Source of the DNA: an uncultured virus (IMG/VR IMGVR_UViG_3300005530_000005)
Lineage: Duplodnaviria > Heunggongvirae > Uroviricota > Caudoviricetes
Strand: one strand, 5' to 3'
DNA length: 64,000 bases
IMG/VR virus record: IMGVR_UViG_3300005530_000005
Every line of letters starts with the position of its first letter. Position 1 is the first letter of the stretch. The notes beneath the pieces are model-generated. The model worked only from the letters and a program-made list of their open reading frames with translations, searched no databases and was not told where the DNA came from. Shown in pieces: positions 1 through 64,000 of the stretch. A program made the position numbers and the translations under genes.

Positions 1-240
1 CATGAAGTAGATAATCGAATGCTTGCTACAGAAGCTCGTCAGTTTATGAGTAATTCAAATATTGATGAGTGGGATGTTATTGGTAAATTGGAGCCTTACA
101 AGATTACTATTACGTCATGGCGTCCTGAGTTTGCCAAACAAATGTTCCTTGATAGGTATCAGTATCTCTTGGCACGTAAGGCATTTGCTGAGGAAGGTCT
201 AGGAGATAATATGGAGGATTCTGTTGCAATCGGCTTTTGA
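1..240 (+). CDS. HD-domain 5'-deoxynucleotidase-like protein, C-terminal part (truncated by window edge)
   Basis: Frame is open from the window start; D-N-R-M-L-A-T-E-A-R-Q-F-M resembles the C-terminal helix of YfbR/YfdR-like HD hydrolases; next to MazG-like and RNR genes. Confidence 0.6.
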   Translation, partial: HEVDNRMLATEARQFMSNSNIDEWDVIGKLEPYKITITSWRPEFAKQMFLDRYQYLLARKAFAEEGLGDNMEDSVAIGF

Positions 241-643
241 GAAACTTAGTGAATTTCATGACGCAGGCGCAATTAAGAGGACAGGTATGCGTCGTCCACA
301 TTTCGCCCATCTTGACATTTCTAGTAAAGTGGCTATATTAGAACTACGTGAAGCTTTGGTCAAAGAAGAGACCGAGGAATTTCTCGAAGCTTTAGATGAA
401 TACACTGATGCCCTTTGTAGTGACACGGAAGTGGAAAGCTGTAGGCAGCATTTAGTCAAAGAAATTTGCGATGCCTTATATGTTTTGATTGGCACTGCGG
501 TAGACTTGGACATTGATATTGCTAGGGCATTCAGCAGAGTTCATGACAACAACATGAAGAAAATACAAAACGCAACTGTTAGGGATGATGGGAAGCTTGT
601 TAAAGACCCAAAGCATCCCCCGGTTGATCTTTCTGGTTTCTAA
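224..643 (+). CDS. MazG-like / PRA-PH family NTP pyrophosphohydrolase
   Basis: EEteE...KEICDALYV...FSRVHDNNMKK...DDGKLVKDP motifs. Confidence 0.85.
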   Translation: MQSAFEKLSEFHDAGAIKRTGMRRPHFAHLDISSKVAILELREALVKEETEEFLEALDEYTDALCSDTEVESCRQHLVKEICDALYVLIGTAVDLDIDIARAFSRVHDNNMKKIQNATVRDDGKLVKDPKHPPVDLSGF

Positions 644-644
644 T

Positions 645-1091
645 TTGGCGCAAACACTTGAAGAAAAAAGAATTGCTCATGCTGAGAGTTCCAGACGATT
701 TAGATTGAAGCACGCCGACAAAGTGCGCGCTAATAAAAAGATTTCATATGAAAAGAATAAACATAAAAGGATATATTTAAGGCCGGATAAAGGTGATCCT
801 AAACATAAGAAAATGCTTATGACAAAAGTAGCTAAATATTTAGATAATCGATTGCGTGCTATTGATCTTCTTGGAGGGAAATGTAAAGACTGTGGTCTGA
901 CAGGACCACAAGAAATCTTTGATTTTCATCATAGAAATCCTGAAGAAAAAGATAAAGGAGCTAGTCATTTATTTGGCGGTAAATGGTCCACAGTTGAAGT
1001 GGAAATTCAAAAGTGTGATCTATTATGCTCTAATTGTCATAGAATATTTCATTATAAATACGGAAAACCCAAACCTCATAAAAAATATTAG
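645..1091 (+). CDS. HNH homing endonuclease
   Basis: GGKCKDCG...FDFHHRNP...KCDLLCSNCHRIFH; TTG start at 645 preferred over 585 to avoid overlap. Confidence 0.85.
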   Translation: MAQTLEEKRIAHAESSRRFRLKHADKVRANKKISYEKNKHKRIYLRPDKGDPKHKKMLMTKVAKYLDNRLRAIDLLGGKCKDCGLTGPQEIFDFHHRNPEEKDKGASHLFGGKWSTVEVEIQKCDLLCSNCHRIFHYKYGKPKPHKKY

Positions 1092-1140
1092 TGGATTTTA
1101 GGAGAGTACAATAACATTTAAGTCCGCAAAAAATCCTCAG

Positions 1141-2799
1141 ATGCGAAATAAATTTGCTGAGGACATTTTTAATCAGAAATACGCCCATCAAGGGGCGACA
1201 ACATGGAGTGAACTATCAAGTACACTTGTAGCAGATGTATGTGGTGATTTTGTTGAGAAGTTTGGAAAAGATGAGTATAAGGCACTCATCAAAATTGTTG
1301 ATGAAATGAAATTTATTCCGGGTGGTAGGTATTTGTATTATGCAGGTAGGAAGAATAAATATTTCAATAATTGCTATTTGCTCAAGGGTGAAGAGGATAC
1401 TCGCCAGGATTGGGCTGCCATTGCTGATAAGTCTACTTCTTGTCTCACCACTGGTGGGGGGATTGGCATTGACTACTCCATCTATCGCCCTGAAGGTTCT
1501 GTGCTTCGTGGTACTGGAGGCATTGCTTCTGGCCCTCTTAGCCTAATGAATATGGTCAATGAGATTGGTCGTAATGTGATGCAGGGTGGATCACGTAGAT
1601 CAGCCATTTACGCCTCTCTCAATTGGAAGCATGGAGATATTCAAAAGTTCCTTCATGCTAAGGATTGGAAGAATATTCCTGTGGGTAGTACAGGACTTAG
1701 TGCCTGGGACTTAAAACAGCAAGATTTTAACTATTTTGCACCATTGGATATGACAAATATTTCAGTGAATTACGATACTGAATGGCTCATGAATTATTGG
1801 AAGACTAGTGAGCTTACTCCTGTGTTTATGGAAAATGTAAGGCAAGCACTGTCATCTGGTGAGCCAGGATTTAGTTTTAACTTCTTTGGAAAAGAAAATG
1901 AAACCCTACGTAATGCTTGTACCGAAGTTACTTCTTCTGATGATAGTGATGTGTGTAATCTTGGTTCTATCAATCTCAGTCGTATCGATAGTATTAGTGA
2001 TTTTAGCGAAGTCGTTAATCTTGCTACTAAGTTTCTGCTATGTGGTACATTAAAGGCAGATTTGCCGTATGAGAAAGTTTATAAAGTAAGAGAAAAGAAC
2101 AGACGTCTTGGTTTGGGCCTAATGGGACTACATGAGTGGCTAGTTCAGAGAGGATATAAGTATGAAGTTACGGACGAATTGCATAGATGGCTTACTGTCT
2201 ATCGTGATGTTAGTGATAATGTCTCCAGGAATTTTGCTGCTACTCTTGGGATTTCTGTACCTGTGGCTAATCGGGCTATTGCTCCAACTGGCACCATTGG
2301 TATCTTGGCCTCAACATCTACGGGTATCGAACCTATATTTTCTGTGGCCTACAAGCGCCGTTATCTTAAGGGCAAAACATGGCATTACCAGTATGTTGTC
2401 GATGGGTCGGCCAAAGACCTAGTGGAGCGGTACAGTGTATCTCCAGATACTATTGACAGCGCTCTCGACTTGGCTGGCGATCCTGAGCGTAGGATTAAGT
2501 GCCAAGCGGATATTCAAGATTATGTGGATATGTCTATCAGTTCTACAATTAATCTTCCTGCTTGGGGAACTAAGCTTAATAACGAAGATCATGTTTCTTC
2601 ATTCGCTGAGCTTCTGGCTAAGTATGCACACAGGCTACGCGGGTTTACTTGTTATCCTGATGGTTCACGTGGAGGTCAACCCCTTACTCCAGTCTCGTAT
2701 GATGAGGCAATTAAACAACTTGGGGAAGAGTTCGAAGAGAAGGTGAGAATGCATGACATTTGTGACATCACCGGACACGGAGGTAGTTGTGGAGTGTGA
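1141..2799 (+). CDS. nrdJ: Ribonucleotide reductase, class II (B12-dependent) type, no ATP cone
   Basis: PGGR, FNNCY, GGGIG, QGGSRRSA, NACTE, CNLGSINL, IAPTGTI, C-terminal Cys pair; no small-subunit gene nearby. Confidence 0.88.
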   Translation: MRNKFAEDIFNQKYAHQGATTWSELSSTLVADVCGDFVEKFGKDEYKALIKIVDEMKFIPGGRYLYYAGRKNKYFNNCYLLKGEEDTRQDWAAIADKSTSCLTTGGGIGIDYSIYRPEGSVLRGTGGIASGPLSLMNMVNEIGRNVMQGGSRRSAIYASLNWKHGDIQKFLHAKDWKNIPVGSTGLSAWDLKQQDFNYFAPLDMTNISVNYDTEWLMNYWKTSELTPVFMENVRQALSSGEPGFSFNFFGKENETLRNACTEVTSSDDSDVCNLGSINLSRIDSISDFSEVVNLATKFLLCGTLKADLPYEKVYKVREKNRRLGLGLMGLHEWLVQRGYKYEVTDELHRWLTVYRDVSDNVSRNFAATLGISVPVANRAIAPTGTIGILASTSTGIEPIFSVAYKRRYLKGKTWHYQYVVDGSAKDLVERYSVSPDTIDSALDLAGDPERRIKCQADIQDYVDMSISSTINLPAWGTKLNNEDHVSSFAELLAKYAHRLRGFTCYPDGSRGGQPLTPVSYDEAIKQLGEEFEEKVRMHDICDITGHGGSCGV

Positions 2800-3027
2800 T
2801 AAAAGCCTATATTTAGTTAAAGCATATGGCAAAGAGTTTGAAGCATGTCTTGTAGTTGGGCCTTATGGAGATGTATGGGTTACTATTATTGATGAAAATC
2901 ACGATGAGGTTGCAGAGTTTCAATTTAATGGCGATACAGGAGTTACCAAAGAAACTATAAAAGAAATTATTAATAGGACATTATGGCTATTAATGTGGCC
3001 AACTTACACTGCCATGCACGGTAAACA

Positions 3028-3516
3028 ATGAAGGAAATTCAGTTAACAAAAAATCAAATGGCACAAGTCGATGATGAAGATTATGTGTGGCTTAGTAGAT
3101 TTAAATGGCACGCCGCGCAATGTGAAACTGTAGGAAAATATTATGCTAGAACCGAAATGTTTAATGATAAAGGCAAGCAGACAGCGTTCCTAATGCACAA
3201 TCTAATACTTGGCGCAAAAAATATTGATCACAGAGATGGAAATAGTTTAAATAATCAAAAAGCAAATTTGAGACGTGCCACTCAAAGAGATAATGTAATA
3301 AATAGAATATACGAAAATACTCAGCCGTTTGGTTATAGAGGCGTACGCCAAATATCAAAGATTGGATATGCTGCAAGAATTATGAGTTATGGAAAATACA
3401 TGCACTTGGGCACTTTTAAGTCTCCCCATGTTGCTGCCAAAATGTACAATGAAAAAGCAAAAGAACTGCACGGAGAGTTTGCCGTGCTAAACGAAATAAA
3501 GGAAAAAGCAAATTGA
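3028..3516 (+). CDS. HNH-AP2 homing endonuclease
   Basis: MKEIQLT..AQVDDEDY..IDHRDGNSLNNQKANLR..GYRGV..HLGTF..AAKMYNEKAKELHGEFAVLN. Confidence 0.9.
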   Translation: MKEIQLTKNQMAQVDDEDYVWLSRFKWHAAQCETVGKYYARTEMFNDKGKQTAFLMHNLILGAKNIDHRDGNSLNNQKANLRRATQRDNVINRIYENTQPFGYRGVRQISKIGYAARIMSYGKYMHLGTFKSPHVAAKMYNEKAKELHGEFAVLNEIKEKAN

Positions 3517-3860
3517 CTATTCTTAACGTAGAAATTTCTCAGATTGATAATCTATTTAATGTAACTACATATGGCAATGATGGTATTGGTACTAGCTCTG
3601 ATGTAAAGGTGTTTACCACTCTTGATGCAGCTAAGGAATACGCCACAGAGGTAATGAATAACAATGACTAACATTCTTATTGAAAGCGCGGCAAATGCCC
3701 ATCTTCTGATCATTCAGGATGTTCGCACAGGTCGTCGTCAGGTTATCACTATTCCGTTTAATGGTGTGGCAGAAGGTTATGAGGCAGAAAGTGCGGCTGT
3801 TCAGACGCTCATGAGTATTGTTGTTCCTGTTCCTACTGAGGTAGTAGCGGAAGCACAGTA

Positions 3861-4037
3861 ATGAGTAGGCATCCTGCATTCAATTCTGGTCGTGAAGCGT
3901 TTCGTGTAGGCCATTTGGATAATCCTAATAAGAAGGAAACTATTGCTTACAAAGAATGGCAAGCCGGATTTGACCATGAGTATTTTCTTAATCTAAAAGA
4001 ACTTCAATCAAACACAAAAGGTAAATATTATGCTTGA
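3861..4037 (+). CDS. Small Rmf-like protein (58 aa; not in ORF track)
   Basis: Manual translation MSRHPAFNSGREAFRVGHLDNPNKKETIAYKEWQAGFDHEY...; G..A...G...NP......W..G pattern. Confidence 0.5.
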   Translation: MSRHPAFNSGREAFRVGHLDNPNKKETIAYKEWQAGFDHEYFLNLKELQSNTKGKYYA

Positions 4038-4665
4038 TAACAATACGCTTGAAGGCATTTTGATCAGCTCACTTCGTACCAATATCTATCTTACGAAGGA
4101 TGGCACAGAACTTAATCTTAGCATGAATGTTAGGATTGTTGATGAAGACACAGATGTTGCATTTACTGATGCTACAAATCTTCAGAACATCCTTACCAAT
4201 GTTGTTAAGGAAGTAGTGAATGATTATGCTGCTGACGGTCAAGAAGTCGACTAATACGTGAACAGACGTTTAAATACGTTTGATCAAATACTTCAACGGG
4301 ATTTGCCGGAAGAGAAGATGATTGATAATCAACTCCTTATTCGTATCCGGCATCTCCCTGTTGATCCTCTTAAACTAAAAGAGGCATATTTTGAAATCGA
4401 ACGCCGAACTAAGAATATTATTTCAACAGTATTTGAAGAGTTTGAAATAAATGGTCCAAAAGAAAAGTACGTCAAGATATCGAATACGCAATTGGATTGA
4501 AGATGAGCTTTATCCAAATGAATATTGCGATCAATCATCTTTAGATGTTTATGAAAAAGAAGATAAGCCGTATGCTACTGGTGTGTTAGATATTAACGGT
4601 AATGAATATATGAGATTTCCTGATAAGAAGAAAATTGGTTTTCAACTTTATTAAAAGAGAAATAA

Positions 4666-5328
4666 GTGAACGAATACGTAATTACATTTAAGCATGATGA
4701 TGAAGGATTTATGCGACATATCTTTGCTGAGAACGAAGATGATGCTGTAGGTATTGCCTTTGCTCGTGCAAGAGGAATGAATACAAAGTTTGATAATAAG
4801 AAGGTGTATGATCTGGATATTCAGAATATTAGTAAACCTAAGAAAGCTTCCAGGTCTCCACGAGAGACTTTTGAGGCAGCCCTCAATGATCCACCTATGG
4901 CGCGCCCTGTTACTTTGAATGATGCAGTTGGTGATGTTCCTAATTGGGGAACTCCCGCAACCTTAAATGTTCCGCCAGTTGCGGCCCCTCCGGTTACTCA
5001 CGTGACTATGGCGCAGGCTGAGGCAGTATTTAGGACGCATGGTGCTTTCTTTAGAGAGCAGGATTGGCGAGTTGGTTATCAATTCTATATGGCTGGTAGG
5101 GACTATATGATTGTTCCTGGTCCTGTAAATGAAACCATGCAAGCTACGACTCAATATGTTAATGAAGGAGCTAATGCTGCTGCGGAAACTACTGGTGAAG
5201 CAAATCGATATCAGCTCCAGCAAGCATATCAAGAAGCTGCGACACAAATGGAAAATGTCGGTCAACAAAGATTAAGTGATACCTTAATTTACCAATTCCG
5301 AGTACCTCTCCAAGAGCCGGATAATTAA
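4666..5328 (+). CDS. Hypothetical protein, last gene of the + strand operon
   Basis: 220-aa ORF followed by the terminator at 5349. Confidence 0.65.
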   Translation: MNEYVITFKHDDEGFMRHIFAENEDDAVGIAFARARGMNTKFDNKKVYDLDIQNISKPKKASRSPRETFEAALNDPPMARPVTLNDAVGDVPNWGTPATLNVPPVAAPPVTHVTMAQAEAVFRTHGAFFREQDWRVGYQFYMAGRDYMIVPGPVNETMQATTQYVNEGANAAAETTGEANRYQLQQAYQEAATQMENVGQQRLSDTLIYQFRVPLQEPDN

Positions 5329-5348
5329 AAACTAACAGTACGTAAACT

Positions 5349-5383
5349 AAAAACCCCTAGGATTTTCCTAGGGGTTTATTTTT
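5349..5383. terminator. Bidirectional intrinsic terminator
   Basis: AAACCCCTAGGA-TTT-TCCTAGGGGTTT with A and T tracts, between convergent operons. Confidence 0.9.
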
Positions 5384-5621
5384 ATTTAGGACATAGCGCC
5401 CTATATTTTAAATCGTGAGTGAGAATTTCTCGCTCTGTCTCCGGTGTTAAATCATCATCTGGAGAAACTGTGATGAGTGTGAAGTTTACACAAGAGCTAT
5501 CAACGAGAGAATTCGGAGTACAGGCGCTTGTGAACATCAGCATCAGACATAGCGGCAACATCATTAGATATGGCAACAGTCTTTTTAACATCTTCCAATT
5601 CCTTTGTTTGATCGGCAACAA
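5382..5621 (-). CDS. o-spanin (Rz1-like lipoprotein); start uncertain
   Basis: Hydrophobic stretch with lipobox-like FTSA-C; overlaps the upstream membrane protein in another frame. Confidence 0.7.
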   Translation of the reverse strand: MLPIKQRNWKMLKRLLPYLMMLPLCLMLMFTSACTPNSLVDSSCVNFTLITVSPDDDLTPETEREILTHDLKYRALCPK

Positions 5622-5754
5622 TCTGCTCCTGTTTGCCGGTATTTTTTATGCTCTGGTAAACTGTAAATACAGCACCAAGTACTGCCATAACAGCCGCGCC
5701 GTATTCAATTACTTTACCCCAACCCGAGGCAAAGAATGCAAGGATAGCTGCCAT
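5500..5754 (-). CDS. i-spanin (Rz-like)
   Basis: N-terminal TM segment then helical domain; follows the endolysin. Confidence 0.65.
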   Translation of the reverse strand: MAAILAFFASGWGKVIEYGAAVMAVLGAVFTVYQSIKNTGKQEQIVADQTKELEDVKKTVAISNDVAAMSDADVHKRLYSEFSR

Positions 5755-6413
5755 TATTTCTGTACCGATCTCTTTTGGATTTCATGCCATATCAAGTATC
5801 CAGCACCGACCATTAGCACGATTCCAATCACAAACGGAGCAGCATGGGCAACGCTGATAAGAGCAGGGGCAAAAGGGGAAGCTGAGTTCAATACTCCTTG
5901 AGCAGCTTGAAGTGCAGGTGTGGCCGCACCCAGTACAGCAGTAGTAGCGCCCACGGTAATTGCAGGCACGTGCATTGCAGATGGCACAGGAACCTGAATA
6001 CCTGCCAATTTTAAACCTTCGTCAATAGTGGCCTTATCATATCCCGGCAATCCAACTTCCATCTGAATCTGTGCACGAATGAGCTTGAAAATATTATCAT
6101 ACTGTGTGAAGTCATACTCAGTCATACCAGTAAATCCGCCATTGTCACAGACGAAATTAATATAGGCTTCTGTGTTGTTCTCAGTAGGGGGTGCCCAAGA
6201 AGAGATAAGTTCCCTGACAGTGGCCGTACCCTTACCTAATCTATCCTGATGCAGAATGACAATACGAGCAGCAGCACGAATGCCCCACTTAGGCGCGTTG
6301 AATTGGACAAACTCGGAGTCACTAGAAGGGTATGTAGCGCCCTGCCATTTATCATTTGACAGACGAATATTAAGTAGGTTGTTAAGTTTAATTCCTTTGA
6401 CTACATCAGTCAT
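5754..6413 (-). CDS. Endolysin (lysozyme-like fold) with hydrophobic C-terminus
   Basis: NNLLNIR..FVQF..GIRA..TVRELISSWAPPTENNTEAY..QMEVG motifs; adjacent to spanins. Confidence 0.75.
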   Translation of the reverse strand: MTDVVKGIKLNNLLNIRLSNDKWQGATYPSSDSEFVQFNAPKWGIRAAARIVILHQDRLGKGTATVRELISSWAPPTENNTEAYINFVCDNGGFTGMTEYDFTQYDNIFKLIRAQIQMEVGLPGYDKATIDEGLKLAGIQVPVPSAMHVPAITVGATTAVLGAATPALQAAQGVLNSASPFAPALISVAHAAPFVIGIVLMVGAGYLIWHEIQKRSVQK

Positions 6414-6414
6414 T

Positions 6415-6846
6415 TTAAATTCCTCGCATGTATTTTAATAATTGTTCAATTTCATTAGTGTTTGCGTCGCTCTTTAATCTATTAGCTCGGAAAGAGATAA
6501 TTCTTATATTATCCTTTGTGTAACCTCGTGCATTATTAAATCTATCTATACTAGGTGAATTGTCATTTCTTGAACCGATACCTGGAATAATAATTATCCC
6601 TAAAACCGGACAAATTTCTGGAATTATAACATCCGAAATATCAATATTAAATTCTTTTCCTGTTTTCTTTGCTCTGCCCTTGGCTGCTTTCCAGAGTTTA
6701 AATTCAGGGCTAAGTTCTAGCTGTCTTTTTATAGCTCTATCTTTGTTTCTGGCTCGGTACTTCCTACAATTTTCTTTTATTCTTTTGGCATTTTTAGCGT
6801 AGTGTTCCCTAGATTCTTTATTGTGTTGTTCACGACTACGAGGCAC
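6415..6846 (-). CDS. HNH-type homing endonuclease
   Basis: AKGRAKK..FNIDISDVIIPEICPVLG..PSIDRFNNARGYTKDNIRIISFRANRLKSD. Confidence 0.85.
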   Translation of the reverse strand: MPRSREQHNKESREHYAKNAKRIKENCRKYRARNKDRAIKRQLELSPEFKLWKAAKGRAKKTGKEFNIDISDVIIPEICPVLGIIIIPGIGSRNDNSPSIDRFNNARGYTKDNIRIISFRANRLKSDANTNEIEQLLKYMRGI

Positions 6847-7085
6847 TAGATTGATCTCTTCAATAAAGAATCCCGTATTTGCTCTAACACTGCTGTCTGC
6901 GCTTGAAGTATAGTTTCTACTACTGACAGACGAACATCTAGTTTAGCTATTCCGTTTACTTCTTGTTCCAGACGATCTTGCTCTTTCTCTAACTGTTTAA
7001 CTCTAGTACTTATATTAGAGCCCCAATAAACGGTGCCTGCCAGTTGCGTTATAATTACAAAAGCTAAGTAAAACCATTCTGGCAT
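6846..7085 (-). CDS. Putative holin / membrane protein
   Basis: One N-terminal TM helix plus coiled coil, upstream of the endolysin. Confidence 0.5.
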   Translation of the reverse strand: MPEWFYLAFVIITQLAGTVYWGSNISTRVKQLEKEQDRLEQEVNGIAKLDVRLSVVETILQAQTAVLEQIRDSLLKRSI

Positions 7086-9016
7086 TATTGGGGTACTCCA
7101 TTATTAAGTATTTGCTGTGTTTGCTGATCAGTTGAGGGCGTGGATGTATCTTTCTCAGCTGCTCCAGTTTCCAATGATGGCACACCTTGACGAAATACGT
7201 AAGCTGCATCTTTCCAGGGTTGTGATTGGCGACCAGTCATGAGGTCTTTCATGAAGGATTGAACACGAGGGCCGTAAAATCCACGAGAAGCAATAGAGGA
7301 CAATCCTGCAAGACCTAACAGTCCTACTACTTCTTCTGGACCGTAGCCGTGCATAGCTCCATATCCTGCTGAACCCGCACCGGCACTAAACATAAGTCCG
7401 TTGCCAAGTTGGTGCCAAATGCGCCCCGTAGCTTCTCTATTTGCCGTCTCACTGTCGGGCAAACGAGTAAGAACAGAGTTGCTGGCGTTGACCATATCCT
7501 GCAATGGCATTTCGCCCTCTGATGTACGACCTTTAAAGGCGCTTTTATCGCTCTGCTTCATACCCGTACCAAATTGCGCAGGAGTAGCAGTGCCCTGAGT
7601 ATTGACAGCTTTCTCGCTACCCTTACGAGTGTACATAGAGTAGAGACGATAGCCTTCATCCGTATTAGCTAAATCTGCTGCAAGATCAGGCGGCGCATTT
7701 TTCATTGCTTGTCCCTTGATGGCATCATATAGCATTTCAAGATGATTGCCTAGCTTGCGATCATTGAAGTTATCTGCACCTTTATAGCCTTCATATTCTT
7801 TGCGCAAATCAGACAAAGATGCTTCCAACTGATTGCCACTCAATTGACCCTGGCCATTTAATTTTGATGTAAATAGATTTTGGCGAATTTCGTTATAGAG
7901 GTCTTGATTTCCTTTGCCAAGAATTGGTGAACTAGCCATCAGTGCTTGATCAATAGTTTGGAATGTAGGATCAGCATTGGTAAAGCTCATCTGATTGTAC
8001 AGAGAGGGGTACTTTTTATTGAACTGCTCTTTTACATATTTAGAAATCTCTTGGCCATTTTCCAAATCTTTGGGAAGTTCGCCCAATCCCGCACGAGTGA
8101 GTGCTTCTTGACCATACGCTTTATTAAGATCAAGTACACCCCTACTTTGGGCATTACGAATTTGTGGGCCAATCCAAGGTAAGCCAGAAGACAGTGATTC
8201 TGCCTGTCCAAGACTTCCCATAATAGGATTATCGGACTGTCTGGCTAACTGACCAAAAGTCGGATTAATTCCTTTATCTAAAAGAAGTTTAGTTTGTGCG
8301 TTTACATTCGGAGAGACGACAGTACCTAGTACATGACCTAATACACCGAGCAGTCCGCCTTCGCCAATTTGCTTCAACTTATCCACGGCAAATCCCGCTG
8401 TTCCATCCTTAAGATTATCTTCTCTCGGAGTCAGGGCACCCGCCAATCCGCCCGCTTTAATTGCATTCCAGAGTTCTGCTGCCTGAGTTGCCCCCTTAGC
8501 TTCGGGAGATACCGCCAGTGTAATAAGACCGCTAGCCATGTCGCTTGTAGGATCGGGCGAACTATTATGTCCTGTGGCATCAATATTTCCCGGATCACCG
8601 CGATTAAGATTATAATCTTGCTGATACTGTTCCCAAACTCTGCGACTTTCATTATTACCGGACAGCGCATCCACGCCTTGGGCAATTGCTCTAGCAGGTT
8701 CCATAAGTCCGTGAAGTGCATGTCCTAATTGTCCATGCTGCGCCATCCATGCGCCAACTCCATTATCTGTAGGCTTGCGCATTGTTGATTGATCAGGACC
8801 ATTTTCCAAAGGGGCAGTGGCCGTGTCGGGACTAATGAAGGAAGGCGTTTCATGCTGTAGCGGGGGGCTGTTTGGTGCCATTTGCGCAGGAGCAGAAGAG
8901 GGGGTCACAGCAGGAGGTCCATTTTTAGTCATGACCATGCCATCAGCAGTCTGATACTGACTGCCTACAGGAATATTTGCGTAATCTTGGTCAGAACTTA
9001 CAATTGGTAGAGCCAT
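7085..9016 (-). CDS. Internal virion (ejection) protein
   Basis: 643 aa, helical G/A/Q-rich; position in podovirus structural module. Confidence 0.6.
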   Translation of the reverse strand: MALPIVSSDQDYANIPVGSQYQTADGMVMTKNGPPAVTPSSAPAQMAPNSPPLQHETPSFISPDTATAPLENGPDQSTMRKPTDNGVGAWMAQHGQLGHALHGLMEPARAIAQGVDALSGNNESRRVWEQYQQDYNLNRGDPGNIDATGHNSSPDPTSDMASGLITLAVSPEAKGATQAAELWNAIKAGGLAGALTPREDNLKDGTAGFAVDKLKQIGEGGLLGVLGHVLGTVVSPNVNAQTKLLLDKGINPTFGQLARQSDNPIMGSLGQAESLSSGLPWIGPQIRNAQSRGVLDLNKAYGQEALTRAGLGELPKDLENGQEISKYVKEQFNKKYPSLYNQMSFTNADPTFQTIDQALMASSPILGKGNQDLYNEIRQNLFTSKLNGQGQLSGNQLEASLSDLRKEYEGYKGADNFNDRKLGNHLEMLYDAIKGQAMKNAPPDLAADLANTDEGYRLYSMYTRKGSEKAVNTQGTATPAQFGTGMKQSDKSAFKGRTSEGEMPLQDMVNASNSVLTRLPDSETANREATGRIWHQLGNGLMFSAGAGSAGYGAMHGYGPEEVVGLLGLAGLSSIASRGFYGPRVQSFMKDLMTGRQSQPWKDAAYVFRQGVPSLETGAAEKDTSTPSTDQQTQQILNNGVPQ

Positions 9017-10890
9017 TATTTTACCTGTGTATCAGTTGCTGGAGGCTTCCATCCGCCTGCCTGGGGAGCTTTTGTGGCCGGATTTTGCCATCCATATTGA
9101 CCTAAATCGATATCATTTTCGTGGAATGGGCTGCGAGCTTGTAACTTTGTGGGATCAGCAGTTTCGCCTGTAACGTGTGCTTCTGCTGCACGAGCCATCG
9201 GAGACATTAGATTTGTCCCATTAATAAACTGCCCATACTGTGTATTGAACATATTGGCGAGCGGATCAAGCTGACCGTGCATGGCGTGAATGAGACTTTG
9301 TGCAGCAGCCAATGTAGCTGCCGGACCTTTATTAAGCGGGAGATTTTCCTCCCAAGCTTTAATTTCTTGGTCTGTTGCAACGCCATGAGCGCCTTTGAAA
9401 TATTTTGCCGCTTCTTCTGCTAGAATATGACGATTTGTCAAGGCCCTTTGATATTCCGCACTGTTTGTTTTAGTAGCGTTGCTAATAGTGTTTCCAACAA
9501 GGCCCATTACGCCATCATCAGAATTATTCAGGTCTTTAATTGAATCTATGTAATTCGCAGCATGATTGACCAACTTATTTGCAGACTGGATAATCTGTCC
9601 ACCTTGGCCAGTAGTCATAAAGGCACGAATTTTTGGCCGATTTACTGCCGCATCAGATGTCCAGGAAGGGTCATAAGAAGTGACCATAGCGTTAATGCGC
9701 TGCTGGTTCTCAATACCTTTCATGCCGCCCTTGGGGATTGGCACTTCTCCTGAAGCATATTTAGGAATATTGATTGCTTCCGCAGGACTGATAACTTTGT
9801 TTTGAACAGCCCAATCGACATAATCTTGGCCTGTCAATCCCTGTGGATTAATTTCTTCCATACTGGAACCGCCCATTCCTGCTACACCAGAAAAGCCTTT
9901 AGGATATTTTTGCTGCATATAAATTTGGGCAGCCTTATCTTTACCAATAGGATTGCCATCCGGTCCTGGAGTCTTTGCTAGATCGGCGATATCTTCTTCT
10001 TTTTTAGAGGATGCAACTTTGGCCGCTGCGTCTGCTTCAGCACCTGCCCGTGCATAGACCATACTAAGTTCTCTTTTAGTTTTGTCATCCGCATTATCCG
10101 CCAAAGATACGGCGGTTCCGATATCTCCTTGCTTCATTGCTCGTAGAGCAGCAGGAAGATTTTTAGCAGAATAATGTGAAGGATCAAATTTGCTCCAATC
10201 AACTAACATCGAAGGATCAACTTGAAATCCCGGAGTTGTGGGCAAATTGCCACCAGAATAATGACCACTGCGAGCCTGCGTCATTTCATCCGGGCTCAAT
10301 CCAGAAACTGTAGAAGCCTGGGACTGCGCCTTATCGTAAGCATCCTGAGTAGTTGGGCTACCAAAGATCGAATCAATAATAGTATGATGCGTATTCAGAT
10401 TAGGCATCTGAGGTTGTCCCGGTGCTGTAGCACTCTGCTGTGGTGTGCCTTGTACTGAAGGCTGCATTGTAGAAGGGGCAGCGGCTGTACTAGGACCGGC
10501 ACTAGCTTGAATTGGCGTAGCAGGCTGGCCCATAGCTTGCTGAGTCTGTTGATCAACTGAAGCATTGCCTGCATTCGGAGCTTTAGGAACAGGAGTAGGG
10601 TTCTGCATTTTCTTCATGCCCTGCATAAGAATTTGCTGACCATTAAAGCCCATATTCATCATATTCATAACATCGCCAACTTGAAGCGTACCACCAGATT
10701 GCGCCACAAATGCCTGAGCCTTCTGTAGCTTATCGTTGTATTCAGCTTTAGATGCGTTATAACTATCCACATTCTTCAGGATATTCCCCAAAGAAAGTTG
10801 AGTTAGCTTATCTTGTTCAGCTTGCTCACTAGCTTGATCTTTATTCTGCTGATTAAAGAAGCCAGTTCCTAGTGCTGCCATAAATCCCAT
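9016..10890 (-). CDS. Internal virion (ejection) protein
   Basis: 624 aa, MGFMAALGTGF start, Q/A/P-rich; position. Confidence 0.6.
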   Translation of the reverse strand: MGFMAALGTGFFNQQNKDQASEQAEQDKLTQLSLGNILKNVDSYNASKAEYNDKLQKAQAFVAQSGGTLQVGDVMNMMNMGFNGQQILMQGMKKMQNPTPVPKAPNAGNASVDQQTQQAMGQPATPIQASAGPSTAAAPSTMQPSVQGTPQQSATAPGQPQMPNLNTHHTIIDSIFGSPTTQDAYDKAQSQASTVSGLSPDEMTQARSGHYSGGNLPTTPGFQVDPSMLVDWSKFDPSHYSAKNLPAALRAMKQGDIGTAVSLADNADDKTKRELSMVYARAGAEADAAAKVASSKKEEDIADLAKTPGPDGNPIGKDKAAQIYMQQKYPKGFSGVAGMGGSSMEEINPQGLTGQDYVDWAVQNKVISPAEAINIPKYASGEVPIPKGGMKGIENQQRINAMVTSYDPSWTSDAAVNRPKIRAFMTTGQGGQIIQSANKLVNHAANYIDSIKDLNNSDDGVMGLVGNTISNATKTNSAEYQRALTNRHILAEEAAKYFKGAHGVATDQEIKAWEENLPLNKGPAATLAAAQSLIHAMHGQLDPLANMFNTQYGQFINGTNLMSPMARAAEAHVTGETADPTKLQARSPFHENDIDLGQYGWQNPATKAPQAGGWKPPATDTQVK

Positions 10891-11426
10891 TAGCTAGTTG
10901 CTCCCTGAGTTGGCGGAGACATCAATCCACCAGAAGGTATAGAAGATACCATAGTTGAGGTATCAGAAGCAGTCTTCAAACTTGCTTCAAACTTTTTCAC
11001 TTCTTCTTTGTCAATCTTTTGCTTAACTTGTTTTTGCCGTACTGCGCCAAATAGATCATCATTTTCGCCTTTGAAGGGAGTGTAGCTCGGAATATATTTG
11101 ATACCTGCACGCTTCAAAATATTAACAAAGAAATGCGCTAGCGGCTGCATCAGAATAATACCAAGACTTGGTGTCCAAAGACCTTCTGCGAAACCATGCT
11201 GGATCAACGTCCACAAAACAGCATCAAGTGGTGCCCCCATTTCCATAGTGGCAAGGAAAGCATGAATCTGTTTAGGGTCCTGCATCTTATTCAGAATATA
11301 TTGCATCGCGTCATTAACCTGGGTGAACTTGGGGGGTTGCTCCCAGGGCACACTTCCAGGGGCTACAGTAAGGCTCTCGCCAGGAATAGGACCACTAAAC
11401 TGTGCGCTTGCATGGCTCATCTGCAT
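10890..11426 (-). CDS. Virion-module protein
   Basis: PIPGESLT..PWEQPPKF motif recalled from HMO-2011-type structural modules. Confidence 0.55.
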   Translation of the reverse strand: MQMSHASAQFSGPIPGESLTVAPGSVPWEQPPKFTQVNDAMQYILNKMQDPKQIHAFLATMEMGAPLDAVLWTLIQHGFAEGLWTPSLGIILMQPLAHFFVNILKRAGIKYIPSYTPFKGENDDLFGAVRQKQVKQKIDKEEVKKFEASLKTASDTSTMVSSIPSGGLMSPPTQGATS

Positions 11427-11833
11427 TATGCTGGCCCTCCAGTATCTTGTGAAGTATCAACATTGGATTTAGGAACTGCTACGTCTGGCATATCGGTTGT
11501 TTCTTTTGAGGTTGGCATATTTGTAAAGATATGATTCCATTGGGCTGCCTGCGCATTTGGGTCATATGCAGATTTGGCTGCCGGAGTTTCTTTTTCATTT
11601 AAAGGCTGCTGAGCAGCAATAATTGTTTGACCAGGATTAAAAGAAGGCATAGTAGTTCCGCCTCCGCCGCCTGCAATACCAACACCGCCACCCCCTCCAC
11701 TAGCGCTATTTACAATGGAAGTAACGCCCGCAGCAACACCAACTACAGCGGCAGCAATAGTGAATTGACAGTGATATTTATTTTGCATATCGAGTGCGAA
11801 ATTGTCATGATCTATCATAGAACTTTTTCCCAA
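11426..11833 (-). CDS. Small internal virion protein; start uncertain
   Basis: Ala/Val/Gly-rich N-terminal segment; follows the GNAT gene, similar to T7 gp13-gp14 order. Confidence 0.45.
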   Translation of the reverse strand: MGKSSMIDHDNFALDMQNKYHCQFTIAAAVVGVAAGVTSIVNSASGGGGGVGIAGGGGGTTMPSFNPGQTIIAAQQPLNEKETPAAKSAYDPNAQAAQWNHIFTNMPTSKETTDMPDVAVPKSNVDTSQDTGGPA

Positions 11834-12267
11834 TTCTTTTCAATCGGAGTGTATCCATTTTTTGTCATCATTCTTTCAGGAGCATCGCCCTGAGAAATCT
11901 TAGTAGAACCAAATGCTCTTACACAGCCCATTTCTTTTGCCCATATATCGACTAATTCTTGCAACTTTGACCCAATACCTTTGCCCCAATATTCAGGTTT
12001 AACATAATATTTTTCCATGACAGCTATTTTATTATTCGGCCAATTGAAATTGGGACCTGTCATAAACCACATATATCCGATGAGATTTCCATTATCACGA
12101 ACAGTTTGAATATGTAGCCAACCTAATTCTTCAACTTTAGCGTATCCCGGCCAATCTGGCTGAACAGGAAATAGGTCTTGGTGGGATGCTGTGAGTTTTG
12201 CATGAGCTTCATAAATTGGTTTAAACTCTTCAAGTATATCTTGAAGTTTTTCTCTAAGAAATTCCAT
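11815..12267 (-). CDS. GNAT acetyltransferase
   Basis: YYVKPEYWGKGIGSKL acetyl-CoA-binding motif A. Confidence 0.88.
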   Translation of the reverse strand: MEFLREKLQDILEEFKPIYEAHAKLTASHQDLFPVQPDWPGYAKVEELGWLHIQTVRDNGNLIGYMWFMTGPNFNWPNNKIAVMEKYYVKPEYWGKGIGSKLQELVDIWAKEMGCVRAFGSTKISQGDAPERMMTKNGYTPIEKNWEKVL

Positions 12268-14060
12268 TATCCAATAGGTCCGACATCAGGTGGAGGATTA
12301 ATAGTATCGATAGGCTGCACAGTTAATCCAGAAGTATCAATCGGTGTCGTTGAATTTATCGCTGTCAACCCGCCAAGACCATTGGATAGGTACTTAAGAC
12401 CCGCGCCAAGTAGGTTACTAGCAAAACCACCAACAGCCTGACCAAGCTGCATCTGGCCCTGGAGATTATATTCTTCCTGAAGATAGGCCATAGCATTGAC
12501 GCTATTCAGTGCAGTAGTGGCAAATGAAGCCGCTCTATTCTGTGCATTCTGGCCAGAAGTAAAGGCATAATTGGCGTTATCCCGGAACTCTTGCCAGAGA
12601 TTCGCCATTGCCTGATTCTTCATATTGAGCAGATTGGCAGCATTTGTATTATTTGCCTGATTGATGCCTGCCGTGTTAGCAGTATTAATCTGACGCTGCC
12701 ACTGAACATTAGACTGTGCAATGATCAGGGAGTTATTTGCATTAAACTGTTGCTGCTGCTGCTTAAGTTGCGCGTTGAATTGGGCCAAAGCATTGCCCTG
12801 AGCCGCATTAAATTCTGATGTAGCCGTGTTCTGCGTGGCATTAAACTGCGAAGTTTGCGTAGTTAGTGCAGCATTGCTCTGCGAGATAGCATTAAGCTGT
12901 GCAGCATTGAACTGACTTACTTGCGCCGCAAGTCCGCTATAGAACTGATTAGTTTGGTTCGTAGAAGTCGCATTGAACTGCTTAGAAGCATTTTGTGCAG
13001 CCTGATCCGACATCATAGTCTGGACACGAGCCTGCGTATTGACGATGGCGGTCTGCTGTGCGTTGTTGATATTCGTCAAATTCATATTGGCGAATACATT
13101 AGCATCATTCTGCGCCAAGGGAAGGGCAGCCTGCATCAAAGCGGAAGTAATTGCCTGACCCGCAACACTAGAACCGGCCAATCCATGCGCAGCTAGGGCT
13201 TGATTGGCTGCTGTTACAGCACCCTTAGCCCAATCAGGAACTTGATCCGGGGGGAAATTCATAAGCTCTGAATACTGATTCTGCATCAGAGAACGAGGAT
13301 CAACCTGACCTTGTACTGCCAGAGCCTGAGGCGTCATGGACCCAATAATAGATGCATTATACTGCGCAGCGCCCGGATTAGTTTGATATCCTGCTAGCGT
13401 ACCTGTTGCCTGCCCTGCTATAGCCTGTCCTGCTGTGGCGTGCTGCTGATCAGCGGTAGTATATCCCTGTACTTGTCCTGTATTCGGATTGAGCATATCT
13501 TCAGGATGGTTTTGTATGCCAGTATAGGTTTGCTGCATACTCCCTGGCAGATTGTACTTGCCAGCATTCGCCCCGCCCAACATCTGATTCTGCAGAATAG
13601 CTTCATTCTGACCCTTAGTGGTAGAATTTGGATTAGCGTTAGGGACGTACGTATTGCCATTATTTTGCAGAGCGTAACTTTGCAAACTAGCAGCACCAGC
13701 TAATGTGTTATTTTGCTGAGTTGTAGCTGCATTGGTATTCTGCTGATTTTGGAAACTCTGGTATTCCGGGCTCTGTTTCATGCCTTGAATTGCTTGATCC
13801 AGAGGCATAGATGACCAATAAGCTAGACCTTTAGCATCCGGCTGACGGCCAAATAGCTCCTGGTATGCCTGCGTAATATTGGTAATTTTTCCCGTATAAA
13901 GGGGATCACCCTTTGGAGTTACACCAGCTTTTAAGCCTGTACCTACTGCCGTACCAACTGCGCCGCCCAACCCCTTAGTGGTTCCGGGGGCGGGGTCTGC
14001 GGGCGTAACAGAGGGAGTGACAGGAGTTCCAGTTGGATTGGGCGTTATAGGTGTTGTCAT
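12267..14060 (-). CDS. Gln/Asn/Ala-rich virion (pilot-like) protein
   Basis: Repeated (S)QFNA units; N-terminal YQELFGRQPDAKGLAYW segment. Confidence 0.6.
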   Translation of the reverse strand: MTTPITPNPTGTPVTPSVTPADPAPGTTKGLGGAVGTAVGTGLKAGVTPKGDPLYTGKITNITQAYQELFGRQPDAKGLAYWSSMPLDQAIQGMKQSPEYQSFQNQQNTNAATTQQNNTLAGAASLQSYALQNNGNTYVPNANPNSTTKGQNEAILQNQMLGGANAGKYNLPGSMQQTYTGIQNHPEDMLNPNTGQVQGYTTADQQHATAGQAIAGQATGTLAGYQTNPGAAQYNASIIGSMTPQALAVQGQVDPRSLMQNQYSELMNFPPDQVPDWAKGAVTAANQALAAHGLAGSSVAGQAITSALMQAALPLAQNDANVFANMNLTNINNAQQTAIVNTQARVQTMMSDQAAQNASKQFNATSTNQTNQFYSGLAAQVSQFNAAQLNAISQSNAALTTQTSQFNATQNTATSEFNAAQGNALAQFNAQLKQQQQQFNANNSLIIAQSNVQWQRQINTANTAGINQANNTNAANLLNMKNQAMANLWQEFRDNANYAFTSGQNAQNRAASFATTALNSVNAMAYLQEEYNLQGQMQLGQAVGGFASNLLGAGLKYLSNGLGGLTAINSTTPIDTSGLTVQPIDTINPPPDVGPIG

Positions 14061-14061
14061 A

Positions 14062-15387
14062 TTAAATTCCTACCGCAAACCAAGCAACAGGGACGGCTGC
14101 TCCGACACCTGCCTGAACTGCATTTATATTAAATCCACTTGTTGTAACTGAACTTGAAGAAAGATTTGTAGAAGACAGAGCAACAGGAACACTTGCATCA
14201 TACAAAGTTAACTGAATAGAAAACACTGCTGTACCATAGGTAACAGGTAAAGAAACAGATGCAAGACCTGAGGCATTGGTTGTAACGTGTCCCCACTGGA
14301 AAATTGGCATTCCATTTCCGCCCTGATACCAGCCTGGATTAGCGCTTACCGCAGAGAATTGACCGGATACAAATGCCGTTGTCGCTATTCTCGTGGAATT
14401 ATTGCTCACAAGCTGCGTGGGTGCAGTTGGATTACCCGTCAGTGCTGGAGAAGCAAGAGTAGCATATGAAGCTAGATTAGCTTTAACATGCGCCGTAGTG
14501 GCGATTGCAGTAGAATTATCTGCTGTACTTGCGGTTACGGCTGTGCAGTTAGCTGAGAGATTAGTTCCAGTGATTGCACCAGTGCCGCCTCCTGCGATAG
14601 TTTGGCCCGTGATGGTTAATGTAGCTCCAATGGAACATCCATTTCCTGGGGCAGCCCCTAAAGTGGCATTGTTGATTGTCGGGCCAGCTATCGTAGCATT
14701 GGTGATAGTTTGGCTATTGACATTAAGATTGGCACCAAGCGTAAGCACGCCGGATGTAGTAGTTGCTCCAAGAATGAAGTTATTAAGCTGAGAAGTGCCG
14801 CCACCCGCCAGATTACCAGTAGCTGTTCCACTAAATGCTGGACCAACAATAGCTGGACCGTTATAAGTTCCGCCAGTAATTTGAAACCCTGTTGCAGTAA
14901 CGCCGCCACCAAGAGTTAATGTGCCCGAAGTCGAGCAGCCCCCCAGGATAGCATTCTGAATAGTATTTCCGCCACCGACAATATTTCCACCAAGAGTAAA
15001 CAATCCGCCAGTAGTAGCATTGTTGATATTAGGAGCAGTTAAAGTTATCCCTGTCAGCGTAGAGTGCGTGTCACCAAGATTAAAGGCAGTAGAACCTACC
15101 GTTATTGTGGGATTTTGAATTGCCGAGTTGGGTACTTTTTCATATGTTACTGTATTCAAACTCGTGACCACGGGCACAGTATTGGCTGCGGCACCATTTG
15201 GGTATGATACTTGATTTACAGCAGTGATAGGTGCACCCCCACCTACAGTAGAGCCGTCATGAATATGCCCTGATACAGCATCAAATGCTGCAAGAATTGC
15301 ATTGTATTCATTATTAAAATCCGATGCATTAATTACATTGCCATTAACAATGGATGCAACGCTTTGGCGAGTATAGCCACTAGGCAT
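14062..15387 (-). CDS. Tail fiber protein
   Basis: GYTRQS..FNNEYNAILAAFD..GHIHDG N-terminus; PALTGNPTAPT..NNSTRIATTAFV repeat; C-terminal FQWG domain. Confidence 0.85.
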   Translation of the reverse strand: MPSGYTRQSVASIVNGNVINASDFNNEYNAILAAFDAVSGHIHDGSTVGGGAPITAVNQVSYPNGAAANTVPVVTSLNTVTYEKVPNSAIQNPTITVGSTAFNLGDTHSTLTGITLTAPNINNATTGGLFTLGGNIVGGGNTIQNAILGGCSTSGTLTLGGGVTATGFQITGGTYNGPAIVGPAFSGTATGNLAGGGTSQLNNFILGATTTSGVLTLGANLNVNSQTITNATIAGPTINNATLGAAPGNGCSIGATLTITGQTIAGGGTGAITGTNLSANCTAVTASTADNSTAIATTAHVKANLASYATLASPALTGNPTAPTQLVSNNSTRIATTAFVSGQFSAVSANPGWYQGGNGMPIFQWGHVTTNASGLASVSLPVTYGTAVFSIQLTLYDASVPVALSSTNLSSSSVTTSGFNINAVQAGVGAAVPVAWFAVGI

Positions 15388-17801
15388 TAACGTCTCCCAT
15401 TAACTTGATAATTTAGTACTACAGATCGTACGGTAAAGGGGGCAGAGGTAGCATCATTGCCGGAATATACCAAAGCCATAGTTAGACCTGAGCCAATTGC
15501 GTAATTGAATATTTCAGGATTTCCTGTGGAGTTATATACGCTTGTTCCATAAATTCCTGAGCCATAGAATGCTGCGCTAGAGTCTGTAGTTACTATAGGT
15601 AAGGGAGCAGGTTGATTCGTAGTTGCAGTTCCATAATCAAATGATAACTGCAATGTGAAATTACTTACACCCTCTGAAATAATATTAGTCTTGACTTTAT
15701 AAAATGTTTTACGAAGTTCTGGATCGTCATAACCATTATAAGGCAGTCTAAGCAGATGCGAAATAGGATCACCATCAAAGCTGGTGCCCATCTCTTGTCT
15801 ATACACTTTGCCATTAAATGCGCCGTGAATAACGAATTCAACGCCATTAATATAGTCACTATCGGCACAATAAGCATTTATACCTTCTAATTGAAAGTGT
15901 TCCCAATTATTAGTGACGCCAGTGTAGCTATAGGAAGTTCCTCTAATACAAGTTAACCAGCCCTGTGATACTGCTGACATGGTGCCAGTATTGGATGCGA
16001 ATAATCTGTATTGATTTTTGCCGCGAACAGATACTGCACAGAAGTTATTAGAAGCATACTGATTGATGAAACTTAAAAATCTATCATGTACAGGATCAGT
16101 AATTGCGGCAATTTCCAGATCGCCAATTCGTGTCGTTCCAGAGATAGTGCGAATACCATCCGCTGAAAGGTAGAGAACATCGCCGCTGATTTCTGTTACA
16201 CTATCGGGTGCAACTGTTCCTACATTGCGAGACACATTTGATAGAACAGCATCCGGGCTTCCGCCACCAAAAACAGTTCCGGTAAGAGAACTGATACGGT
16301 TTTCCCCCAAGATATACATGGTCTTCTGCCAAGAGCAGAGTCCTGTAATGGGGTAGCCAACATTGATTACGCCTGCGCCGTCTACAGCACTCCAATTTGA
16401 TTCGTCTTCTGGCGCACTAAAATATAGCAAACTGCCTTTGGCAATGAATATGTAGTTGTTATATTCATAAACCAAAGAACCTGTAGGAGCCTGCGATAGT
16501 TGAACGTAGGTTGTTCCATCCCAAGTGAAGGGGGCGTTTAGACCATCGACTCCAAGGACTTTTTCACTACCAAAATTAAAGTGAGCAAATCGAACTTTAT
16601 TAGGTGTACTTCTGGCTGTGTAAGCTGAAGTCATAGATTCGCTAGCAACAGTCTGTGCGACACTGATTTGATACTGACCTACACCACCCGCAGTTCCAGA
16701 ATCTTGACCTATAATGACTGTTCCAGCACTAATGCCCGATCCGCTAACTACAGCGCCAACATGAAGGGTTCCAGAAGCTACAGCCGAAACAGACAATGTA
16801 GTGCCTGTTGAACTGCTTGTCATGGATTCGGATGGAATGTTCAGAACCGTATTAATTGTGTAGGTCCCTGCTCCACCTGTCGTGCCTGAAACCTGAGAAA
16901 CAATCCGAGTGCCCACAGGAATATTAGTACCTGTTAAAGTGTCACCAATTATGATTGTTCCCGTGACACTGGTAGTTACAAGGGTTGTGCCGTTTCCTGT
17001 CATGCTCTCTGAGCCAACAGTAAAGGAATTTAAATTAAGAAGATATGTACCAGTAGAGCCCACAGCACCAGTAATTTGACTAACAATGGCCGTGCCGCCC
17101 GCAATGCCAGAGCCTTTGATTACTTGTCCTGCGACAAGTGTTCCAGAAGTGATTGCGGTAACATCGAGAATAGAGCCCGTAGTAGACATAGTGACAGCAG
17201 CCACTGTTTGACTAGGGCCGCCAATGTTATATGTGCCCGCGCCTCCAGGAGTTCCTGTCAATTGTGATAGGATTATTGGAGCGCCCGTTACACCTGTGCC
17301 ACTTAGAGTGGAGCCTACAAAAACAAACCCTTGAGTTAGGGAATTTACTGTGAGCGTGTTTCCTGCAATCTGCCCATTAAAGGAAGTCAAAATAATTGAA
17401 GCAGTGAAGTCTGCCCCATTGATTACACCAGTGAATGAAGCACTATTAATAGAGCCTGTAAATGAAGCAGGAGCAGTAGTATTAATCTGGACCCAACCGC
17501 CCGAACCTGGAGAAGTATAAATATTAGCACTTCTAGCAGCCAATACAGCAACATCGGGGAATACAACTACTCCAAGGATTGGGCCGGTGCCGGAAGGTGC
17601 AGCAGATTCAAACTGCTGATAGCCACTGATGCGCCTATAGCCCCCCTTAAGTCCGGCCTCATAATTAATCCCCTCGGCCAAAGCTCCGGGGTTCTGTTGC
17701 GCGGATGTAAGGTCATCTGTGTTATCAGTGATGCCGCCAGTAAATGCAATATGTGCAGTTTGCCAGCGATCCTGAGTTGTTTGAGGTAAATTTCCAGGCA
17801 T
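15387..17801 (-). CDS. Tail nozzle / tubular protein B with four-domain insertion
   Basis: GGYRRISGY, LYFSAP, GDVLYLSADGIR beta-propeller-like motifs; follows the adaptor gene. Confidence 0.8.
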   Translation of the reverse strand: MPGNLPQTTQDRWQTAHIAFTGGITDNTDDLTSAQQNPGALAEGINYEAGLKGGYRRISGYQQFESAAPSGTGPILGVVVFPDVAVLAARSANIYTSPGSGGWVQINTTAPASFTGSINSASFTGVINGADFTASIILTSFNGQIAGNTLTVNSLTQGFVFVGSTLSGTGVTGAPIILSQLTGTPGGAGTYNIGGPSQTVAAVTMSTTGSILDVTAITSGTLVAGQVIKGSGIAGGTAIVSQITGAVGSTGTYLLNLNSFTVGSESMTGNGTTLVTTSVTGTIIIGDTLTGTNIPVGTRIVSQVSGTTGGAGTYTINTVLNIPSESMTSSSTGTTLSVSAVASGTLHVGAVVSGSGISAGTVIIGQDSGTAGGVGQYQISVAQTVASESMTSAYTARSTPNKVRFAHFNFGSEKVLGVDGLNAPFTWDGTTYVQLSQAPTGSLVYEYNNYIFIAKGSLLYFSAPEDESNWSAVDGAGVINVGYPITGLCSWQKTMYILGENRISSLTGTVFGGGSPDAVLSNVSRNVGTVAPDSVTEISGDVLYLSADGIRTISGTTRIGDLEIAAITDPVHDRFLSFINQYASNNFCAVSVRGKNQYRLFASNTGTMSAVSQGWLTCIRGTSYSYTGVTNNWEHFQLEGINAYCADSDYINGVEFVIHGAFNGKVYRQEMGTSFDGDPISHLLRLPYNGYDDPELRKTFYKVKTNIISEGVSNFTLQLSFDYGTATTNQPAPLPIVTTDSSAAFYGSGIYGTSVYNSTGNPEIFNYAIGSGLTMALVYSGNDATSAPFTVRSVVLNYQVNGRR

Positions 17802-18529
17802 TAAAAGAATACTTGATTAAATTGTGGTCCCGCTCGCATATCAGTTAATTTGAGATAATCAATAATATAAATGTTGCGCATGTTTTCAATGCCCTGCTCG
17901 AACGCTGATTTAGCATCCGCAGCAGCCATTGCATTTTCGCGGAAGCGATAGCAATAGTACATAGCACCATTGAAGACTACGTAATCGAATAGATTAGGAA
18001 CACTACTTGGATCATTGTAATTAACAAGACCAGAGTAAGTTTTCCAATACTCATACTCAATTGTGTACGCCTGATCAGGGAACGGATAAACACCAAACTC
18101 TGTGTTCTGTGTGCGATAAATAGCTTTAGGTGGAGCCCATTGAGAACTGTCCTGCTGCTCCGCCAGAGGCTTTAATTTCTGAACATAATCATCCCAGGAT
18201 ACTTGTGGAACCCAAGTAGCAGTTTGTGGGCTCGTAAGATTATCATCCCGAGCAATAAAAAAGGTGTCCCAATCTACACTCCGACAATTGTTCGGCAGAG
18301 CATAGATAGGAACACCTGGAGTTAGTACTTGGGTAGTTTGGACGTGATTCCAAGGCCATTCCCATTGCTGGTTTTGGATATCTCTAATGGCCTTGTTTAC
18401 CGCATTTTTAGCGACAAGTTGAAAACCAATTGCAGATGCAAAATTTCCCGAGGTTAGAGGAACCTCATTAAGTTCCTCTAATACCTCATTAGTTAGATCA
18501 AGAAATTGTGAATATGCAAAGGTGGTCAT
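17801..18529 (-). CDS. Tail adaptor / tubular protein A
   Basis: FLDLTNEVLEELNEV..VNKAIRDI..EWPW..VDWDTF..PFPDQAYTIEYEY. Confidence 0.8.
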   Translation of the reverse strand: MTTFAYSQFLDLTNEVLEELNEVPLTSGNFASAIGFQLVAKNAVNKAIRDIQNQQWEWPWNHVQTTQVLTPGVPIYALPNNCRSVDWDTFFIARDDNLTSPQTATWVPQVSWDDYVQKLKPLAEQQDSSQWAPPKAIYRTQNTEFGVYPFPDQAYTIEYEYWKTYSGLVNYNDPSSVPNLFDYVVFNGAMYYCYRFRENAMAAADAKSAFEQGIENMRNIYIIDYLKLTDMRAGPQFNQVFF

Positions 18530-18538
18530 TCATCACTA

Positions 18539-19018
18539 TTAATTGGGCACAACAGTATCTACGGCATTGACATCCGTGATAATCGCAAACATGCGGGCGG
18601 TGCAATTTACAGCGCCAGTCGCAACAGCGAAGCTCAGGGTGCCAGCAGTAGTGTAGAGGCGATTGGCAGCGGCAGTAAATGCCTTAATGCCAGTGGTCTG
18701 AACAGTAACAGCCGAAGTATAGGTGTTGGTGCCGTCAGTAACCTGGAGAGTACCAGAATTGCCGGCAGTATCCGCGACCGTAACTTCAAAGCCAGCAAGC
18801 TGAACAATACAGCCCGCCGGAACAGTCAGGCAATTAACCGTATCGCCAGCAGCATTGCCGCTCAGAGTAGTGGCATTCGGAGTAAAGCTCGGGAAACCAC
18901 TGTTAGGATAGGTAGTACTTGCAAAGTTGATAATCGCTTCAAGAACGCGGGGAATGCGAACATATTCAGCGGTAAGGGCCTTTGTGGTGCCGCCCTTGGT
19001 CATTACGAAAGTCGTCAT
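18539..19018 (-). CDS. Capsid decoration / minor structural protein
   Basis: Beta-rich Thr/Ala/Gly protein directly after the capsid gene. Confidence 0.55.
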   Translation of the reverse strand: MTTFVMTKGGTTKALTAEYVRIPRVLEAIINFASTTYPNSGFPSFTPNATTLSGNAAGDTVNCLTVPAGCIVQLAGFEVTVADTAGNSGTLQVTDGTNTYTSAVTVQTTGIKAFTAAANRLYTTAGTLSFAVATGAVNCTARMFAIITDVNAVDTVVPN

Positions 19019-19042
19019 TTAATTTTCTCCTTATCTATTCTG

Positions 19043-19975
19043 TTACGACTGGTTCCAGAAAGAGACAACGACTGCCTCTGGACGGAGAACCTTACGACCA
19101 TAAAGGTGCAGACCGCGAACCACATCAGCAAAGCTGTTCTGCGAACGGAAGCTTTCAGTAATTGCAAGCTGCGATGCAGTGCAGGACGAGGACATATGAC
19201 CCGCCAGAATGGTGCCGTAGTTAGCGCCAGAAGTGGCAGTCGGACCTGTGCCGCCAATCGGAAGGTTGTTAGATGTGTAGCACTTGAAGCCACGAATCTG
19301 ACCTTCGGTGATCATGCCGTTACGGAGAGCAGACTCGGCGTCACCAGTAACATTGACGGGGATCAGCTTGCTATTTTCATCGCCCATCAGTTCCCAAAAG
19401 ATTGGATCAGCAACGAACCAACGCTCGTCAGTGGGAACATTGAGGATGTCTAGATAACGCTTCAGACGATTCATAACCTGGAGCGGGGTAAGCTCAGTGC
19501 CCGAAGGAGAAAGCTTAACACCCTGGGGCGAGCCCGTGGTGCCGAGGTTATTACCAGTCTGCGCCTGCGTGGACATATACGTGAGAACTTCTGAATCGAA
19601 AGTATTCTTCAGGTTATAGGCCGCACGATCCGAAGCAAGACTTTCCCAGTTGATGTGGCTCTGACGCTTTTCAATGTCGTCAACTCCAAACTGGAAATAG
19701 TTAGCCTTGTCAATAGTCAGAACGATATCATTGTCGAGAACGTCCTGAGACTGTAGCTGAGTGCCACGAACATACGGACGAACCAGGACTTCCGGCTCTT
19801 TGATGATATGGACGGTATCGCCATAATCATTAATTTCACCAGCATAGTCAGTGTTAGTAATAGCTTCTACAACAGAAACCTTGCGGAACTGCTTGAGAGC
19901 CTTCTGAGAAAAGATAATCGGCGAAAATGCGCCATTGGGAAGATTCCCGTAGCCAGCGGCTGAAGGAAATGCCAT
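19043..19975 (-). CDS. Major capsid protein
   Basis: GYGNLPNGAFSPIIFSQK..ITNTDYAGEI..GDTVHIIKEP..FADVVRGLHLYGRKVLRPEA; strong AAGGAG RBS. Confidence 0.92.
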   Translation of the reverse strand: MAFPSAAGYGNLPNGAFSPIIFSQKALKQFRKVSVVEAITNTDYAGEINDYGDTVHIIKEPEVLVRPYVRGTQLQSQDVLDNDIVLTIDKANYFQFGVDDIEKRQSHINWESLASDRAAYNLKNTFDSEVLTYMSTQAQTGNNLGTTGSPQGVKLSPSGTELTPLQVMNRLKRYLDILNVPTDERWFVADPIFWELMGDENSKLIPVNVTGDAESALRNGMITEGQIRGFKCYTSNNLPIGGTGPTATSGANYGTILAGHMSSSCTASQLAITESFRSQNSFADVVRGLHLYGRKVLRPEAVVVSFWNQS

Positions 19976-20155
19976 TTTTAAAAACTCCTTGTTTATATAT
20001 TTTTGGGAGCTTTAAGACGGCTTCTTAAGATGGTTGTCCAGAAAGGGGCATCTTGAACGAAGGTAGTGTATTAAAGTAGAAACTAGATTACTCTAGTAAT
20101 TAAGGGTGCGGGGCTCTAAGATTAGAGGTAGTCACGCGTTGTTATGTCTATTATA

Positions 20156-20183
20156 ATTATACTGTACTTATTTAAAAAGTCAA
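20156..20183 (-). promoter_or_regulatory. Promoter upstream of capsid gene (TTGACT-N16-TATAAT)
   Basis: Near-consensus hexamers; spacer ends in CAG as at 31077 and 31195. Confidence 0.7.
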
Positions 20184-20184
20184 G

Positions 20185-20388
20185 CTATTTCTTTCCTAAC
20201 TTCTTATTTGCTTTTGCATCAATTTTAGCTTCTGTAGATTTACTCATTGTACCTTTATTTACGGCACGAGAAGCCATTGCTTTGGCAAATTTGGCGTGAC
20301 TCTTATCAGGTACTGGATAGCTTCGTCCTGGGCCTGCAAATGCAGATTTAGGTAATGCTTTTCTCTGTGAACTGGTAAGTTTAGCCAC
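20185..20388 (-). CDS. Small basic protein
   Basis: MAKLTSSQRKALPKSAFAGPGRSYPVPDKSHA; GGAG RBS. Confidence 0.75.
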   Translation of the reverse strand: MAKLTSSQRKALPKSAFAGPGRSYPVPDKSHAKFAKAMASRAVNKGTMSKSTEAKIDAKANKKLGKK

Positions 20389-20408
20389 GCCAAATTCTCC
20401 TTTAATTC

Positions 20409-21296
20409 TTAGCGAGCAGCGCCCGTAATATCATAGACCAGACGGCCTTCCATCTTGGCCTTATCAATTTCAGCTTCCATAGCTTCAAACTGCCGTGCGG
20501 TAAGTTTACGAATCTGAGATTCATAAATCTTATTATCTGCTGTTGGATCGGGGGCAACTTCTGCATTCTGGCGAGTGCGAGTTACAAGTGATGCAGCAGC
20601 ACGAGCGTCATCAGCAGGCTTACGAACCGGAGCTTCTGGCTTCTTAGGCTTAGAAGCCTTGTAGAAATCTATAACTCCAATGACCGCTTCGGGATCATCA
20701 TCATTAACATAAAGAGCATCCTTGACCCACTTAGGCTTAGTGTCTACCCAAGCATGGAACTCGGAATCATCACGAAGTTCATCAAAGTCGGGATGAGCTT
20801 TACGGATACGATTTTCTGCCTTCTCACGAAGAACTTCCTGCTTAAGAGCTTCGACTTCTGCAAATCTAGCATCCTGTACTTCCCGATCATCGAGAACACT
20901 CTTACGAGCGATAGTCTGCATAAGGGCGTAAACATCAGGATATTTTTCTGCCCATTCACTTAATTCTGCTTCCGACTTAGGGAGCTTAATATTTTCATTA
21001 GTTGCTTCGGCAAGCTGGCGTTTATATTCCGCTTCCTTGCGCTTAAAATCATTAATCTGTTCTTGCTGGTAGCGACGAAGATCGCCGTAACGCTTCTTGT
21101 AAGTACTCTCTTCCGCCGTAATATTTTCGGGATCAGGCTGACCTGTATCTGGATCGACTACATCAGGAGCAGCAGGCGGGGCAGCTAGACTAGGATCAAC
21201 TTCATGGCGAGTTGCCGGATCGTCAAAATCTTTTTCAGCTTCATAGAGGTACTGATTATGATAACGTGCGCTACGTGCGATTGCATTTTTAGACAA
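20409..21296 (-). CDS. Capsid scaffolding protein
   Basis: EESTYKKRYGDLRR..WAEKYPDVY..HPDFDELRDD..EGRLVYDITGAAR; between portal and capsid. Confidence 0.8.
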   Translation of the reverse strand: MSKNAIARSARYHNQYLYEAEKDFDDPATRHEVDPSLAAPPAAPDVVDPDTGQPDPENITAEESTYKKRYGDLRRYQQEQINDFKRKEAEYKRQLAEATNENIKLPKSEAELSEWAEKYPDVYALMQTIARKSVLDDREVQDARFAEVEALKQEVLREKAENRIRKAHPDFDELRDDSEFHAWVDTKPKWVKDALYVNDDDPEAVIGVIDFYKASKPKKPEAPVRKPADDARAAASLVTRTRQNAEVAPDPTADNKIYESQIRKLTARQFEAMEAEIDKAKMEGRLVYDITGAAR

Positions 21297-21343
21297 AGTA
21301 ATTTTCCTTTTACTTGGGGGTAGCTATTTCAGCTAGTTGCCCT

Positions 21344-22207
21344 TTACGAATAAGGCTGCATAAAGCCTTGTGTCTGAGGATACTGTCTCGGCATCTGATG
21401 AATAGGATCAGGCTGAGCAGTCATAGCAGCAGAGGGGGCTGCAAACGGGGTCATCATGCCTCCGGGCATACCTCCTGCTGAATAGTCGTTAGTTGAATAA
21501 TTCGTGTCCATGAATCCGCCATCTGCCAGTTTAATTCGGGCACCACCAGTAGAGGCGTGCGTCAAAGACGTCCCGTTCTTGAGGGGTCCACGAATACCTG
21601 TATGAACAATGCCAGTATTGTGGGGAATCATTCCAGAAATTGGGGAGCCAAGTCCGACAGGCATAGACGTCGTATGTTTAAGAGCAAGCTGAGGACCGGA
21701 CAGTCCAATCTTTGGCAGGGCAAAACCTCCACCAGCATAACCACCTTCTGAATAGCTCTGATATCCGCCGTTTGAATAGCCATGCGGAACATGATCTGGA
21801 TGTCCCGGCGGAGCAAAGAAACCACCAGCGGCTGCACCTTCAGGCTTCTCCATACCTTCTTGCGGATTACCTTCATCATCACGAGGGACATGGGGGACGG
21901 GATTTCCTGCGCCTTTAATTAGACCAGACTGCGCCATCTGCAACATACCTTCTTTGGCCTTAGTAATAAGTTTCTGAAAGTGTGCCACGCCATAAAATTT
22001 TACCACATCGGCGGGCATAACAAATTCACCCTCGCTGAGCTTAGCAGGGATATCGTCTGCTACATTCTGAGGACTGGCCCCAATAGGCGGGGGATTTTTA
22101 GGATCAGGTGCGGGTGCTTGTGACGGAGAGGGCTGACCGCCATCTGCAAAATGCTGGAGCCGGTTCTGATTCTCTAGGGGCGTCCGATGAGGCATAAATA
22201 GTGACAT
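21344..22207 (-). CDS. Head-associated protein with repeated xxxGG motifs
   Basis: DDIPAKLSEGEFVMPADVV motif; FADGG, YSNGG, YSEGG, YAGGG, LADGG, YSAGG. Confidence 0.6.
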   Translation of the reverse strand: MSLFMPHRTPLENQNRLQHFADGGQPSPSQAPAPDPKNPPPIGASPQNVADDIPAKLSEGEFVMPADVVKFYGVAHFQKLITKAKEGMLQMAQSGLIKGAGNPVPHVPRDDEGNPQEGMEKPEGAAAGGFFAPPGHPDHVPHGYSNGGYQSYSEGGYAGGGFALPKIGLSGPQLALKHTTSMPVGLGSPISGMIPHNTGIVHTGIRGPLKNGTSLTHASTGGARIKLADGGFMDTNYSTNDYSAGGMPGGMMTPFAAPSAAMTAQPDPIHQMPRQYPQTQGFMQPYS

Positions 22208-22452
22208 TAAAATTCCCCTTTCATTGCCGCGTGGGCATCATCTTTAAGTGTTAAGAGGGCCTTTAGTTCTATGTACTGCCCCTGCAATTTAGCCATTCCG
22301 GCCACATCTGTTGCGTCTACTCTATGAAAGCACTCATTCAATTCTTTGATTTTATACATTGCATAGTCAGCAATGGCACTTCTAACTTCGGGATTATTTA
22401 CAACAGGACTTAAAATCCGTGCGGTTTCTTTATTAAGCTGTAACAACATCAC
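22207..22452 (-). CDS. Small protein downstream of portal
   Basis: ..KLQGQ..LKALLTLKD motif; typical position. Confidence 0.65.
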   Translation of the reverse strand: MMLLQLNKETARILSPVVNNPEVRSAIADYAMYKIKELNECFHRVDATDVAGMAKLQGQYIELKALLTLKDDAHAAMKGEF

Positions 22453-24608
22453 TAGCCTGCTCCTGTATTAGCCGAAAATCCTGGCATTCCAGGTTGAGGG
22501 GCATTACCAGGATTAGTCTGTCCGCCACCTGATCCAGCAGTGTCGTTTACATTAGCCCCTGGAGGCGCGGGAGACGCGCCTGGAGGGCCTGCTGGCGGAG
22601 TTCCTGTGCCACCGCCCGTACCACCTGGGGGAGTCATCATACCAGCAGCCTGCATGGTGTATGCTTGAAGCATAGCCTCATCTTGATTATTAGTACATTT
22701 GTCTTCATCCAGATCAAGAGACTTTGCAATCTCTCGAACAAGATAGGGCATCTTAGCATAGGGTGCAGTCATTGGATTTGAGACAGTTTGCAGGAAAGTC
22801 ATCAATCTCTGACTACGAACTTCATTCTGCATAAGGCTATCAGTACCACGAGCCCGGACATCAAGCTCATAATTAAGCTCGGCGTCGAAATTAAACTGCT
22901 GATTGAATGCGAAGAACGCCTCTCCGATGGGTCGGAGCAAGAAATCATCAATATTCTTAACAACAGTCTTGATATTACCCGATGCAGCGCCCATAAGCAT
23001 GGACATGCCAGAAGCAGTTCGTGTCATGCTCGAAATTCCCGTCTGGCCATGGCTGTATGAGGGGATACCTGTACTCTCATCGGCAAGTTCACGGAACTTA
23101 TCGAACATTTGCAGGTTTTCCTGGGCAATATTAGGAATATTAATGGCATTAATTGCCTGACCGGGGGCTCCAGCTACTCTACGGAAGATTTTACCCGGAG
23201 TAACAGCCATATCTTGCCCTGGAGCAAGCATGTTCTGGTCAACTTCAAGAATAACATTGCCTGAAAGAACAGAATTATCCACAGAAAGACGAGCAAAGCC
23301 ATTCATTAGGGTCTGAGTATCTTCCATGTTCTCGCCAATGCCAATACCAAAGATAGTATAGGGATTTAGCTCATATGGAACGATATAATAAGGGATGCGT
23401 TTAGGGATAAAAGGATTAAGAACAACCCTAAGAACGTGATTTCCACAAATCCATGCATTAATCTGCACCTGATCTTGCGTCTTTAGTTCATCTGGAATCT
23501 CAATGCCTGCTTCTTCTGCAATTTCTTTGTCGATCACGCCCCAAAACTCAAGGACTTCATACCTATTAACATTATAATTGATAGGATAATCCTTGATTTG
23601 GTCTTCCCACCACTGCTTTGTGTATTTAGGACCATCTTCAATGCATTTTTCAATAGCCTCGCCACGAAAAAAGGGCCGTCTCTTGAGGGCGCGAAGCATC
23701 TCACGGGTCATCTTGTGCCGCTCGATGATATAATCAGCATTCTCTTTTGAGGATGCATCAGGATCAGGATAGATATTCCAGAAAGATACCGCCTCTAGCT
23801 TGGGAATTGTCTTAGTAATAGGCGTATAGGTGCCGTCTTTATCCCACTTATCGTACTGAATATCGCAGGCCATCGGGCCTTTCATTACTCCAGTACCTAA
23901 TAGGACACACTCAAACACAGTAAAGCGAAGATGCTCAGATGCACTAGACTTATCTAGCTGATCGAGAATCTTCTTCTGCATCTTTTTAGCTGCAATAGCA
24001 GCAGGTTCCAGAGTAATAGAGCCAGGAAATGTACCAGGACCCGTGAGTACTTTAGCTTTATCTAGGCCAGCAGGAACAACTCCCATCATTGTTTCGAGAG
24101 TTGCGCCCGGAGGGATTACTTTATTATCCCCGATATAGCCGTAGGGATTATTATCTGGAGCCTGCCCGGTCGGGGCATCCGCATCTAGCTGATCGTTGGG
24201 AGGATCAATATGGACACTATCGACAATACCTTCTGGAAGAATACTCTGTTCAATAGAAATCGGGAATTGATTAGAGGCAAATAGAACATCAATTACCTGC
24301 CCGTAGGCCGCAAGAACTTTTGTCTTTGTAATCTTGATGAAAACACGACTCTTTTCGTCCTGTCTAAACAAAACCTCAGAGCCATAGATGCCACGGAAAT
24401 TTTGATATGCTTTAATGCATCGTTCTTCGTCCTTGCGCTTACCAAGGACTGCTCTATTCCATGCTTCTTTAATAAAGCCAAAGAGCCGATCTCTATTTAT
24501 AGATTGATCGGTCTCTTCGCCCTTAGAATTTGTGTCGGACAGACCCATCGTCTTCATGATGGATTCTGGCTTATTAATACTCTGTGTTATATCATCAAAA
24601 GAAGACAA
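22452..24608 (-). CDS. Portal protein
   Basis: EKSRVFIKITKTKVLAAYGQ..LGTGVMKGP..WNIYPDP..PYELNPYTIFGIG..ADESTGIPSYSHG..RTASGMSMLMGAA. Confidence 0.9.
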   Translation of the reverse strand: MSSFDDITQSINKPESIMKTMGLSDTNSKGEETDQSINRDRLFGFIKEAWNRAVLGKRKDEERCIKAYQNFRGIYGSEVLFRQDEKSRVFIKITKTKVLAAYGQVIDVLFASNQFPISIEQSILPEGIVDSVHIDPPNDQLDADAPTGQAPDNNPYGYIGDNKVIPPGATLETMMGVVPAGLDKAKVLTGPGTFPGSITLEPAAIAAKKMQKKILDQLDKSSASEHLRFTVFECVLLGTGVMKGPMACDIQYDKWDKDGTYTPITKTIPKLEAVSFWNIYPDPDASSKENADYIIERHKMTREMLRALKRRPFFRGEAIEKCIEDGPKYTKQWWEDQIKDYPINYNVNRYEVLEFWGVIDKEIAEEAGIEIPDELKTQDQVQINAWICGNHVLRVVLNPFIPKRIPYYIVPYELNPYTIFGIGIGENMEDTQTLMNGFARLSVDNSVLSGNVILEVDQNMLAPGQDMAVTPGKIFRRVAGAPGQAINAINIPNIAQENLQMFDKFRELADESTGIPSYSHGQTGISSMTRTASGMSMLMGAASGNIKTVVKNIDDFLLRPIGEAFFAFNQQFNFDAELNYELDVRARGTDSLMQNEVRSQRLMTFLQTVSNPMTAPYAKMPYLVREIAKSLDLDEDKCTNNQDEAMLQAYTMQAAGMMTPPGGTGGGTGTPPAGPPGASPAPPGANVNDTAGSGGGQTNPGNAPQPGMPGFSANTGAG

Positions 24609-24619
24609 AAATTTATTCC

Positions 24620-24880
24620 TTACTTGCCAGCATCAACCCGGTAATCAGTCTCTTTATCCGCCTTGTTAATCTTGCCCCAGGCACCTGTAGCGCCCGGATT
24701 TCCACTCTTTGCAGCATCACAGACCCACGGCCCATCCGAATTGATAGCAGTGAAGCTCTTGGCAACACTCTGCTTCTTTCCCGCAGCTTCATTAGCTGGC
24801 TTACTTTCATTAGTGCCCATCTGGCCCTTAATCCAGTTCTCGCCAAGATTCTTGTAGTGATGATCGAAAAATTCAGCCAT
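24620..24880 (-). CDS. Hypothetical protein
   Basis: Strong AAGGAG RBS; co-oriented with neighbours. Confidence 0.6.
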   Translation of the reverse strand: MAEFFDHHYKNLGENWIKGQMGTNESKPANEAAGKKQSVAKSFTAINSDGPWVCDAAKSGNPGATGAWGKINKADKETDYRVDAGK

Positions 24881-24889
24881 TTTATCTCC

Positions 24890-25348
24890 TTATGATCGCA
24901 TGTTCTGAAAATATTTAATTGGTACACCTAGCGCAGCAGGCTCATATGTTGGAACAAATGTCTGCGCGATAACTGCCGGAAAAGCTACATTAGTTGTATT
25001 TGGAATAAAGCTTGCCGGAGCCGAAGTGTCGTAAATAAACTGGCCTGCATTAAAAGTTAATTGGGATGCTGGCCCCATGTAGGCCGAAGGAGCAACAGAG
25101 CCCGCACAAACGAAAACATTTGAATTATCATAAATAACAAAATAAGGCACAGTGTAAAAAGTATTAGCGGGAATATTGCTGACGGGAAAAGATACCATCG
25201 TTAAATTATAATACACTGTTCCAGAATTATGCCATGTCGTATTGTCGAATGCGAGTCGTGCATAATTAGGCCAAAAATTTTCAGTTATGTTTGCGCCATC
25301 TATTGTAGGAGGCGTGGTACTAAGTCCAATAAAATTCGTTGTAGACAT
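24890..25348 (-). CDS. Hypothetical beta-rich protein
   Basis: Start overlaps the terminase stop codon. Confidence 0.6.
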   Translation of the reverse strand: MSTTNFIGLSTTPPTIDGANITENFWPNYARLAFDNTTWHNSGTVYYNLTMVSFPVSNIPANTFYTVPYFVIYDNSNVFVCAGSVAPSAYMGPASQLTFNAGQFIYDTSAPASFIPNTTNVAFPAVIAQTFVPTYEPAALGVPIKYFQNMRS

Positions 25349-27033
25349 TAGTAACCAAATACTCCATCAGAAGGTGCAAATTCCTCGTATATAGAGGGCC
25401 TGTTTAAAATCATAAAATCAGTTACAGCCGGAACTGGGCGAGACATGATGCCGTAGCGCAATGCATCATATAAGTGATCTTCACCCTTAGTGTCCACATC
25501 TTCAGGATTATTCTTGTCTAACTGAAGTAGCGGAATTTGTGCAATCAAATTTAAGCACGTATTAAAGATTACAATTCCTGGCTTCTGCGTCGTTTCATTA
25601 ACTTCTAAACGCCTATGAAGTTCATTCTTACCGTTAACCCGAGAACCTTTAGAACGATCTGCTGGACGCCAGGAGCATCCCACATTGGCCATCTGCTCTG
25701 CGATAGAAACTCCGATATCACCTTTATTGTGAAAGACAGAGCTATCCATTACGCCATAAGTAATGCCACCGTCCTCTTTCTCTAACTCAAGAACAAGCCT
25801 TCCAAACTTTTCAGCATTGAGTAGTCGAGTGTATAGTTCGCGATATACTACCAGCTGTCCTTCGGGATTGATGGCGAACCAAATGCACCCTGCGGCGCTG
25901 GAGTAACCGTAGTCACACGCACGGAACTTACGCCATGATGTGGGGATGTTAAAGGGCTTGCAGACATGAATTTCTCTGTTAAACTCACTGAACGCTGCTC
26001 CTTCTACAATATCCCATGAACCTTCAAGTAACTGCTTACGAAGATGCTCCGGCATAGAGAGCAAATTAGCTTCATACTTACCATCATCGTAAAGGGAAGG
26101 ATTGTCCTTCAATTTACCGGGAATGAATCGACGCTTGAAGAGAGGTCTACCGGCAAGCTTTTCATTAGGATGATTACTGGGCCAGAGAAGCTCTTTACCT
26201 GTTTCAATATCCGTGGCATTGAACGGTTGCCCCCAGGGAGCCGGGTCGATGAACATCTTCTTAACCCACGTGTGACCGGGACCGCCAGGGTTACTCGTCG
26301 CACGCTGATAGACTTGAAGATGTGCGGCAGTAGTACGGAGTCGAGAACGAAGATAATCCCAAGCATATGGGGTAGGATACTGTGTTAATTCGTCAACAGC
26401 TATATAGCTGAATGCCTGACCTTGATAGCGCAGAACGTCCGCATCACGCTCAAGATAGGTGAGCCACATTCTAGCACCAGATGGAAAAACCCATTCACTC
26501 TTTTGTGCATTCCACTTTGCAGAAGGATACACACGGGGGTAAAGCTCAAGGGTCTTTCCAATGATTTCACGAAGCTCGTCATTAGTACGACGAATGATTA
26601 GTCCAGTAAATCCACCATTGGGCGTATCTCGTAGAGCATCGGCAATAATGGCGTATGTCTTACCCGAACCTGCTGCACCACCATATAATACTTCCTGCTC
26701 AGGTGCGGCCAGAAAGAAGCTTTGAGGCCCCTCATGTGGCTTAAAGATTATTGGGGTATGGGTTAAGTCTACGCTCGCGAAGGGTGCGCTTTGGAGATCG
26801 TGGGACGAGACGAGGCTTGGGCGGTCTTCCAACAGGTCTTCCACTTTTTCCACCTGTCTTAACTTGCGTTCGTTTTCGCGCCTTCGCCTTTCGGTTACGG
26901 CTAAGTTTGCCTTTAGGCGAGTCTTTTGCTCCTTGAGGGCGACCGGATTCGCCTTTACCTTCGCGATAGGCTGCAATGGGCTTAGGACTTTCCGGGGAGG
27001 GGGCGGAGGGATATCTTGTATCAAAATCTTCAC
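25348..27033 (-). CDS. terL: Terminase large subunit
   Basis: Walker A YGGAAGSGKT, Walker B IAVDELTQ, ATSNPGG, nuclease ACDYG and EDHLYDALRY. Confidence 0.95.
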   Translation of the reverse strand: MKILIQDIPPPPPRKVLSPLQPIAKVKANPVALKEQKTRLKANLAVTERRRRENERKLRQVEKVEDLLEDRPSLVSSHDLQSAPFASVDLTHTPIIFKPHEGPQSFFLAAPEQEVLYGGAAGSGKTYAIIADALRDTPNGGFTGLIIRRTNDELREIIGKTLELYPRVYPSAKWNAQKSEWVFPSGARMWLTYLERDADVLRYQGQAFSYIAVDELTQYPTPYAWDYLRSRLRTTAAHLQVYQRATSNPGGPGHTWVKKMFIDPAPWGQPFNATDIETGKELLWPSNHPNEKLAGRPLFKRRFIPGKLKDNPSLYDDGKYEANLLSMPEHLRKQLLEGSWDIVEGAAFSEFNREIHVCKPFNIPTSWRKFRACDYGYSSAAGCIWFAINPEGQLVVYRELYTRLLNAEKFGRLVLELEKEDGGITYGVMDSSVFHNKGDIGVSIAEQMANVGCSWRPADRSKGSRVNGKNELHRRLEVNETTQKPGIVIFNTCLNLIAQIPLLQLDKNNPEDVDTKGEDHLYDALRYGIMSRPVPAVTDFMILNRPSIYEEFAPSDGVFGY

Positions 27034-27289
27034 GTTTAATTTTAAGCAGTGCTACATTACTAATAGAGCGTCCTGTAACTGCTGTTAGCCATTTGGCTAC
27101 TTCTCTATAAGAGGAAACTTCACAATACTCCAGAGCTTTCTTAAGTGCATCTAGTTGTTCTGGAATAGGTTCAATAAGCTGTGGGTCTAGTTCACAAGGC
27201 TTATAGCCCCAAGGAAGTTGTCCGGGGCGTTTAAGATAAAGGTAACTCATCTTTGCTTGGAAGGATAAATAATCCACCTTTTGTGTCAA
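26741..27289 (-). CDS. HTH-like DNA-binding protein; C-terminus overlaps terL
   Basis: LPWGYK..IPEQLDALKKA..SYREVAKWLTAVTGRSIS motif. Confidence 0.6.
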   Translation of the reverse strand: MTQKVDYLSFQAKMSYLYLKRPGQLPWGYKPCELDPQLIEPIPEQLDALKKALEYCEVSSYREVAKWLTAVTGRSISNVALLKIKREDFDTRYPSAPSPESPKPIAAYREGKGESGRPQGAKDSPKGKLSRNRKAKARKRTQVKTGGKSGRPVGRPPKPRLVPRSPKRTLRERRLNPYPNNL

Positions 27290-27608
27290 TAACTACTGTA
27301 TCGGTTTTGACAATATTAGTACGATCTAGAACTTGGACAATTGCAGCCAGCTTTAGTTTAGCATCCGGCGGCGATATTCCAGTGAGTAGACCACCAAGAG
27401 CCATAGCAGCCTTTGGGGCGTGCAATGCAAGTTCAGTCTTGGCACGGTCAATGATAGCATCTTTAAGTCCGCCAGCGAGAATGATCTCTAGCTTGGCATT
27501 CTTGGGATAGCCAGCAATCTTCTTAGCAACATCAAAGTCTCCCTTGGCTTCTCCAAATAGAGCTTCCAGTAGAGAGACTTGCATATCTGTTAGTTTGGTG
27601 TCGGCCAT
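27231..27608 (-). CDS. Putative terminase small subunit
   Basis: LTDMQ..LEALFGEAKGD..AKKIAGY..APKAA..VLDR..GGLFILPSK; upstream of terL. Confidence 0.6.
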   Translation of the reverse strand: MADTKLTDMQVSLLEALFGEAKGDFDVAKKIAGYPKNAKLEIILAGGLKDAIIDRAKTELALHAPKAAMALGGLLTGISPPDAKLKLAAIVQVLDRTNIVKTDTVVIDTKGGLFILPSKDELPLS

Positions 27609-28096
27609 TTACCATCTCTTAAGGTTTTAATATCCATGATTAGATGGATTCTATCTTCGTCTGATTTATTTATTACTTTATGTGGTAGAGTTTGATCAAA
27701 CCACCAAAGCTCCCCTTCTTTCATCTGAACAACTTCATCACCGCAATAAAAATCTACATCTTTAGATTTTAAAACGATGTGAAAACGATCATAATAAAAG
27801 CCACATGGGCCTGCATCTTTATGCTCAGGAATTTCAGAATTAGGAGGCATTCTAGCAATCATGCAACCACCCAATCTGGTTCCTTGCACATCGGCTATTG
27901 TTTGAAATATAAGGGGATGAAATTGAGAGAATATCCAGAATTCATCTGTTTCTAACATCTCTACATTAGCTGCGGGAGTTCCTTCTGGAACTATACCGTT
28001 TTTTCGCAGATATACATGATCAGAAATATTGCGGGACAGAGAACAAAGAAGATCATTGACAGGGATATTTCTTTTAATCAGCGCAAAATTATTCAG
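27590..28096 (-). CDS. Aspartyl/asparaginyl beta-hydroxylase-like 2OG-Fe(II) oxygenase
   Basis: IPEHKD..RFHIVL..GELWWFDQTLPHKVIN..DRIHLIMD; frame is open upstream to a CTG at 28096 (annotated ATG at 27958). Confidence 0.85.
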   Translation of the reverse strand: MNNFALIKRNIPVNDLLCSLSRNISDHVYLRKNGIVPEGTPAANVEMLETDEFWIFSQFHPLIFQTIADVQGTRLGGCMIARMPPNSEIPEHKDAGPCGFYYDRFHIVLKSKDVDFYCGDEVVQMKEGELWWFDQTLPHKVINKSDEDRIHLIMDIKTLRDGKWPTPN

Positions 28097-28098
28097 TT

Positions 28099-28236
28099 TT
28101 AAATCTTCTGAACAGGATGCTTCTTGCCACCCGAGAGTTTCTTGCTACCCTTTGACTTCTTTTCCTCGGCACCGATTGCCTCACCCTTACCAGAATAGGG
28201 CATCTTACCTTTACCAGCGTTCATAAGTTTCGCCAT
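28099..28236 (-). CDS. Small Lys/Gly-rich protein (45 aa; not in ORF track)
   Basis: Manual translation MAKLMNAGKGKMPYSGKGEAIGAEEKKSKGSKKLSGGKKHPVQKI. Confidence 0.65.
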   Translation of the reverse strand: MAKLMNAGKGKMPYSGKGEAIGAEEKKSKGSKKLSGGKKHPVQKI

Positions 28237-28237
28237 A

Positions 28238-28354
28238 TTACTTTCCCTTCTTAGGCTTCTTAGCTTTAGTTACAGTCTTCATCGCTTTCTTCATGAGCTT
28301 GGCATCTGATTTCTCATCAGCCTTCATAAAAGCTTTAAGTGGATTTTTAGCCAT
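28238..28354 (-). CDS. Small Lys-rich protein
   Basis: MAKNPLKAFMKADEKSDAKLMKKAMKTVTKAKKPKKGK with AAGGAG RBS. Confidence 0.65.
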   Translation of the reverse strand: MAKNPLKAFMKADEKSDAKLMKKAMKTVTKAKKPKKGK

Positions 28355-28364
28355 TCTATTCTCC

Positions 28365-30278
28365 TTAGCCGTAGCGCCAAACAGTGCCATCACAGAACAC
28401 AGGGACAAATGCCGAGCCACCACCAGTTAGCGTATTCATAAATGTGGGGGTGGCCGTAGAGGCGTCTGTAACGAACGTACGTGCGCCTTTAAGGGCAGCC
28501 GAGGCAGCAGGCAGGGAAGCCACTGCAACACCCGCAGCGCCTAGAATAGTGGGGCCTGATGTAGTAATAACGGCGGTGGCTGGAGTACCGCAACCAGTGG
28601 CAGAAATGATTGCGGTGGAACCTGCACCAATTTTGATTTCATTCGAAGTTCCAGACGCAGTGGAGTCAATAGAACTCGATGTACCGATGTATACGTTATT
28701 TGAGCCTGTGGTAAGTGTGGCTCCTGCAACCGAACGACCTACAATGGTGTTATTCGCACCAGATGTTATGGCTTGCCCCGTATACGCGCCAAGCAGAGTG
28801 TTATTTAGACCCGTCATGCTAGAGCTACCGGCCTGCCCACCAACTACAGTGGACGAGTCTGTGCCCCGCGCGCCATTTGAACCACCGCCATTAAAGCCGC
28901 CGATGATAACGGCGTTAGCAGAGTTAGTGGCATTAACACCGGCCTTATAGCCGATAATTACGTTCCCCGCGCCAGTAGTGATCGCACCACCAGCACTCGT
29001 GCCGACAAACACGTTCTGACTGCCTGTAGTAATTGAGCCACCAACAGAATGACCAATACCTACAACATCTGTTGCAGTGGTGAGCGTTTGTAGAGCCTGA
29101 TTACCGACAGCAACAATACGACCGACACTACGAAGTGACGTACTAGCAAGTGCCTGATTACCGACAGCAACAGTAGCAATTAGACCTGTAGTACCAAAGG
29201 TAGTGGCAACACCTCCGCTTACATAGGCGTTAGTGAATGTTGATCCCTGCAAGTCAATATGTGTGCCATCAATGACAGTGATAGTCCAAGTACCGTTAGC
29301 TTCTGTAGTACCTGCTACACCAGTAACGTAAGCAGTATCGCCAGTAACCATTCCAGTTGTAGTTGTAGTTAGACGAATAAGGCCCGAACCATTGTTAGCC
29401 GCGCCAGTAATAACTGGGTTATTAAATACGCCAGCAGCAGCAGACTCACCAATTGCGACGGTTGATGTAGTATTGAGGGCGAACTTCAGGGCGTCTGAGC
29501 CTACTGCCACAAGCGTGGTACCATTTACCATCCATTTACCAGCATCCGTGCCAACAAAAACCTGATGTGTACCATTGACTTCGTGACCGCCAGCATTATG
29601 ACCAACATAAGTATTAAAGTTACCAGAGGTAAGCTGTGTGCCTGAGCAATAACCAATTAAAGTGTTCTCGGCACCCGACATGCCCGTGCCACCGCCAAGG
29701 CCATCGCCAGTCTGCCCACCAGCACCGCCAACAAGTGGCCCATAGCCTACGTTACCGAGAGCAGCTACAATTTGGTTAAGGCCCGCGCGATAGCCCAGCA
29801 TCTGATTGCCATTAGGGCCTCCAGCAGTATTAGTTGGAGCAAAAGCGACATCCGAAACAATCGGACCCCAAAATAGGTTGAACTTAGCGCCAGTGCCTGA
29901 GCCAGTCGTGGAAACCTGCGAGACAGGGTTTGTTGGGGCTGTAGTCGCACTACCTCTAGAAGAAATCATGAAGCTAGTGATAACGCCACCACTAACGCCC
30001 GTCACGGCTACAACAACACCATTACCTAGAGTAATAAGGTCATTGACAGCATGTCCAGCACCACCAGAAGAAACATTAGCACTGCCCGCAGTGGTATCAA
30101 GAACGGCAAATGAAGGAGCCCAGCCATTCAAGGAAATGATACCAGTTAGGGTAGGAGCTACGATAGACTGGATCGTAGTCGTACCCAAGATGGTAACATC
30201 ACTCTCAAAAGTGACAGGTGTGGGGAAAGTGTTGTTGTTGTTCTGATATGGCAGAAAGGCATTTGACGGTACAGACAT
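28365..30278 (-). CDS. Tail fiber/spike-like protein with beta-roll repeats
   Basis: ~14-aa repeats NTxxGxxAG; inserted domain ITGAANNGSGLIRLT..EANGTWTITVID..IDLQGS; C-terminal VPVFCDGTVW. Confidence 0.75.
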   Translation of the reverse strand: MSVPSNAFLPYQNNNNTFPTPVTFESDVTILGTTTIQSIVAPTLTGIISLNGWAPSFAVLDTTAGSANVSSGGAGHAVNDLITLGNGVVVAVTGVSGGVITSFMISSRGSATTAPTNPVSQVSTTGSGTGAKFNLFWGPIVSDVAFAPTNTAGGPNGNQMLGYRAGLNQIVAALGNVGYGPLVGGAGGQTGDGLGGGTGMSGAENTLIGYCSGTQLTSGNFNTYVGHNAGGHEVNGTHQVFVGTDAGKWMVNGTTLVAVGSDALKFALNTTSTVAIGESAAAGVFNNPVITGAANNGSGLIRLTTTTTGMVTGDTAYVTGVAGTTEANGTWTITVIDGTHIDLQGSTFTNAYVSGGVATTFGTTGLIATVAVGNQALASTSLRSVGRIVAVGNQALQTLTTATDVVGIGHSVGGSITTGSQNVFVGTSAGGAITTGAGNVIIGYKAGVNATNSANAVIIGGFNGGGSNGARGTDSSTVVGGQAGSSSMTGLNNTLLGAYTGQAITSGANNTIVGRSVAGATLTTGSNNVYIGTSSSIDSTASGTSNEIKIGAGSTAIISATGCGTPATAVITTSGPTILGAAGVAVASLPAASAALKGARTFVTDASTATPTFMNTLTGGGSAFVPVFCDGTVWRYG

Positions 30279-30292
30279 ATATCTTACATTCC

Positions 30293-30544
30293 TTAAGTTA
30301 GATTATATACGGCAGTAACCGTAGCAGTTCCTGCAACAAATTTAGTCACCGCATATGGATAAACCGTGTCGTTAGTCGGCACAGTTACAACGATAGTCGA
30401 TCCATCTGCGAGTGTTAGAGTTACTGTGCCAGCACCAGAAGCAGTAATCTGTACTGCAAGTCCGGGAGCAGCAGTCACGTTGCTAGTTAGAGCAGCAGCA
30501 CTCTGGAAAGTCCTCAGAGTAGTTGCGCGAGAATTAGTTGCCAT
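30293..30544 (-). CDS. Small beta-rich virion protein
   Basis: GAGTVTLTLADGSTI..YPYAVTK; GGAG RBS. Confidence 0.6.
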   Translation of the reverse strand: MATNSRATTLRTFQSAAALTSNVTAAPGLAVQITASGAGTVTLTLADGSTIVVTVPTNDTVYPYAVTKFVAGTATVTAVYNLT

Positions 30545-30796
30545 ATTTCTTCTCCAGTTTGTCCATCACATCAAACACACGCTCGTACGCTCGGAGGACA
30601 TTTTCATTATTATAGACCATGGGCATTACAGAGATATACTCAATAAAGGTACTGCGAAGGTCTTCAAATGTAGTATCAGGAGAATCCATTGTCCATTAAC
30701 CTTTGCCAGTGTTTGTCTTCTCGACTCTTGCGCAACTCTTCTTTCTCTTCATAAGTAAGCTTGCGTCGCTTAGTCTTTATAACCTTCAGAGTGTCT

Positions 30797-31060
30797 TTAT
30801 ACTCTTTGCTGTCTTTGTATGTCTTGCCCATGCTTGTACTTTTTAATATACCAGTCACTGAAATAATACTCGTCAGGTAATAGTCCTTCCTCATACATCA
30901 TTTGCTTAACCTGTTCCAAAGGCATAGACACTCCGAATTTCTCTAAGATTAATGCTCGGGTGTAGTATATCGAGTGATGCTCTAGAACAGGAAGTACGAA
31001 AGGCTTACCGTCATATTGTGCTGCTTTAATGTTAGTATAAAGCTCATCTAATTTATTCAT
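30797..31060 (-). CDS. Hypothetical protein
   Basis: PVLEHHSIYYTRALI..QMMYEEGL; ATG at 31060 lies just downstream of the 31077-31104 promoter. Confidence 0.6.
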   Translation of the reverse strand: MNKLDELYTNIKAAQYDGKPFVLPVLEHHSIYYTRALILEKFGVSMPLEQVKQMMYEEGLLPDEYYFSDWYIKKYKHGQDIQRQQRV

Positions 31061-31076
31061 TATATTGGTCCTACTA

Positions 31077-31104
31077 ATTATACTGGGTTTTTTGATTTTG
31101 TCAA
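31077..31104 (-). promoter_or_regulatory. Promoter of packaging/structural operon (TTGACA-N16-TATAAT)
   Basis: Perfect hexamers; spacer ends in CAG. Confidence 0.75.
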
Positions 31105-31194
31105 TACTAATTTGTATTAACTCTACTTCCATAACATACTTTTATCAATTTGTCAATAGTAATACTGCATAGCTGGCATGATTATAAAAAGGAC

Positions 31195-31222
31195 TTGACA
31201 AAATTGAAAAGTGCAGTATAAT
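31195..31222 (+). promoter_or_regulatory. Divergent promoter (TTGACA-N16-TATAAT)
   Basis: Perfect hexamers; spacer ends in CAG. Confidence 0.7.
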
Positions 31223-31228
31223 TATAAA

Positions 31229-31337
31229 ACATACGTTTTATTAATAAAACAAAGGTTAATATATAGCTCAGCTAAACTTTAGCCATACCCCCCATTAAAT
31301 AAAGCTCTAGATTTACTTCTAGAGCTATTTTTTTTTT
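31229..31337 (+). ncRNA. Candidate ~110-nt small RNA
   Basis: Lies between a consensus promoter and an intrinsic terminator; contains no ATG. Confidence 0.45.
31303..31337 (+). terminator. Intrinsic terminator
   Basis: AGCTCTAGA-TTTACT-TCTAGAGCT-A-T10. Confidence 0.85.
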
Positions 31338-31537
31338 ATGTGGCTAAGCTATATCAATTACACCCGCGAAGCCCTACCCCCATTGATGCACATATCAAAT
31401 GACAAATATAGTGGACACTAGAGTGTAGCGAAAATAGTGCAAGCTAGTTGTAGCCCCCCTAGAATCCTAATCAGTATGAGCAACTTGTTGCCATATCAAA
31501 TACTCTCTCGTATGCCTTCCGAAATTAGTGATTAGCA

Positions 31538-31550
31538 AATCAACACATTA
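31538..31550 (+). promoter_or_regulatory. IHF-consensus site
   Basis: AATCAACACATTA matches WATCAANNNNTTR. Confidence 0.5.
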
Positions 31551-31796
31551 CAAAATATAAATAAAATACCAGTAAGTTATAGTGACACTCTAATGACAAA
31601 TCTATTATCAATATGGTTAGCTACGATAATTCGATAAAATATATGCATGTCATATACGAGCCTACGCCCCTGCCCATGGTCCATGCCTACCCCCTCATCT
31701 TGGCCTATACTATAGCATTACTTATGCATTACTTGCATAGCTTAAGTACTCACATGTATAGATCAACCCTCTGATACCATTACTAGAGTATTATTA

Positions 31797-31815
31797 TAAG
31801 CCATTGATATCATTA
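31797..31815. repeat. 19-bp direct repeat copy 1 (contains IHF consensus on - strand)
   Basis: TAAGCCATTGATATCATTA, identical at 37092-37110. Confidence 0.8.
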
Positions 31816-32006
31816 GCTAATTTAGTATCTGTTATGTTAGAGGGTATGGGTTTATTAATATCCAATAAGTAATCATATACTATATTACTATATGTAAATA
31901 GTATTAACATTCATATTGTTATGCCAATATTGCATAGTAAAGCAATAATATGTTCATTCATCAAAGTAATCCATTATCATTATTCATATCTATATTTAGT
32001 GGTTAT

Positions 32007-32035
32007 TTGACATAAGCATACTAAATGTGTACACT
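32007..32035 (+). promoter_or_regulatory. sigma70-like promoter
   Basis: TTGACA-taagc...(17)-TACACT. Confidence 0.7.
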
Positions 32036-32075
32036 AATACTGGCAAATTCTGTCAACTAATAGGGATGTAATACT

Positions 32076-32306
32076 ATGGCTAATTCATTTAATGTTCATA
32101 AGCCTGCCAAAGTAACTTTTAAAGATGTCAGGTATGGTCAAATATTCTACTGTCAAGATAAACTATATATGAAGATATATAATGATGAGAAAGGCAGTAA
32201 TCACAATGCAATATCTTTGCGTACAGGTTCTACTTGCCATTTTGCGGATAACACTATTGAACTAGAATTAGTTAACTCAATCACTATTACATGGGAAGGT
32301 GAATAA
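32076..32306 (+). CDS. Hypothetical protein, similar to 43886..44116
   Basis: TFKDVRYGQIF..LYMK..NAISL..G...HF pattern. Confidence 0.65.
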   Translation: MANSFNVHKPAKVTFKDVRYGQIFYCQDKLYMKIYNDEKGSNHNAISLRTGSTCHFADNTIELELVNSITITWEGE

Positions 32307-32308
32307 TC

Positions 32309-32653
32309 ATGGCTAAGTTCAAAGTGGGCGATAAGATTACTATGAGTAATCGAGGTAAAGACTATCAACGCATAGTAATGGCATCTTATGAGCACAAGTA
32401 TGTTCTTAGATCAATTACCAACAACATTGATTGGATATATGAAAAACAGTGCATTGATAACACACATATCCTCATGCCCAATGAAATCATTGTTGGTAAT
32501 AGTTATCCTCCATCAAAGCTCAATTGTATTGGCTCAAGAGTTATTGGCATTTGCAAAGAGAACAACATCAATTACATTGTGTATGTTACTCACGGTACTG
32601 GCGAAATACGATTGGATACAGAAGCACTGTTTAGAAAATACTATGATGTTTAA
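32309..32653 (+). CDS. KFKVGD-family protein lacking the C-terminal helix motif
   Basis: MAKFKVGDKIT start. Confidence 0.7.
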   Translation: MAKFKVGDKITMSNRGKDYQRIVMASYEHKYVLRSITNNIDWIYEKQCIDNTHILMPNEIIVGNSYPPSKLNCIGSRVIGICKENNINYIVYVTHGTGEIRLDTEALFRKYYDV

Positions 32654-32807
32654 GTATTTACTTCATATCCTATTCCATGGCTCCGATCATTGGGCCGATG
32701 AAGGATTTGAGCCTAGTTGCATCCATTGCATACGACAGGGGTTGACAAGTGGGTTTCTCCGGGAGTAACGCTTTAGGCGTTAACTTAACCCTACGGGAGA
32801 TTGTCCT

Positions 32808-32978
32808 ATGTACACCGTTTCTTACATGCGCAAAGGTTCTCAGGTTGATACCAAGTACGCCAGCTTTTCCGATGGCCTATACTGGTACAAACAAGCTGTT
32901 TGGATGGCCCTGCACATTGGCGGGTATGCTGATATCCAGCTTATCAATCCCAAAGGAAAGCTAGTCCGGCACTACTGA
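32808..32978 (+). CDS. Hypothetical 56-aa protein (not in ORF track)
   Basis: GGGAGA RBS; MYTVSYMRKG...KLVRHY; followed by a terminator. Confidence 0.55.
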   Translation: MYTVSYMRKGSQVDTKYASFSDGLYWYKQAVWMALHIGGYADIQLINPKGKLVRHY

Positions 32979-32998
32979 GCCTAGCTAATTCGGCAATC

Positions 32999-33024
32999 AA
33001 GGCAGCTTTCGGGCTGCCTTTTTT
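32999..33024 (+). terminator. Intrinsic terminator
   Basis: AAGGCAGCT-TTCG-GGCTGCCTT-TTTT. Confidence 0.9.
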
Positions 33025-33278
33025 GTGTCTGCTATTGACGCTATAACAGACAATCATCTGTTTTAACTGATTTCAACGCTAGGTGGGTAAATTTGACCAC
33101 TGAGAGGGGTTATAGGGGTTTGCGGTGTGACCTACACGGGTATGTGTCAGCCTGCGCTCTATGGCGCTGTAGCGTGGCGCTAGAATTGATCCAACCGGAT
33201 AGGCTTATGGCTGCTCACTGGCACAGCTGCGCTACCTGGTAAACAATTGCATTTATCTAAAGTTTTATGGATTAGCTC

Positions 33279-33314
33279 AAAAGAAAACCCCCAAAGCCGG
33301 AGCTAAGGGGGTTT
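33279..33314 (-). terminator. Intrinsic terminator of minus-strand early genes
   Basis: AAACCCCC..GGGGGTTT stem with U tract on the - strand. Confidence 0.75.
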
Positions 33315-33466
33315 GTTGTAGTTGGATCGATTAGATCAAGAAACTACCGTAGCTTGTAAGTCCGATCCTAGTTTCAGCTATGCGTGGTGCATAGAAGTTA
33401 CTTGGATGTGATCTTAGATGCTTTATCATTATCATTGCATCAAAAAAGATATATCCCCACATCATT

Positions 33467-33826
33467 TTATGCCGCCATTTTCTTTTGAAAGCCTTGGTAC
33501 CAGTGACCCAAGGCAATCAGTGACTGCTCACTGAGCAAATCACCAAGCCTTGTCATTGGACTTCCCGGAAGCGCCCTTGGCTTGTGACTACCTGAGCCAT
33601 TGGAACGGCTTTCCTTGGCTTCTTGGATATCGCTGAAATCCACAAGCTTGCGTGGCTTGCGAGACTTCATTGCCTTGGCTTCCCGATGGATTGAACTGGA
33701 ACCGGGATAGGCTTGGTTCTGTGCCGAAATCAGATAGGCGAATGTCGGAACAACTGCCGTTGAACCACACGGGATGCCAGAAAGACGATCAACCCGATTG
33801 TGCTTTTGCGTGCCAAACATAATCAT
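33467..33826 (-). CDS. Hypothetical early protein (ends KKMAA)
   Basis: AAGGA RBS directly after the stem arm at 33851. Confidence 0.6.
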   Translation of the reverse strand: MIMFGTQKHNRVDRLSGIPCGSTAVVPTFAYLISAQNQAYPGSSSIHREAKAMKSRKPRKLVDFSDIQEAKESRSNGSGSHKPRALPGSPMTRLGDLLSEQSLIALGHWYQGFQKKMAA

Positions 33827-33850
33827 ATCCTTTTCAAGTTGAGTTGATTG

Positions 33851-33875
33851 GTATGGCTCGCAAATCCTAGCGGCT
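33851..33875. repeat. Inverted-repeat arm, pairs with 34252-34276
   Basis: GTATGGCTCGCAAATCCTAGCGGCT. Confidence 0.9.
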
Positions 33876-33888
33876 ATTGAAGATCAAA

Positions 33889-34230
33889 CTAACTTCCTAA
33901 GTCTAAGGTGAGATTTTCACCGTTTTCGCTTTGTCTGAAATCTTCAATGAATATATGGTGATTATCGCCACACATATTTATCAACTCTTCCGCTGTTAGC
34001 CAAAGATCAAGCCAAGTTTTCCCCTCAATTGGCAAACTATAGGTTCCAGGGGTATCACTGTAAAAATCATCCGAAGTGATAAACATTAATCTTGCATTAG
34101 TGTATGGATGATTTTCATTAAAGTCTAAAGGTTGTGGCATACTCCAAACTGATAGAGATATACCATTTTCGACTGAGACATTATGGCAAAAATCTATTCT
34201 TGCCAGAATATCAGGATTGATATTCCACAT
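33889..34230 (-). CDS. Hypothetical protein enclosed by inverted repeat
   Basis: GGAG RBS; TWLDLWLTAEELI..DNHHIFIEDF. Confidence 0.75.
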   Translation of the reverse strand: MWNINPDILARIDFCHNVSVENGISLSVWSMPQPLDFNENHPYTNARLMFITSDDFYSDTPGTYSLPIEGKTWLDLWLTAEELINMCGDNHHIFIEDFRQSENGENLTLDLGS

Positions 34231-34251
34231 TCATATTCTCCCATTAGCTAG

Positions 34252-34276
34252 AGCCACTAGGATATGTGAGCCATAC
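34252..34276. repeat. Inverted-repeat arm, pairs with 33851-33875
   Basis: AGCCACTAGGATATGTGAGCCATAC, identical at 36802-36826. Confidence 0.9.
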
Positions 34277-34281
34277 CGTTG

Positions 34282-34318
34282 TCACGATGTACAAAATCCG
34301 CTGAACCCGAAGGCAGCT
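34282..34318 (-). promoter_or_regulatory. Hairpin plus conserved 20-nt motif (boxB/boxA-like), copy 1
   Basis: - strand GCTGCC-TTCG-GGTTCAGC then GGATTTTGTACATCGTGA; motif is 19/20 identical to 36877-36896. Confidence 0.55.
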
Positions 34319-34327
34319 AACACAATC

Positions 34328-34534
34328 CTAAACTAGTGGATTGGTTGTGTCAATCCAGTTTAAAAATGAAGTCAAACGATGGATTAGATACGGCTTTCTA
34401 AGTGAAAGCTTTCCATTAACATAAAACTCATAGAATACTAACTCAATTCCAGCACTATTAGTGCCGATACCTATTAGCCTATAGGTCTGATGTTTGTAAG
34501 CTTTACTGCGATACGTCTTGCCAACTTCAATCAT
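34328..34534 (-). CDS. Hypothetical protein
   Basis: MIEVGKTYRS start; purine-rich RBS. Confidence 0.6.
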   Translation of the reverse strand: MIEVGKTYRSKAYKHQTYRLIGIGTNSAGIELVFYEFYVNGKLSLRKPYLIHRLTSFLNWIDTTNPLV

Positions 34535-34615
34535 TTACTTCCCTTTCATTGCTGCTATGCAATAATAACATGCATAGACTACTTGAAAAACACTTGAATT
34601 AACCCATATATAAGA

Positions 34616-34643
34616 AACTGTTTGCACTCCAGGGTTATATATC
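34616..34643. repeat. 28-bp dispersed repeat copy 1
   Basis: AACTGTTTGCACTCCAGGGTTATATATC; 26/28 identical to 54896-54923. Confidence 0.8.
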
Positions 34644-34845
34644 AGTTCCCGGCAAATCCTTGTTTATATAAATTCCTGTAATCGTCCCAAAAATTTATCC
34701 CGAAAGCAGCATTGTATTCTTCTGCACTCATTCCATAGGCAGCTTTCATTCGCATATTTTCCGGCTTACCATTATGCTGTGAATTGTTACTTTCACAATC
34801 AATAATGTCTAAGTCACCATTTGAATTTGCAGTGTTGTATCTCAT
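34642..34845 (-). CDS. Hypothetical protein
   Basis: GGAG RBS; downstream of the 34884-34912 promoter. Confidence 0.65.
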   Translation of the reverse strand: MRYNTANSNGDLDIIDCESNNSQHNGKPENMRMKAAYGMSAEEYNAAFGINFWDDYRNLYKQGFAGN

Positions 34846-34883
34846 TTACATTACTCCAATTCAGGTAAAAATTCCAACAGACT

Positions 34884-34912
34884 ATTATATCAAAGAGTAT
34901 AGCTTAAGTCAA
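34884..34912 (-). promoter_or_regulatory. sigma70-like promoter, TTGACTTAAGC class
   Basis: TTGACT-taagctatactctttga-TATAAT. Confidence 0.8.
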
Positions 34913-34962
34913 GCGAATGAAATTCGCTGTCAGTGCAAAGTATTTGCACCTCAAAAACGACT

Positions 34963-34998
34963 AAAAGAAAACCCCTAGAGATTTCTCCCTAGGGGTTT
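34963..34998 (-). terminator. Intrinsic terminator
   Basis: AAACCCCTAG..CTAGGGGTTT; same stem family as 5349. Confidence 0.8.
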
Positions 34999-35138
34999 GT
35001 TTGTTTGGACTAACTCCAAACCGTATTATTTACGATGAATTAAGCGCAATGTTATCGGGTCTAAAACTTTGACTTCATTACGCAAAACCATCCTACAACG
35101 CTTTCGCGCGTAGTGGTTCATTGGCAATTGCCGAATGA

Positions 35139-36431
35139 TCATGCTGACATTGCCTTGTCGAGCGTTTCATCCGCCTCGCCTTCGCCGCGCTCATTGACGT
35201 TTTCATCAACAAGCCGGTTCAATTCGGCAAGAAGGTCGCGGATTTCATCGGTATAGACTGGCGCTGTGTCCTTCTTTGGCAAGTTACGCACAACCGTGCA
35301 CGCCTGTTTCAAGAAATCGACAAGGCCGATCTTGTCCATATCAACGATGGTTATTTTGGCTGTTGCCTTATCATCATCGTTCTTTTCCGACTGGGTACCG
35401 CCGGTTTCCCGCTCCTGCTTCTTGAGCAGGCCGGTTTCCTTGACAAATTCAGCCGGAATTGGCTTTCCATTATCGTCCGTCTTGTCACCGACAAAACGAG
35501 CGTAATGGATTTTGACGCCATCAATGGACAATCCAGCCCATGGCTTGTTACGCGTACTGGTATATGCAGTCTTATCCAAGTATCTGGCGTCACCCTCCGC
35601 CCCTTCAATTTCAAGGAAAGGGTGTAGCTCATGATCGTTGAAGATGATGCCGACATAGGCATTGGATGGCGTTTCCGCGTCTCCTTCCAATGGCCACGGA
35701 ATATAGTATTCCGTTTTGCCATCGGCCATCTTGAACAGTACAGGCTCACCAAGCTTGTGATCTTTGGCTTGGTCGGAATAACGCAACCCCTTGCGATAGG
35801 TTGTCGAAATCCCGGCTGCACTCATGAGTACAAGGATAGCCGCCTTGCACGCGTTATCCACGTAGGAGTTGAAAGTATTCGTTGCAACCCCCATGAACTT
35901 CTCGGAAGCATTGATTACTTTCGGAGCATTGGATTTCTTCTTTCCTTTGCCTTTTTCATCGGCGGCCGAAACATTGCTACGAGTAGCAACAGTCCAATCG
36001 CCTGTTTCCGAGTTATGTTCGGCATAAATCCGACCGTTCACCACATCAAGAAAAGCCTTCTTTAGTGCTTTCAAGTCGGGAATTTTGCCTTCTTTTGCAG
36101 TGAGAAACGAGCCGTAATCAGCAATGGCAACAGCCATCTGATCAAAGATAGTTCCCACCTTGCGCAATTCGCCGCGCATCGATTTGACCATTTCATTCAA
36201 TCGATAGACGGCTTCGCCCGTGCTGGCTGCATCGGCGTGATAATCGCCAAGGATTGGACCTTTGTTTGATCCATCATCGGCAATGACAGGCGCGGGATTA
36301 TCCGTTCCCATATCACGCACAGTGTCATCCGTGGTTGTTGTCACGGTGCCAGTGGTAACGGCAGTCTCAGCCTTAAGAGCTTCGGAAGCCGGAACCTTGC
36401 GAGCGGTATTTTTGCGAGCAGTCATAGTCAT
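35139..36431 (-). CDS. Hypothetical 430-aa early protein
   Basis: Long ORF with GGAGAG RBS; visibly more GC-rich than flanking genes. Confidence 0.8.
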   Translation of the reverse strand: MTMTARKNTARKVPASEALKAETAVTTGTVTTTTDDTVRDMGTDNPAPVIADDGSNKGPILGDYHADAASTGEAVYRLNEMVKSMRGELRKVGTIFDQMAVAIADYGSFLTAKEGKIPDLKALKKAFLDVVNGRIYAEHNSETGDWTVATRSNVSAADEKGKGKKKSNAPKVINASEKFMGVATNTFNSYVDNACKAAILVLMSAAGISTTYRKGLRYSDQAKDHKLGEPVLFKMADGKTEYYIPWPLEGDAETPSNAYVGIIFNDHELHPFLEIEGAEGDARYLDKTAYTSTRNKPWAGLSIDGVKIHYARFVGDKTDDNGKPIPAEFVKETGLLKKQERETGGTQSEKNDDDKATAKITIVDMDKIGLVDFLKQACTVVRNLPKKDTAPVYTDEIRDLLAELNRLVDENVNERGEGEADETLDKAMSA

Positions 36432-36445
36432 ACTCTCCTATTTTA

Positions 36446-36473
36446 TGAGTATGGCTCGCAAATCCCAGTGGCT
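36446..36473. repeat. Inverted-repeat arm, pairs with 36802-36829
   Basis: TGAGTATGGCTCGCAAATCCCAGTGGCT. Confidence 0.9.
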
Positions 36474-36488
36474 ATTGAAAAAATTATT

Positions 36489-36782
36489 TCAGCGGAAATA
36501 TTTCCGCATTGAGGCAAAAGTCAAAGCTTGTTGTGCTTTCCATCCTGCATAATCAATATCACTATCGTCTATTCCCATTTCATGCAGGGTTTTGATTGCG
36601 TCGGAATTGAATAGCGGAATATCCAATGTAGGAACGAAAAAAGTAACTTTGTTTTCTTCCCGATGAATTTCAATTCCATCGGCAATCATTCTATCCAGTT
36701 CAAGAGTGACCGGAACCTTTCGCACTTCGCGTGAAGTCGCAGTTGTCTCTACATATTCATAAGATTGCTTAGCCATTTTCAC
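36489..36782 (-). CDS. Hypothetical protein enclosed by inverted repeat
   Basis: GGGAGAG RBS; first ORF after the 37014 promoter. Confidence 0.75.
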   Translation of the reverse strand: MKMAKQSYEYVETTATSREVRKVPVTLELDRMIADGIEIHREENKVTFFVPTLDIPLFNSDAIKTLHEMGIDDSDIDYAGWKAQQALTFASMRKYFR

Positions 36783-36801
36783 ACTCTCCCATGGGGTTTG
36801 A

Positions 36802-36829
36802 AGCCACTAGGATATGTGAGCCATACTCA
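36802..36829. repeat. Inverted-repeat arm, pairs with 36446-36473
   Basis: AGCCACTAGGATATGTGAGCCATACTCA. Confidence 0.9.
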
Positions 36830-36831
36830 AA

Positions 36832-36915
36832 GCCTAACGCCCACATAGGACTATCCCATGTAGTGCGATTAGGCGTTCACGATGTACAATATCCGCAGGG
36901 CTATTGAGCAACCCT
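36832..36915 (-). promoter_or_regulatory. Structured leader: hairpin, conserved 20-nt motif (copy 2), long hairpin
   Basis: - strand AGGGTTG-CTCAA-TAGCCCT, GCGGATATTGTACATCGTGA, GCCTAA..CTACATGGGA-TAG-TCCTATGTGG..TTAGGC. Confidence 0.6.
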
Positions 36916-36985
36916 AGGTGCGCCGGTCAAACCCCGTCCATACACCGCAGGAAACCCCGCAACATGCCTATATGGCATAGTCACA

Positions 36986-37014
36986 AGCATATAGGAGCCT
37001 ATTTGTTATGTCAA
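36986..37014 (-). promoter_or_regulatory. sigma70-like promoter of minus-strand early operon
   Basis: TTGACA-N17-TATGCT. Confidence 0.7.
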
Positions 37015-37035
37015 GTCACCTATTTTTGCGTGTTA

Positions 37036-37110
37036 TATCAATATGTTAGCCATATAAACCAATAACTTAGCTCCAATAAGTTTATAAGTCTTAAGCCATT
37101 GATATCATTA
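37036..37110. promoter_or_regulatory. IHF-consensus cluster including 19-bp repeat copy 2
   Basis: TATCAATATGTTA (37036), AACCAATAACTTA (37057, one mismatch), TAAGCCATTGATA (37092, - strand). Confidence 0.55.
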
Positions 37111-37391
37111 TACTCCGCTATAACGCACACACGTATGTTATATCAGATGTCCGCTATTGCGCCTGAAAATCCTTTATAAAAGAATCAAAGTGTGCCGATG
37201 ATGCACTCAAGTAATAACGCGTATTCTTATACTTGCTCACATACGTATATAACGCGCAAGTAATAGGGGCTTGTAATCATATTGCCCAAATAAATTCCAT
37301 AAATATATTTTTCTGCTATAAGCGAATTTTGATTTAATAGCGATTTATTGGTATGATAAAAGTATGAGTAATGGACACAGGAATTGTAATT

Positions 37392-37547
37392 ATGAAATGC
37401 CCATCTTGTAAAGGTTCTGGTAGAGACGAAAAGAAAACTATTACAGCACGTAAAAAAGGAATATGTGATGAACATTCGTACATTTGGTGTTGGACGTGTA
37501 ATGGAAATGGAGTAGAGCCTCCGTATCCGAACAGTAGTGAGAAATAA
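37392..37547 (+). CDS. Small DnaJ-type zinc-finger protein (51 aa; not in ORF track)
   Basis: MKCPSCKGSG...CWTCNGNG. Confidence 0.7.
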   Translation: MKCPSCKGSGRDEKKTITARKKGICDEHSYIWCWTCNGNGVEPPYPNSSEK

Positions 37548-37550
37548 ATT

Positions 37551-37796
37551 ATGCCAAAATTTAAAGTTGGAGATATAATAACCAGAAAAGATAAAAATGA
37601 ATTATACTCAGATAAAATTATCACTGAGATAGATTTTCCTTTTTATGTAGCAAAAATATATAATGGCTCCTATCGGTCCGAGTTTCAATTTTCTATAGAC
37701 TATATCGAGCGATTATATGAATTGAAATCTGATTTAAAATTCTTTGTCCACAATAAGCTTAAATCAATGGGGATTGATATAAATGCCAAAGTTTAA
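37551..37796 (+). CDS. KFKVGD/FVxxKL family paralogue 1
   Basis: MPKFKVGD...LKFFVHNKLKSMGI. Confidence 0.85.
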   Translation: MPKFKVGDIITRKDKNELYSDKIITEIDFPFYVAKIYNGSYRSEFQFSIDYIERLYELKSDLKFFVHNKLKSMGIDINAKV

Positions 37797-38037
37797 AGTT
37801 GGGGATACGATTGTGTATGGTGGCCAAGGGTCAACGGGATCAGGTAAAATTATTTCTATACAAAATGATCAGTATACTATTAAATGGATTTATCCCAGAG
37901 ACGAATATAGAAATGAAATAGTTACAAGGGCCTTTTCGTATTTTGATAATGGTAATTATATATTAGTGGAATCAGAATTAGAACACTTTGTTAAGAATAA
38001 GCTTAAATCAATAGGAATTAACATCACTTTGACTTAA
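37783..38037 (+). CDS. KFKVGD/FVxxKL family paralogue 2
   Basis: MPKFKVGD...LEHFVKNKLKSIGI. Confidence 0.85.
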   Translation: MPKFKVGDTIVYGGQGSTGSGKIISIQNDQYTIKWIYPRDEYRNEIVTRAFSYFDNGNYILVESELEHFVKNKLKSIGINITLT

Positions 38038-38057
38038 GCTCGCGTGTATGGTACAAT
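38029..38057 (+). promoter_or_regulatory. sigma70-like promoter, TTGACTTAAGC class
   Basis: TTGACT-N17-TACAAT; overlaps upstream stop codon. Confidence 0.8.
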
Positions 38058-38086
38058 AATGAGAATGAAAACCGTTACCAGGATGC

Positions 38087-38281
38087 ATGAAAATGGAAAT
38101 ACATCTTAGAGAATTATCCAAGGCTTTTATAGCCGGGGTAAAGAGTTATCATACTGGAGTTCGTAATCCTTATGAAATTGGATCAATAGATCATATTGAT
38201 TTCAGTAAGGGTTATAATTTCCAGAAAGAGTTTCTTGAGAATATTATGCTTGAAAATTGTAGATATGGGAGTAAAGCATGA
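38087..38281 (+). CDS. Small Rmf-like protein
   Basis: AFIAGVKSYHTGVRNPYEIGS....FSKGY pattern. Confidence 0.45.
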   Translation: MKMEIHLRELSKAFIAGVKSYHTGVRNPYEIGSIDHIDFSKGYNFQKEFLENIMLENCRYGSKA

Positions 38282-39103
38282 CTGTAGGAGAATTAATAGA
38301 GCAGCTTAAAGGTTGGGGTAAAGATATGACTGTCTTCGTTTGGAAGCCAGAGGACAGTGCAGGAATGTCAGATATCGGACCACTAGAGCATATAGCATTA
38401 TATGAATTTGATAATGGAATTTTGCTTGAGACAGGGAGTGGAGAACATGAGCAAATATGACTATCTAATTCTGGTCGTTATGGCTGGCCTAGTAGCTGCC
38501 TGTTGGATTGACAGGAAATATTATTGGGCTCGTATCAATCGGCGAATTGATAGGGAGATTGGCAATGCCTGAGACTTATCATCGGCGTGTCCTTGATTGG
38601 ATACAGAAGTTTGGATTTACTGCGTGGCGTTTTACCAACTATCAATCTAGCATAGCAAGGGGATATAAAAATGGCATCTATCCTAAAGATATTGCTTGGG
38701 AAATCTGTTCAAAATCTCAATATAAAAGTTAATCGATCCTGGCCGGTAAAACAGAAGCAGGCAGAAATGCTTGCTATTTACTTTGAGAGGGAAAAGAAAT
38801 GGATAAGATGAATCTCCCCATAGTACAGGCAGTAATAGAACAAGAAAAGCGTGATGGATTAAGTAATGTTGTCGGCATTCAATTGCCAAATCCGGGGGAT
38901 AAGCCAATATTTCGATTGGTTTATCGTCAAAAAATTGATATATCTAAAAATGAAAGATTACATATCCCACTAATTAACTACGTCCATGCTTCAGACGTAA
39001 ATGAGGCTAATGATTTTGGACAAGATATGTCCACAAAGATTTCTGGTTATGTTTTCTGTCCTCATGAGACAGAATTAATTGAGGTAATGGAGATTACCTA
39101 ATT

Positions 39104-39132
39104 TTGACTTAACGAATAATTTCTGTTATATT
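39104..39132 (+). promoter_or_regulatory. sigma70-like promoter, TTGACTTAA class
   Basis: TTGACT-N17-TATATT with TG extension. Confidence 0.75.
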
Positions 39133-39168
39133 AATCACAATGAAATTCAATTTGTGGAGGGCCTCCAA

Positions 39169-40158
39169 ATGCCGAAATTTAAATTCCCTGTCGGTTCATC
39201 TGTTATTTGGCATGATAGTAGTTCAAAGCTGTGGTTACGTATTGTTGGTCATGATTTGGCTAACGATACTTATCGCTATTCATATCAAACAGAAACTCGG
39301 CAATATCCATATCCTCGCGGACAAATGGAAAGATTGTATAAAATCTATTCCGAGTTGCAAACTTTCAAATTCCCCATCAATTCACTTATTTCTTGGAATA
39401 AGGACCCGGACAATATTCAGTTCCGTGTGACTGGATATAATTATTCGGCAGATTTGTATAATCTCATCATTGAGAAATATAATCGTGATGATATGAAATG
39501 GTCTCAGAGTATCAAAGTTGGATATCGATTTGATTTTGATCGTAAGATTACGGAAGAAGAACATTCGTTGGTTAAGCCAAAGGTTGAATTTAAATTTCCC
39601 ATTGGGAGTAGAATTCAAAATAAGAAAGACGGTGATATCCTTATAGTTGAAGGGTACAATTGGCATAATTTGAAGGATGTCTATGCCTTCACGGGAGGGA
39701 CATGGGGAAGCATTGAATGGACAGAGAATAATTACGAATTGATCGAGGAAAAGCCAAAATTCAAAGTGGGTGATGTAATTATTCGAAGACAGAATAAGAA
39801 TTGCTCTAATCCTCACGATTTCACCTATACTATTCTTTATATTGACGCTGTAGATATTTTAACAGCTTACGATAGAAATAATATGTCTGTAAAGCGATCA
39901 GTTAGTTGGCTCGATGATTTTGAAATATACAAGCCAAAAATTCCTAAATGTATTCCTGCTGATCCTGCAAAATCAGGATGGCATTGGATTAGTTCCAAAG
40001 GATGGACAGATTCAAGATCAACTCATCAGCCCCGATGGTGGGATGCAGAAAAACAAATGTGGGCGAAAAAGGGGCAGGGCACTCTTATGAAAAGTGCTAT
40101 AACTCCAGAAGAAGCTCACACTGCCCAATGGGTATACCATAAACCGTGTGAGTATTGA
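39169..40158 (+). CDS. Protein with four tandem KFKVGD-like domains and a Trp-rich C-terminus
   Basis: PKFKFPVGS, TFKFPINS, EFKFPIGS, PKFKVGD units; GGAGG RBS before ATG 39169. Confidence 0.8.
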   Translation: MPKFKFPVGSSVIWHDSSSKLWLRIVGHDLANDTYRYSYQTETRQYPYPRGQMERLYKIYSELQTFKFPINSLISWNKDPDNIQFRVTGYNYSADLYNLIIEKYNRDDMKWSQSIKVGYRFDFDRKITEEEHSLVKPKVEFKFPIGSRIQNKKDGDILIVEGYNWHNLKDVYAFTGGTWGSIEWTENNYELIEEKPKFKVGDVIIRRQNKNCSNPHDFTYTILYIDAVDILTAYDRNNMSVKRSVSWLDDFEIYKPKIPKCIPADPAKSGWHWISSKGWTDSRSTHQPRWWDAEKQMWAKKGQGTLMKSAITPEEAHTAQWVYHKPCEY

Positions 40159-40840
40159 TCATGGTGGATCGCACTAGAAAAACCTATAAGGTTGCATCTT
40201 ATTCAGGTAATTGGTTTCCGTGTAAGTTCCACAAATGGCGAGATTATGATACTCATTTGCTTTCGTTTGAAATGTTCCATCGCTGTTTTATAATTACATG
40301 GGAATTGACTTTTGGAATTTCAGAAGAGGAAATAAATTAAATGTGCCTAAAGAAGGGAGACGCCTGCAATTATCCAAGTTGTGATTGTTTTCATGGAAAA
40401 GTTTGGGAAACCAAAACTCATTACATTTCTGGAAATCTAATAATGGCTATGGGTCAGAAATGGGAATGTGTAGCAGATCACACAAGTAACATTTTCGGTA
40501 CAGATGTGTTGGAAAATAAATATTGGAAGGAATATGATTATGATTAAATTCATAGTCATGCTCCTTGTCACTATTGGTATCTTAAATGTTTCATACAGTT
40601 GGATGCAAGATGCCAATAAAGTTGCACTTTGGAATAGGAATTTGAATTATGAGCTACAGAAAGAAAAAAGAAATAATAGCTCTTAATCGGGCAATGCGTA
40701 AAAGTCCTAGTAAATATCCATATTTAACTGGAGTTACAGAAAATGATAATTTTGTATCAACTGGAGTAATCATTAAAGAAGATGGCAATCTCTTTACGTG
40801 TTCTGACGGTGTTTATAAAGTAGAAACATGGAGAAAATAG

Positions 40841-41242
40841 ATGACTGATACTGCTGACAAGGCCCTTGATTTGGCCTCTAAGGAAATGGATAAGATTACC
40901 TCGGCACTTTCTCAGTTGGCCCATACTTATGGACCTGATGTAGTAAATGCGGCTGTCGAAGTGGCGCGAGTTGATGCGCTTCAAGGAATTATTCATTGGT
41001 GCATTTTATTTGTATTTATGTTTGCCACTTTTATGGGGGGATTTTGTATTATACGTAATAAAGTAGCACTATGGGATAGATACGACAGTCCTACACCTGC
41101 TGCCGTGGTTATGTTCTTTAGTTTTTTATTTAGCGGGGGCTTTTTTATAGCCATTCTTTTGACGCTTGATGTTTGGAATTTCGTAGGCATCTTTCAGCCT
41201 AAACTCTATATAGCGCATCAGATTATTTCTTCAATCAAGTAA
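40841..41242 (+). CDS. Membrane protein (2 TM)
   Basis: Two hydrophobic segments; GGAG RBS. Confidence 0.65.
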   Translation: MTDTADKALDLASKEMDKITSALSQLAHTYGPDVVNAAVEVARVDALQGIIHWCILFVFMFATFMGGFCIIRNKVALWDRYDSPTPAAVVMFFSFLFSGGFFIAILLTLDVWNFVGIFQPKLYIAHQIISSIK

Positions 41243-41603
41243 ATGGTAACTTTCTGGTTGGTCCTAATGGCTGTCTTGATGGCAGCCAGAGGGATTCTTT
41301 ATTTAATCTACAGAGAATAGTTTATCGGACCTAACAGGAGTATCACATGGGAATTTCTAATGCGGGACCATCGCCAGTAGAAGTTGATCCGATTAAGCAA
41401 ATGGAGCTTCTAGACAGTTTCCCTCCAGAGATACGCAGAATAGTCCATATTGCCCCTGCAAGTCTTGATATGGAGCAGTTGAGGGATGCTTTAGGAATTA
41501 AGAAATACAAAAGAGGATTTCCCGCTGGCCTAGTCAAGAAGCTTATTGCTGCAATCAAATCAAACTATCCCGATTGGGATTTGAATGTAAGAAGAATTTA
41601 ATT

Positions 41604-42104
41604 ATGAATATCTTTGCAGTTGATCCTGATCCGGTCATTTGTGCCCAAACTTTAGATGATTTGCGCCTCAATAAGATGATACTAGAGACGGCGCAGATGT
41701 TGAGTACGTTTTGCAGAGAGTATCATTACAAAGATCAAGCAATTCTTGAATATATTCCTTTTTATAAATCCACGCATAAAAATCATCCATGTAATATATG
41801 GATCAGTCAGGATTATGACAATTATGATTGGATGTATAAATATCTTCGTAATCTCTTAGACGAGTTTTGTCACAGACGAAGAAAAATTCATTCTTGCAAT
41901 GATCTATTTTACTATTTCCCTGTTCCTGTAACACACAAATTATATATTCCAAAATCGTTCCCAAATTGCACAACTTATAAAGATGAGCCGGATGTCCATA
42001 AAGCCTACAAGCTTTATCTGAAAGACAAATGGAAGAATGATATTCGTCCCCCTACATGGACACGACGAAATCCCCCTGGTTGGCTCATCTGTGGTGTAAA
42101 TTGA
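41604..42104 (+). CDS. Pyrimidine-dimer DNA glycosylase / endonuclease V-like protein
   Basis: MNIFAVD..KMILETAQMLST..YKSTHKNHPCNIW..AYKLY..WTRRNPPGW. Confidence 0.85.
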   Translation: MNIFAVDPDPVICAQTLDDLRLNKMILETAQMLSTFCREYHYKDQAILEYIPFYKSTHKNHPCNIWISQDYDNYDWMYKYLRNLLDEFCHRRRKIHSCNDLFYYFPVPVTHKLYIPKSFPNCTTYKDEPDVHKAYKLYLKDKWKNDIRPPTWTRRNPPGWLICGVN

Positions 42105-42381
42105 AGGAGAATTTTAATGAATACTCTCTTAGAGCTTACTCGGCACTTTGTATTAAGTAGTATGGAGCGAGAAAATCAGCAATATAGACTAAAAAAGATG
42201 AAACTCCAAAAGAGATTTAATAGAGAAATTAAACGAAGAATATTTAAAGAAGCTAAAAAAGGCTTTAGATATGTCTATTTGCCTCATGAATTTATTTGCA
42301 TAAGGCAGGAAATCCAAGATTGGGCAAAACAGAATAATTTTAATTATGATGGTGAAATTACAATCTCATGGTCTATGGTCG

Positions 42382-42942
42382 ATGAATCAAAAAGATAAAC
42401 AGGAACTACAAGAAATATCTCTTTGTATGTTTCCGACAGGCTCTAGAATTATTTGTAATCCGCCTGTGTTGGATACAGATGAAGATTGGTATATTCTTGT
42501 AAGTAACTTAGATGAGTTTGAAAAAGCAGCGTTTGATTTGGGATTCGAGGAAACTACTAAAAAAGACGGATATGGATTCAAAAGTGATTTTATCACATTT
42601 CGTCGCGATGAAATTAATCTCATTGTAACGGAAGACTTAGAATTTTTTCAGTGCGGTGCATTGGCAACTTCTGCTTGCATCCTGAAAAATACATTAGATA
42701 AAAAAGATAGGATTTACATATTTGAATGGATGAGGACGCATTCTTATAATATTCCATACGCTGTCAGAAATTGGGAATCCTATTATGATAGGAAAAAGGC
42801 TGCCGAAATACGCCGTAAGAATGTAAGTTCAGGGGCCTATCAACAGCAATTAAATCAAGCAATGAATATTGCTTCCAATTGGAATAACAATCTTGCTATG
42901 TGGCAGCCATTAGGTGGGACAATTACAGGACGTTTGACTTAA
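42382..42942 (+). CDS. Minimal nucleotidyltransferase (pol-beta superfamily)
   Basis: TGSR......DTDEDWYILV (GS..DxD) motif. Confidence 0.65.
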   Translation: MNQKDKQELQEISLCMFPTGSRIICNPPVLDTDEDWYILVSNLDEFEKAAFDLGFEETTKKDGYGFKSDFITFRRDEINLIVTEDLEFFQCGALATSACILKNTLDKKDRIYIFEWMRTHSYNIPYAVRNWESYYDRKKAAEIRRKNVSSGAYQQQLNQAMNIASNWNNNLAMWQPLGGTITGRLT

Positions 42943-42962
42943 GCTCCAAATTGTGCTATACT
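42934..42962 (+). promoter_or_regulatory. sigma70-like promoter, TTGACTTAAGC class
   Basis: TTGACT-N17-TATACT with TG extension; overlaps stop codon. Confidence 0.8.
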
Positions 42963-43885
42963 GTATATAATAAATGATCAGGAGGGCCAAATGACTGTCG
43001 CAGTTCTTATTCCAAATGATGCGGAAAAGGATATGGTAGCATCCGTCACGCTAGGTTGTGGGGCACCATATAGGATGGTTCGTAGGGAAACTGAAGTAGC
43101 ATATCTTTATAATTCAGATGATGTTGAGCAAATCCATCATCAAATCAGTCAGCATATTGCTGGTGTATATCGTAAAATTCGTGGCCATTGTTATTTTCTT
43201 AAGCTTCATGGGTACTTTAACGATTATGTTAAAGTAATCTCTGAAGATGCTTGGATTAAACTCAATATGAGTAAATAAGATGTTATCGCGCAGCTTAATT
43301 AAAAACGGAGATTGGATAATTGATCCATTTACTAATGGTGATTTTCCCATATATGAAATAGTAAATAAAGAAACAAATATTCTTAGAGATGTGAGTGGAA
43401 GAAGCTTTTATGGAAATTTAAGTCATTTTCTGTACGTCGGTCCTAAGTTGGAAGTTGATCGATTAATAAAACTTGTTAAACTTTGTTACAGCATTCAGCA
43501 TCGCATAGTGAAAATAAAATACATTGATGTTCGCACCATAACCGATGTATTTTTTAAGGACGCAAATAAGAAAATTACGGAAATACGTCAGAAGGAATAT
43601 GAAAATGACCTATCAGGATCAGGAAAAGAAAAAAGCTACACGATCACGCTATAATAAAGCTGAGTATGCAGCCACTAAAGCTGATCCAGTTATGTATGAA
43701 TTGTATCTTGAGCGACAAAGGGAAAAGAAACGTCGTAGGACTATAAAGAAACAGGATCAGAAGATTGAAGAGGCTTACAGGAGACTTCTTCAATGTCGAA
43801 ATTATAATGAATGCTACAATGTACCGTGGCAAGTTTTAAAACATTTTGCAACAGCAGTTTTATATCCAGAAAGGTTAGGAATTAA

Positions 43886-44116
43886 ATGAGCAATACAGTT
43901 CAGGGCAAGCCCACAGAAGTAACTCATACGTACTCCATGACGAGGCGGGGTGACATTTTTCGTGATGCTGTAGAAAACACAATTTATATGCGGGATTGTG
44001 ATCCCGATGATTTCGAAAACACGGCGCTCGCCCTGTGTGACGGAGAACAGACAAATTTTGACCCGGATGATAAAATTGTATTCTTGGGCGAAGTAACTAT
44101 TAAGCGTGAGGAATAA
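43886..44116 (+). CDS. Hypothetical protein, similar to 32076..32306
   Basis: TYSMTRRGDIF..IYMR..TALALCDG...NF. Confidence 0.6.
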   Translation: MSNTVQGKPTEVTHTYSMTRRGDIFRDAVENTIYMRDCDPDDFENTALALCDGEQTNFDPDDKIVFLGEVTIKREE

Positions 44117-44120
44117 TTAA

Positions 44121-44888
44121 ATGAGCAAGAATGATGGCCTCCATCCAGATTTCGGACAGTTCGATAGGTTCTTCTTCAATGCGAATGGGGAACTATCTAT
44201 GCGAGCGCATCTTATAGACGATCGCGGAATTCTCCTTAAGTTGGGGAACAGGATACTTCAGTTTGATCATCCAGAAACTCGCCTACAAATTAAAGGCAAG
44301 AAGAATTTCAATGATCGCGTAGATTTCCCAACTACAGGAATGTATTATGGTGAGGCTGATATTTTCGGCTATAGCGCAATTGTTGAAAATGAAGCCAACA
44401 GTCCAATTAAATTGACGCCCACAAAGTATGTTTTGCTTAGCCGCCTTATTGGAACTAGGCAAATTTACATTGGTGGTCTTTCTGCGTATGCTGTTGATAA
44501 TAAGAATGGCATGTGGAAGGGAATGACCCAGGAGCAATTTAAGGGCTGGATCAAATGGCTGGATAAGATGTTTGAGTATGATCCAGACACTTATAAAGGA
44601 CTTCAGCAGTGGGTTAATAAATGTAAGACAAGTGCCAGTATTAGATTTGGTAAGCCTGCTCTAAATGTTCTCGCAGAGGCGCGTAGGGGAAATCTTAAAG
44701 TAGTCGAAAATGAGCCTCCAGTTGAGCCTAAAGTAGAGCCGCCAAAAGAGGATATCAATAAAGTCAATCTGCCTGTAATTGCAGAGAAAAAAGAAGAGCC
44801 GCCCAAAAGTACTCCTAAGCCTGTTCCCATGTATGGTCGAGTAAGTGAGATTGAAAAGCTTCCTGAGAATCTTATTGCTGTAGGTTAA
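44121..44888 (+). CDS. Hypothetical protein with Pro/Glu/Lys-rich linker
   Basis: 255-aa ORF with GAGG RBS. Confidence 0.7.
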   Translation: MSKNDGLHPDFGQFDRFFFNANGELSMRAHLIDDRGILLKLGNRILQFDHPETRLQIKGKKNFNDRVDFPTTGMYYGEADIFGYSAIVENEANSPIKLTPTKYVLLSRLIGTRQIYIGGLSAYAVDNKNGMWKGMTQEQFKGWIKWLDKMFEYDPDTYKGLQQWVNKCKTSASIRFGKPALNVLAEARRGNLKVVENEPPVEPKVEPPKEDINKVNLPVIAEKKEEPPKSTPKPVPMYGRVSEIEKLPENLIAVG

Positions 44889-44890
44889 TT

Positions 44891-45157
44891 GTGGCCAGAT
44901 TTAAAGCTGATGATTATGTTGTATTCATAAAGCCAGAATACACTGTACAAGAATGTGTTACCATTCATATTCTAGAAATTGATCTAATTGGAGAATATTA
45001 TATCTGTGATCATATTTATACTGATAGCAGATATGAAAAATATTATGCGCCAGAATGGGACATTTCACATATAGATCAAATGTGCAAATTAGCACCATTA
45101 GATTTTAGATTGAAGAATTTTGTTACAGGTAAATTAAAGGCTATGGGATATGGCTAA
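44891..45157 (+). CDS. KFKVGD/FVxxKL family paralogue 3
   Basis: MARFKADD...LKNFVTGKLKAMGY. Confidence 0.8.
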   Translation: MARFKADDYVVFIKPEYTVQECVTIHILEIDLIGEYYICDHIYTDSRYEKYYAPEWDISHIDQMCKLAPLDFRLKNFVTGKLKAMGYG

Positions 45158-45386
45158 ATTCAAGGTGGGAGATACATTTCGTGAAAGTAATTCCCTTAAT
45201 CCTAAGAGAACCTGGACAGTTCTGACCGTGGGCGATAGAGACTATATTTATAAGATAAATTTTAGGCAATTTCGAACAAGCTCACAAAGAATAGAATCAA
45301 TAGATCAATACTGCGTTCTTGCAATTCCGCCTTTAGAGGTATTTGTGCAAAATAAATTGAAAGCATTAGGTTATGCCAAAGTTTAA
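45150..45386 (+). CDS. KFKVGD/FVxxKL family paralogue 4
   Basis: MAKFKVGD...LEVFVQNKLKALGY. Confidence 0.85.
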   Translation: MAKFKVGDTFRESNSLNPKRTWTVLTVGDRDYIYKINFRQFRTSSQRIESIDQYCVLAIPPLEVFVQNKLKALGYAKV

Positions 45387-45606
45387 AGTAGGAGATATTA
45401 TCCAATCAAAACATCGTAATGTCTGGGATAATGCTACGTGGACAATACTTGCTGTTAGTGAAACAGAATATAGATGGCAATATAATTTAGGCAGCGCTGC
45501 GGGCTGGTCTTTTTTCGATGATCTGGAATCTTCTTGCGAAATCTGTCAATCTAAGTTAGATAAATATGTTAAAGACAAACTCTTAACAATGGGAATAAAA
45601 CTTTGA
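45373..45606 (+). CDS. KFKVGD/FVxxKL family paralogue 5
   Basis: MPKFKVGD...LDKYVKDKLLTMGI. Confidence 0.85.
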   Translation: MPKFKVGDIIQSKHRNVWDNATWTILAVSETEYRWQYNLGSAAGWSFFDDLESSCEICQSKLDKYVKDKLLTMGIKL

Positions 45607-45779
45607 ACTACATGGATACCTTCTGGTACTGCTTCCTTCAAGATTTCACAGATGATGAACAGACACGAGCAGAGCAGCAATCAAAGCGCCGCCTGTCTGA
45701 AATTCTAGAGCAGCATCAGAAAGATGCACGAACTAAGATTAGGCTTGAAGGTGAACTATATTCTCATTAAGGTGTAATT

Positions 45780-46049
45780 ATGCCTAAGTTTAAAATTGGG
45801 GATGTTATATCGCGTCCTAATCCAGATTGGGCAGAGGACGGTGTAAAAGTAAGAGTACGGGAGGTCATAGGACTTGTAACAAGTTGGGCTGGAAGTCCTG
45901 CTTATAGACTTAAAAGAATTTCTCCTGATAGTAAGGGTGAAGATTTTACCCTCAGATACGAAACTTGCGAAAGGGATTATTCTTTGCATAGTCCATTAGA
46001 AGCTTTCGTAAGGGGGAAATTAGAAAGTCTTGGCTATGGCAAAGTTTAA
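45780..46049 (+). CDS. KFKVGD/FVxxKL family paralogue 6
   Basis: MPKFKIGD...LEAFVRGKLESLGY. Confidence 0.85.
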   Translation: MPKFKIGDVISRPNPDWAEDGVKVRVREVIGLVTSWAGSPAYRLKRISPDSKGEDFTLRYETCERDYSLHSPLEAFVRGKLESLGYGKV

Positions 46050-46278
46050 AGTCGGGGATATTCTTAAACACAAAGAATATTCCAATATCAGAAAGATATT
46101 AGCTATTGAGTCAGCTGGCTATAGAACTAAACAACTTACACTTGGACGGAGTGCGGCTTATGATTATGGCAGAGAGCGGCTAGAATTTTTTCATTGGATT
46201 GATTCCAACTACGACTATACAAATCCATTAGCATCTTTTGTTAAAGCAAAATTAGCCGAACTTGGATATACATCATGA
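46036..46278 (+). CDS. KFKVGD/FVxxKL family paralogue 7
   Basis: MAKFKVGD...LASFVKAKLAELGY. Confidence 0.85.
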   Translation: MAKFKVGDILKHKEYSNIRKILAIESAGYRTKQLTLGRSAAYDYGRERLEFFHWIDSNYDYTNPLASFVKAKLAELGYTS

Positions 46279-46607
46279 TGCTCACTACAGGGGATAAGTT
46301 TAAGTACAAAGAAGAACATATCCGTAGTTTGGAATGGCTGACCGCTGAAGAACTTGATTTAGTGCGAAATTATGTATTTGAATTTACAAATTCTGCTACA
46401 AATGAAGAACATGATTACGATGAAGATGACAATATAATTGGAACGACAGAATATACTGCATATTATTTTAATTATGATTACAGAGGGCGTAAAGTTCAAA
46501 TGTCCTTTATTGAGGACGATATAAAAGACGAATTGGAGCGCACCCAAGTTCTTGAAACATTTGTAGCCAGAAAGCTGGAATCTTTAGGGATTAAAATAAA
46601 TGGCTAA
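46275..46607 (+). CDS. KFKVGD/FVxxKL family paralogue 8 (acidic insert)
   Basis: LTTGDKFKY...LETFVARKLESLGI. Confidence 0.8.
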   Translation: MMLTTGDKFKYKEEHIRSLEWLTAEELDLVRNYVFEFTNSATNEEHDYDEDDNIIGTTEYTAYYFNYDYRGRKVQMSFIEDDIKDELERTQVLETFVARKLESLGIKING

Positions 46608-46863
46608 ATACAAAGTGGGGGATCAATTTAAGGGAAATACTGGAGGGCCATTTGAAGGGTGGATATTTACTATAATATCAACAGAGTTAGCCCGACCAGA
46701 ACGAATATTATATGAGTTTACCTATGTAGATCATAATAAAAGTGGAGGAAGCACGTATTGGCAGGAGATATCTTTTGATACATACACCACGCCTATAAAC
46801 ACTTTAAAATCCTTTGTACAGCGGAAATTAGAGGAAAAAGGAATTAAGGTGACTTTGACTTAA
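46600..46863 (+). CDS. KFKVGD/FVxxKL family paralogue 9
   Basis: MAKYKVGD...LKSFVQRKLEEKGI. Confidence 0.85.
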   Translation: MAKYKVGDQFKGNTGGPFEGWIFTIISTELARPERILYEFTYVDHNKSGGSTYWQEISFDTYTTPINTLKSFVQRKLEEKGIKVTLT

Positions 46864-46883
46864 GCAAATAAATATGTTATATT
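46855..46883 (+). promoter_or_regulatory. sigma70-like promoter heading the kinase / tRNA-like / GluRS operon
   Basis: TTGACT-taagc..(17)-TATATT with TG extension. Confidence 0.8.
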
Positions 46884-46955
46884 ATATGAACAATGAGCGA
46901 AACATGTCGCTGAAATAAGTAAGCAGTTAATGGCCTAGTAATCGGGAGTAAGAAA

Positions 46956-47375
46956 ATGGCAAAGCTTGTAGTAATTCGTGGATTGCCCGGTAGTGGCAAG
47001 TCAAAGAAGGCTCACGAGATTGCAACAGAGTACAAAGGGACAGTCGTTTCGGTTGATGATTATTTCACTGTAGACGGCGAGTATCGATTTAAGGACACGG
47101 AAATTAGCCGTGCGTATGGATATGTTGAGGGAAAAATCACTGCTCTTATGTCGGGCGGCACAGAGACAATTATCGCTGACGGCATTCATCAATCTGAAAA
47201 GCATATTCAAAGCTACCGCCGACTAGCTGAAAAGTTCGGCTATGAGTTGGAAATTCAATATCCAGATGGTGATATCTTTGATATTGAACAATGTTTCCAA
47301 CATTCCATCCACAAAGTTCCCCGTCGAACAATCGCAAAAATTGCAGAACGATTTGAGCGCGATATAGCGGCTTAA
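46956..47375 (+). CDS. P-loop kinase (AAA_33 / polynucleotide-kinase-like)
   Basis: LVVIRGLPGSGKS Walker A, SVDDYF, HKVP..TI. Confidence 0.85.
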   Translation: MAKLVVIRGLPGSGKSKKAHEIATEYKGTVVSVDDYFTVDGEYRFKDTEISRAYGYVEGKITALMSGGTETIIADGIHQSEKHIQSYRRLAEKFGYELEIQYPDGDIFDIEQCFQHSIHKVPRRTIAKIAERFERDIAA

Positions 47376-47383
47376 TCGGCTAT

Positions 47384-47475
47384 GACGCCTTCGTCTAGAG
47401 GCTTAGGACAGTAGAAATTTGTGCGTTTTGCTGTAATTTCTAACAACACAGGTTCGAAACCTGTAGGCGTCGCCA
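47384..47475 (+). ncRNA. tRNA-Glu-like RNA with anticodon arm replaced by an extended stem (92 nt, encoded CCA)
   Basis: Acceptor GACGCCT/AGGCGTC, G73, CCA; D-arm GTCTAGAGGCTTAGGAC; T-arm ACAGG-TTCGAAA-CCTGT; 33-nt arm with TAGAAATT/AATTTCTA stem and no canonical 7-nt loop. Confidence 0.88.
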
Positions 47476-47493
47476 ATTAATTGTGAGATAAAA

Positions 47494-47760
47494 ATGAACT
47501 ATTATGTGGGCCAGAAATTAAGATTTAAAAATCCTCAAGACAGATATATGTATGAAGATTTCATAACAATATTAGAACTCGGCACTCGTTTTGGTGGGAA
47601 TGAAATTGTTATGGAGTGGACATATAAGGATAATAATCGAGAGAAAGTTAGAGTATGCTGGACCAGAAAAGACTTGGATGCAGAATTAATAGTTGTGGAT
47701 GCACTTAAGGAATTTGTCCGTAATAAATTATCCTCTATGGGGATTACAATAAATGGCTAA
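47494..47760 (+). CDS. KFKVGD/FVxxKL family paralogue 10
   Basis: MNYYVGQ...LKEFVRNKLSSMGI. Confidence 0.8.
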   Translation: MNYYVGQKLRFKNPQDRYMYEDFITILELGTRFGGNEIVMEWTYKDNNREKVRVCWTRKDLDAELIVVDALKEFVRNKLSSMGITING

Positions 47761-48022
47761 ATATAAAGTAGGGGATAAGTTTACTCATTGTTATGAGCCT
47801 GGATTTATAGCCACAATCACTTCCATTGATGAGGGAGTCTACCATATACATTGGACAGCAATTCCCGATTATGAATTTGATGATGGAATCGAAACCGAGG
47901 ACTGTGATAGTTCCCATAATTTTGAAAGCATTGAAAATAACTCGGCTACTTGGCAATTTTTAGGTAGTTCTTTAGAATTATTTGTTCGTGAGAAACTTGC
48001 AACATTAGGAATTAAAATATGA
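47753..48022 (+). CDS. KFKVGD/FVxxKL family paralogue 11
   Basis: MAKYKVGD...LELFVREKLATLGI. Confidence 0.85.
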   Translation: MAKYKVGDKFTHCYEPGFIATITSIDEGVYHIHWTAIPDYEFDDGIETEDCDSSHNFESIENNSATWQFLGSSLELFVREKLATLGIKI

Positions 48023-48915
48023 TCCCTTATCATACTCGCATTGCGCCGTCACCTACTGGTTTTGCCCATATCGGCACAATTCGTACTGCATTATTCAATT
48101 ATCTAGCTGCCAAACAGACAGGTGGCCAATTCACCCTTCGTATCGATGACACAGACACGAATAGAAATAATGAAGAAGCCGTACAGCCAATCTATGATGC
48201 TCTACAGTGGCTTGGCCTACAATGGGATGATACATTCCGCCAAAGTTCCCGTACCGATATTTACAAAGAAGCTGCCCATAAACTTCTGGAAGCCGGACTT
48301 GCAGTTCGCCTAGATAATGGTGCCATTGCGCTTCTTTGGAATGATGAAATTCCACGAGCATGGCATGATAGTATTGCCGGTGAAATTAAAATCACAGATA
48401 CGAACATAGAACAAATTCACGGTCGTACAATTCTCCTTAAAGGTGATGAACATGGGAATGCACCAATCTATCAGTTTACTTCTACTTTTGACGATTGGGA
48501 TACCGATATATCTTACGTTATTAGGGGTGTCGATCATATTACGAACACAGCCAAACAACTCGCTATTTGGTGGGCTCTTAATGCGTGTTATAATCTTAAT
48601 AAGTTTCGGCCTGCTTTTGCCCATGTGGGGCTGATATTTAAAGACGGAAAGAAATTATCTAAACGAGAAGGTGCTGCAAGCGCTCTTTGGTTCAGAGATC
48701 AGGGGTATCTGCCGGAAGCTATGTTTGCATTTTTGCTTCGTCTAGGATGGGCTCCAAGAAATGATGATAAGGATAGCTATACGCTCAGTATTGATCAAGC
48801 TAAGGAGCTATTCCTTACTCACGGCAAGATGCGTAGTAGTAACGCACAGATGGATATGGCAAAGCTAGATTCTGTTCAGAAGAAGTTTCTAGCTCGAATG
48901 AAAGTGGCAGCGTAA
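48019..48915 (+). CDS. Minimal glutamyl-tRNA synthetase-like protein (catalytic domain only)
   Basis: TRIAPSPTGFAHIGTIRTALFNY (HIGH), LRIDDTD, QSSR, VIRGVDH, KKLSKR (KMSKS); ends at DMAKLD..KKFL before the anticodon-binding domain. Confidence 0.92.
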   Translation: MIPYHTRIAPSPTGFAHIGTIRTALFNYLAAKQTGGQFTLRIDDTDTNRNNEEAVQPIYDALQWLGLQWDDTFRQSSRTDIYKEAAHKLLEAGLAVRLDNGAIALLWNDEIPRAWHDSIAGEIKITDTNIEQIHGRTILLKGDEHGNAPIYQFTSTFDDWDTDISYVIRGVDHITNTAKQLAIWWALNACYNLNKFRPAFAHVGLIFKDGKKLSKREGAASALWFRDQGYLPEAMFAFLLRLGWAPRNDDKDSYTLSIDQAKELFLTHGKMRSSNAQMDMAKLDSVQKKFLARMKVAA

Positions 48916-49226
48916 TGGATCAGTGGATAAAATGCCACGAATGTGGTCAACATTCTATGGGATCAGGATGGTTTTCGTGCTGGCATTGTGGGGCGTCCCT
49001 CTGTGCTATATTGAAATCGCTGTTTTAAACCAGTCAAATCTAGGGGATATAAATGGACCTTGAAAATCTCACCAATCAGTCTGTAGCTTTCCGTTGCAAA
49101 ACCAATATCACGAATTATTGGAAGGGCAAGGGATATAAGAATATCAAATGTGAAGTACACAATGTAAATGGAGTGTTTGTTGTAACCTCCAATTTGGGAC
49201 CAACGGGGTTTCCTCCAGGATAATAA

Positions 49227-49670
49227 ATGGGTAAATTAAAGTATAAGCCAGGGGATGCAGTGCGTAGATGGAGCGAATATGGCTACATTCATAGCTATGT
49301 CGGAAATTCATGGTATCGAGTACTCCGTATCACAAATGGTTATAGCGGAGTGGCAGTTCGTTTAACTTCTACTTCTGTTAGGGATTTACGATCAGTTGAT
49401 CCTGAATGGATGCAAGATTATTTAAATAATATGATGAATAAGGAGACGCATCTTAATGCCCTTATTAGGAGAGCTACGCCGGATAACTACAAAGAAGTTG
49501 TCAGACTCATGCGTTCCTATATAAGAAGTGATCGGCGGATGCTGCGTAACGCTCTTAAATATACGAAAAAGGGAAGCGTGCCAATTCCAACATTTGAGGA
49601 ATTGAGTAAATATAATATAGAAGATAATTATGGATCATACAGGTTGGAAGATTTGCGAGCGGCGGCTTAA
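49227..49670 (+). CDS. Hypothetical protein with KYKPGD N-terminus (ends RAAA)
   Basis: N-terminus resembles the KFKVGD family; AGGA RBS. Confidence 0.65.
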   Translation: MGKLKYKPGDAVRRWSEYGYIHSYVGNSWYRVLRITNGYSGVAVRLTSTSVRDLRSVDPEWMQDYLNNMMNKETHLNALIRRATPDNYKEVVRLMRSYIRSDRRMLRNALKYTKKGSVPIPTFEELSKYNIEDNYGSYRLEDLRAAA

Positions 49671-50058
49671 TAGATTTGAATTGGCAGCTAAAGCTGTAGC
49701 ACTATCAGGACCAGGAATAAATAGAGGGCGAAATCGAAATGCGTTTAAGTGTGGTGCAGTCATTGTATCGCGTAAAGCGATTATTGCCGCCCGATTTAAT
49801 TCTTACAAAACTCATCCGCAACTTATTAAATTTACGCCCTATCCATTCCTACACGCAGAACAAGCGGCGATCCTTGCGTGCGGAATTGGATTTCTTAGAC
49901 GGCAAAAAGGATTGAAACTATACATAGCTCGCACGAAGAAGGACCACACATTAGCGTTAGCGAAACCTTGCTCAGTGTGCCAAGCTATGATCTCAGAAGC
50001 TGGAATAAAGGAGGTATATTACTCGACAAAACACGGAAATTTCCAAAGGCTAACTTGA
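49630..50058 (+). CDS. Zn-dependent nucleoside/nucleotide deaminase (CDA/dCMP/TadA fold)
   Basis: GAVIV..N..HAEQAAI..AKPCSVCQ..GIKEVYYS. Confidence 0.88.
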   Translation: MDHTGWKICERRLNRFELAAKAVALSGPGINRGRNRNAFKCGAVIVSRKAIIAARFNSYKTHPQLIKFTPYPFLHAEQAAILACGIGFLRRQKGLKLYIARTKKDHTLALAKPCSVCQAMISEAGIKEVYYSTKHGNFQRLT

Positions 50059-50083
50059 CTTTGCAAAGTAAATATAATATGTT
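50055..50083 (+). promoter_or_regulatory. sigma70-like promoter
   Basis: TTGACT-N17-TATGTT; overlaps the deaminase stop codon. Confidence 0.6.
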
Positions 50084-50159
50084 GTTAGCGTAATCAGTAA
50101 CGTCTGGTTATTTTTCTTGGGTAGATATATTTCAAACAGAGAAAAGAGAGAGTTATATC

Positions 50160-50675
50160 ATGGGTATTTCAGTTTTTCAGAAGTCCACTGGCAAGGTTCC
50201 GACTGCTACTCGTCACAGCGTTCCGGTTAACGCGCTGTTCCGTTACCTGGATCGCTATGGCAAGCCGACTGGCGCTATCTTTGCGAACCTTGGTTTCGGC
50301 GATAATCTGGGCCGTTATTTCTCCGTCGCAGTTGACGGCGATAAGAAGGGTTCGCTCAGTGGCGGTAGCAATGGCTCCAAGCCTGTGCAGCTTTTGGGCA
50401 CTTTCACGGTGGAGGCCAAGCTGGCTGCTGCTCGTGATCATCGTGAGGTCAGCCGTTCTTCGCTGACTCCTGGTGATGTGTTCCAGGTGCCGAACTCCAA
50501 GCAGGCCAAGCGCACTGGCAAGCCTGCTCTGTTCATGCATCTTGGTGCGGTTGCGGACGACACTAAGGTTCTTTCTTGGGACCTGAACACTCGTCGTCTG
50601 GCGATTGGCACGAAGCTGAACGGTCGTGTCAAGAAGGTTGGCGATATCGCCATTGACATGGCTATGGCTGCCTAA
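50160..50675 (+). CDS. Basic two-domain hypothetical protein (ends MAMAA)
   Basis: Codon bias like highly expressed genes; second half resembles the 32076/43886 pattern. Confidence 0.75.
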   Translation: MGISVFQKSTGKVPTATRHSVPVNALFRYLDRYGKPTGAIFANLGFGDNLGRYFSVAVDGDKKGSLSGGSNGSKPVQLLGTFTVEAKLAAARDHREVSRSSLTPGDVFQVPNSKQAKRTGKPALFMHLGAVADDTKVLSWDLNTRRLAIGTKLNGRVKKVGDIAIDMAMAA

Positions 50676-50861
50676 TAAGGCCAGGGAATACAGGGGGACA
50701 TTAGAGCCCTCTTCTCTTGGATGAATAAAAAATTAATAAGAACATTTCAAGATGCCGATGCTTATAGAGCTTGGCGAGACTCAAACAGAGAGATCAAACA
50801 CTTTTTCTTGATCGATGTTGTAAATAAAGTGATTTACGTATTTAAGAAGGGTAAATAAACT

Positions 50862-52727
50862 ATGGCAAAGGGTCTTACTGGATACCGCAAGCATCTGCCG
50901 TATTATTCTCCAAAAGCTACATGGAAAGATATCCAGCAGCTTCTTGAAAATTCTCGGGATCAATTTGAAGATGCATATGATAGCGTAGTTGGAACATTTA
51001 AGGAGTTCGCACAGCACGAAATGTCGCATTCTGTGTGTCGTCTTGTGCGAATTCTTTCTACTGAATATATGAAGGCTGAGGCTCTGTTCCGATCAGTTGG
51101 CGGTGCTATTAATTTCACACACATGTACGCCCTTACTCCTAATGAACCCGGCAAGCTGCGTGTGTTTACGAATTTTGAAATCACTCCTGGGCATACAGGA
51201 GAAGCATTGACGGGCGCATGTCCCTATCATCAATATAGTGTTGTCGAGGCACTTCTCAAGCGCATCAATGAAGATATGAGTAAGCCTGCACAGCAGAAAG
51301 CATGGGTACCCATTGCTCGTGGTCGAAGCCGTCTCAAGCGCTATGAAGATATGCCCATTGAGCGCGCACTGATGCGTTATACAGACGCCAAAACGCGCCA
51401 CAATATGAATGATGCTGGCATTAAGCAAGTTGCAGCAGCATTCGAGGAACTTCGTCAGCCTCTTGAATTGCACTTTGCAGAGACGCCTGAACAAGTTCTT
51501 TATATGTATTCCAGCGGCCCATCCTCGTGTATGTCTGCTGTTGGCAAGGAGCGCGCCTGGGGATCGATGACAAATCATGGTCGCCATCCCTGTGATTTCT
51601 TTGCATATCACCCCTATGTTCGCGGATGTTACACCAAGACAAAGGCAAAAGGTGCTGTTACTGCTCGTGTGTTCCTTTACACAAAGGAAAATAAGCAGGA
51701 ATATTATGGCCGCATCTATGGTACAGATGGCCGTGCTGCTACTGCACTGAAGAATGCCCTTGAAGAAAAGGGTATTCGTAGTCTTCCAGATGATGGTGGC
51801 ACTTCTCGCGATGGTTTCTCAGGAATGTTTGCCCGTGAATGCACATTTAAAATTCCCGGAGTACAAATGGGATCGGATTGGGTAGTTCCATTTCCGTATA
51901 TGGACAATCTTCGTGGGGGTGTTAATTTCACCTTTGATGAAAAGACGCATGAATTTACCGCTAATTGCTATGATGGTAGCGGCTACACGATTGTAGACGG
52001 TAAGAAGATTGCTTATCGTGAGTTTCCAAGTTACACGGGTATTACTGCTGGCTACATTTCAAGCAGTCAACTAGGTACACACACTTGTCACCATTGTGGT
52101 GCCCCTATAAATCGTACGAATAAGTACCTCCAATATGCAGAACGAGACACAGGACATAAGTATTGTGGCCCAGGTTGCCTTGCTTCATTGAACAAGTGTA
52201 TTGCAATTGTTGGCGATAGTACACGAGTAATTATGAATCAATCTGATGCATATTATGATGGCATTTCTGGCAATTTCTACACAACTGAAATGGCGTGTAA
52301 AGAGCGCGGCGGTGTTCCGTATGAGCCTGATCCCTGTGTTCGTTCGGAAGAGGTTACACTCACCACTGGCGGCTATGCAATTGCGGATTATAGAACAAGT
52401 GGTTCGGAGTATGCTGAAATGGCCAATCGTGTGTTTGGCATGAATAAGATTTTATTGGAGGGTAGACTTAAGGTTGAGGCCAAGAAGTATATGGAAGTTG
52501 ATTGGAGTAAGCACGAGGGTATTCGTATCATTGGCGAAATTCCAGAAGATTTTCATGCAGAAATCGATAATCGCTATGGGTATCCTATTGCAGAAGAGAC
52601 GTTTAGAGGACGAAAGATTTCCTATGCTGCGGATAAATCCAATCCTACTATCTCGAATAAAATTCGAGGCGCAATTCCCCTGAGTGCCTATTCCCGTCTG
52701 AATGAAGATCAAGAAGTAGCAGCTTAA
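50862..52727 (+). CDS. Hypothetical 621-aa protein with SCM and PYMD motifs and a zinc finger (ends QEVAA)
   Basis: GPSSCMS, ARVFLY..GRIYG, FPYMDN, CHHC..YCGPGC. Confidence 0.75.
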   Translation: MAKGLTGYRKHLPYYSPKATWKDIQQLLENSRDQFEDAYDSVVGTFKEFAQHEMSHSVCRLVRILSTEYMKAEALFRSVGGAINFTHMYALTPNEPGKLRVFTNFEITPGHTGEALTGACPYHQYSVVEALLKRINEDMSKPAQQKAWVPIARGRSRLKRYEDMPIERALMRYTDAKTRHNMNDAGIKQVAAAFEELRQPLELHFAETPEQVLYMYSSGPSSCMSAVGKERAWGSMTNHGRHPCDFFAYHPYVRGCYTKTKAKGAVTARVFLYTKENKQEYYGRIYGTDGRAATALKNALEEKGIRSLPDDGGTSRDGFSGMFARECTFKIPGVQMGSDWVVPFPYMDNLRGGVNFTFDEKTHEFTANCYDGSGYTIVDGKKIAYREFPSYTGITAGYISSSQLGTHTCHHCGAPINRTNKYLQYAERDTGHKYCGPGCLASLNKCIAIVGDSTRVIMNQSDAYYDGISGNFYTTEMACKERGGVPYEPDPCVRSEEVTLTTGGYAIADYRTSGSEYAEMANRVFGMNKILLEGRLKVEAKKYMEVDWSKHEGIRIIGEIPEDFHAEIDNRYGYPIAEETFRGRKISYAADKSNPTISNKIRGAIPLSAYSRLNEDQEVAA

Positions 52728-52755
52728 TTTTAGTTTATAATATGGAGAATGTAAA

Positions 52756-54543
52756 ATGGTTTATCGGATAAACGGATCAAATCGTCCTTCCTTTGATGAT
52801 ATGGTTCTCCTGACTACGAAAAATCCTAAAATTGATCCGCTGCTTTTTAATCTTCTGCGTAATGCTACTCCCTATCCAGATGAGGAGCCTGTAGCCAAAA
52901 TCATTCTGGAGTGGGCAAAGAAGTGTGGTGTGGATATTGATAACACTGAATTTGTATGGTTTAGCGAGAAAGAGAAGAACCTTATCATCGATTTGAGAAC
53001 CGATGAAACTCATACAACCATGTTCAGTGCCCATATGGATACCTGTCAGGGCACTCCGGGAATTATTAACTTGTATTTTACAACTAAGGATTGTAAGGAC
53101 CCAGGAGAGGGATTTATTTATGCAGGACGTAATCAGCGCTTATACACTATGTATGATTATGAAAATCCTGCTACAGAAATTGATTTTGCCGAGGCTCTTA
53201 AGAAAGAAAAAATCTATAATTACGAATTAGATTTCGATTTCACTAAGAAGAATAAAGATAAAATTCTATGTAAAGTCGAAGAGCGCTCTCTTAATGGCCC
53301 CAATAAAGCCACAGATTTGCGTTTTTGGGCAAAGCATACACACAATAATGCCTCACCTGCTGTATTAGGAGCCGACGATAAGATCGGCTGTTATATTATG
53401 TGTAAGCTTATGGAAGCAGGAGTTAAGGGACTTTATGTATTCCATGTCGGGGAAGAAAGGGGCTGTAAAGGTTCTGAGTATCTTGCAAAAGAATATAAGG
53501 ACTATTTCACGGGGACTAAGAATGAGGGAACTTTAGCTCCTGTGAAGCGGTGTATTGCATTTGATCGTGCAGGATACAAGGACGTTATCTCCAAGCAACG
53601 CAGAGGAAATACAAGCTCAAAAGAATTTACAGATGAACTTGCCAAAGCATTGAATGCTCATATTCCTCAAATGTCCTGGTTTAATGGGGATGTTCAGGGA
53701 GTTTATACAGATAGTGCAGAATATATGGATATTATTCCTGAATGCACTAATCTATCTGTGGGCTATTTTAATCAGCATACAGATAAAGAACACACGGATT
53801 ATGTGTGGTTGGCAAGTATTTTCCTTCCCGCAGTTTTGAAAGTTGAATGGGATAAACTTGGCACATATAGGGACCCCCAGGCCCGCCCTACGTATCAAGC
53901 CTCGACTTACTGTGGGGGGCAATATGGTACTAACACCACCTTTCGCTCGCAAAGCCCGTTCGCGCCATCACAAGTCACGTCGGCGACGTCGCTAATGATG
54001 TGCCCGAAATGGGACCCTATGACTGGATTGATCGAAGAAGCTTCTGTTGAGGGTATGCGACGTATTATTGAGTCGTATTTGGACATCGATGCAAAGTCAG
54101 TATTCACTAAAGTTAGCATTCTGTTTGATATGGCAAAGCGTATGGACAGTTTGCAGGAGGACCTTGTATCAATCTATTCGTTTTTGGTCAGTAAAGGCTT
54201 CAATAAAGAAGATATTGCGGAATGGGTCGAGCAAACATTTGGCGGAAATAATGATCAATTTTCTAACGATCCAAATGGTGGATTTGAGAAAGATGAGCAG
54301 ACTACTGTAGAGGAAATGCTCGGAGAACAGTATTGTGAAAATTGTTATTATGTTAAATCTCAGTGTAACTGTAACTTAGCTAATGATAATAGATCGCCGC
54401 AACGAGAGGATTTTCCAGATGAAGCTACATTTCAAAGTGCTATAGTTGAATATCAAATTAGGGTTTCATCCACTGGAGCAACGCCAAAGACAGTACAAGA
54501 ATTGATTTCAGATGAAGACATTCGTGCAAAGTTGGAGAAATAA
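52756..54543 (+). CDS. M20/M28-like zinc peptidase
   Basis: AHMDT, LGADDKIG, GEERG, AFDR, YTDSA, NLSVGYFNQHT. Confidence 0.85.
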   Translation: MVYRINGSNRPSFDDMVLLTTKNPKIDPLLFNLLRNATPYPDEEPVAKIILEWAKKCGVDIDNTEFVWFSEKEKNLIIDLRTDETHTTMFSAHMDTCQGTPGIINLYFTTKDCKDPGEGFIYAGRNQRLYTMYDYENPATEIDFAEALKKEKIYNYELDFDFTKKNKDKILCKVEERSLNGPNKATDLRFWAKHTHNNASPAVLGADDKIGCYIMCKLMEAGVKGLYVFHVGEERGCKGSEYLAKEYKDYFTGTKNEGTLAPVKRCIAFDRAGYKDVISKQRRGNTSSKEFTDELAKALNAHIPQMSWFNGDVQGVYTDSAEYMDIIPECTNLSVGYFNQHTDKEHTDYVWLASIFLPAVLKVEWDKLGTYRDPQARPTYQASTYCGGQYGTNTTFRSQSPFAPSQVTSATSLMMCPKWDPMTGLIEEASVEGMRRIIESYLDIDAKSVFTKVSILFDMAKRMDSLQEDLVSIYSFLVSKGFNKEDIAEWVEQTFGGNNDQFSNDPNGGFEKDEQTTVEEMLGEQYCENCYYVKSQCNCNLANDNRSPQREDFPDEATFQSAIVEYQIRVSSTGATPKTVQELISDEDIRAKLEK

Positions 54544-54895
54544 TTATGGCTTTTACTTTTACAAATACGTCAAATGGAGATACGGTAATAATTACTGTTC
54601 CTCCAAAAGAGCCGGAAAAGATTATTGCTACGAAACCGCAATATATAACTAAAATATCAAATTTGCCGAAACTTCAGAATGTAATTATGATGGCATACAG
54701 ACGTTCTCATCCGAAACTTAAACGAACTATTCATGTAACGTTTGCTTCGGGTGTATGTCGTGTATATTTTGAAGATAGTGCGGGTAATACAGATTATTTT
54801 AGTGTACCCGATGTTGAAAAGAGGCGCATACCAGTTAAGTAAAAATAACACACCTATACCTCTTGAAATTTCAATTTTAATAACCATCTTAAGAT

Positions 54896-54923
54896 AACTG
54901 TTTTCACTCCAGGGTCATATATC
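54896..54923. repeat. 28-bp dispersed repeat copy 2
   Basis: AACTGTTTTCACTCCAGGGTCATATATC. Confidence 0.8.
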
Positions 54924-54945
54924 TAGCACAGGAAAATTATAAAAA

Positions 54946-55434
54946 TTGAAAGAAATTAAATTATCAAAAGGGAAAGTAGCTTTAGTTGATGATGAAGATT
55001 ATGAATACCTAAATCAATATAGATGGTATGCCGAGAAAGTTATATGCTGCAAGGTTCCTAAGTACTATGCCAGACGAGAAATTAGACTTACTGATGGGAC
55101 AAAAACAAAAATTATGATGCATAATGTAATTTTAGGATTTAAAGGAGTTGATCATAAAGACGGAAATAGTTTAAATAACCAAAAAGAGAATTTACGATCT
55201 GCAACAAACTCCCAAAATAATACTAATCGTATTGTAAAAAAGATTACACAAACAGGATTTCGTGGCTGCGAAAAGAATAAAAAAGGATTTTTAGCTAAGA
55301 TATCTTTTGAGGGAAAACGACATTATTTGGGTTATTTTAAAAATTTAATTGATGCGGCTAGGGCTTACAATGAGAAGGCTTCAGAGCTACATGGTGAATT
55401 TGCAGTTTTAAATGTCATACCAGAACAACTTTAA
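54946..55434 (+). CDS. HNH-AP2 homing endonuclease
   Basis: VDHKDGNSLNNQKENLR..YLGYF..AARAYNEKASELHGEFAVLN; paralogue of 3028..3516. Confidence 0.9.
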   Translation: MKEIKLSKGKVALVDDEDYEYLNQYRWYAEKVICCKVPKYYARREIRLTDGTKTKIMMHNVILGFKGVDHKDGNSLNNQKENLRSATNSQNNTNRIVKKITQTGFRGCEKNKKGFLAKISFEGKRHYLGYFKNLIDAARAYNEKASELHGEFAVLNVIPEQL

Positions 55435-56215
55435 TTTAGTACAAGATTTACTGGATAATAATCCAGACCAAGTAAGGTTTGACTGCCCCGTATGTGGCCG
55501 TCATAAATCTTTAGCTATTTATAAAAATGGTTCTGATATAGCATATAATTGTTTCGGAGCTACTTGTAGCTTAAAGGGAAGACAGCGCCAGAAACTAACG
55601 ATTGAAGATATCTACAGCCGCAGAAGTAATGAACAACAAGAAAAGCAACAATATGTTCTACCAGACTACTTCTTACCGGGACTTAATCGAGAAGAAGTTC
55701 GTAGATATCTTCAATCGGTTTATTGTTTTGAGGCAACAGTCGAAGGTAAAATACAAGTAAGATACGATCCTAAACAGGATCGAGCAGTATTTTTGATTTA
55801 TGAAAATGGGAAATTAGTTAACGCAACTGGTCGAGCTTTATCTAAGGGAGTGCAACCTAAATGGTACAAATACGGGCATCAAAATCACCTGTTAGTTTGC
55901 GGAAACAAGGACCACGCTATAGTAGTCGAGGATTGTGCATCCGCAGTACGAATTTCAAAATGGGTAACAGGCATCGCTCTACTCGGAACAACTTTGGCAC
56001 AATCTGGTATTGGAAAACTTAGAAAGTATAAAAAAGTGTTAATAGGACTTGATCGTGATGCATTAAAGAAAGCAATCCATATGCAACGAGAACTTGAATT
56101 TTTTGCTGACGTATCTACAATATTTTTGGACGAAGACCTAAAAAACTTGGACGATCAGCATTGTATTGATCTTTTAGGCAAGCACATTGATTTGGAGAAT
56201 GTAAATGATACGTAA
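55412..56215 (+). CDS. DNA primase (Zn finger + TOPRIM)
   Basis: CPVC..CFGATC, ATGRAL..PKWYKY, VVED, ALLGT, LDRDA, DLK. Confidence 0.88.
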   Translation: MSYQNNFNLVQDLLDNNPDQVRFDCPVCGRHKSLAIYKNGSDIAYNCFGATCSLKGRQRQKLTIEDIYSRRSNEQQEKQQYVLPDYFLPGLNREEVRRYLQSVYCFEATVEGKIQVRYDPKQDRAVFLIYENGKLVNATGRALSKGVQPKWYKYGHQNHLLVCGNKDHAIVVEDCASAVRISKWVTGIALLGTTLAQSGIGKLRKYKKVLIGLDRDALKKAIHMQRELEFFADVSTIFLDEDLKNLDDQHCIDLLGKHIDLENVNDT

Positions 56216-56260
56216 TGATGGTGATTTCGCAAACACATCGCGGAATTTACGAGGGGTAAT

Positions 56261-56566
56261 ATGTTCGTAACAGATATTTGGCAAATACTGCCATTCGGGC
56301 GGCATAAAGGTAAAACCATTCGAGAAATGCTCAATCTTGATCCTAATTATCTTCTGTGGCTGCATAAGAACACAACACGATTTACTATGTGTGAGAAACT
56401 TGTAAGGCGCGCTATTGAAGCTACTCGTAGTGGATGTGATTGCCGGGAAATTCCCTTTAATAGTAAACCGCAAAAACAGAATTATGATCGTAAAGATACG
56501 GCGCAAGATGTCTTTGAGAGCAGATATCAAGGCGATATGGATGGTCCATATGGGGCTATATTTTAA
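56261..56566 (+). CDS. Small protein with PFGKHKG-type domain
   Basis: LPFGRHKGKTIREML..DPNYLLWL. Confidence 0.7.
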   Translation: MFVTDIWQILPFGRHKGKTIREMLNLDPNYLLWLHKNTTRFTMCEKLVRRAIEATRSGCDCREIPFNSKPQKQNYDRKDTAQDVFESRYQGDMDGPYGAIF

Positions 56567-56662
56567 TGTTGCGACTTCTGTGTTTCTTTGGCCATCACCC
56601 CTTTCGTATTCGTAAGATGCATTGCTCAATTTGTAAATGTTGCCGAACAATACAGGAGTACC

Positions 56663-56809
56663 ATGTCTAAAAAACTATGCCCGGTGTGTAAGGGTTCCGG
56701 CATGGAAGAGATAAAAGATTGGGGTGCAGTGTATTCTAAAATCTGCCGTAGATGTAACGGCAGCGGGAAATTAGATAGAACAGATAACAGGAAGAAAGAT
56801 AATGAATAA
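56663..56809 (+). CDS. Small DnaJ-type zinc-finger protein
   Basis: CPVCKGSG...CRRCNGSG; AGGAG RBS before ATG 56663. Confidence 0.7.
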   Translation: MSKKLCPVCKGSGMEEIKDWGAVYSKICRRCNGSGKLDRTDNRKKDNE

Positions 56810-57332
56810 GCAGCAACAACAAAAGACATTAGCCGAAGCTGTTTATTATTTGAATGATGCTATCATTAACTGGTCACGCTCTGGTACAACACGGTGCAAG
56901 ATACCAGATCATTACAAAGAAGTATTGCCTCAGATATATGATTGGGCAGTCGCGATGGGATATAAAATTAATGGGAATTATATAGAATGGCAACTGTAAC
57001 TAAAGAAAAATTGCTTGATGATATTCGCTGGAAGCTTCATGCTTATCCAGATGAATTTGTAATTAAATCGAATCATGAATTGTTACATATTTCGGGAATA
57101 ACTATATCGCGTCCTGGTGCGTCTTTTTCTTGGACAAAGTACGATGAAAAAAGATATAATGATTGCGGAATGTCTATCGATGCAGTCTACTATCATATGG
57201 TTGGAGAAGAATTGTGGAATGCCTGGAATGCATGTCATATCTACCTTGAAGAAAAAGCAGAACTCAAAGCCTTGAATAAAACAGTTCGTAGACTATATAA
57301 TATCAAATGGTGGCAGAAGTAAAGGAATTTAA

Positions 57333-58589
57333 TTGAGTACAGAAGCATTACAGCTTCTGAAATTATCATTAAGTCATGAGTTATATGAGCAATATAAGAG
57401 CCTATTTCTGGATGAATTTTTTCCAAGGCCAATTGATAAACTCTGGAATGTAATTAAAGAAGCTCACGAAGAATACAAACGTGATGTAACCGAGGATGAA
57501 GTCCTAGCTCTTGTGTTTGCCAAGAATGGCACTCTTACAACAGCTATGAAAAACAACCTTGGTGAGCTATTAGAAGATGTTAAGCAGCTATCAGCAATTG
57601 GTAATGAAGTTGCCTTAGAGGTACTAAAGGCTGCGCATAAACGGGAACTCGGTCGGGCCATAATCGAGGAAAGTTATTCCTTGATTGAGGGCAGGGATTT
57701 TGATCAATCAAAAGTTCAGACTTATATTGATCAAATATCGGATGGATGTATTTCCAAAGACCATATTGAAGAAGTTCCCACTTCAATTGAAGCTCTGCTA
57801 CAAGAAATAAATAATGGAAAAGGCTGGAGTTTCAATCTAAAATATCTCCATGAAAAGATTCCTCAAGTTCGCCCCGGTGAATTTGCAGTATTTTTTGCCC
57901 GTCCTGAAATTGGCAAAACAGCATTCTGGATTAGTTTAGCTTGTGGTGCTGGTGGATGGTGTGATCAAGGGGCAAATGTTTATGCCCTCTGTAACGAAGA
58001 ATTTGCCAAGCGCAATATGGCTCGTGCTGTATCCTGCGCCTCAAGTATGACATGGGATGAAATTAAAGCTAATCCCGTGGAGGCACAGAAGCGTTGGCAA
58101 GATGTGTCCAGTAAAGTCCATATGTATGACACATTGGACTGGACACTGGATGATATTGATGCATTTTGTGCTGATCGAGAAATTGATATTTTAATTATTG
58201 ATCAGCTTGATAAGTGCAGAACAAATGGACCTAAAGATCAGGCCAATCATGAAAGGCTTGGAGATATTTATACTCGTGCGCGAGAGATTGCCAAGCGTCA
58301 CAATTGTTTTGTTGTGGCTATTAGTCAGGCAAGCAATGACGCACAAGGATTAGATACTATTGATTTTAGTATGCTTGAGGGATCAAAAACACGTAAAGCT
58401 GCGGAGTGTGATTATGCTATTGGTGTTGGCCATAACAGCATCATAGAGCAGTCTGGCAGTAATAATGATGTCAATTTCCGTCTTATTACTGTATCGAAGA
58501 ATAAGGGTACTGGCTGGCACGGATCAGTAGCAGCTAGAATTGATCCTCTTAGGTCTAGATATTTAGATTGTGAGCAGATGGTGAAATGA
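57333..58589 (+). CDS. DnaB-like (SF4) replicative helicase
   Basis: ARPEIGKT Walker A, CNEE, LIIDQLD, ISQA, GSKTRKAAECD, KNK..GWHG. Confidence 0.92.
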   Translation: MSTEALQLLKLSLSHELYEQYKSLFLDEFFPRPIDKLWNVIKEAHEEYKRDVTEDEVLALVFAKNGTLTTAMKNNLGELLEDVKQLSAIGNEVALEVLKAAHKRELGRAIIEESYSLIEGRDFDQSKVQTYIDQISDGCISKDHIEEVPTSIEALLQEINNGKGWSFNLKYLHEKIPQVRPGEFAVFFARPEIGKTAFWISLACGAGGWCDQGANVYALCNEEFAKRNMARAVSCASSMTWDEIKANPVEAQKRWQDVSSKVHMYDTLDWTLDDIDAFCADREIDILIIDQLDKCRTNGPKDQANHERLGDIYTRAREIAKRHNCFVVAISQASNDAQGLDTIDFSMLEGSKTRKAAECDYAIGVGHNSIIEQSGSNNDVNFRLITVSKNKGTGWHGSVAARIDPLRSRYLDCEQMVK

Positions 58590-59083
58590 GAAGAAAAAAT
58601 CAAGATGCTTATAATGCTGCCAAACGAAAGAAATACGCGGAAGATTTAGCTTATAGAAACAAAGTAAAGCAGCAAGCCAGCGATTATCATTTTTTGCACT
58701 ATTACTCGGAAAATGGAGAATATAGAAAGAAACAATTAAATAGTCATATTAAAATTAAAAAAGAATTGCCTATAGAAAAATTACTTTTCAGAAATATTGA
58801 AGCTTCTGCTAAGAGAAGAAATATAGAATTTAATTTATCTATTGATGATATATTTGTCCCTAAAAATTGTCCTCATTGCGGCATTGAATTGAGAAAATAT
58901 ATTGGAGAGAAGAGAAGAGGGCCTGATGCCTACTCTATTGATCGTATAGATAGCTCACGAGGCTATGTAAAAGGGAATATACAAGTGGTGTGCTGGCGAG
59001 CCAATCATTTAAAGAGCGACGGGACGCTGGAAGAATTTGAAAAATTAGTTGATTGGTTGAAAAATGTACAAATTAGTTCTTGA
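58586..59083 (+). CDS. HNH-type homing endonuclease
   Basis: SAKRRNIEFNLSIDDI..CPHCG..SIDRIDSSRGYVKGNIQVVCWRANHLKSD; paralogue of 6415..6846. Confidence 0.88.
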   Translation: MRRKNQDAYNAAKRKKYAEDLAYRNKVKQQASDYHFLHYYSENGEYRKKQLNSHIKIKKELPIEKLLFRNIEASAKRRNIEFNLSIDDIFVPKNCPHCGIELRKYIGEKRRGPDAYSIDRIDSSRGYVKGNIQVVCWRANHLKSDGTLEEFEKLVDWLKNVQISS

Positions 59084-61166
59084 TATCGAAACTAGCACGC
59101 AATGGACCGATGACGGACGCACAGATAGTACACCATATCATCCGGATAATTTCATCGTATCTGTTGGATGGCGATTATTTAATGGTGAAGGGTTTGAAGA
59201 TACTGGCTACATATTTTATGATGATCTTGCTTTTAAAGATGTAATCCAGGATTGTTTAGATAGCGCAGATTTACTCATAGGACATAACCTAAAGTTCGAT
59301 CTTAATTGGTTAAAACAGTGTGGATTCATGTATGACGGCCGCATTTTCGACACTATGCTGGCCGAGTATTTGTTAGCTCGCGGACAAAAGTGGCAACTTA
59401 GTTTAGAAGCCTGTTGTAAACGACGCGGCGTGCAGGAGAAAAAATCTGATCTTATTTCGGACTATTGGAAGAAAAAGATTGGTTTTCAGGACATGCCGCG
59501 TGACTTAGTAACGGAATACGGAATTGGAGATATTGAATCTACTTTTCAGTTATATGAAGTTCATCAGGAGTTATACAAGAGAGACAGGAATAAAGGACTT
59601 ATTCCTACACTAGAAATGTCTTGTGAATTTTTAACTATGTTATTGAAAGTGGAATCCAATGGAATTTATATTAATGGTAATGCTTTACGCGTTATTGAAT
59701 TGGACTATTTGGAGGAAAAGCAAAGGCTTATTCGAGAAATTGATTCTATTTGTGTTCAATTGCTCGGTGATACCCCTTATAATCTTAATTCTCCACAACA
59801 ATTGTCCGAGATTATTTATTCTCGTCGAATAGTTAATAAAAAATTATGGTGCGATACTTTTAATCTTGGTTTAGATGAAAGAGGAAAACCTTTACGTAGA
59901 CCTAGATTGTCTAGTAAGGACTTAAGGAGTGAAATACTTGCTAATACTACTCAAATATATCGTACTGTTGCACATCAATGTTCCGATTGTGGCGGTAGTG
60001 GGCGCATCCATAAACTCACAAAATCTGGACATACCTACAAGAATCTCCCTAAATGCCAAAGCTGTGGCGGTTCTGGCATTATTTATGATGATACTAAGGT
60101 CATTGCTGGACTTGGATTAGGCCCTAGAAATGTGCGCGATCTAACTTCCAACGGATTTTCCACTGATAAGGAAATGTTGGAGTATTTGGCGCGGTTGCCC
60201 AAGACTTCAGAAATTGGTAAGAAACTTTTAAATGGGCTGATACGACTAAATGCTGTGGAGACATACCTTAGTAGCTTTGTTGGAGGCATCCGTAGGGCTA
60301 CACGTGCTAATAAGATTTTGCATTTTAACCTCAATCAATGTGTTACCGCTACTGGTCGTCTATCGTCATCTGATCCCAATTTCCAAAATCAGCCTCGCGG
60401 ACTTACTTTTCCTGTTAAGCGGTGTGTTCGCAGCAGATTTGTTGGAGGACATATTGCTGAAATTGATTTTTCCCAGTTGGAATTTCGTATTGCAGCAGAG
60501 TTAGCACAATGCAAGGTAATGGAAAAGGAAATTAAAGATGGAGTTGATGTACACAAATTCACAGCCGCTACTCTTACTAACGCTGGACAATCCACTTCAA
60601 GACAGGAGGCTAAGCCAAAAACATTCCGTCCACTTTACGGCGGGAAAAGCGGTACGCCTGCTGAGGTCGCCTATAACCGAGCATTCATGGACAAGTATAG
60701 CGGACTACGACGGTGGCATGACGACCTACTCACTACAGCCTGTTACACACATATCATTACCTTGCCAAGCGGACGGGAGTTTCATTTCCCGAATGCCTAC
60801 AGAACGCCGTCTGGTTGGGTAGATGGTGAAACACAGATAAAGAACTTCCCGGTACAAGCTACAGCAACTGCTGATATTGTACCAATTGCTTGCATTCTAT
60901 TGGATAGATATTTTGAAGAACATAAAGTACAGTCTCTCATTATCAATACAGTCCATGATAGTATCATTGTTGATATTTATCCTGGCGAGGAAAACTTAGT
61001 TCTTGATTTGATGGTTAGGGCTTGTATGAATGTCAAGAAAGAGTTTTTCCGTAGATATCAATATGAGATTACAATTCCTCTTGGAGTTGAGGTTAAGATG
61101 GGCAAGACTTGGTTGAGTATGAAGGTTGTTCGAGAAGTTGATGAAGTTAAGGAGAAATGGGAATGA
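59064..61166 (+). CDS. Family A DNA polymerase with DnaJ-type zinc-finger insertion
   Basis: Exonuclease LDIET, GHNLKFD; CSDCGGSG..CQSCGGSG; TATGRLSS, DFSQLE, RQEAK..F..LYG, NFPVQ, VHDS. Confidence 0.95.
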   Translation: MYKLVLDIETSTQWTDDGRTDSTPYHPDNFIVSVGWRLFNGEGFEDTGYIFYDDLAFKDVIQDCLDSADLLIGHNLKFDLNWLKQCGFMYDGRIFDTMLAEYLLARGQKWQLSLEACCKRRGVQEKKSDLISDYWKKKIGFQDMPRDLVTEYGIGDIESTFQLYEVHQELYKRDRNKGLIPTLEMSCEFLTMLLKVESNGIYINGNALRVIELDYLEEKQRLIREIDSICVQLLGDTPYNLNSPQQLSEIIYSRRIVNKKLWCDTFNLGLDERGKPLRRPRLSSKDLRSEILANTTQIYRTVAHQCSDCGGSGRIHKLTKSGHTYKNLPKCQSCGGSGIIYDDTKVIAGLGLGPRNVRDLTSNGFSTDKEMLEYLARLPKTSEIGKKLLNGLIRLNAVETYLSSFVGGIRRATRANKILHFNLNQCVTATGRLSSSDPNFQNQPRGLTFPVKRCVRSRFVGGHIAEIDFSQLEFRIAAELAQCKVMEKEIKDGVDVHKFTAATLTNAGQSTSRQEAKPKTFRPLYGGKSGTPAEVAYNRAFMDKYSGLRRWHDDLLTTACYTHIITLPSGREFHFPNAYRTPSGWVDGETQIKNFPVQATATADIVPIACILLDRYFEEHKVQSLIINTVHDSIIVDIYPGEENLVLDLMVRACMNVKKEFFRRYQYEITIPLGVEVKMGKTWLSMKVVREVDEVKEKWE

Positions 61167-61401
61167 GTAAAGAGTTTAAATGGATTGGTGTAGATTTAGT
61201 GGATCAGATTGAATGCAGATGCGGATGGAAAAGTAAATCTTATTTTGATGGTCAAGTATGGGCGTACCGGGATTGGCAGGAGCATGCAAAAAGTCATTAT
61301 TGCAAACCAGCTATGCAAAATATTAATAGCTCTACTACTTGAAATTTAGAAATTAATCACTACCTATATATTATAATTACTCATATAAGGAGAAAACATA
61401 A

Positions 61402-62256
61402 TTGAGTACAGCACTAGCAACTTTGGATAAAGATACTTCGTTCGATGAGATTGCGCGTATTACCGGCCAGTCTCAGGACCGCGCAGTAAAGAGTTTTCTG
61501 CCGCGCTTTAAGATTAACAAGGATTTTGAAACTGATGAAGGTGTTCAAATTCCTCCAGGCACTTACGCACTGACCCTCGATACAGGTACTGTGTATGCCA
61601 AGACCGCAGCCTTTCGTCCATTCATTAATGCTTTCCAGTATCAGATTTATGATGAACCTACCAATACGTATCCCAACAAGACTATCATTTTCAAAACATG
61701 GTCTGAGGAAGCTATTGATGAGAAGGGCACAGTTAAGTGTGGTAAGGTAACGGGTAAAGCTAAGGATAAGCTTACGGAGGAACAGGTTGCAGCACAGAAG
61801 ATTATCAAGTGCTATCGTAATGTTTACGGCACGGTTACGCTTACAGGTAATAATGAAAAGGGTGAAGAGGTTATTGTAGAGAATGAGCCGTGCTTGTGGC
61901 GAGTTTCTGGTAGTGCCTTCCAGCCTATTGGCGATGCTCTTGATATTGTGACTGCAAGTAAGCGTCCTTATTTTGCTGCGGAACTTGATCTTAATGCTCC
62001 ACAGCGCCAGAAGAAGGGTGCAACTATTTATTACACTCCGGTTATCAAGACTAATTCTAAAGTCCTTCCGTATGCTGAGGCAGAGTTGGTTCTCCTAAAG
62101 AAATTCCAAGAGACTATAGACTTTGAGAATAGGCCAGTTATCGAGAAATACAAAAAAGCTAAAGGGTTTGTTGAACAGGCCGATGCAATGGAAGAGATTA
62201 TTGAGGCGGGCTTCATTGATATGACTGATGACCTTAACGACGATATTGGTATCTGA
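61402..62256 (+). CDS. Single-stranded DNA-binding protein (putative)
   Basis: Follows the polymerase; acidic tail DDLNDDIGI; AAGGAG RBS. Confidence 0.65.
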   Translation: MSTALATLDKDTSFDEIARITGQSQDRAVKSFLPRFKINKDFETDEGVQIPPGTYALTLDTGTVYAKTAAFRPFINAFQYQIYDEPTNTYPNKTIIFKTWSEEAIDEKGTVKCGKVTGKAKDKLTEEQVAAQKIIKCYRNVYGTVTLTGNNEKGEEVIVENEPCLWRVSGSAFQPIGDALDIVTASKRPYFAAELDLNAPQRQKKGATIYYTPVIKTNSKVLPYAEAELVLLKKFQETIDFENRPVIEKYKKAKGFVEQADAMEEIIEAGFIDMTDDLNDDIGI

Positions 62257-62412
62257 TGTACGTAATGGTTAATGTTTATACGGACAAGCCAGTTAGAGTG
62301 ATGTGGTCAGGCTATGAGCGAGTATTCACAAAGAATGATCAATATCCCGCGTGGCCGCATTCTCTGTGTGTTCAATGTCCAGAAAATTCTTTTATAGTTG
62401 AAGAAGTTTTAG

Positions 62413-63276
62413 ATGAATGAAATTCTATTTAAAGTTCAAAGATATCTGGATGATATTAATTTTGGCCGAGCAGAGTGTGATCCAAAACTAATTGAAGAGT
62501 TTGGCGAACGATCCAAAGAACTTCTTAGTAAGAAACTAAATGAAAAGCGTAAGGATAAGTTCACACTCCGTATGTCCAATGTAGGAAGGCCACTGTGCCA
62601 GCTACAAGCTGAAAAGCAAGGTATGGAGCGACAATCTCCCGATAACTTCTTCCCTATGAAGATGATGTTTGGGGATATGATTGAAACTCTAGCTATTGTA
62701 ATTATGAAAGCTGCCGGAGTTGAAATTCAGAATGAGCAAATTCTAGTTTCTAACTTAGAAGGTATTGAGGGGACATTTGATGTCGAGATAGATGGAAAGA
62801 TTTGGGACATCAAGAGTGCGGCAGATTGGTCATTTAATCATAAGTTCAAGAACAGCACTATTCAAGATTTGTGGAGTGATGATAGTTTTGGATATGTGGG
62901 TCAACTTATGAGTTATGCCAAATCTGTGAATAAGCCTGCGGGTGGATGGATTGTAATTAACAAACAAACAGGTGAGTGGACTGTACTAGAAGCCAAATAT
63001 GATGAGCAATTCGAGAAAGAAGTTCTAGATCGAGTTGCAGAGAACACAAGAGTATTAAATAGTAATGAGCCTTTTAAACGATGCTATAGTGATTATCCAG
63101 AACTATTCTATAAGCGAGAGACAGGAAATCGCGTTTTGGGTATTCCATGTACAATGTGCTCTTTTAAATTCTCTTGTTGGCCGAACTTACAAATATATCC
63201 GTCACTCTCTAGCACGGCTAAAAATAAGCCGTTGGTTCACTACACTGTTGTTCAGGAAAAAGACAATACTGAATGA
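62413..63276 (+). CDS. PD-(D/E)XK exonuclease
   Basis: LRMSNVGRPLCQL, GTFDVEIDGKIWDIKSA, GYVGQL..Y, CTMCSFKFSCW. Confidence 0.85.
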   Translation: MNEILFKVQRYLDDINFGRAECDPKLIEEFGERSKELLSKKLNEKRKDKFTLRMSNVGRPLCQLQAEKQGMERQSPDNFFPMKMMFGDMIETLAIVIMKAAGVEIQNEQILVSNLEGIEGTFDVEIDGKIWDIKSAADWSFNHKFKNSTIQDLWSDDSFGYVGQLMSYAKSVNKPAGGWIVINKQTGEWTVLEAKYDEQFEKEVLDRVAENTRVLNSNEPFKRCYSDYPELFYKRETGNRVLGIPCTMCSFKFSCWPNLQIYPSLSSTAKNKPLVHYTVVQEKDNTE

Positions 63277-63509
63277 CAGTTGTATGAAAGTTATCATCAG
63301 TTTCCATGATGGTATTCGTATGATGCTCCTGGTGACTGAAACAGAAGCAAAGAAAGTAATTAAAGATTATCAGCAAATGAAACCTGTTTCAATTACTAAT
63401 ATCGATAATGAAATCTTTGCTTTTGATGGTGGCTTGATTAGATTGCTCACAGTTAGTAAAGTACTGGAACCACAGGATTGGACACGAGTTTTTGATCGGC
63501 TAGTTTCTA

Positions 63510-63857
63510 ATGAAGATTAGTAGCGCCAAAAATAAAGGTCGTACTTTGCAAAAATGGATAGTGGAACAAATTCTATCTCGAACAAAACTCTCAGAGAACG
63601 ACGTAAAAAGCTGTTCAATGGGAAACAATGGGATGGATGTTCAGCTATCAGAAGCTGCCCGCAAGAAGTTCCCGTGGGCGGTAGAGGCGAAGAACCAGGA
63701 AAGATTTAAAGGAATATATGATATTTATAAACAAGCATCGACGAATGCAGCAGGATTGACCCCACTTGTAATCATTAAGATCAATCGTCAACAGCCGTTA
63801 GCAATTCTCGATGCTAGTTTATTTTTTGATTTAGTATTTAAAAAGAAAGAAAAGTAA
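63510..63857 (+). CDS. Holliday junction resolvase-like endonuclease
   Basis: SAKNKGRTLQKW..SMG..GMDVQLS..AVEAKNQE..PLVIIK. Confidence 0.85.
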   Translation: MKISSAKNKGRTLQKWIVEQILSRTKLSENDVKSCSMGNNGMDVQLSEAARKKFPWAVEAKNQERFKGIYDIYKQASTNAAGLTPLVIIKINRQQPLAILDASLFFDLVFKKKEK

Positions 63858-64000
63858 TGAGTTTAACACTAACATTTACTCCAGCAGAGGGCGGACGATT
63901 TTCCGCTTCTATGGATTTTAATCCTCCAGAGGATATGCCAGAGGAAATTCAGCAGTTCTACACAATCCTCGGACATGGCCTATTGGCTTATGCTACGGCA

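What the first reader, a model, noticed from the sequence alone, without database searches (positions are those of the whole stretch)
47384..48915. Anticodon-less tRNA-Glu mimic paired with a GluRS lacking its anticodon-binding domain
Seen: a 92-nt RNA with perfect acceptor and T stems, encoded CCA, and a D-arm and 4-nt variable loop (GTCTAGAGGCTTAGGAC; CAAC) nearly identical to bacterial tRNA-Glu. The 17-nt anticodon arm is replaced by 33 nt: an 8-bp TAGAAATT/AATTTCTA stem and a U/G-rich end with no U33-UUC loop. About 540 bp downstream, under the same promoter (46855), is a 298-aa class I synthetase with intact HIGH and KMSKS equivalents. It stops where the anticodon-binding domain would begin and has a shortened Zn/acceptor-binding insert. 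Known: G1:C72, U11:A24, U13:G22:A46 and absence of nucleotide 47 are E. coli tRNA-Glu identity elements, and all are retained here. GluQ-RS (YadB) is a catalytic-only paralogue, but it glutamylates queuosine on tRNA-Asp. Inference: the matching losses suggest a co-evolved orthogonal pair making Glu-RNA for a non-ribosomal use, such as modifying protein, cell wall or nucleic acid. Alternatively the pair is a decoy against anticodon nucleases or HipA-type kinases, which target the KLSKR serine retained here.
Basis: partly seen in the sequence, partly recalled or inferred. Interest (0 to 1): 0.93.

Follow-up and report, generated by a model that had tools for sequence, protein, structure and literature searches.

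The report
Phage tRNA-Glu look-alike beside minimal GluRS
A soil phage carries a tRNA-Glu-shaped RNA that has no anticodon, sitting just upstream of a glutamyl-tRNA synthetase cut down to its catalytic core, and both belong to larger, apparently undescribed groups in phages.

Summary
Bases 47384..47475 fold into a cloverleaf with perfect acceptor, D and T stems, a Glu-type D arm, a 4-nt variable loop and an encoded CCA. An 8-bp stem with a 15-nt loop replaces the anticodon arm. The ORF at 48019..48915 is a 298-aa bacterial-type GluRS catalytic core. It has no anticodon-binding domain and a shortened, cysteine-free insert.

New evidence:
- The enzyme belongs to a single clade of about 260-325-aa GluRS found on viral contigs. 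These genes often follow arrays of 2-4 normal tRNA-Glu genes.
- Four phage lineages with this enzyme carry Glu-bodied RNAs without a usable anticodon arm.
- Such RNAs are far more widespread than the enzyme. I found 31 expanded-arm and 38 truncated-arm variants, and 14 of 15 tested records lack any GluRS.
- The closest complete relative has the enzyme but no such RNA.

The strict "co-evolved orthogonal pair" reading is therefore only partly supported. My best reading (confidence about 0.4) is that the anticodon-blind enzyme charges this non-decoding RNA. The main rival is that the two are independent counter-defence parts acting on Glu-tRNA supply. No charging, processing or acceptor is shown.

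The parts
46855..46883 (+). Promoter-like site TTGACT-17-TATATT with a TG motif, upstream of the kinase ORF
   Evidence: 10 of 12 matches. Such sites are no more frequent here than in shuffles, so this is only a candidate.
46956..47375 (+). 139-aa P-loop kinase of the polynucleotide-kinase type. Its stop codon lies 8 nt before the RNA.
   Evidence: AAA_33, E 1.3e-9; phrog_2071 ATPase, E 1.1e-20, and phrog_505 polynucleotide kinase, E 2.1e-13.
47384..47475 (+). 92-nt tRNA-Glu-bodied RNA with an encoded CCA and no anticodon loop
   Evidence: sequence. (cloverleaf is the minimum-free-energy fold, z -2.49). (RF00005, 14.6 bits, below the gathering score). (the stems covary across 22 Glu-bodied relatives).
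47411..47443 (+). 33-nt hairpin that replaces the 17-nt anticodon arm. It has an 8-bp A/U-rich stem, a 3x3 internal loop, a 2-bp GC stem and a 5-nt loop.
   Evidence: ARAGORN in intron mode can only force a 14-nt 'intron' at position 33/34. There is no second copy or complement of the loop sequence in the window.
47494..47760 (+). 88-aa ORF, a member of the tandem small-protein family, between the RNA and the GluRS gene
47753..48022 (+). 89-aa ORF of the same family. It overlaps the GluRS start codon.
47950..47978 (+). Second promoter-like site TTGGCA-17-TAGAAT, just upstream of the GluRS gene
   Evidence: 10 of 12 matches
48019..48915 (+). 298-aa catalytic-core-only GluRS, a member of the short phage GluRS clade
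   Evidence: AlphaFold2 model with pLDDT 94.6; best structural matches are bacterial GluRS, TMq 0.79-0.86; clade support 99.

Best explanation
The RNA is a maintained gene derived from tRNA-Glu. It keeps everything a synthetase without an anticodon-binding domain could read: the G1:C72 acceptor helix, the CCA end, the Glu-specific augmented D helix, the missing nucleotide 47 and the T arm. A non-decoding hairpin has taken the place of the anticodon arm.

The neighbouring 298-aa protein belongs to a phage-borne clade of bacterial-type GluRS reduced to the Rossmann core plus a shortened acceptor-side insert. Across that clade the gene travels with tRNA-Glu-type genes, so tRNA-Glu bodies are its likely substrates.

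I therefore think the enzyme most likely attaches glutamate to the 3' end of this RNA, independently of any anticodon. The product, Glu-RNA, cannot be used by the ribosome. It would then serve away from the ribosome, as a glutamyl donor, as bait for host factors that attack charged tRNA-Glu or the GluRS-tRNA complex, or as a bound cofactor of the enzyme.

Shown: the structures, the family membership and the genomic associations. Inferred: charging, the fate of the product, and whether the two genes need each other.
For: 1. Structure and conservation. The cloverleaf is the minimum-free-energy fold. In an alignment of 22 Glu-bodied RNAs, 97.6% of cells pair. Seventeen of 21 pairs show changes on both sides. 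The covariation score is 0.769 against 0.189 in shuffles (0 of 500 reach it) and at most 0.146 when partners are slid. U11:A24 and U13.G22 are each present in 22 of 22.

2. Enzyme.
- TIGR00464 gives 273.3 bits, GluQRS 134.2 bits.
- The best solved relative is E. coli GluRS 8i9i, E 5e-50.
- The AlphaFold2 model has pLDDT 94.6.
- Foldseek gives TMq 0.79-0.86 to bacterial GluRS and 0.67-0.72 to GluQRS.
- HIGH, KMSKS and R7 are invariant in the family.

3. All 33 short forms make one clade (SH-aLRT 99) inside bacterial-type GltX.

4. Nine of 41 short-form loci have a canonical tRNA-Glu within 5 kb, against 4 of 24 viral and 1 of 79 bacterial full-length loci. In L009, L010, L012, L014 and L037, arrays of 3-4 tRNA-Glu genes end 4-511 nt before the start codon.

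5. In whole records of related 63-68-kb phages, the only convincing tRNA-type genes are anticodon-less Glu-bodied RNAs. G007 has one plus a 14.9-bit match that ARAGORN does not call, and G008 has three. One G008 RNA has a 7-bp stem capped by a CUUG tetraloop, so there is nothing to splice out. G014 has a 67-nt version with a 9-nt arm.

6. Three of 68 pattern hits in 2.9 million viral contigs lie on contigs that carry the short GluRS.

7. A precedent exists: a CysRS lacking its anticodon-binding domain, dedicated to an unusual tRNA (PMC5389517, passages). The title of Dubois 2009, seen only in a reference list, says a C-truncated E. coli GluRS stays specific for tRNA-Glu.
Against: 1. G006, a complete 62-kb phage whose enzyme is 59% identical, has only a normal tRNA-Tyr and no Glu-like RNA. 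L005, L007 and L021 have none within 5 kb.

2. Anticodon-less Glu-bodied RNAs mostly occur without the enzyme. PF00749 is found in 0 of 5 expanded-arm records and 1 of 10 truncated-arm records. Eight of the 15 records are at least 90% complete, and none of those has it. The RNA class therefore works without a phage GluRS, perhaps uncharged.

3. Odd anticodon arms are not specific to Glu bodies.

4. The enzyme ends before the stem-contact and anticodon-binding domains. It may not read the D helix at all, which would leave conservation of the D arm unexplained by this enzyme.

5. No enzyme that would use Glu-RNA was found nearby. No protein neighbour is conserved across the family.

6. Odd tRNA-likes directly upstream of the gene in L011, L016, L017 and L041 are not Glu-bodied.
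Confidence: 0.4

Rival explanations
1. The two genes are independent modules aimed at the same host weak point. The enzyme keeps host or phage tRNA-Glu charged for translation when host GluRS or tRNA-Glu is attacked. The RNA acts uncharged, as a decoy or sponge for a host factor that recognises the tRNA-Glu body. The two are neighbours but are not enzyme and substrate.
For: Each occurs without the other: G006 has the enzyme only, and 14 of 15 tested RNA-bearing records lack any GluRS. Most relatives of the enzyme sit beside decoding tRNA-Glu genes with UUC or CUC anticodons. Host defences that cut tRNA bodies, and phage tRNAs that counter them, are documented (abstracts of PMC11555353, PMC13096335 and PMC12673091, seen in the listing). 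E. coli GluRS depends strongly on anticodon nucleotides (PMC9976931, passages), so in phages without the enzyme these RNAs may stay uncharged.
Against: This reading does not explain why, in G007, G008 and the window, the only convincing tRNA-type genes are Glu-bodied in exactly the phages that carry a GluRS. It also does not explain the encoded CCA or the position in the same gene string. No tRNA-Glu-directed bacterial defence was identified here.
Confidence: 0.3
2. The RNA is a processing or stability element. It would be a tRNA-shaped punctuation mark cut by RNase P and 3' nucleases. This would split the early polycistronic transcript, or give it a defined end, and so tune expression of the kinase, the small ORFs and the GluRS gene.
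For: The RNA starts 8 nt after the kinase stop codon, inside a dense string of + strand ORFs. A metatranscriptome contig spans 47359..47539 without a break. Arm-less tRNA-like elements with other bodies are also common in viral contigs. tRNA or tRNA-like genes lie directly upstream of the GluRS gene in at least 10 loci.
Against: Punctuation needs only an acceptor and T minihelix. It explains neither the retained Glu-specific D helix (22 of 22), nor the encoded CCA, nor the restriction to Glu bodies in G007 and G008.
Confidence: 0.1
3. The RNA is a decoding tRNA whose anticodon arm carries a short insert that is removed or tolerated. That would give an anticodon of GUA (Tyr) or UUG (Gln).
For: ARAGORN in intron mode returns Tyr(GTA) with a 14-nt insert. 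Removing a different 14 nt by eye gives the loop AUUUGAU. Two expanded Glu-bodied RNAs elsewhere (L175, L198) have CUG or UUG loops followed by an insert.
Against: The implied insert sits at a non-canonical position. It is far too short for a group I intron, and no Rfam intron family matches. The fold shows a symmetric 3x3 internal loop rather than offset bulges. Canonical-looking loops next to the stem occur in 4 of 31 expanded RNAs, about the number expected by chance. The G008 and G014 relatives have tetraloop-capped or 9-nt arms with nothing to remove. The only RNA-library contig across the element is unspliced and no joint was found; this is weak evidence, because contigs drop rare forms.
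Confidence: 0.07
4. The RNA is a decaying tRNA-Glu pseudogene left beside a still-useful GluRS gene.
For: Relatives have canonical tRNA-Glu genes at the same relative position. One relative's enzyme gene (L024) is itself broken by a stop codon.
Against: All 16 non-arm base pairs are intact and the replacement arm is a perfect 8-bp helix. Anticodon-less Glu bodies persist in phages whose enzymes have diverged to 41-53% identity, with compensatory changes in their stems.
Confidence: 0.05
5. The enzyme works like GluQRS. It would put glutamate on a modified base, perhaps in the enlarged arm, rather than on the 3' end.
For: The size and the lack of an anticodon-binding domain match GluQRS (4a91, TMt 0.74).
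Against: The GluQRS models score less than half of their cut-offs (134.2 against 276.7 bits). GluQRS sequences lie outside the GltX-plus-short clade with support 100. The arms have no conserved sequence among relatives.
Confidence: 0.03

Closest known systems
cysS*/selC* pair of Desulfobacterales: a CysRS lacking its anticodon-binding domain, dedicated to an unusual tRNA-Cys (Mukai et al. 2017, PMC5389517; passages read)
   Same: A class I synthetase has lost its anticodon-binding domain and has an altered acceptor-side insert. It is encoded next to a non-canonical tRNA whose anticodon the normal enzyme would not accept.
   Different: In that case the tRNA keeps a working (opal) anticodon and decodes, and enzyme and tRNA always co-occur. 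Here the RNA has no anticodon loop, co-occurrence is loose, and the system is phage-borne and concerns Glu.
GluQRS (YadB), the catalytic-domain paralogue of GluRS
   Same: About 300 aa, no anticodon-binding domain, activates glutamate.
   Different: The window protein scores 134 bits against a cut-off of 277 on the GluQRS model but 273 bits on the gltX model. It branches inside GltX, away from GluQRS. It has no cysteines in the insert. It is linked to tRNA-Glu genes, not to tRNA-Asp or dksA.
Engineered C-truncated E. coli GluRS (Dubois et al. 2009; only the title was seen, in the reference list of PMC4393105)
   Same: A GluRS without its distal domains that, according to the title, remains specific for tRNA-Glu.
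   Different: That enzyme is a laboratory construct. The present one is a natural, diversified phage clade with a further shortened insert and an RxDDTD signature (30 of 31 short forms, against RxEDTD in 89 of 101 full-length GltX).
Non-decoding tRNA-like RNAs: mascRNA (PMC9976931, passages), B. cereus tRNA-Other (mentioned in PMC5389517), bacterial YrlA RNAs (PMC4201824, search listing only)
   Same: These are tRNA-shaped RNAs with no role in decoding. [quoted passage not shown]
   Different: None of them is a Glu-bodied, CCA-encoding phage RNA next to its own minimal synthetase. YrlA has its ends in the anticodon-side helix rather than an open acceptor stem (recalled).
Phage tRNAs as counter-defence against tRNA-cleaving immunity (PMC11555353 and PMC13096335, abstracts in the listing)
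   Same: A phage-encoded tRNA-type gene whose value lies in host-phage conflict rather than in codon usage.
   Different: Those are decoding tRNAs that replace cleaved host tRNAs. This RNA cannot decode.

Membership tests
Bacterial GluRS (GltX, TIGR00464 / PF00749) | Class I catalytic domain with HIGH and KMSKS motifs | tested here: met
   PF00749 at E 4e-58. HIGT at residues 17-20 and KLSKR at 212-216, with H17, G19, T20, K212, K215 and R216 invariant in 34 sequences. Foldseek TMq 0.79-0.86 to solved GluRS structures.
Bacterial GluRS (GltX, TIGR00464 / PF00749) | Whole-protein score above NCBIfam's equivalog cut-off | tested here: not met
   273.3 bits against a cut-off of 289.95
Bacterial GluRS (GltX, TIGR00464 / PF00749) | C-terminal stem-contact and anticodon-binding domains | tested here: not met
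   The ORF stops at residue 298. The match ends at profile position 320 of 470 and at chain residues about 326-338 of 475-488. Only PF00749 is found.
Bacterial GluRS (GltX, TIGR00464 / PF00749) | Full-size acceptor-side insert with a zinc site, as in E. coli | tested here: not met
   Residues 98-145 replace residues 98-175 of 8i9i and contain no Cys. The abstract of PMC4381286 says many bacterial GluRS lack the zinc motif, so this feature is not strictly defining.
Bacterial GluRS (GltX, TIGR00464 / PF00749) | Glutamylates tRNA-Glu | not testable with these tools
   Only genomic association with tRNA-Glu genes is available
GluQRS (YadB, TIGR03838) | Score above the equivalog cut-off and clade membership | tested here: not met
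   134.2 bits against 276.7. Two GluQRS sequences form a separate branch with support 100.
GluQRS (YadB, TIGR03838) | Glutamylation of queuosine 34 of tRNA-Asp | not testable with these tools
There is no tRNA-Asp gene in the window.
tRNA (RF00005) | Rfam gathering score | tested here: not met
   14.6 bits against 29
tRNA (RF00005) | 7-bp acceptor stem, D arm, 5-bp T stem with a TTCRANN loop, discriminator and CCA | tested here: met
tRNA (RF00005) | 5-bp anticodon stem closing a 7-nt loop with U33 | tested here: not met
   An 8-bp stem with a 15-nt loop. ARAGORN in default mode finds nothing.
Dedicated pair of an aaRS without anticodon-binding domain and a special tRNA (cysS*/selC* type) | Synthetase without anticodon-binding domain and with an altered acceptor-side insert | tested here: met
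Dedicated pair of an aaRS without anticodon-binding domain and a special tRNA (cysS*/selC* type) | Strict co-occurrence of the enzyme and its special tRNA | tested here: not met
   G006 has the enzyme but no Glu-like RNA. Only 1 of 15 RNA-bearing records has PF00749.
Dedicated pair of an aaRS without anticodon-binding domain and a special tRNA (cysS*/selC* type) | The partner tRNA decodes a codon | tested here: not met
   There is no anticodon loop
Intron-bearing tRNA | A recognisable intron type (group I, or a bulge-helix-bulge motif at position 37/38) | tested here: not met
   The extra sequence is 14-16 nt. No Rfam intron family matches. The implied position is 33/34 or 36/37. The fold shows a symmetric internal loop.
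Intron-bearing tRNA | A spliced form in RNA | tested here: inconclusive
   One RNA-library contig (47359..47539) is unspliced and no joints were found. These are contigs of low depth, so rare forms could be missed.

The most novel reading that the evidence does not exclude
Phages carry a previously unrecognised two-part system. One part is an anticodon-blind minimal GluRS. The other is a tRNA-Glu body stripped of its anticodon. Together they would make a pool of Glu-RNA that the ribosome cannot see, used for chemistry or conflict off the ribosome, for example as a glutamyl donor or as bait for toxins that hit charged tRNA-Glu. This RNA would be one member of a large hidden class of anticodon-less tRNA-Glu bodies in phage genomes.
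Probability: 0.3. Interest if true: 0.9.

Novelty: new variant of a known kind. Interest (0 to 1): 0.78.

Why it matters
If the enzyme charges this RNA, it would be a natural aminoacyl-RNA system with no link to the genetic code. That bears on how synthetases recognised tRNA before anticodon-binding domains were added. It bears on non-ribosomal uses of aminoacyl-tRNA. It could also supply naturally orthogonal pairs for synthetic biology.

Some results stand even without proof of charging. I found no published description, in seven full-text searches, of the following:
- a single phage clade of catalytic-core GluRS that travels with tRNA-Glu arrays;
- dozens of phage RNAs that keep the tRNA-Glu body but lack an anticodon.

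Together these point to Glu-tRNA supply as a contested node in phage-host conflict. They also give a concrete, cheap experiment: one protein, one 92-nt transcript.

Tried and rejected
- Whole-genome look-ups of the window failed because no genome is held.
- The GenBank phage collection has no DNA relative. It has only distant protein relatives, at most 37% identity.
They added no close relative of the phage. Contigs of the closest proteins (P0002 at 75%, P0003 at 72%) could not be fetched.
- I looked for a target of the arm. There is no other copy or complement of the loop in the window.
- I looked for RNA-repair, splicing or Glu-tRNA-using enzymes in the window. None was found among 86 ORF translations scanned: no RNA ligase, thymidylate-synthase-like, LanB-like or Fem-like family.
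- The idea that Glu-RNA feeds a DNA hypermodification rests only on the neighbouring kinase and dCMP deaminase, so I dropped it to a remote possibility.
- No neighbour protein is shared by the 31 expanded-arm loci. None is shared across the short-GluRS loci, apart from antisense artefacts.
- The 621-aa neighbour has no family in Pfam, PHROGs or the Atlas and only 10 homologues. I did not fold it.
- RNA-library contigs cover only parts of 46905..49197 at depth 2-4 and could be DNA carry-over. They show presence only. Uncovered parts say nothing.
- The careful tree search did not finish in 300 s, so the quick tree is reported.
Full report
**What is at the coordinates.** The window is most of a tailed-phage genome. 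It encodes terminase, portal and adaptor, major head protein, tail fibre, DNA polymerase, DnaB-like helicase, primase, ribonucleotide reductase and dCMP deaminase, plus an SU10-type adaptor. A DNA contig of 66,106 bases in a public rhizosphere run holds the laid stretch (46700..49200) without a difference.

Bases 47384..47475 (+) read as a tRNA:
- acceptor stem GACGCCT/AGGCGTC
- D arm GTCT-AGAGGCTTA-GGAC
- A26
- a 33-nt arm
- variable loop CAAC
- T arm ACAGG-TTCGAAA-CCTGT
- G73 and CCA

The minimum-free-energy fold is this cloverleaf, at -28.9 kcal/mol with z -2.49. The long arm folds as an 8-bp stem, a 3x3 internal loop, a 2-bp stem and a 5-nt loop. Standard tools do not call it a tRNA. ARAGORN finds none in the window. 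Rfam's tRNA model gives 14.6 bits against a threshold of 29. No Rfam family passes its threshold anywhere in the window.

The body is nearly the same as the bacterial tRNA-Glu genes that flank proviruses in my comparison set (L045, L048, L054). It keeps the non-anticodon Glu identity elements listed for E. coli in PMC9976931 (passages): G1:C72, U11:A24, U13.G22 with A46, and no nucleotide 47. It does not keep the weak element U2:A71. All the strong anticodon determinants (U34, U35, C36, A37) are absent.

**The enzyme.** The ORF at 48019..48915 (298 aa) matches the Glu/Gln class I catalytic domain at E 4e-58.
- It scores 273.3 bits on the bacterial gltX model (cut-off 289.95) and 134.2 bits on the GluQRS model (cut-off 276.7).
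- Against solved structures the best sequence match is E. coli GluRS 8i9i, at E 5e-50. Residues 5-97 align to chain residues 4-97, and residues 146-255 to chain residues 176-278. So 48 residues without cysteine replace the 78-residue insert that holds the zinc site. The protein ends where chains of 475-488 residues are at about residue 326-338.
- An AlphaFold2 model built from 34 family members has pLDDT 94.6. It superposes best on bacterial GluRS (TMq 0.79-0.86) and less well on GluQRS (0.67-0.72).
- HIGT and KLSKR are in place.
- A clade signature is RxDDTD, found in 30 of 31 distinct short forms. Full-length GltX has RxEDTD in 89 of 101. I do not know what this means.

**The enzyme family.** A search of 5.8 billion proteins returned thousands of relatives. 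Of the best 120, 116 are 228-325 aa. Many sit on contigs of 62-69 kb.

In IMG/VR I obtained 67 loci. Those with ORFs of 256-325 aa are L004-L041 and L044. In a quick maximum-likelihood tree, all 33 short forms make one clade: 31 distinct loci, the window, and the 635-kb phage LR745206. Support is SH-aLRT 99 on a branch of length 1.01. The clade lies inside bacterial-type GltX, and two GluQRS sequences lie outside it with support 100. I dropped eight rows from the tree: seven duplicates (L019, L026, L032, L034, L035, L040, L044) and L024, whose reading frame holds a stop codon. The careful search did not finish. The window groups with L004, L005, L006 and L036 (support 88).

**What travels with the enzyme.** Within 5 kb, ARAGORN finds a canonical tRNA-Glu in these proportions:
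- 9 of 41 short-form loci (duplicates and the fragment L068 included)
- 4 of 24 viral full-length loci
- 1 of 79 bacterial full-length loci

In L009, L010, L012, L014 and L037, three or four tRNA-Glu genes (UUC and CUC) end 4-511 nt before the start codon. L013 has one 88 nt downstream.

Scanner hits that ARAGORN does not call occur in 10 of 41 short-form loci, 1 of 24 viral full-length loci and 0 of 79 bacterial loci. Not all ten are anticodon-less. Those of L008 and L037 have UUC loops on unusual D arms. Those directly upstream of the gene in L011, L016, L017 and L041 have enlarged arms on bodies that are not Glu-like.

**Relatives of the RNA.** No close DNA relative of the RNA was found, apart from an identical 17-kb contig.

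Whole-record searches with the tRNA model gave the following:
- G007 (record of L006, complete, enzyme 53% identical) has one convincing tRNA-type gene: a 92-nt Glu-bodied RNA with an enlarged arm and an encoded CCA. A second, 14.9-bit match there is not called a tRNA by ARAGORN.
- G008 (record of L020, enzyme 41% identical) has only three Glu-bodied RNAs, 4.4 kb upstream of the enzyme gene. One has a 7-bp stem capped by CUUG. One has an 8-bp stem and an 18-nt loop. One has an irregular arm.
- G014 (the L031-L035 group) has a 67-nt Glu-bodied RNA with a 9-nt arm, next to a normal tRNA-Glu.
- G006 (record of L004, complete, enzyme 59% identical, syntenic with the window) has only a normal tRNA-Tyr.

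An alignment of 22 Glu-bodied RNAs shows strong covariation. It holds 6 anticodon-less RNAs, 13 canonical phage tRNA-Glu and 3 bacterial tRNA-Glu. In it, 97.6% of cells pair, and 17 of 21 pairs have changes on both sides. The score is 0.769, against 0.189 in shuffles (0 of 500 reach it) and at most 0.146 when partners are slid. These are maintained RNA genes.

**The RNA class is much wider than the enzyme.** A scan of 2.9 million viral contigs for a Glu-type D arm followed after 33-60 nt by GGTTCRA gave 68 loci.
- Thirty-three distinct sequences have good T and acceptor stems.
- Two of these are normal tRNA-Glu with long variable arms, and 31 have enlarged irregular arms.
- Only 4 of the 31 have a canonical-looking loop next to the stem, about what chance gives.
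- Three of the 68 loci lie on contigs that carry a short GluRS.

It gave 38 distinct well-paired Glu-bodied RNAs of 55-72 nt, with tiny arms or none.

Whole-record searches for PF00749 found it in 0 of 5 expanded-arm records and 1 of 10 truncated-arm records; the one is G014. Eight of the 15 records are at least 90% complete, and none of those has it.

As a control, I scanned for the common AGCTCAG..AGAGC D arm with 33-60 nt spacing. The hits are a mixture:
- tRNAs with long variable arms
- tRNAs with canonical-position introns, many from giant-virus bins
- anticodon-less forms

. Odd arms are therefore not peculiar to Glu bodies. What is peculiar is that the enzyme-bearing 63-68-kb phages have Glu bodies as their only convincing tRNA-type genes.

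**Expression.** Three rhizosphere metatranscriptome runs hold parts of the region. One contig (47359..47539, depth 3.6, no differences) crosses the whole RNA with both flanks, and no joints were found. This shows an unspliced, unprocessed form in an RNA library, or DNA carry-over. It says nothing about a mature small RNA.

**Reading.**
- Shown: a maintained tRNA-Glu body without an anticodon; a catalytic-core GluRS of a phage clade; a recurrent genomic link between that clade and tRNA-Glu-type genes; and loose, non-obligate co-occurrence with anticodon-less forms.
- Inferred: the enzyme, having no anticodon-binding domain, charges tRNA-Glu bodies through acceptor-side features and so can charge this RNA, and the product works off the ribosome.

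I put this reading at 0.4. The main rival, at 0.3, is that the enzyme and the RNA are separate tools aimed at the same node. In that view the enzyme keeps Glu-tRNA available and the RNA acts uncharged as a decoy. This fits the independent distributions better, but fits the Glu-only repertoire and the encoded CCA less well. The other rivals are less likely, for the reasons given under each: a processing punctuation mark (0.1), a tRNA with a removable insert (0.07), a decaying pseudogene (0.05) and GluQRS-like base glutamylation (0.03).

**Known relatives and novelty.** The nearest precedent is the CysRS without an anticodon-binding domain that serves the selC* tRNA-Cys (PMC5389517, passages). 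The present case differs in three ways: the RNA has lost the anticodon altogether, co-occurrence is not strict, and the system is viral.

Seven full-text searches found no description of short phage GluRS genes, of their tRNA-Glu arrays, or of anticodon-less Glu-bodied phage RNAs. I also looked inside PMC7824862 and PMC5388404 and found none. Subscription journals and supplements were not searched. I therefore rate this a new variant of a known kind. It has a fair chance of being more than that if charging and an off-ribosome use are shown.

Noticed in passing
window 44891..48022: A tandem array of nine paralogous small ORFs (77-110 aa). They share an N-terminus like MAKFKVGD and a C-terminus like L..FV..KL..LG (21-34% identity to the first). 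No Pfam or PHROG family matches. The kinase gene and the RNA sit inside the array. A 44-nt near-repeat of the junction at 47740..47783 occurs elsewhere in the same DNA contig.
   Followed up: partly
window 46956..47375: A 139-aa kinase of the polynucleotide-kinase type (phrog_505, phrog_2071, AAA_33) ends 8 nt before the RNA. No RNA ligase was found in the window. A weak homologue lies 4.7 kb from the GluRS gene in L004.
   Followed up: partly
window 50862..54543; L004 6966..10378; L020 1387..4701: A gene pair stays within 2 kb of the short GluRS gene in the window, L004 and L020. It consists of a protein of 553-621 aa with no known family and a protein of 545-595 aa resembling M28/M42 peptidases (phrog_4191). 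In L020 the pair lies between the three odd RNAs and the enzyme gene. Homologues of the 621-aa protein sit on the same contigs as further relatives of the enzyme.
   Followed up: partly
short GluRS family (A1; loci L004-L044): The clade signature is RxDDTD in 30 of 31 short forms. Full-length GltX has RxEDTD in 89 of 101 and never DDTD. The HIGH motif is mostly H[LIF]GT rather than H[VI]GG. The meaning for substrate choice is unknown.
   Followed up: no
L008 2822..3815, L009 4404..4743, L010 4521..4774, L012 4759..4994, L037 4572..4978: The tRNA-Glu arrays upstream of short GluRS genes hold up to three quite different bodies, all with UUC or CUC anticodons. One has a Glu-type D arm and two have unusual D arms. 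All have A73 and no encoded CCA.
   Followed up: no
L041 4718..4837; L011 4482..4583; L017 3217..3318, 4597..4693, 7892..8013; L016 4542..4623: Other tRNA-type genes of 82-122 nt near short GluRS genes carry inserts. The L041 element looks like tRNA-Asp(GUC) with about 50 nt inserted between the D arm and an intact anticodon stem-loop. The L016 arm contains a CCUUCGGG hairpin.
   Followed up: no
L436 and other loci (for example L399, L356, L364): Glu-bodied RNAs with almost no anticodon arm. The shortest is 55 nt, with acceptor stem, D arm, a 5-nt linker, T arm and an encoded CCA. They occur in complete phage records that have no GluRS gene.
   Followed up: partly
L018/L019 3640..3715; L067 3878..4448: tRNAs with a UUA anticodon (which would read the TAA stop codon) lie near short GluRS genes. 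These phages may read the code differently.
   Followed up: no
L024 4974..5744: This relative's short GluRS reading frame is interrupted by a stop codon after the KLSK motif. It is probably a broken copy.
   Followed up: no
proteins P0004, P0008, P0022, P0028: Four close relatives of the enzyme are 430-499 aa long because of C-terminal tails. The tails align with nothing else in the family alignment. I did not test whether they resemble an anticodon-binding domain.
   Followed up: no
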